Source: Octopus bimaculoides (Eukaryota). Taken from it: a stretch of 34,783 nucleotides of DNA. Position 1 is the stretch's first letter. Each line of letters opens with the position of its first letter. This document shows positions 1 to 34,783 of the stretch, one piece after another. The notes under the pieces are model-generated. The model saw nothing but the letters and a program-made list of their open reading frames with translations. It searched no databases and was not told the DNA's origin. The stretch is taken from the NCBI RefSeq assembly GCF_001194135.2, contig NC_068981.1:125633189-125667971 (forward strand), read 5' to 3'. A program made the translations under genes and the position numbers.

Positions 1-191
1 AAACGTACGTACTACTATAACCTATTGAATTTTTGTTGCTTTTCTTCAAATATATATATATATGTAGATGGAGTCGCTGCTATATATACAAAAATAAACA
101 AATTTGGTAGAAAAGACTCTTTCTGTTTGTTATTTCCTTGTGTTTGCACATATACATTCATTTGCCTTGCTCAGGGGTTTAATGCGTTCAG

Positions 192-296
192 TTTAAGCCC
201 TTGGCCCAACCAGTTTTGAGTAGTATAAGAGAAGATTGGGTGAAACTACATGGACATTTCATTTTTTCGGATGAAGAAGTAACTGACTGTGATTGA
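192..296 (+). CDS. Candidate exon of an unidentified neighbouring gene
   Basis: After the acceptor TTTAATGCGTTCAG| the frame reads FKPLAQPVLSSIREDWVKLHGHFIFSDEE, then either the donor GAA|GTAACT at 279 or VTDCD*. The composition is protein-like, but no homologue was recognised. Confidence 0.25.
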   Translation, partial: FKPLAQPVLSSIREDWVKLHGHFIFSDEEVTDCD

Positions 297-577
297 TCCG
301 TGTATCTTGTTTTGTCCTGTTTGCCGTTGTTGTGCTATCGTCTTTTTCGTGCTTGTTATGTTTTGACAATTTCCATTTGTTGTTTTATATATATAAATTA
401 GCAGAGATGCCTAGCATTGCTCAGGATTAAAATGGCATAGTTTGTATATATATTACAGTTATGTTGAATCATGTGATACGGGAAAGTGCAGCATTGACAA
501 CAAAACATTTGTGGAGTAAATGATGGATTAATTCAACTGAATGACATGTCATGTGTCTGTTTGGAGGATTCCAGGCA

Positions 578-977
578 CTAAATTGGGGGTGGCAGGTATG
601 TGATTTCTGAATGCACTGAGAAGCTGTCAATGGATATACTCTCCTTTGCAGCAGTCAGCACTGCATCTAACATGACCCATTGTATTGTTGACAGTGAATG
701 AATGTAGGTGTAATGGAGATATTGTATGTAAATGGTTACATTACAGAAAGGAGCTGCAATGGGAGACGGCAACAGGGAATTGAACTGTTGAAATGTTGCA
801 GAAGGTAAAGCATTGACATTTGATTGCTGGTCTGGCTGTAGAATAAGATACATACACTGAACCAATGCAGTCTCATGAGAATATGTAGTAATGAATTACT
901 TGAAAAAATAAAGCGTAATGGCTTACCACATGGTTGGTGGGAGTAATTGGAGAATATACTTTGATACTGAAGTCCAT
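578..977 (-). CDS. Candidate spliced coding segment (exons 977 or 966 to 927, and 835 to 578), unknown P/S/T/Q-rich protein
   Basis: A 91-nt intron at 926-836 has donor GTG|GTAAGC and acceptor TCTTATTCTACAG|. It joins MDFSIKVYSPITPTNHV in frame to PDQQSNVNALPSATFQQFNSLLPSPIAAPF...YLPPPI*. No homologue recognised. Confidence 0.35.
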
Positions 978-1090
978 GCAGAAAACTGCTTTGTTGGTGC
1001 AGTCTTTATGTTTGTTGGTATTATGCTGAAATGGTATCCATCTTCACCATTCACAAAGAACAGTGGATACTGAAGTACATTGTAGGATGT
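970..1090 (-). mobile_element. Helitron RepHel N-terminal-region fragment
   Basis: SYNVLQYPLFFVNGEDGYHF...KQFSA-MDF resembles the SYDxLQYPLxFxxGEDGYH...KVSAMDFY segment that precedes the Rep domain in animal Helitrons. Confidence 0.75.
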
Positions 1091-1098
1091 AGTAATTC

Positions 1099-1512
1099 TT
1101 ACAAAACCTCTTGGTAAACAATACTTGTGGAACAAATACAAATAGATTTTTTTGCTTCCTGCTCTAGAGAAGCTAACATATGATTGCCTGTGTGAGAGGC
1201 ATGACCCTTCCAAGTAAAGTCCTACCACTGGCAGTGCTTGACCTGGGGATTTATTGATAGGCATTGAGAAGCTGATATGAATATGAAATTGCACTCTTCT
1301 GACTGTAAAAGGAATTCCTGCTCCAGATGGAATGAAAGGAATCCTGGGTATGAAAACATCCTCTCCTTTTCAACATCCAGAGAGAATAGTGGCCTCAGTA
1401 ACATGTCGCATCATCTTCTTTAAAACCAGGCATTCCTATTGCAGAGTGTTGGTGGATCCAAATTCGTCAATAACATTACTGGAGTTCCCACATTATGTTC
1501 CAATCTGAGGAG
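1099..1512 (-). mobile_element. Degenerate Helitron RepHel, PIF1-helicase C-terminus
   Basis: It reads LLRLEHNVGTPVMLLTNLDPPTLCN / MMRHVTEATILSGC*KGEDVFIPRIPFIPS...VQFHIHISFSMPINKSPGQALPVVGLYLEGSCLSHRQSYVSFSRAG / NLFVFVPQ..IVYQEVL*. This fits the Helitron motifs LRNLDP..LCNGTR, F(A)MTINKSQGQ and HGQLYVA.SR, with frameshifts and stops. Confidence 0.9.
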
Positions 1513-1787
1513 GTAGTCTTCTCTACGTAACCCAGGAAAGGGTATTTTCTGCTCCCAGAGGACCTGTTACTCATGTGAAAAATTTTAAGAGTCTAAAACC
1601 ATCTCTGGAACATAAGTAATGTATGTTCCCAGTTTGGAGAAAATCAGTTGTGAACTTCAGAAGTTATGTGTGTTTACACACACACACAACCTGACTTTTA
1701 TATATATATATAGAAGATACGTGTGCGTGTGAGTGTAATATATATTCATATATATATGTGTGTGTGTTTGTATATCTGTATGTGTGA

Positions 1788-1814
<27 letters not shown>

Positions 1815-1822
<8 letters not shown>

Positions 1823-2020
1823 TTCGTCTGTATTTGTAGCCCCTCCCCACAGCCTGGCAACCAATATTGTTTGTTTGCATTTCCATAACTTACCACTTTG
1901 GCAAAAGACTGATAGAGTAAATACTAAACTTAAAAAGTACTGATCTGTTTGACTAAATCCTTCAAGGCAGTACCCCAGCATGGCCACAGTCCAATAACTG
2001 TGAAAAATAAAAGATTAAAG
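1815..2020 (+). mobile_element. SINE family B, 3' half
   Basis: TTTGGCAAAAGACTGATAGAGTAAATAC...CAGCATGGCCACAGTCC...AAAAGATTAAAGA follows a compound microsatellite. Confidence 0.7.
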
Positions 2021-3046
2021 ATATAGGTTTTGGATTGGTGATTTTATTTGCAATGAGTGCTAATCTTTGAAAATGAAGAAATTATAAAATAACTGCTATG
2101 AATTTTATATAAATGACATTAAATATTATAATCACCAATTTGATTTAGAAAAGAGCACTATGATCACAGAGAGTGATTTGTGGTCTAACAAACAATAGAT
2201 ACATAGCTAAAACTTATCAGTGGACATTTTGTTTCTTTTTCTACGTGAATTTGGTATATATGTCAATTATCATTCTAGACTTTTTTCATTTGAATGCTTA
2301 AATATTAACAATTTCTCTATTATGCAGAAGTTTAGTCAAATCTCAACAATTTCAATTTATCTTATTTTTATTTATTCTTCTCAATTATTTATAAAACATA
2401 TTCAAACATACAATTTCATGTCATATACTTCTTTTCGATTGAAATGTATTCGCCAATGTATATGGGATATTTTTTATTGCATGACATTAAAATAGACAGA
2501 TAAACTATATATTTCTGTCATGGACGATATGAATAGAAATATTAGATTTCTGTATAATTTGTTTAATATTTCTAACTAACATATTATTTTTACTATCATT
2601 TTATTGATATTATCATTAACATTATTGTTGTTGTTATTATGGTTGTGGTTAAGAATTTCACCTTACAGTGATGTGATTCCAGAATTAATATTTGTGTATG
2701 GCATCATATACATGATTTTTTCTACTATAGCTTCAAGTTGATCAATGATTTATGAATGGAATTTGATAAATAAAACATGTATGGAAGCTTATCATATATA
2801 TCTATACATACACACACACTCTGTCACATATATACATATATGAATACAGTCCAGGGAATGAAACCAGTAATAGAATGTGTATATGTGTATGTGTGTGAGT
2901 GTGTATGTGTGTGTGCATGTGTCTGTATGTGTGTGCATGTGTGTGTGTGAAATGCAGTAAGTCAATGACTGGCATTTGGAAACCTGTAACCAATGATACT
3001 ATTGTTACCAATTGCAATACGAAATAAATGAATAAATAAATAAATA

Positions 3047-3209
3047 GGTGTGACTGTGTGGTAAGAAGTATGCTTCCCAACCACATAGTTCTGGGTTCAG
3101 TCCCACTGTGTGGCACTATGAACAAGTGTCTTCTACAGTAACCTCAGGTAGATCAAAGCCTTGTGAGTGGATTTGGTAGACAGAAACTGAAGAAAGCCTG
3201 TTATATATA
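3047..3209 (+). mobile_element. SINE family B, 5' half (interrupted by the mariner)
   Basis: The head GACTGTGTGGTAAGAAG...GGGTTCAGTCCC (B-box-like) is shared with the copies at 25279 and 27712 and ends in a TA run. Confidence 0.75.
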
Positions 3210-3686
3210 CAGGGTGCAGTGAATAAATTTTCGTCTAAATTACACAAAAATGAAAATAACTGACATCTCATTTTAACAGATATATTTACCAAAATTACAC
3301 AAAAATATTTTTAAATACTAAAGAGTAAATTTATTCAATAAAATCGTCATTGGCTTCAACCACAGCCTCCCGACTACTTCAGAATCTCCTGCACCCAACA
3401 CATAATAATCAAGGGGGTTGCAGTCTGGGAAATTAAGTGGCCAGATGTTAGTGGTGATGTGGTTTCAGAAATTGTCTAACTGCCATGATTGGGTTCTCCT
3501 GCTTGTGTGGCATGGTGCAGAGTCCTGTTGCCAACCATAGGGTCTTCCGGTAGCCACCCTCTTGACTCAGGGCAGCACTACCTCCTCCAGGCACTTGATG
3601 TAGGCCTCTGTGTTAAGTCTAAAGCCATGTGGGAAGATGAATGGAGGCATAACATTGCCATCACTAGTGATGACTCCAAACTATAT
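3210..3686 (-). mobile_element. 3' half of a DD37D (maT-like) mariner transposon
   Basis: The minus strand reads FGVITSDGNVMPPFIFPHGFRLNTEAYIKCLEEVVLP*...WQQDSAPCHTSRRTQ...WPLNFPDCNPLDYY...EAVVEANDDFIE*, with 37 aa between QQD and PLD. The TIR-like end CAGGGTGCAGTGAATAAATT follows TA at 3208-3209. Confidence 0.92.
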
Positions 3687-4344
3687 AACACGGTCCTTTG
3701 CAACCGATCAGCTAATATTTTGTAAACAATGTTACAAAACGCTCCACCATGGCTGCAGTCACATGACAGAAACAAGTAAAGCAATAAAATCTATGCCATT
3801 TTCATCCTGAGCAAGGCCGGGTATCTCTGCTGGTCTATATATATATATATATATATATATTTATGTATAGCAGGTTTCTACAAAAATTTCTGTGTGCCAA
3901 ATTTACTCTCAAGGTATTGGTTGGCTTGTCGGCTACAGTTGAAGTCACTTGCTCAAACTGGCACATAAGACTGAATCTGAACCCATGTTCTTACTATACA
4001 CCCATCCTGTTCTTATCACTTTCTTTTTCTTTTTTTTTTTGTTACTACTACTACAGCCAACTTGCATAACACCTCTACTCAAGGCCATCCAGCACATTTC
4101 TTCTCATACTTCATATTGAGTCTCTTCTCCAGAGACTCATTTTACTCATATCCTACATCAGTATTACATCAACAAATTGGAATTCCTTTCCTTCTGACAG
4201 TTTTCTGCAAATCAATGGCCTACAACTGTTCAGGCTGAACACCAGATGCAACAGCTTCACCATTCTCAGAGCCCTTATGAAAGACACAGACTCAGTGTTT
4301 TCCTCTTGGCAACACCATTAAAAAAAAGTTGATAATGATTATTT

Positions 4345-4590
4345 ATTTATCTTTTATTTTTAACTTGTTTCAGTCATTTCACTGTGGCCTTACTAGGGCA
4401 CTGCCATGAAGAATTTTTAGTTGAATGAATCGATCTCAGGACTTATTTTTTCTTTTAAGCCTGGTAATATTCTATCAATCTCTTTTGCCAAACTGCTAAG
4501 CTACAGGGACATAAATAGCCTAACACTAGTCATCAATCGGTGGTGGGGAACAAACAAAGACACACACACATAGATACATACATACGTACG

Positions 4591-4620
<30 letters not shown>
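4345..4620 (-). mobile_element. SINE family B, 3' half with internal microsatellite
   Basis: The reverse complement reads (GT)n...GGCAAAAGAGATTGATAGAATA...GGCCACAGTGAAATGACTGAAACAAG, the same tail as the copies at 1815-2020, 21095-21270 and 32097-32249. Confidence 0.75.
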
Positions 4621-4622
<2 letters not shown>

Positions 4623-5364
4623 GAGGATGTGATGGGTAAATTGTCACCATTTTTAATTCCGCGCATGCACATTGTTTGTTTTTCATTTTGTCAACTACGC
4701 AGTATAGTAGAGTCAGTTAGCCGCTGTCTATTAGAAAAACAGCACCATGACGCAATTCACTCTGCCAGAAATTTGGAAATAACATACTGTACTGCTTGGC
4801 ATTCACACTGGAAGCTCCAATCCTAACATTTCAGAGTGTTTGAGTGTGAATCTGAGGACAGTGCAGAGGATTCAGAAAGAGTGATTATGAAGGTATGGTA
4901 GCTTGGAAAACTCACTCTGATAGTTCTGATGAGAAAAGAAGTTCTGAATTTGTTGGTGAGATCCAGGCCATGACTGACAACAGTCCCTTCAAGTCAATCA
5001 GGTCCATTGCCAGGAACTAGGAGTGTCTGAGTTTCTTATCAGGCAGGTAGTGCAGGAAGACATTCAGTATTCTTCATTCAAGATGAGAAAGGGCCAATTT
5101 TTATCCCAAGCTTTCAAGGACAAGAGGAAAGATTTTATTACGAATCTTTTGAACAAACTCAAGCTTCCCTTCCAACCGAACTTGCTTTGGTTTTTCTCAG
5201 ACAAGAAAAATTTCTGCCAAGATCAAATGGTGAACACATAGAAGAAATATTGGTTTGCCATGTCTCCAGAACATGTACCAAGAGTGATAAAAATCAAACA
5301 TCCAGTCAACATCATATAGTTTGGAGTGATCACTAGTGATGGCAATGTTATGCCTCCATTCATC
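4621..5364 (+). mobile_element. 5' half of the same DD37D mariner
   Basis: The TIR-like start is CAGAGGATGTGATGGGTAAATTGTCACC. It encodes ...NLRTVQRIQ...SIRSIAR..VSEFLIRQVVQEDIQY...LWFFSDKKNFCQDQ...HPVNI..FGVITSDGNVMPPFI and ends abruptly at 5364. Confidence 0.92.
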
Positions 5365-7443
5365 GTGAGTCTCATTTCAGCTTTGCAATCATTAGTTCAC
5401 TGAATTTATGATAGAAAAAGTGACAAGAGAATGTCTATAACTTGATACAGAACAAATATCTCAAGGAACCTCATTTTTAAATGAGCAATAATTGCCAACT
5501 TTTCATGTTGAGTATTTTCAGGCCCTGAAAAGGAAGGTTAATGCTCAGATGCAGTTTTTTGTTTATGTTATGTTTGTGAGATTGCCAGAAGAGTTCATAC
5601 ATAATTATGAAAAATAGCATTTGTTTTATTCATCAATGTGTGATTAGTGCTACTAACTCTAAAACTGGGAAGAAAGTAATTGCAATGTTTATGCTGTTAA
5701 AGATTATGAGCAAAGTATGTGCTAAGAAATAACAACTAGAAATCAAAATTACTTCCTGGCATGAGACAATGAAGCTGCTTTCATGCATTATTTGACCTTC
5801 TGGAAATAGCCAAACCATCCTCAAATTACAGTCAGCAGTCTTAATACATGATTTTTAAAGATAGAATGGACATATTTGGAATGGCTAAGAATATAAATTC
5901 TGCTTAGTCAGACTTGACCTGGGGCTAAACATCATCATCAATATCAACATCATCATTAGCATCATTACCATCATGATCACTACCATAACCACCAGCAACA
6001 ACAACTAGTTGCTGTGTTAAATTGCAGGCAACTTACTACAATAGCTTTTACCTGAAATAGATCTAAGTATTCACATCTGTAGTTATCCTTAGAAATTAAG
6101 TTGGAGAAGAGCACAATTCACATCATAATTGACAAACAAGAGTTCTTTAAAATGATATAGATGAGACTACTGATGTTACTAACATGGCTGTTGACAGCAA
6201 TGATGCTAATATTGTATATAATTAGTTCAGGTAACAAAAGTCATGTGTGAATAATGATTTCTAACAGCAGAATAAACCCATAAATTCTGGAATTGAGTGT
6301 AGTCTCTAATTAATTCCTGTATTTAAGTTAGTTCCTGATTTTTTTTATCAGTCCCAGAGCAGCATATTTTCTGCTCAGAATGTAAATAAGCAAAACTAAA
6401 TTTTATATAATATTTAATTAATTCTATCATTTCAGCTGCTCCACTGTTCTATCAGAGCTCTGATTATTATTGTTGCTAACACAGCTGTGAATATTCATTT
6501 TTAAAAGAAACTAAGAATAATCGATGTTTTTTAGCTCAGGTTTGCCCTATAATCAAAGGCATTTCAGTCATAACTAGTCCATCTTTTTTATTTCAAACAT
6601 TCAGGACAGCACAGTCCAATGTGTCTTTTTCTTTTCTTTTTAAGATGATGAGTGATATTTGAGAGAGATTTAGCTGCTATTCTTAGCAGATTCTTTTGGG
6701 GTTGATAAGATAAGTTCCAGTGGAGCACTGGTGGAAGGGGTTGATGCAATTGATTCATTCCCCCTAAATTTGCTGGCTTCATGCCAAAATTTGAAGCCAT
6801 TATTATTATTCTTACTATTTTAGTCAGAGGAGAACTAGAACCCATAACTTAAGAAAATCCTTTGTGACTGAGAATATCAATGCAGTTGATTTTTCAGAAT
6901 GAATTTTTGTAATTAACATTCCAAAGTAAAAATATAGATAAGGAGAGGAATCTTGAGAGCCCCAACTCTCAGGAGGACTGATTAGGAAATGCAATTTTTT
7001 GACTGGGTTTGGCGGTGGAGGGATGCATGCATGAAGAGAGAAAGAGAAATGGATGGGTTCAGTGCAGTGAGCAATTTACGTATTCATAAAATCAGGGACC
7101 ATTACAGTAGTAATAAGAAAGACAACATATGGACTAATGTGATGGTAGGTGATTCTTCACCAATCAGCCAACTATGAATTCAAATCCTACAGAGGCCAAC
7201 TTTAACCTTCATCCTTCCAACACTGATGAAGTACCTGTCTAGGATGGATGACTAGTAGAAATGTTAGTGTCAGATATGATGCATTTGTGGTATTTATCTC
7301 AGCCCTTTCTAGTTCCAGCTCTTAGCTGGTTCAAACCCTGTCATAACCTTCATGAATCATGGGCAAATTGCAGCCCACAGGACTTCCTGAATGACATACC
7401 AAAATTTCTCAAAGAAAATAATGTTCATTAAAATTTTTTTTTA

Positions 7444-7615
7444 TGGCAGAAAGCTGGTAGAATCGTTAGTACACTGGATGAAATGCTTAGCAGTATTTCG
7501 TCCATCCTTACATTCTGAGTTCAAATTCCACCAAGGTCAACTTTGCTTTTCATCCTTTCAGAGTTAATAAGATGTTCCAGTTGAGCTCTGATGTCAATCT
7601 AATTGACTTAACTGC
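7444..7615 (+). mobile_element. tRNA-derived SINE family A
   Basis: It has an A-box-like TGGTAGAATCGTTAG, a B-box GAGTTCAAATTCC and the body GTCAACTTTGCTTTTCATCCTTT, shared with the copies near 11900, 18361, 21911, 22120 and 27240. Confidence 0.75.
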
Positions 7616-8084
7616 TCCTGAGTATGAGTATAAAACTGTATCCTTCTGCCAAGCCATATCAAGCCAGTGTGGCAAAGTAGACTCAAGCTCAAATTCACGG
7701 CCTACACATCCAATTGGTTGGTGGAAATAACATGTTGAGGCACTCATCCTGCATGACAATCCAAACATGGACAATCCAGTCCAATCCAAATTACTTTCAG
7801 AAGTGCAACTCACTGGATGATGAGCCATATCTTATTCAACCTGCTTCTCAAGAAAGGTTGTCCATGCCTGACCTACATAATCCATCATCTGGTTTAACAG
7901 CACAACTTGGTCCTTGGATATATTTAGTAGAAGTTCATTTTGTCGCAAGTATTCAGTGGTTTTAAGGATATTTCTTTGCTCCTTCCTCCCTACCACAAAT
8001 CTTGGTGGTTCTATAAAGAATTATTGATATGAAATGATCAGAAGAAAAAGCCATTTGATACTTTGGAAGCAAGGGCATGTGATC

Positions 8085-8100
8085 CAGAATGTTTGTGTGC

Positions 8101-8143
<43 letters not shown>

Positions 8144-8325
8144 TGTATGCAAGTGTATGTTGGTATGTATGCATGTGTGTGTAGTGCATGTGTGTGTTGT
8201 GTGCATGTGTGGCTGAGTGTATGCATGTGTGTGCATTTTGTGTGTATGTGCATGTGTGTATGTGTATGAGTGTGTGTGTGGGGTGGTGGTGCATGCATGC
8301 ATGCATGTGTGCATGTGTGTGTGAA
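8085..8325. repeat. Compound (GT)n/(GCAT)n microsatellite
   Basis: Seen directly; it is the source of the spurious HT and CV ORFs. Confidence 0.9.
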
Positions 8326-8820
8326 GCAGCAGTATGGTCCTAGACATATAAGCAGTACCTGAATGAAATATTTAATGTAGCCAAAATAAATGTGCAGCTA
8401 ATGTTGCAGTAAGTAACAGTGTTGTTAATTGAGTAACAGCTACCAGTATTGTTAATTTATATGAGAATAATTAGGTTGCTAGTATAGCTTGCAAGAAAGT
8501 TACAAATTAAAAGATCAATATAAGCTACATCTTGTTTTGCAATTCATTGCCAGGTATTTAACGAAATAACTCACAGCAACAGAACCATATAAAACTGCTT
8601 AAATGAATTAACAACTTTCACCTGCAATGGTATTTTTTTTTCCTTAACAGAACACTGCACTTCCTGCATGGACATACGTTGTGGCTAGTATCAAAATGAT
8701 AAAAACAAATATGTGTGAGTGCGTGTGCGTGTGTATCATGTATGCATGTGTATATACTCGCATTGCCATGTAAAAAGTCTTTATATATATATAAATAATT
8801 TGTATATATAAATATATGTA

Positions 8821-9508
8821 NNNNNNNNNNNNNNNNNNNNNNNNNNNNNNNNNNNNNNNNNNNNNNNNNNNNNNNNNNNNNNNNNNNNNNNNNNNNNNNN
8901 NNNNNNNNNNNNNNNNNNNNNNNNNNNNNNNNNNNNNNNNNNNNNNNNNNNNNNNNNNNNNNNNNNNNNNNNNNNNNNNNNNNNNNNNNNNNNNNNNNNN
9001 NNNNNNNNNNNNNNNNNNNNNNNNNNNNNNNNNNNNNNNNNNNNNNNNNNNNNNNNNNNNNNNNNNNNNNNNNNNNNNNNNNNNNNNNNNNNNNNNNNNN
9101 NNNNNNNNNNNNNNNNNNNNNNNNNNNNNNNNNNNNNNNNNNNNNNNNNNNNNNNNNNNNNNNNNNNNNNNNNNNNNNNNNNNNNNNNNNNNNNNNNNNN
9201 NNNNNNNNNNNNNNNNNNNNNNNNNNNNNNNNNNNNNNNNNNNNNNNNNNNNNNNNNNNNNNNNNNNNNNNNNNNNNNNNNNNNNNNNNNNNNNNNNNNN
9301 NNNNNNNNNNNNNNNNNNNNNNNNNNNNNNNNNNNNNNNNNNNNNNNNNNNNNNNNNNNNNNNNNNNNNNNNNNNNNNNNNNNNNNNNNNNNNNNNNNNN
9401 NNNNNNNNNNNNNNNNNNNNNNNNNNNNNNNNNNNNNNNNNNNNNNNNNNNNNNNNNNNNNNNNNNNNNNNNNNNNNNNNNNNNNNNNNNNNNNNNNNNN
9501 NNNNNNNN
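8821..9508. other. Assembly gap
   Basis: N run flanked by TA-rich repeats. Confidence 1.
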
Positions 9509-10302
9509 TATATAATCTATGAATGATATACATATATATGATATATATATATATATATATATCTATGAATGATATACATATATATGATATATTTATATAT
9601 ATATATATGATATATATCTTTTTACAGTGTACATTAAATGGAATTTTTCTCTCACTGGATGGGGTACTTTTTGTTGAACTTACCTTAAAACAACAGTAAA
9701 CTATATATATATAACTATCATACGTGTATTCATTCTTGAGATGTTCCAGCAGACTCAGACATAAATATGCTTTTCACAGGCACAATGAACCAAAACATTA
9801 AGTTACTAACATTCAACTGTATCACTGAAGTGCGTGTTTGTTGTCAACACAAACTGTTTTAAGTTTCTCTGAAGGCAGAAACCAATAAAAATCAAGTAAA
9901 AAGCATATTTATGTCAAAGTCTGTGGAAACATGTTAAGAATGAATATGTAAACCATTGTCTGTCTGTCTGTATGTATGTATGTATGTATGTATGCATGGG
10001 TGTGTATGTATGTATGTATATAAGACTATGTATGTGTGTGTGTGTGTGTAAATGCAGGATTATATGTATGTTTGCCTATATGTGTATGTATGTGTGACTA
10101 GCCATTCATATCTGGTTTGTAACAGTTTTAATCATAAACTTTTATTTCAGAGACCTTTGAATTAAGTATCAAATATTTTTCATTATGCTAAGGGGTTTTT
10201 ACAGTCTAATGATATGAAGTCCATTTATATATATATATATATATATTTATTTGCACACATATACCTGAGTATTTGTGTGTGTGTGTGTGTATGTATGTAT
10301 GT

Positions 10303-10926
10303 GGAGGCGCAATGGCCCACTGGTTAGGGCAGCGGACTCAGGGTCATAGGATCGCAGTTTCATTTCCCAGACCGGGTGTTGTGAGTGTTTATTGAGCGAA
10401 AACACCTAAAAAGCTCCACAAGGCTCCGGCAAGGGATGGTGGCGAACCCTGCTGTACTCTTTCACCACAACTTTCTCTCACTCTTACTTCCTGTTTCTGT
10501 TGTGCCTGTAATTCAAAGGGTCAGCCTTGTCACACTGTGTCACGCTGAATATCCCCGAGAACTGCGTTAAGGGCACACATGTCTGTGGAGTGCTCAGCCA
10601 CTTGTACGTTAATTTCACGAGCAGGCTGTTCCGTTGATTGGATCAACTGAANNNNNNNNNNTCCGGCAAGGGATGGTGGCGAACCCTGCTGTACTCTTTC
10701 ACCACAACTTTCTCTCACTCTTACTTCCTGTTTCTGTTGTGCCTGTAATTCAAAGGGTCAGCCTTGTCACACTGTGTCACGCTGAATATCCCCGAGAACT
10801 GCGTTAAGGGCACACATGTCTGTGGAGTGCTCAGCCACTTGTACGTTAATTTCACGAGCAGGCTGTTCCGTTGATTGGATCAACTGAAACCCTTGACGTC
10901 GTAAGCGACGGAGTGCCAACAACAAC
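10303..10926 (+). mobile_element. tRNA-derived SINE family C with (CAA)n tail; internal part doubled across a 10-N gap
   Basis: It has an A-box-like TGGCCCACTGGTTAG, a degenerate B-box, a CpG-retaining body and ends CGGAGTGCCAACAACAAC. Segment 10425-10651 is identical to 10662-10888. Confidence 0.75.
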
Positions 10927-10979
10927 ATGTATGTATGTATGTATGCATGCATGCATGTAAGTATGTATGTATGTGTATG

Positions 10980-11010
<31 letters not shown>

Positions 11011-11100
11011 GTATGTGTGTGTATGTGTGTTTGTTAGTGTATGTAGTGTATGTATTTGGGTGTAAAGTTGAATATATGTGTGTGCACACACATATATATT
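10927..11100. repeat. (ATGT)n/(GT)n compound microsatellite
   Basis: Seen directly. Confidence 0.9.
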
Positions 11101-11514
11101 TAAGGTCTTTTCTGAATAATTTTTTGTAGCTCCGACAGTGCTACAAAAATATACAGCAGTACTCGATACCCAGTGTTATTTGGTTTTCTGAACTGAAACA
11201 ACTGTAGTCTATTGAATGAAATTATGTAGTTTTTGTTCTGGAATATATTACACACATTCACATATGTGCATACACACATGTGCATACACACACACACGCA
11301 CCTGATTTCATGTATATCTTCAGCCAATCAAAATGTACATTAACTGGTCACAATATAAGCCAAAATTTCTGTCACAGTTAAAACAGTTATGGCATAACTT
11401 CACATCACTCCAAGTGACACTGCTTTTGAAAATCATGAAATTGTGAAACTAAGCTAAATTAATGTAAATAAATCTTCTTAAAGATTCCAAGTGCATTTTC
11501 AACAACATTTCTTT

Positions 11515-11533
11515 GTGTGTGCATGTATATATA

Positions 11534-11569
<36 letters not shown>

Positions 11570-11680
11570 TGTATGTATATATGTATATATGTATGTATAT
11601 ATGTATGTATATATTTATATACATATTTATCATATTTTATATATATATATATATATCACACACACACACACACACACACG
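11515..11680. repeat. (TA)n/(ATGT)n/(CA)n compound microsatellite
   Basis: Seen directly. Confidence 0.9.
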
Positions 11681-11899
11681 CAGAGTATTTAAATCCAAGC
11701 CATCTTATAGACTCAATTATACAACCTGCCTGACATTGCTAAAAGTGAGAAAGGACACTGGTCTTTGAGAAGACACAAAAAAGGACAAAAGGAAGGCAAA
11801 AGAAAAGTGTGAAATAAGTATAAAGAACAAGGAATATTAAGAGTTGAGTCCATTTCCACTAATAACGCAACAGTACATTATGTATATGTATTTATGAAC

Positions 11900-12035
11900 C
11901 AGCAGAATCCTTACTGTATTGGACAAAATGCTTTGCAGCATTTCTTCTGGCTTTATATGTTCTGAGTTGTGATACCACTTATGTTGACTTTGCCTTTCAG
12001 CCTTGATAAAGCAAGTACCACTTGAGCACTGGCGA
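11900..12035 (+). mobile_element. SINE family A, decayed
   Basis: GCAGAATCC...AAATGCTT...TTCTGAGTT...GTTGACTTTGCCTTTC. Confidence 0.6.
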
Positions 12036-14414
12036 AGTCCATCTAATGCCAGCATGGAAAATTTACATTAAAGGATGATGATGTTGATGCTGATATATAT
12101 TTATATTAGAAGAAAGATGCTATCTGCTTGTGATGTAAGTTTTTTTTTAAACTGAGAATCACAGGCTAATGCTGGAGCTCCTAAACACTGCTTAGAATAA
12201 CAACCAAATATCCTTCAGATAAGACTGTACCATCTTAAAAATAAAAACTTGAGAAGTCATAGGATAATGCAGTGTTCCGTAGACTATAATCTGAAAAGCC
12301 ATGGTGGTCATGGTCTAGATGCCTGTAATTACAAGGTCTGCTTGAATCAGAGCTAATCCAAGGTTCAACAACAGTATCAAAAACCATGCTCTTTTTGTCT
12401 CCACTACTATAATCTCTAATCATATGAACATATCAAATATTACCAGTTATTCCTTGAACCATAGATTTCTTCTCTCCTCATCTGTCCTACTGTGTCTGCA
12501 GATCCAAATACTTTACATAACTAATTATTCGTTTCATCCTTGTCACTTTCAAGAACTTCCATTCTATCTAAGTTCTCTGGATTTTTTTCTTATCTTCTGC
12601 AACTTTCCTTATGCAGTAATTCAATTTGAACATCAAAAGCTACGATATTTTTATCCATGAATTTCAGAGAGTTTGGAAGATCTATTGACACTGATGGCAT
12701 CTTCTCTTCAAAATATTAAAAAATAAAAAGACAAAAAACATAAACTTGCAATGGTTTCATTTACTTTTTTCTTTTCCTACAAAAAGATAATGAATTCATT
12801 GATCATTCATTAGTATTGATATCTAACTGATATAATATAAGTTAATATGCTAAGCACACTACTGAATATTGCGAATATTATCAGTTAAAGCAACGTTCTC
12901 TAAACAGAATGACACAGGGATGACATATTTACAACACAAAAACATAAAAGTCTTTGAAACTGAAATGTTTCTAAAGTCATTTATAATACCGATAATAGTT
13001 AAGCATTAGGATTATGTACATCCTCACTATCACCACCTACCTCACACACTCCGCAGTCGTCATCGTCCTCATCACCACTGCTGTCATTGTTGTCATCATC
13101 ATCATTATAATTTACCAGTGCCCCTATCATTGTTATTACTGTGACCACTCATAGATTCTCATTTGTCTCAGATCTCATAAAAGCACTAACATTAATAATT
13201 CTATAAATCTAATTCTCATGAGCTCCACATACCTTTGTTGTCAGTCAAACAATTGCCAATGTATTTAATCAGGTTGTGTATTGAATGTCAGAGACTTGTT
13301 CATTATGGAATATCTATAATTCTAGATATCACACAAATCTATATTAAGATTATCCAATCAATATCTTCAGTTCTCACTTATGGAAAGTTTTGAGAATAAT
13401 TCTATCAAATCCATTTTTGGCTGCTTTATTGAATGATCAAAGACATGCATATACTTGTATAGCTGTTATTACATGTAATTTTGTTAGTATTAACACTGCT
13501 CTGTTTATTGCAAAAAAAAGCACCAAAAAAAAGAAGAAAAAAGCTACAACAATGCAAAACAAAACATTTCTATACTCATATAATTTTCTTAATAGATCAT
13601 TTGATGTCCAGTAAGCAAGTTAAACATTTATCTCACTTTCATATTAAACAATGGCCCAGTGGTGGAGTGAATGACTTGATAACATCAAAGCATCAAAGAT
13701 TGTATCCCATCACGGTTGATTTAGCATGTTTCCTTTGTGGAGTGGTTTACAAAATAAATAAAATCAGTCATATTATATTGTTGAACAGTCAAATATACAC
13801 CTTCATTTAAAGATAAAAAAAACAAACTAACTCACTAATTCAGGATCATTGAGAAGTTAATTAATACTATGAGAACTAGTTTACTTCATTGTCTGATTCT
13901 GTTGCTAATCATGAAAGCAATGGAAATTTGCAATGCTCACTCTAACTCTTAGGATATTTGCTTTTTATTTATTTTATATTGTAATATATGAAAGATAGCA
14001 TTGTAAGGTACAGGTTTCCAACTGAGAGGATAATCACTGGTTCACTGGATTTCTAACATCATCAGATATGGGACTATGCAAAAAAGAATACATGCCAAGG
14101 GAGTGTACAGCAAGGGAGTGTATGGCAAGAATCAAGTCTGAAGTTTGAGGATATCAAGTAAATTCTCTGGTTTTAGGATGCCTTCCTCCCTGCTCTTACT
14201 AGTCTAAGGAGCCCTGTAAAAGGCCTTGGGTACTGCTCTTCCCTCCTGACTGAGTGATAAAAAACGATAGCCAGATAACTTTCTGTGAGGTGGGATGTGG
14301 CCCAGAATCAGTGTGTGTGTGTGTGTGCATGTGCACACGTGCGTGTGAGTGTATGTCTTGCAGGAGTGTATGTCTTGCAGGAGTGTAGTCTTAGATATGT
14401 GAGCAGTACCTTAA

Positions 14415-14630
14415 CCCTTTCGTTACTGTATTTATTTTGAGATGCTCTGTGTTTCTTTCAATTACTTTAGATATAAAAAAAGGATTTAGTAAAATAACTT
14501 AATCATTCAGCTAGTGTTAGGAACATAAATTGTGACTAGAGTTTGGTGGAAGATTTTAATTCAAAACTTATGAAAACAAGACATTTGTACTCAGATAGAG
14601 CTGGTTTCAGCCGGGTTGGTAAGGAAAGGG
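14415..14630. mobile_element. 216-bp piggyBac-type MITE
   Basis: TTAA|CCCTTTCGTTAC ... GTAAGGAAAGGG|TTAA gives 11/12 matching TIRs starting CCC, a TTAA target duplication (14411-14414 and 14631-14634) and no coding capacity. Confidence 0.8.
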
Positions 14631-15304
14631 TTAATGTAATTACTAATTTCAAGAAGCATCTGTAACTCAGTGCAAAGAACTTCATTTGAAGAGAATCAAC
14701 TTTTCAGAAACACACACACATTTAATGTGTATGTGCATGCATACATGTATAGATGTATGCAGACATGTATGTATGGATGGATGGATGCATGCATGCATGT
14801 ATGATACAATGAACTTCCTCACAGTTTTCTGTCTACTAGATTTGATAGCTATTTCCAACAGGATGGTTGACTATGTAAAAGCTTTCTCTTTACCTCATTC
14901 TTTGTAGCTAATGCTCTCAAGTGAACTACCAGCTGTTCTCAACAGACAAATTAACTATATTAATGTATAATAAAATGTTTTAACCTAAAAAAAAAAAAAA
15001 ATCAGTGAATGACTACAGTTAAATTTCAATGCATAATCTATGGCAAATTAGTTTAATTCTTTGCCCAAAAAGCCATCTTACCTCTCCATATTTTAACAAA
15101 CAGGAAAGAAACATTTTGTAAAGTTTGTCTTTTAAACAATTTCTTTTGACTAGTTCACTAGGTTTTAGTAATTTTATTTTTAATTTTTGGAAGAAAGAGT
15201 ATAACCAGTTAATTAATCTTTGATATCTCACTGGTATTTATTTAATCAGCTCCCAGCTGATGCAAAGCAGAATTGATCATGTATGGATCTGAAATCAGAA
15301 TAAT

Positions 15305-15835
15305 ATGAGTATCAGTTATCTGTTCCTCAACACACCGGGCAGTAAGCTAACGCCACTGGCTTCTGTTGGCTGCAGTCTTCTCTACATCCACCCACGTAAT
15401 ACTGACCTCTCTCATGTTGGCAGTGAATGTTCTGTGCCATGTAGTTTTCAATCTACTTCTCTTTCTTTTTCCCTTTATTGGTGTTCATTTGAAAGATGTT
15501 TTAGAATGGCATTGTTCTGGCAACTGAAATATATGATCTGCTAGTTTCAGTCTAAGTTCCATGTTCACTTCACTAAGTGGTCTTGTGTTGGGTCTCTTAA
15601 GAACATCTCCACTGGTTACTGGTCTTGGTACTATGTTCTCCAAATCTCTCTTAAGGATCTTTGATGGAAAACATCTAGCTTTCTGGGTTTTTTTTTGTTT
15701 TTCATGGTACTCATCTGTGTCACACTAGTAAAGAAAAATGTTGGTAGAACCATGCTCTGATAGAGCTGGATGTTTGCGTAAGCTGATGGTATTGGAAGAT
15801 CAGATGGTACTCATTTTCTGGAACAGTAAGGTATA
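15305..15835 (-). mobile_element. RTE-clade LINE 3' remnant (post-RT C-terminus)
   Basis: The minus strand reads ...RKLDVFHQRSLR.....RLKLADHIFQLPEQ...TPIKGKRKRSRLKTTWHRTFTANMREVSITWVDVEKTAANRSQWR*, the typical RTE GKRxRGRPxxTW ... AxxRxxWR tail, with stops and frameshifts. Confidence 0.85.
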
Positions 15836-16989
15836 CTAATTAAAGTCCTGCAAAACATCTTTCTGATATTCTGCTGATTAGCTAATAACCCTTCACCATC
15901 ACTTTAATCTTCTAATAGATGCAAAGTCTGAATTTTTTTTTTTTCAGAAGGGAGAAGGAAGCAGTACCATTTAAACCTTGCTTGACGAAAATTGTGTGGC
16001 AGAGTCAGCTTTGCAGAAGCTTGCTTGACTCATAAGGGTCACTACAACCACTATAATGATTATGCCAGAACAATAATAAATTCAATGATGAGGATGATAC
16101 TTATAGCAATGGTGGTTGTAATAATTATTTATGCTGTCAAGGCACAGAGCCAATTTCTTGTATGGAATAACTATATTTAATTAATCAGCTACAGTATGAT
16201 ACTAGCACTAATTTTTATTAACCCCAAGCAGATAAATGGCAATACTTGACCCTCCAGAGATTTGAGCACAGAATGTTGAGGGCTGAAATTAAATACCCTC
16301 TATTTCTATCAGATGTTGCCCTTCATGACTTCAAGGATGAAGGTGATGGTGGTGATGGTGGTGGTGGTGGAAGTGAAATGACAATGAGTAATAAGGTTTT
16401 CTTTTTACCTTGGCAGAAGGTCAAATATTTGTAGGAAGGGCTCTAAATCATTTGTATTAATAGCAAATACATGCCTGGAATTAATTTTATCAAACCCAGA
16501 GGGACAAAAGGTAAAATCAGCTTCAGATCGATATAAACACTGAATGCAAAGGGTTGAAATTAAATATTGATACCTTATAACATTAAAATTGTTGTTGTAA
16601 TAATGATGATATTATCATCATAGAATAACACCAAACCTATCAAATTTAAAGAGTTATATAGTATTACAGAATCATGTAATTCCTCATAAACAAAATGTAA
16701 TAACAAATACAGAGAAACTGTGAAATGCAGCTTTATCAGATGTCAAAACACTGCCAACATTTATGCAGATTAACTTTCTGCTTTCACTTGTATACTCTTA
16801 TTTATTCAACAGCATGCAAGTTCGTTTTTGTACTCTACTGGCTTCTATATTATACTAAAATACAACGCTTTTGCAATCACTAATGTCATTTTACAATTAA
16901 TTCTGGAATATTCTGCTTGAGTTCACTTGAATAGTTAATTTCTGGAGTGTATGTGTGTGTGTAGACTTATACACACGCACACACACATA

Positions 16990-17175
16990 TATATATATAC
17001 ATATAGACAATGGGCATCTTTCAGTTTCTGTCTGCATAATTCACTTACAAGACTTTGGTTGTCCTGTGGCTATAGCAGGAAACACTTGCCCAAGCTGTCA
17101 CACAGTGGGACTGAACTCAAGGCCACGTGGTTGGGAAGCAAGCTTCTTAACCACACAGCAATGCCTGTGCATGTA
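16990..17175 (-). mobile_element. SINE family B, 5' half
   Basis: This is the reverse complement of the family-B head (GCTGTGTGGTTAAGAAGCTTGCTTCCCAACCAC...GAGTTCAGTCCCAC). Confidence 0.7.
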
Positions 17176-18360
17176 TGCTTTTGTTCTTTTTATAGGAACA
17201 AAACTATTTGATCAATTTAACATGAATATTATGCCGGTGTTTGTCTTATTGATCTGAAACGAATAAAGGTACAAAGATGATAGCAATAGCATTAAAACTC
17301 AGGTTGGTGATTTGTAGCTTTAATTTCACATAAAACACTAGGATAGTTTTCTCAAGGTTTTTATTTTAATTTTTTAATTTTTAGTGGTTTGGTGCGGGGC
17401 AAGAGCTGTACCCTTGACATTTGTTGTACATATCAACCCATGAAATCAATGCTTATCTGGAATATCTTTGAGAAAAGAATGAGAAGGGAAGTAATTCATG
17501 TGGAGATGATATTCTTGGGATAAAGAAAAGCAAAATGTAACACTTGTGCATATGATACACATAAAAGGTGGAATGAGAAACTGAGTCAAAATTGTCAATA
17601 AACCAATGAAATAGATAGCTTAAAATATCAAATTCCAAGGAAACTGGTGATGGTGTACAGTGGTAATAATTGGTTAATAAGAGGCTTGATAATTTCCCTT
17701 GTTGTGAGTGTAAAATCGAATGTGATGGTAACATGAATTAGAGACAAAAACAATAAATAAATAAAATGCAAATTTTACTTACTGCAACCCAAATGGCAAC
17801 ACCACTTATTTTTCATTTTCATTTTTTTCTTTTAGTCAACAATGAAGCTTCTGGTAGAAATAGCAGCAAAATTTCCATATCTTATGAATAATATATAGGA
17901 CAATGATACAGTTCTAGATATACGAACCTGGAAAAAATAAAAACCAAATAAATAAACAGGTTAATCATGACAAGAATACATTTGGTCACTAGTTTGCTAA
18001 ATCAAAGCAGATCTGAGGGCTGAACAGCAACAAATCTTTTTCCAGTTTTCCTCAAGGCCTTGAACATTCTGTTATTCTACACAACTCATGCAAAATAAAC
18101 TTCTCAAACTCTGTTATTTATGAAATAGTTATTTGTTCATAAAACTGAAACCGTAAAAGAAACCAAATTGAAATTTGAAAAAGAAACTTTCAAAGAAATA
18201 GAAATTAAACAAATTCCCTCCATCAGTTACCATATATTGAATATCTTGCTTCGCTGGACATTGACACACTAAAGTTTCTACATTTAGCAATTGATTATCC
18301 ACCATCATTCCCATGACAACTTTTGTCACCTTTTTGCAATTAATATCACAACTATCCAAA

Positions 18361-18470
18361 GGTGGTGAGCTGGCAGATTCATTAGCGCACTGAACAAAAT
18401 ACTTTACATCCACCTTTGCATTCCGAGTTTAAATTCTGTCAAGATCTGTTTTGCCTTTCATCCTTTTGAA
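18361..18470 (+). mobile_element. SINE family A, 5' part
   Basis: GGTGGTGAGCTGGCAGATTCATTAGCGCAC...GAGTTTAAATTC...TTTGCCTTTCATCC. Confidence 0.7.
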
Positions 18471-18504
18471 TCAGTCAATTCTGTTGACTTAGCACTACAA
18501 TGAA

Positions 18505-19218
18505 AGGACCTCACCATTGTCCACTGTCATGAAAAATGACTGCATTTAAAATGAAGCTCCAATTGTGGCATTCTAAATTGGAATGTGAGAATTTTGCACC
18601 ATTTCCAAACCTCAATACTTTCCTTGATAAAGATGGCCTTCGAGTTGATGTTGACATCCTTGACATAATGAAACAGCATGTCTTAATTCTTCATGCTGAA
18701 ATTCAAAGATACTTCTCCATTCTACAAAACTCTGCAATATCTGCTGTTGACCTTCCATCAGAAGATTACATCATTCAAGAACAGTTCATCAACTTGCTGA
18801 ATGATGGAGGTGCAAAAAACGCCTTCCGTAACATGTTGCAGTGAATTCTAGATTGAAATGATGCAGTCCTATCCAGATGTTGCCAAATTGGCCCTCAAGT
18901 TCATCGTTCCATTTGCAACAACGTATGAATGTGAGATGGCTTTTGCAACTTTACTCGCAATGAGCTGGATGTTGCGCATGACATGAAGGTTGCATTATCA
19001 AAAATGCAGCCTAATATTGAAGATGTACTACAGACCAAACAAATTCACCCCTCTCATTGAAATTTTTTATTTTATCTCATGAAAAATTATTTTATACAAG
19101 GTTATTTTGCTTTGTTTGTCTTCTCTGATTTTTTCATTTTGGGGCAGGGGTGGGGGTCAACAAAGCCTCAAAAAAAATGGGAGGGGGACGAAAATTTTTA
19201 AAAATTTAGGAACCAAGG
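18505..19218 (+). mobile_element. hAT (Buster/Charlie/SPIN-like) transposase C-terminal remnant with 3' end
   Basis: It reads MTAFKMKLQLW...FAPFPNL...IQEQFINLLND, then SYPDVAKLALKFIVPFATTYECEMAFATL...HDMKVALSKMQPNIE..QIHPSH* (dimerisation-domain motif PFxTTYxCExxF). A decayed TIR-like end AAAATTTAGGAACC lies near 19200-19215. Confidence 0.85.
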
Positions 19219-20785
19219 CTATAGTAGAAGATACTTGCCCAAGGTGCTATGCAGTGGGAATGAAACCAGAACCATGTAGTTGGAAAGCGAGCTTCTGCAC
19301 CTATAGAATTAAAAAAACAATGCAGTACCCAAATGGTTTTATATCATGCTCAGAATAGTAGCCGATTGTTGTAAGCTGTTAGGACACTGCATCCTTCAAA
19401 AATTCCATGCTTCTTGAATACTCACCAACATGTCTGACATGTCTATGCACCCTATCCTCTTTATGGATCTTATACGCTTCACTTTTGTCTTTGTGTTTTA
19501 TTCTGTCAACTCTGGATGCATTTTTGGCTTTCATTGCTGTCTTTGTTTACTTGACTTATTGCCACTCTCTGTCTTCCCTTTACCCTTTTTCAGTGAGTAC
19601 TGAATATAATTTATATCCTGAATAATTTTTGTTTTTTTAATTTTAAAAATATTACATAGTGATGAAACAAAATTTCCTAAAGAAATAAGTATGTGAGGAT
19701 ATCTAAGTGAAATTCATAACATTGAAAAAGAAACTCAAACAGTATTTTGAAAAATTACGAAATGAAATTATATTAATCTCAAATAGTAGAAAAGAAATTT
19801 GTACACATTAACTCTACAAAATTTTTTAAAGTTATATTCCCAACAAAACATCATATTCAAAGAATGTTTGTATTCCATGAACATATACATCTTCAACAAC
19901 AATTTGAATAGCTAAAAAACTTGTTTTGCTTTTGCTTTTTATTTTTGCTTGTTTGTTTTTGCAGGAAAATTTCAAGGCATCTTCTGTTCATATGCTATCT
20001 ATCTGTCTCTCTCCTACACACACACACACATATACACATACACATATTCCTTTATTTTTTTTACTAAATCAGCTTCTTGAATCTGCCTTATTGCATTAAG
20101 TCTCTAACATAATGCTGTTCTTAACAAAACCACTTCCCCCACACCTAAAAAAAGCCCCACAGATGAAAACGTTATTTTGTGAATACAAGTAAATTTTAAT
20201 CATTTCTAAAAAGCACATATGGAAATTAACAAGCAATTTTCAGAAAAGTATGAAAAGCCAATATTTTCCCCAGTACATTATTATATATGAACCAAAGAAA
20301 AAGAAGAGAAAGTATATTGGAAACTAACATGAATACTAGTACAATAAATAAATAAATAAAATGCATCCAATTGTACATTATATGCAATTATTAATTAATA
20401 CACAAACAAAAAAGAATTTTAAAACCTGTCTGTTGGTACAAGTGCAGATGTTGGTTCAGAAGTTCATTTTGCAGGAATATGGCTTTGGATTCAGTCCCAC
20501 TGTGGTATCCTGGGCATGTGTCTTTTGCTATAGCCCTAGCCCAACTTGTGGGTGAATTTGGTAGGTGGAAACTGTGTTGCAGTCAGTCATATATATATAT
20601 ATATATATAGAAAACAAAGTTATCTTATTCCACATGGGAAGAAATACAGAAAAAATAGAAGTTGAAAATGCACTGAGAATAGTTAAATTTTTTTATTATA
20701 TTTAAAGATTTTTCATATGTATGCAAAAAAAATCTTTTAATATAATAAAGAATTTTAAACTATTTTAAATTTTAAGTGTATTTTC

Positions 20786-21077
20786 NNNNNNNNNNNNNNN
20801 NNNNNNNNNNNNNNNNNNNNNNNNNNNNNNNNNNNNNNNNNNNNNNNNNNNNNNNNNNNNNNNNNNNNNNNNNNNNNNNNNNNNNNNNNNNNNNNNNNNN
20901 NNNNNNNNNNNNNNNNNNNNNNNNNNNNNNNNNNNNNNNNNNNNNNNNNNNNNNNNNNNNNNNNNNNNNNNNNNNNNNNNNNNNNNNNNNNNNNNNNNNN
21001 NNNNNNNNNNNNNNNNNNNNNNNNNNNNNNNNNNNNNNNNNNNNNNNNNNNNNNNNNNNNNNNNNNNNNNNNNNNNN
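20786..21077. other. Assembly gap
   Basis: N run. Confidence 1.
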
Positions 21078-21094
21078 TATATATATATATAAAT

Positions 21095-21270
21095 GTGTGT
21101 GTGTGTGTGTTTGTTCATATCCCCGTAACTTAGAGGTTTGGCAAAAGAGACCGACAGAATAAGTATAAGACTTTAAAAAAAAAAATAGGTACATGGGTTG
21201 ATTTGTTCAGCTAAACCTTTGAAGGCAGTGCCTCAACTTAACCACAGTCCAATGATTGAAACAAAAGGTA
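21095..21270 (+). mobile_element. SINE family B, 3' half
   Basis: (GT)n is followed by CCCCGTAACTTAGAGGTTTGGCAAAAGAGACCGACAGAATAAGTA...GATTGAAACAAAAGG. Confidence 0.75.
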
Positions 21271-21910
21271 AATGATATAATATAGAAAATAAGAATGAAG
21301 CAGAAATAAAATATCTGTCTTACTTATTCCGTATATCTTAAAAATTAAGATGTCCTCATTTCTCAACTTAAATTGTATTTTGGTAGGGAATAACAATGCA
21401 ACTTTGAGGAACAAGAATAGATCTACAGATAAAAAAAAAATGTCAGTCTTTTCTTAAGGTCAGAAATAGAATGAGCTTCAAGACCTGAAGAGAGAAGTGA
21501 GTTAAAGATAGGAATATAGCCAGAAAAAAAGTGCTGTATTTTGTTAATTCTTGTTACAAATCAATGGAAGAGGTGATTGGTACATTGATTTGGTCTACAG
21601 AAATAGTGTAAAAGTTAGAGGAAAAATGTGACAGCATGTTGTTCATCATTTTATGCATGAAAACTAAATAAATTCAGGAGGCTGCAATTTGAGTGAATCA
21701 AATGTTTAAGCTATGAGAGATTACACATCCCAGATATTCAATGTGTGAACTGTTTTTGAATCTGTTCATTTTTATTGACATCTTGAATATACAAAGTGAT
21801 CCAGAAATCCTTTTAGCATTTAAATAAAATAGAAATTACTTATACGTCATTTTGTTACAATCTCTTTTTTTTTTTTAATATATTTCTTAATATTTATTTT
21901 GCTATTTAAA

Positions 21911-22320
21911 GCAACGAGCTGGCAGAAACGTCAGCATGTAGGGCGAAATGCTTCATGGTATTTCATGTCTTTACGTTCTGAGTACAAATTTTGCCGAGGT
22001 CAACTTTGCCTTTCATCTTTTTGGGGTTGATAAATTAAGTACTAGTTGTGTACTGGGGACGATCTAATTGACTGGCCCCCTCCCCCAAAATTGCAGATCT
22101 TGTGCCTAGAATAGAAAAGAATTGTTAGCACAGCAGGCAAAATGCTTAGTGGTATTATGTCCGTTTTTACATTCAGAGTTCAAATTCTGCGAAGGCTGAC
22201 TCTACTTTTCATCCTTTAGGAGTCAGTAAAATAAATACCAGTTGTTCACTGGGATCAATGTAATCAACTGACCCCTTTCCTTGAAATTGCTGGCCTTGTG
22301 CCAAAATGTGAAACCAATAT
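21911..22320 (+). mobile_element. Head-to-tail dimer of SINE family A
   Basis: Two consecutive copies (about 21911-22118 and 22120-22320) each carry a B-box-like motif and the shared body, but have different tails. Confidence 0.75.
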
Positions 22321-24394
22321 TAATTTACTCGTCAAATTCTAAAAGCTCAAGATAACATATTCTCTGTAGCTTCTTTACGATCTGTTCTAGATGGCTTTCT
22401 TCCCGATATATTTACTCACCATACAATTAAAGAAGAAATTATTGAAATTGCTCATTACTAATTCATCCCCACTTTAGACAGCATGTTTTTGAACATTGAA
22501 AAGTATCAAATTAGACATTAGTGTGGGGAAAAATTGACTTGGAATCCTGCAGAGGAAAGAATTTTGATTGCTAAACACCAAAAATTATTCAGATATTTTA
22601 TCAGTTACCTCAATTACAACTGGGTCAAATTTGAGGAAAAATTTCTTGAAAAAACTCCTATCACCCTTTTCAAACTTTCAACTTCAATTATGCTGACCAA
22701 TTTTCACTACCAAAGATGATGTAACAGTACAAAATGACGATGCAATATTTGCAATGTAATAGTTTCAATGAAACAAAAATAAATAACAAAAAAGATACTC
22801 ATTTTACCCCACTTACCCATTTTGCCCCATCCCAATAATTTGAAGGAAATTTGCCTGCTATATCTTGCAGGTCGAACACCCACGTATTGGCTTCCGTGAG
22901 AATCTACAAAGAACTCTAAATCCATACAAAAACCTAGCCGTTGGTAATACTTGTCACAAATAATTAATTTTCAAAATCAAAGAAAAGATTGCTTTAGCTG
23001 CTTATAAAACCGAAATCTAATATTGAACGTCTCAGCTTGGAGAGCACAAGAAGCTAAAAAGCTAAGTTAGATAATTAAATTTAGCCATTTCTCTTTTATA
23101 GACCACCACAATTTATTATACCTTTTGTAGAAAGTTTATTGATCTGAATATAAAGTTTATGCTATATTTTAACCTTCAGCATTTTCTTGGGTTTTTCCCT
23201 ATATTTTTTATCCGAATCTTATATACAAGCTAAGAAAGCTTATTTGTCGTCAAGAGAAAAGTAGCTGAAGGATTGAATATGATAAAATGCCATAGACACA
23301 CACAAAAAAAGTTCCAAGTAAACTTTTCTGCACTTGCAAAAGTTACAAAATTCAAGTGGCATTGTTGTCTTATGCCTTTTTCTTCATTTCAATTGAAAAT
23401 TCAAATTTTGGTAAGATCTTGTTACCCAGAGAACAGCTACAAATTTTGAAAGAACAAAAATCCTTTTTCAAGAAGCGAGAGAAATGACACCTAGTCAAAT
23501 GGGCCGCACTACTAAAAAAATTGAAGGTAATTTTTCTTCAGACGTGCCTTTCAGAAAGTCACACGGGTCGTAGGTTGTCCATGACTTGATTAAAGTGAAT
23601 AGCAGTTAGGGAACACTTAATAAGTAAAGGAATAGAAGTATTATTCTGGAAAAGCTATCATCACAATTAAACGGTAACACTCTGCGTCTGGTATGAATGA
23701 TTATCAAATCAGAATTTCTTTTTTTAAAGTCGAAAATCTATTTTTCATAAAGTAGCCTCATTGTTATTGGGCATACCTTCACAAGTGTGCCCTCGACTTT
23801 GTTCCCTCATAACTTTCAGAAAAATGGCTATTTTTTAATACTTTCTACAAATATGCTTTATATGGGTTAGATTACGATTATATCAGAATATTTTCTGAAA
23901 TAAATTTTTCGAGGGGTCGGGAGAGGAGTTACAGAAAGTTCATATGGATCGTTTTTATTTCCTCATAACTTGCAGAAAAATAACCATTTTTATCGCATAT
24001 TTTCACTAGATTCCTTTCAAGTGGGGTAGATAACGATTATATCGCAATTTATGTAGGGAAGGGACACATGTATGTAGCTATATCATTTTATATTGTACCA
24101 CATATTCTTCTTGTTTATTATTGGTGACTCGTTACTTAATCCAAAGTTATTTTTGCTCGTATCTGAAGGTAACCACAACACGTAGAATCCTAAATATCAC
24201 TCGGTTATATATTTCAGAGAGAAAATGCAACGCATGATTGTTCTTGAGGCTTTAAAAAATAAAATTCTTGGTACTCCCTTCTAAGTCTTCGTGATTCAAA
24301 ATAAATTTGCATGCTATCAGTATATTATGCAATACATTATGTAATCGACTTATGATTTTTTCTCTCTCGAACGTTAGAGTTTTAGTACCACTCT

Positions 24395-24427
<33 letters not shown>

Positions 24428-24707
24428 NNNNNNNNNNNNNNNNNNNNNNNNNNNNNNNNNNNNNNNNNNNNNNNNNNNNNNNNNNNNNNNNNNNNNNNNN
24501 NNNNNNNNNNNNNNNNNNNNNNNNNNNNNNNNNNNNNNNNNNNNNNNNNNNNNNNNNNNNNNNNNNNNNNNNNNNNNNNNNNNNNNNNNNNNNNNNNNNN
24601 NNNNNNNNNNNNNNNNNNNNNNNNNNNNNNNNNNNNNNNNNNNNNNNNNNNNNNNNNNNNNNNNNNNNNNNNNNNNNNNNNNNNNNNNNNNNNNNNNNNN
24701 NNNNNNN
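24428..24707. other. Assembly gap
   Basis: N run. Confidence 1.
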
Positions 24708-25278
24708 TGAAGGTGTGTGCAGTTGGATGTGAGCACGTATGTCTGCCCTTTAATGGTTTTGTTACATAAGCACAAAAGAACTTTCTTTTAGAGGAGTGTA
24801 AATGAGAAGTTATAACGTTCGTTCTTTTCCTTAAAAAAAAAAAAAACCAAAAAAAAACATTAGCTATGGAAATGAATCGCCGCGATTATAATCAGAGATC
24901 AAGAAGTTATTTGTAGCCTGTCCTCTGTATCATGTAATAGACAGGATATATTTCTCTGCTATGCATGCATCATATATGATAGGTTTTCTCAATTTTTTTT
25001 TTTTTTTTTTTAAATTCCAGAATAACTTAGGACTTATAAAAAGAAAGCTTTATATTACTCAGAACGTATGAAATAGGGGCTAACTGAAAGTCTGAAAACA
25101 AACATTGACGTCTAGGACAAACGTAGAAAAATGTTTTGGACAGGCAAAGGGTTATGTTACAACTTCTGCGCTAGTTTTATGGTATGATCACTGCAACTTT
25201 TTGAGAAGCTATAAAAATTAAAATTTGTTTAAAGAAAGAAAACACTTAGGAAATAGGCGGTGGAAGAATTAATATAAT

Positions 25279-25613
25279 GGCTGTGTGGTAAGAAGTTTGC
25301 TTCTTAACTACATTGTCTAACACTATTTAACCTCAGGTCGACCAGTGGATTTTGGTAGGCAGAAAGTGAAAGAAGCTCGTTGTATACATATATATATCTG
25401 TTTGCCTTCGTGCATGTGTTTGTCCTCCTCCCCCACTACTCGACAATCTTTATTTCCTGTTTAAGTCCTCGTAAATTAGTGATTCAGCAAGAGATCGTTC
25501 GAATAAATACAAGGCTTTAAAAAAATAAGTAGTGGAGTCATTTCGTTAGATTAAAATTCTTGTAGGCGATGCCCCATCAAGGACACAGTCTAATGAATGA
25601 AAAAGGTAAAAGA
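25279..25613 (+). mobile_element. SINE family B, old complete copy
   Basis: Head, short internal TA run and tail are all recognisable but diverged. Confidence 0.65.
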
Positions 25614-26475
25614 TGGACATAATTCTCATATTTATGAAGATGGGGGAAAAGGATTGATTACCTGTTGTTTGTGGTTGTCGAACACCGGGTCAGCTCTGAT
25701 TAAATATTCATATGCTCAAGAGCATTCATACCTGTTTTGTTTTCAATCACTACTTTATTCAATTTGTTATTTTAGAAAAACGCTAAGTGTAATTTTGAGG
25801 GAGATTTTGGGGATCTAATATCTCGGAGACATAAATGCTATATTTATAAATTTTCACTCTTTCTCTGCATCTAAATCATGTTCGAGATTATTTTGCCTTA
25901 AAATAAGAATCATCAATAAATTAATTGTGCTCAGACCTTGATTTTTAGCCTTATCACATAGGAGTAACTCATCAGTGACCATAGCAACTCAAGTTTGATC
26001 CTCAGATTGGACATTGTATGGTAGTGAAAATCACGAATGCTGTAAGACGTCATATTTTCCATTCTTCTAAAATTCTGTTTCAAAGAAAAATTACGAGAAT
26101 GAAAAAGAAAAATTATATTACGTCGGTGTTTTTTTTTGTTTTTTTTCCTAGTCTCATTGCCGCTATAAACCTAATCAAAGTATTCTCTATTTTGCATCAT
26201 TAAAAGGAACAGTTTTGTGGATTGAAAGAAAAGCAAAATATAACCAGTTTACCAAATTAGAAACGGTAACACTTAATTTCGCAATTTATTCAAAACCCAA
26301 TTTTAATCATTCAGAGATGCGATTCCCCTGCGGCCACACAACTGCTTTTAAAAATTTCAGTAATTTCATTACCTGTCAGAGATACTCCAATACCATAAAG
26401 AACAGCATGTTTATTAGGTGTTTCGGATTGCGCTTCTGTGCGATCCGATGACCCCGAACCATTATCCTGTCTAGT

Positions 26476-26476
<1 letters not shown>

Positions 26477-26560
<84 letters not shown>
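26477..26560. repeat. (AG)42 microsatellite
   Basis: Perfect dinucleotide run. Confidence 0.95.
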
Positions 26561-26563
<3 letters not shown>

Positions 26564-27239
26564 CAACTTTATAAACAACTGTTTTACAATATTTCGATTA
26601 AGTGTTCAATTAGTTGAGATGGTCGCCACCACATTCTGAATTATGGCAGAAAAAAACCCTGTTTTATTTTATTATTTTCAGCTATAAATAGGGAAGGTTT
26701 GGAAGTTTTGCTGTTGCTATTGTGGTCTAGCTTCGAGTTAGCCCTACTCATGCAGACCTATGGTCAAAAGTGTTTCATCCATGCCTAAAACGTCTGTTGT
26801 ATCAGGCATAGTGTACCTAAAACTATCCAATGTAGCCATCATACTTTAAGATAGCAGGGTGTTTGAAATGGATTTGCCCGCCACTTCTAGCAGATCGATC
26901 ACAGTTATTTTGCTTGCTCTCTTAACAAGATGTAGTTGATCGGAGTGTCAGAAATGAATTATATTAAGTCTTTGGCGATTTGCCAGTGATAGTAACTGGT
27001 TAAGTACCCTGTTAAGACCGACTTTACTTATTTTACCAAATTTGAGGTCACCTCTACATAGTCGCTTGACCTGCAAGTAGTAGCAGCGCCAAATCTCCCT
27101 CGTCACACACTACTGTCTTAAATAAAGGAAGAGTCACGTTAGACAATGAAGTCCTACAGAATCTCAAACAGACAGGAATGCCTTTTGTCATGTTTGTTCA
27201 AAATTAACCTGGAGTTAAGTATTAACAGTAATTCTTTCT

Positions 27240-27385
27240 CATTTTGGCACAAGGCCAGCAATGTTGAGCGGAGTTGGAGGAAGACGATTATATCGACCCT
27301 AGTGCTCAACTGGTATTAATTTTATCACCCCCGATGAAGGATGAAAGACAAAGTCGAACTCAGCAGATTTTGAATTCAAAACGTA
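27240..27385 (-). mobile_element. SINE family A, 3' part
   Basis: This is the reverse complement of the tail TTGCTGGCCTTGTGCCAAAAT and of the shared body. Confidence 0.65.
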
Positions 27386-27711
27386 AAAAAACGAAAGAAA
27401 TGCCCCTAAGCAATTTCTCCGGCGTGATAACGATTCTACCATCTTGCCGCCTCATCAATTAACAGTAGTATAATATGTTCGTATGAAACAATTGTTTTCT
27501 GTCCTCAAAAAAAATAAAAAGTTCATTTATTTTCTACCTAACACAATTCATTGTGTCAGCGCAACAGAAAAGTTCTTTATAAATAACCATTCCTTATCGC
27601 CGCCTGCTCCACTCTCCCATCATATACTTCTAGTAGCATCCTATAGGAGCAAAGTAATAATGAATAGAAAGTACAGGCACAAGTTTTTACATAATCTTTT
27701 TTTTTTTTTTT

Positions 27712-28282
27712 TTTTACCTTTTACTTGTTTCAGCAATTGGATTGCGGACATTTTAGGGCACTTTACTGAAGAGTTTTAGTTGAACGAATCTTCCCCATTA
27801 CTTATTTTTTAAAGCCTGGTACTTATTCTATTGTTTTTTTGTTTTTTTTTTTGCCGAACTAAGCTACAGGGATGTAAACGAACTAATACCGATTGTCAAG
27901 TGGTGGTGAACAAACACAAAGGCGCGCACACACTTAACGTTGTATGTTTGTGTGTGTGTATACACACACACACACACACATATACATATATATAGGGTTA
28001 GGGTTACCTGGATATGCATCTATATATATATACATGTAGATGTAGGTATGTACATATATGTATGTATACATGCATATGTTTATATATCATTTGTATTATA
28101 TATATATATATATACACACACACAGGATGAACTTCTTCCAGTTTCCGTCTTCTCTACAATATCCACTCCCAAGGCTTTGGTCGGCCCGAAGCCATATAAT
28201 AAAAGACATTTGCTCAAGATGTCGCGCAGTGGTACTGAACCCAGAACCATGTGGTTAGGAATCTAACTTCTTACCACAAAGC
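27712..28282 (-). mobile_element. SINE family B, complete copy with internal compound microsatellite
   Basis: The tail is at 27712-27930, the microsatellite at 27945-28125 and the head at 28125-28282, all in minus orientation. Confidence 0.75.
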
Positions 28283-28764
28283 TGCGCTTCTTGAATAATA
28301 TTTCCAACGTGCGTACGTGCGTGTAAAACTGTCTTACATGAAAGTTATTTAATATCTCACTGGAATGAAGAGATAGAAATGAAAGATCTCTCTCTCTCTC
28401 TCTCTTTATATATATATATATAGATATATATATAATGAGCATGCTAGAAAAAGTTGCTGAATGCACAGGTAATTTGACTTGCTGATACTTCATAAAAATA
28501 ACAAATGTTAAGTGTATGTCCGTACTAAACGGCAGCTGAATGGTTATCATTCATGTATTGTATTGTGACTAGAATAAACCCTAAATGTTCATTCAATCGA
28601 GTTCAGCACTCCTCTACCATGGCAATCACCTCTGTACAGTTTATATCATCATCAGCATCATCATTCGTTTTAATTCTGATCTGTTTCATTGCCAGATATA
28701 ATAAATGGGAAGAGTTGGGAATTTTGTTTCTTTATTTGTTAGTGTATTGAATAGACATGACAGC

Positions 28765-29960
28765 ACGAAGGGTGATTGATTAGCAGAATCGGTAGGAGCC
28801 TCCACCTGGTTGTACATCATGCTAGAAATAGCAAGCAAATCTCTGTCAAACCATACCTTAATCATCGTAACAGAATTGAAATTCTGATGGGACAGTTATG
28901 GCGGGAATGCGGTTGAGCGACTTGCTAGAAATAGCAGTTAAATCACCATCAAACCACACTTTACCATCTTAGGAAAACGAAAGATGCATTAAACGATGTG
29001 GTCCTTGATATAAAAAGGAGGGGGGATCATAATGGCCGGAACGGTGGGAGTCTCTACGTGGTTGCACGACTTGCTAGAAATAGAAATAGAAACAAGATCA
29101 GTTTCAAACCACACACTTTCATTATCTTAACAAAATGAAGGATACATTAGACATTGTGGTCCTTGACATACAAGAAAGAGGGACAGTCATGGTTGGAACG
29201 CGGTTGTGTGACCTGCTAGGTGTAGCTGCTAGATCTCTCTCAAACCACACGCACCTTTACTATCTTAACGAAATGAAGGATACTTTAGACGATGTGGTCC
29301 TTAATATACAAAAATGCAGGATAGTTATGGCTTAAACAGTAGGGGCGTTTCGGCGGATGCGCGACCTGCAAGATATAGCAGTTAGATCTAGCTCAAACCA
29401 CGCACCTTTGCCAGTGTAACGAAATGAAAAATACTGTGGACGATGTGGTTCTTCATATATTAAAAAGCGGGATGGGCATGACTGGAGTACTAGGAACCTC
29501 TACGCGGTTGCTGACCTGCTAGATATAGCAGCTAGATCTCCCTCAAGCTATACACACACACACACACCTTTACTGTCATACCGAAATGAAGGATACCTCG
29601 GACGATGTGTCCTTGATCTGCAAAAAACAAAAAACAAAAAAAAAAACGAAAAAACCCGAAGAAACATGGATTGTCATAGCTGGAACGCCTTCCATCATAG
29701 GTCTGCTTAGACTTACAGCTAAGTAATATAACAACAGCGACAGCAACTACACGAGTTGTATGTAAGAGTGTGATATAAGTCAACTTTGAACGACGTGGTC
29801 CTTGATATACAAAACGATAGGGTTGTCATGGTTGGAACTCCTTCGATCATACGTCTACTCAGACCTTATGACTTTATAGCTAAGTAATAATAATAATAAT
29901 AACAACAACAACCACAATAACGGAATACAAGTTGTATGTAAGTGTGTTTGTGATATAAGG
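28765..29960 (+). repeat. Diverged tandem array of about 150-bp units derived from a dispersed SINE-like repeat
   Basis: The anchor GACYTGCTAGA.ATAGC recurs at about 28821, 28924, 29073, 29215, 29368 and 29518. The anchor GATGTGGTCCTT recurs at about 28995, 29153, 29291, 29442, 29604 and 29792. Single dispersed copies of the same sequence occur near 5800, 12180, 26710 (-) and 27045. Confidence 0.85.
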
Positions 29961-30039
29961 CTTCCATAGTTTATGTCAATTATAAGCAACGGTAGTTATG
30001 TAAAGCCAAAAACTCTATATTGCTGTCATGCTACAGCTG

Positions 30040-30744
30040 CTACACGCGTGGCAGTGAAGACGAGGCTACTATTTGTCGGGCGAGAAAGTCGTCTGCAGTC
30101 GGCTTTTCAGAAATTGACATTACCGCATTAGATATATCACACAAATAGCACAACAACCAACCCAGTGGTTTTTACGATTAATATAGATATCAACATCTCT
30201 TTTGTTGCTGTTATTATTCCTGTATTTTTTTTCTTCCCCACTCTTGCTTAATTATTTCATATTTCAAACTAAGATTCTAAAATTGCATTATAAACTACTT
30301 TCATTGATTGAAACAAATATATATGTTTTTTTCTTCTTCAGTGGATGAGAAGAGAAGTATATTAAATAATTTGCAAATCGCTTTTATTAAGGATTAAAAA
30401 AAAAAAAAAGAATCCCCTAACCCCAGAAGGAGAGGTATGTCAGTGATGAAGATGATGACCAAAACAAACGTGTACTGCGTTTATAATTATGGTTTCACTT
30501 GATAAAGAAAGGTTGTATTTCCAAATAAGTCAAGGAAAGAATAACCAAAATCAAATAAGGTTCTTTAACTTAATTTATTTCTATTTTTATATATTTTTTC
30601 TCCCCGCGATCTTCCTATATTCATAAGTTATTGTCATCTTTTAAGAATAATTACAAAAATATATATATATATCAAAATATCAAACCCAATCAAGGTAGAA
30701 AAACACAAAAAAAGGCCGTTGTTTAGAAAACACTAGAAACCAGA
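30040..30744 (+). promoter_or_regulatory. Probable promoter/TSS and 5' UTR of Slo2
   Basis: A unique GC/CpG-rich island (30040-30125) is followed by AT-rich non-repetitive sequence up to the ATG. A possible UTR intron has donor GAG|GTATGT at 30435 and candidate acceptors near 30628 and 30645. The TSS is inferred, not seen. Confidence 0.35.
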
Positions 30745-30842
30745 ATGGTATCTCAGGCGGATTTTCAAGTACCACCTCTTCCTCCTCGATATCGCTTCAG
30801 GGATTTAATTTGGGGTGAATCTGGACATCAGGACGAAACCAG
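30745..30842 (+). CDS. Slo2: First coding exon of a sodium-activated potassium channel (Slo2 / KCNT1-KCNT2, Slack/Slick family); the rest of the gene lies beyond the window
   Basis: ATG at 30745 follows an in-frame TAG (30724-30726). Translation is [32 protein letters not shown] plus AG, then the donor AG|GTAAAT and a T-rich intron. It matches the remembered vertebrate KCNT2 N-terminus [32 protein letters not shown], with [13 protein letters not shown] identical. The phase-2 AG would complete the conserved Arg. Confidence 0.92.
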
Positions 30843-31844
30843 GTAAATTCATTAATAATGTTGAAAAGTATTTCGTTGAATATTTCCTTTCTTTTCTCTT
30901 TTACTCATTCTTTGATTATATTTCCTACTTTCGATTTCTTTTTTTTGTTTTTACCTTTTATTTTTCAATCGTCTTTCTCCACTTCCATTACCAATTATTC
31001 TTTTTTCTTTTACATATCAGCTTTTCTCAGTTTCCTTATATTCCCTATAAATCTCATTTCTGAAAAAAGCCTTGTCTGACTGTGTTTAATACTCTTCATT
31101 TAATTTATAAGTTTTACTTTTTTTTTTCATTGACTTTTTTTTACCGTCTTTGATCATTCTCGCCCGCTGTCAATATACTCGTGCCAATTCGCGTGTTTAT
31201 ACACACATACACACATATGTATATAGATGTGTGTGTATGCATGTGTGCAGTTGTGTATATGTGTGCATATGCGTGTCTAGATCGCAACGTGACACGTTGT
31301 AACAATAGTTGTCACGCGTGGCTATTCAAAATATTTCAATGTGTCGATATGAACGGTAAATTCACAATATGTTCTACATGTCAACGTGTATACGTTCTAT
31401 TTTACTGTTTTTATATGCAATTATAAATGTTGTTGCTATAAATAAGACTGAAGTATAAACGAAAATTGTTACATCAAATACAGATATACACGCATATTAA
31501 AATAATAATCATGCATATATAAACAATACAATGCATTTAATGTGCGTGTGTGAGTGTGCACGCGCGTGCACATGCAAAACATTGCTTTGACGTACAATTT
31601 CCATGCTTGCATGGGTCAGACGGAATTCATTGAGACAGACTTTCTACAGCTGGATGCCCCTCCTGTCACCAACATTCACCAGTTTTCTAAGTAAGGGAAT
31701 ATGCTTTTCACAGAAAACTGGAAACGAAAAACATAATTTGTATGACGATGATGTTTGTTTTACAAACATCACGTGATGTCATACACACAGGAGTACACAC
31801 AAACGAATATACATATGCACACACGCACATACTCACACATATAT

Positions 31845-31845
31845 A

Positions 31846-31930
<85 letters not shown>
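31845..31930. repeat. (TA)n(CA)n microsatellite
   Basis: Seen directly. Confidence 0.9.
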
Positions 31931-31933
<3 letters not shown>

Positions 31934-32249
31934 CTGTTTTCTTTCAATTCCCATTTACTAAATCCAGTCACAAGACTTAAGTTGGCTCAAGGCTGTTGTA
32001 AAAAAAACTCTTGCCCTAACTGCAGCCCAGTGGAACTGAACCCAAAACCACATGGTTGGAAAGCTAACTTCTCAACTACATAGCACATGTGCATGATCCC
32101 TAACATAGTGGTTCGGCAAAAGAGACTGATAGAATAAGTAGCAGGCTTACAAAGAAAAAGTCAAGGGGTTGATTTTTTTCAACTAAAAGACGGTGCTTCA
32201 GCATGGCCACAGTCAAAATGACTGAAACAAAGGGAGTAAAGAAAAAGAG
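31931..32249. mobile_element. SINE family B: minus-strand 5' half (31931-32084) abutting a plus-strand 3' half (32097-32249)
   Basis: Direct comparison with the complete copies in this window. Confidence 0.7.
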
Positions 32250-32622
<373 letters not shown>

Positions 32623-33074
32623 TTATCTTTAAACAGCCAAATCAAAAGATATCCAGTAAAGACCCTGAAGAAACTGCACCAGTTTTATAGTAGGGTTGCA
32701 ATTGCAACAGTTACTAATTGGTGCAATTGAAACATGTGTTGGTCTATGTAAGATGGTATATAAATTTAAGTAAAGGTAATGCTATGCAACTTTGTAGTAA
32801 TCCTTATTATTAATATTGTTAATATTTATAGTCCAGGAAACCTATATGGTTAAGGAAATATATATATATATATATGCGCTATATGTTTATACGTGCACGT
32901 GCATGCAAATATACAAATATAGACTGAGTATGTGTGTAAATGTATCTTATTTGTATTTGTGCATGCATGTGTGTGTGTGTGTGTGTATATATATATACAC
33001 ACACACTTACATACAAATCTGTATGCATTATATATATGTGTGTGTGTATATATATATATACATACATATACATA

Positions 33075-34337
33075 CAGGGGTTGAACAAAATAATGGAAAC
33101 ATAAAAATTTCAAACAAATTTATTTTAACATGGGGTAGGACTGCCTCTGGCAGTAATTACAGCTTGAATTCTATGCGGTATGGACTCGTACAAAGTTTTA
33201 ATTGTTTCCAAAGGAACTTTTGTCCATTCTTCAGCTAAAACAGTCTCCAGTTCTTGCAGTGATGATGGTGGAGGATATCGACTCCTAACTTGTTTTTCTA
33301 AAATGCACCATAAATGCTCAATAATATTGAGATCTGGGGGCTGTGGTGACCAGATAAGATGTTCAACTTCATTAGAATGTTCCTCATGCCATTCAGTAAC
33401 ATCTTTAGCTGTGTGAATTGCTGCATTATCATCCCGAAAGATTGTGTTTCACTCTGGAAACAGTTCTACAACCATAGGATGAATTTGATCAGATAAAATG
33501 TTTAAATAGTCTTGACTATTAATTCTGCCATGAAGGGAAACCATTGGGTCGGCAGATTTCCAAGATATAGCCCCCTACCAGACCATCACAGTTCCTCCTC
33601 CATGTTTAACAGTTGGAAGAAGGCAGTCTGGGTCAAATGCTTCTTTTGGCCGTCACCACATGTATACTCGGCCTGTGGTCGGAAATAAGATAACAAGTGA
33701 CTCGTCCAAGAAAATAACATTCTTCCACTGCTCTAGGGACCAATTCTGTGGGTTTTTACTCCACTCTAAATGCTTTGCAATATTTGTTTTTGAAAGCAGT
33801 AGTTTTCTGATTGCAGCCCTTCCGTGAAATCCAGCTTTGTGCAGCTCCTGGTGAACAGTTTTTGTGGAAACTGGCTCCTCGAGGTGGTCATTAAGCTCTG
33901 CAGTAATTTTGGGAGCTGTACTTTTGTGATCCTTTCTAACAATTTATGTAAGAGCCTGACGGTTCCTATCTGAAAGTTTTGGTTTTCTTCTGGAGTTTTG
34001 TTTTGACGAGGTGGTTTTCCCTTTCTCAAAGGCTGTCATTTCTTTCAAGACAGTACTTCTTGATACACCAAACATTTCAGCTATTTTCATTATGCTAGTG
34101 CCTGCCATATGAGCACCAACAATTTGACCACTTTGAAAGTCCAATAGATCTGTCATTTTAATGAATTTTAATTACCTTTTTCTGATAGTATCTCAAAAGA
34201 AACAGCAATTTTAGCAAAACATATTAAGCAACATTAATAATAAATCAAAAAACATAAAAATAAACAAGCTTTTGACGGTTTTATAGATATTTCAAAATTA
34301 TGATGCTAGGTATTTTCATTATTTTGTCCAACCCCTG
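33075..34337 (-). mobile_element. Full-length Tc1-like DNA transposon with DD36E spacing, in Slo2 intron 1
   Basis: About 26-bp TIRs (CAGGGGTTGAACAAAATAATGGAAAC and, on the other end, CAGGGGTTGGACAAAATAATGAAAAT) are flanked by TA on both sides. Confidence 0.95.
33125..34156 (-). pseudogene. Tc1-like transposase pseudogene (344 codons, 4 premature stops, no frameshift)
   Basis: Manual translation: MTDLLDFQSGQIVG...FGVSRSTV (HTH), ...VIFLDES..., KHGGGTVMVW, FRDDNAAIHT...WSPQPPDLNIIEHLW...ARGSPTPC*. There are 36 residues between the second D and the E. Confidence 0.9.
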
Positions 34338-34399
34338 TATGTATATATATGTATATACATATGCTTATAACATATATAAATATGTATACATTATATATA

Positions 34400-34783
34400 T
34401 ATCATCATCATCATCATCATCGTTTAACGTCCTCTTTCCATACTAGCATGGGTTGGACGATTTGACTGAGGACTGGTGAAACCAGATGGCAACACCAGGC
34501 TCCAATCTAATTTGGCAGAGTTTCTACAGCTGGATGCCCTTCCTAACGCCAACCACTCAGAGAGTGTAGTGGGTGCTTTTACGTGTCACCCGCACGAAAA
34601 CGGCCACGCTCGAAATGGTGTCTTTTATGTGCCACCCGCACTAGAGCCAGTCCAGGGGCACTGGCAACAATCTCGCTTGAAAACCCTACAAGGCCAGTCA
34701 GGCGGTACTGGCAACGGTCACGCTCAGGATGGTACATCTTATGTGCCACCCGCACAAGAGCCAGTCCAGGGGCCCTGGCAACG
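34400..34783 (-). mobile_element. Non-LTR retroelement/SINE 3' end (RTE-related tail) with an internal repeat of about 116 bp
   Basis: A (CAT)n tail is followed by TTTCTACAGCTGGATGCCCTTCCTAACGCCAACC, which also occurs at about 31595-31680. The motif TATGTGCCACCCGCAC.AGAGCCAGTCCAGGGGC.CTGGCAAC occurs twice. The element is truncated by the window edge. Confidence 0.65.

Follow-up and report, generated by a model that had tools for sequence, protein, structure and literature searches.

Features of the locus

The window, meaning the whole 34,783-nt stretch of DNA analysed here, carries on its plus strand a short coding stretch whose letters run from ATG GTA TCT CAG to GAA ACC AG and are followed directly by GTAAAT. 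The features that define it are as follows.

30724-30726, plus strand: in-frame TAG, six codons 5′ of the ATG
30745-30842, plus strand: coding part of a Slo2/KCNT-type exon 1, 98 nt, comprising 32 codons plus the AG of a split Arg codon
30745-30747, plus strand: start codon ATG in the context AGAATGG, with A at -3 and G at +4
30769-30816, plus strand: core of 16 codons, the invariant alignment columns, used for the codon comparison
30843-30848, plus strand: phase-2 splice donor GTAAAT, preceded by AG at 30841-30842
30843-34783, plus strand: opening part of intron 1, which has a length of at least 3941 nt up to where the window stops; neither an acceptor nor exon 2 was found in it

No further ATG occurs within 255 nt upstream of 30745, and the in-frame TAG means that the frame cannot extend 5′ within the exon. 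At the other end, reading on past the exon gives AGG TAA (Arg, stop). The encoded product of exon 1 is a 33-residue N-terminus whose final Arg is completed by exon 2. When the window sequence was read again, the coordinates, the count of 32 codons and the phase-2 intron given in the original prediction all proved exact, as did its remark that the exon is too short for the ORF track: the stop-to-stop piece that contains the exon begins KTLETRM and is only 39 codons long, so it is missing from a list that starts at 60 aa. The exon seems hidden only through its 33-codon length and the very long intron that follows it. An Rfam and tRNA scan of the window found no RNA gene.

Homology to Slo2/KCNT channels

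A profile HMM was built from 186 homologous peptides taken from public data, with the window left out, and was run against the window translated in six frames (1471 pieces). The best of them, 30727-30843, reached 59.8 bits (E = 8.9e-18), whereas the runner-up had E = 2. Searching the exon peptide against the PDB with phmmer gave human KCNT1 (8hir_A, E = 1e-4) as the sole match, and full-length Slo2 proteins compared with the window by tblastn matched the exon at E = 4e-7 to 4e-6. The profile score and the PDB match bear out the earlier proposal that this is a coding first exon of a Slo2/KCNT channel with a Slick-like N-terminus. Slo2/KCNT channels have a six-TM pore domain and, after it, two RCK domains, and they are activated by intracellular Na+, or by Cl- or Ca2+ in some invertebrate members.

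Word-index protein searches gave mostly short ORFs and fragments of gene models, at most 148 aa long. Matches named KCNT1 came from Silurus asotus, Tachysurus ichikawai and Homo sapiens, and those named KCNT2 or KCNT2-like from Alligator mississippiensis and Diabrotica virgifera; matches from many fishes, the sea slug Elysia marginata and the beetle Gonioctena are annotated as "hypothetical protein". No named cephalopod protein was among the matches returned for the exon peptide, and exact-match queries with this peptide and with a 102-aa ORF of the window gave no entry. An exhaustive representative search added the long proteins P0123 (1275 aa, UniParc UPI00078A5BC2), P0200 (Umbra pygmaea, 1186 aa), P0163 (Geotrypetes KCNT2-like), P0138 (Mizuhopecten yessoensis KCNT2-like, XP_021341778.1), P0188 and P0191. 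Four of these (P0123, P0200, P0188 and P0191) combine the N-terminal motif with the Pfam domains Ion_trans_2 and Slo-like_RCK, and P0123 and P0200 additionally contain BK_channel_a. Every retrieved homologue with recognisable domains and the motif at its N-terminus is a Slo2/KCNT channel. In the window, the module of the Slick and Slack-A type likewise stands at the start of the protein, with 12 core residues identical.

Two database entries call for separate comment. The top score in the exhaustive search belonged to P0121, a repetitive, low-complexity protein whose match is made up of 17 short stretches, and we took it as a false positive. P0194 (232 aa) contains a fragment of a proteasome non-ATPase subunit (Pfam Proteasom_PSMB) together with, at residues 157-184, the peptide of KCNT exon 1. 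Here a predictor has probably fused neighbouring genes, and the entry shows that gene models with the exon-1 peptide can mislead.

Motif variants and comparison with known channels

A 12-residue motif inside the core is common to the named KCNT1 and KCNT2 proteins. The residues that follow it vary among the retrieved homologues, being LLGD in 103, ILGD in 32, IWG[EDGS] in 16, IMGD in 13 and VWGE in 5. The original prediction had remarked that the motif is intact here but is followed by IWGE rather than LLGD; this is how the sequence reads, but the 16 homologues with IWG[EDGS] mean that the variant is not distinctive. In P0123 the IWG version is joined to a full-length Slo2 body, so the IWG peptide belongs to a Slo2 channel in at least one invertebrate protein.

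Vertebrate KCNT2 (Slick, Slo2.1) resembles the window exon in an identical 13-residue motif, which is followed by xxG[DE], about eight variable residues and a terminal Arg. The Alligator KCNT2 isoform shares with the window a short N-terminus and the residue at which the exon ends; the protein then continues with VQIEFYMNENTFKERL. Vertebrate KCNT2 differs in having LLGD where the window has IWGE and in the residues before and after the motif. For the window gene, both the link to a channel body and the ion dependence, including activation by Na+, are presumed. The human KCNT1 Slack-A isoform has the module as in the window and continues with VQVEFYVNENTFKERL, and catfish KCNT1 has its phase-2 donor at the position seen in the window. 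In KCNT1, however, L replaces the first P of the window motif. Vertebrate Slack-A also alternates with the long Slack-B N-terminus, whereas the window yielded no exon resembling that of Slack-B.

The nearest relatives of the window exon for which the protein body is known are P0123 and Mizuhopecten XP_021341778.1. P0123 shares the IWG variant and an exon-1 peptide that ends in R, there joined to pore and RCK domains; it is 72% identical to the window exon over 25 aligned residues and differs from it in the flanks of the motif.

A conserved phase-2 boundary and a long first intron

We compared the exon boundary at the DNA level in ten related loci (L001-L010). In 10 of 10 the exon ends at the identical codon position with AG/GT in phase 2, the slash marking the exon boundary here and below. 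The donors include the following.

L001, invertebrate contig: AG/GTGAGT
L002, invertebrate contig: AG/GTAAGC
L003, beetle Gonioctena: AG/GTGAGT
L004, sea slug Elysia: AG/GTGAGC
L005, catfish KCNT1: AG/GTAAAG
L006 and L007, two contigs of one assembly: AG/GTAAGT
L009, contig: AG/GTTAGT
L010, contig: AG/GTATGT

Exon 1 of the window ends in the same way, inside the Arg codon that precedes V-x-V-E-F, with AG/GTAAAT at 30841-30848. Because the AG/GT donor is conserved at this point, many database ORFs end right after the Arg.

The acceptor side of this intron could be read in one related assembly. Contig ctg86981 of ENA ERZ25071447 carries exon 1 (P0006) at about 10.6 kb and exon 2 (P0238) at about 105.6 kb on the same strand. 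Its exon-2 acceptor reads ttttcag/A GTT CTG GTT GAG TTC TTT ACC AAT GAG AAG, in which the A completes AG+A to give Arg, and the two exons are thus separated by a phase-2 intron of about 95 kb. At the protein level, P0123 and Mizuhopecten XP_021341778.1 both run from exon 1 into exon 2, the latter as ...DDR/VRVEFFTNEKSLKERL, and vertebrate proteins read ...DDR/VQVEF, which fits a phase-2 join. In the same ENA assembly the exon is present on two large contigs, ctg86981 (L006) and ctg86469 (L007), with near-identical flanks, and this pair may be haplotigs or may reflect a recently duplicated Slo2 5′ end.

Neither exon 2 nor any other Slo2 exon was found on either strand of the window by motif scans or by tblastn with full-length Slo2 proteins, and in L001, L003, L004 and L005 the 10 kb that follow exon 1 likewise yielded no exon 2. 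First introns in relatives are longer than 10 kb and reach about 95 kb; an exon 2 is therefore not to be expected in the 3941 nt available, and its lack there is uninformative. As the window holds no other Slo2 exon, the linkage of exon 1 to a channel body rests on homology, from which we infer that it would be joined to a body with pore and RCK domains.

Selection on the exon

Codon comparison of the 16-codon core between the window and the other loci gave 6-13 synonymous and 0-3 non-synonymous changes. The comparison with L009 gave 13 synonymous changes and no non-synonymous one. Nucleotide differences in the core fall mostly at third positions. Similarity to the other loci at the DNA level is confined to 30757-30822; it ends inside the exon limits, and the flanks are dissimilar. 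We conclude that the exon is protein-coding and under strong constraint, with purifying selection acting on it.

Interpretation of the exon and alternative readings

Taken with the homology and the conserved boundary, these results make it very probable that 30745-30842 is the first coding exon of the Slo2/KCNT orthologue of this animal, probably a lophotrochozoan. Splicing across a long phase-2 intron would join it to an exon 2 further downstream, past the end of the window. Under this interpretation the exon would supply the start codon and the whole 33-residue cytoplasmic N-terminus before the first transmembrane segment. Judging from relatives, exon 2 would start N/GTN... and encode V-x-V-E-[FY]-[FY]-x-N-E-x-x-[FL]-K-E-R-L...F-I-K-N-Q-R-S-S.

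We also considered that the exon is a genuine Slo2 exon but one of several alternative first coding exons with promoters of their own, as for rat Slack-A and Slack-B, or that non-coding 5′ exons precede it. This reading overlaps the interpretation given above without either excluding the other, and we regard it as possible, if somewhat unlikely. N-termini unrelated to that of the window are found before exon 2 (VRVEF...) in Lytechinus pictus (two, P0220 and P0225), Candidula (P0219), Limulus (P0222), Nephila (P0227), Pollicipes (P0232) and Macrostomum (P0218), and these may mean that alternative first exons are common outside vertebrates too, although some of them may instead be prediction errors. 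Five 5′ variants and two promoters are known for rat Slack (PMC3850776), and the human KCNT1 fragment P0228 extends the frame upstream of the exon-1 peptide. Within the window, however, no such exon was recognised in the 30.7 kb upstream, a stretch in which homology would not reveal exons of this kind, and the 264 retrieved proteins match the window nowhere but at 30745-30842. There is also no pyrimidine-rich YAG acceptor within 200 nt upstream of the ATG.

Far less probable is an orphan or duplicated copy, intact but no longer spliced to a functional Slo2 as a result of segmental duplication, rearrangement or mis-scaffolding. Such a copy would account for the lack of exon 2 in the following 3.9 kb; the scaffold is of draft quality, the window having four N gaps and an exact duplication that flanks one of them, and the presence of the exon on both L006 and L007 of one related assembly points in the same direction. 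We nonetheless consider this reading very unlikely, since neither the ATG nor the frame nor the donor is damaged and since relatives as a rule have first introns of 10 kb to 95 kb. Moreover, the core protein is identical to that of relatives despite 6-13 synonymous codon differences, which indicates continuing selection and not decay.

That a chance ORF in AT-rich, repeat-rich intergenic DNA merely resembles KCNT has a negligible probability: the ORF has only 33 codons and its surroundings are of low complexity, but the score against a window-free profile (E = 8.9e-18, with the next piece at E = 2) and the synonymous-only pattern of substitution rule this out, and the donor lies at the conserved position. 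A processed pseudogene is also ruled out, as the AG is followed by a donor and an intron and not by exon 2.

Possible role of the N-terminus

What such an exon would be expected to do can be judged from vertebrate channels. In rat, Slack-A and Slick have an N-terminus of this type and activate rapidly, whereas Slack-B has a long unrelated N-terminus driven from a second promoter, activates slowly and shows longer open times (PMC3850776). Slack-B is also the form that co-assembles with Slick, which raises surface expression (PMC3850776). By analogy with this work on rat and human channels (PMC3850776), the N-terminus encoded in the window would tune gating and trafficking, and the gene would be expected to yield a Slick- or Slack-A-like channel.

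The 12-residue core motif matches the short-motif patterns PxxPxR and PPxY at the level of its letters. Because the invariant stretch fits these patterns, its most likely role would be in docking, whether inside the channel or to a partner protein. A search of the literature on the motif string, on Slo2 in cephalopods and on the structural role of the N-terminus found nothing relevant.

Age of the module and consequences for annotation

The core motif and the position of the phase-2 intron are common to vertebrates and protostomes, as seen in catfish KCNT1, two beetles, a sea slug and a scallop. The original prediction had dated the N-terminal module and its phase-2 intron to before the protostome-deuterostome split, and this has gained support from the donor in a fish, a beetle, a gastropod and further contigs and from the acceptor in one invertebrate; module and intron fit an origin before that split. 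Since the Slick- or Slack-A-type N-terminus and the intron position are common to vertebrates, molluscs and insects, the N-terminal module is old and strongly constrained, and it makes a reasonable target for functional study. The exon itself is an ordinary, ancient and correctly identified one that leaves knowledge of the Slo2/KCNT family unchanged.

The value for annotation is that a 98-nt exon would carry the true start codon of a large gene for a neuronal K+ channel. The original prediction had also suggested that automated annotation may miss this exon. In several genomes it is indeed stray, standing alone in "hypothetical protein" models of 60-85 aa such as ElyMa_006611700 of Elysia, JTB14_030072 of Gonioctena and those of several fishes, but in the scallop RefSeq joins it to the rest of the channel (XP_021341778.1). 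We put forward as a tentative and rather doubtful idea that the exon is absent from the source gene models, leaving the Slo2 N-terminus wrong or truncated, and that IWG[ED] is a lineage-wide change that would alter gating or partner binding relative to LLGD. Were this true, then together with the ancient phase-2 intron it would make the Slick- or Slack-A-type N-terminus the ancestral bilaterian state and Slack-B a later addition.

DNA surrounding the exon

The window has a GC content of about 33%, which, like its many TG/TA microsatellites, would suit a cephalopod but is no diagnostic sign of one. Inside intron 1 lies a degraded transposon in antisense orientation, with the following parts.

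33128-34171, minus strand: degraded Tc1/mariner-type transposon
33947-34171, minus strand: Tc1/mariner HTH piece
33656-33943, minus strand: HTH_Tnp_Tc3_2 (E = 2e-13)
33128-33448, minus strand: DDE_3 (E = 1e-8)

Because its pieces sit in three different frames, the transposase gene is broken. The part of intron 1 within the window also holds microsatellites. These are dense in the window as a whole, examples being (TA)n/(TATACA)n over 377 nt at 32250-32626, a perfect (AG)42 at 26477-26561, (AT)22 followed by (AC)24 at 31839-31931 and (TG)n over 177 nt at 8104-8280.

Self-BLAST placed three dispersed repeat families in the window.

3054-3209, 17002-17158, 19217-19296 and 28133-28281: dispersed repeat family 1
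4339-4620, 21114-21292, 27699-27986 and 32088-32234: dispersed repeat family 2
7445-7609, 21917-22073, 22118-22313 and 27235-27451: dispersed repeat family 3

Their members are SINE-like, about 150 nt long and 68-76% identical, and occur in both orientations; the families gave no tRNA or Rfam match. A degenerate tandem array at 28889-29626, some 1.1 kb 5′ of the ATG, has a period of about 149 bp and copies that are 67-69% identical. It falls under the threshold of Tandem Repeats Finder and was seen by self-BLAST.

An exact 227-nt duplication (10425-10651 and 10662-10888) flanks a gap of 10 Ns and is almost certainly an artefact of scaffolding or gap closing. The other N gaps are these.

8821-9508: N gap
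20786-21077: N gap
24428-24707: N gap

TA repeats adjoin at least two of the gaps, on the 3′ side of 8821-9508 (an array from 9509) and on the 5′ side of 24428-24707 (24399-24427). At the end of the window, a 70-nt unit that is GC-rich relative to its surroundings occurs twice, at 34599-34668 and 34713-34782, the two copies being 114 nt apart and 86% identical.
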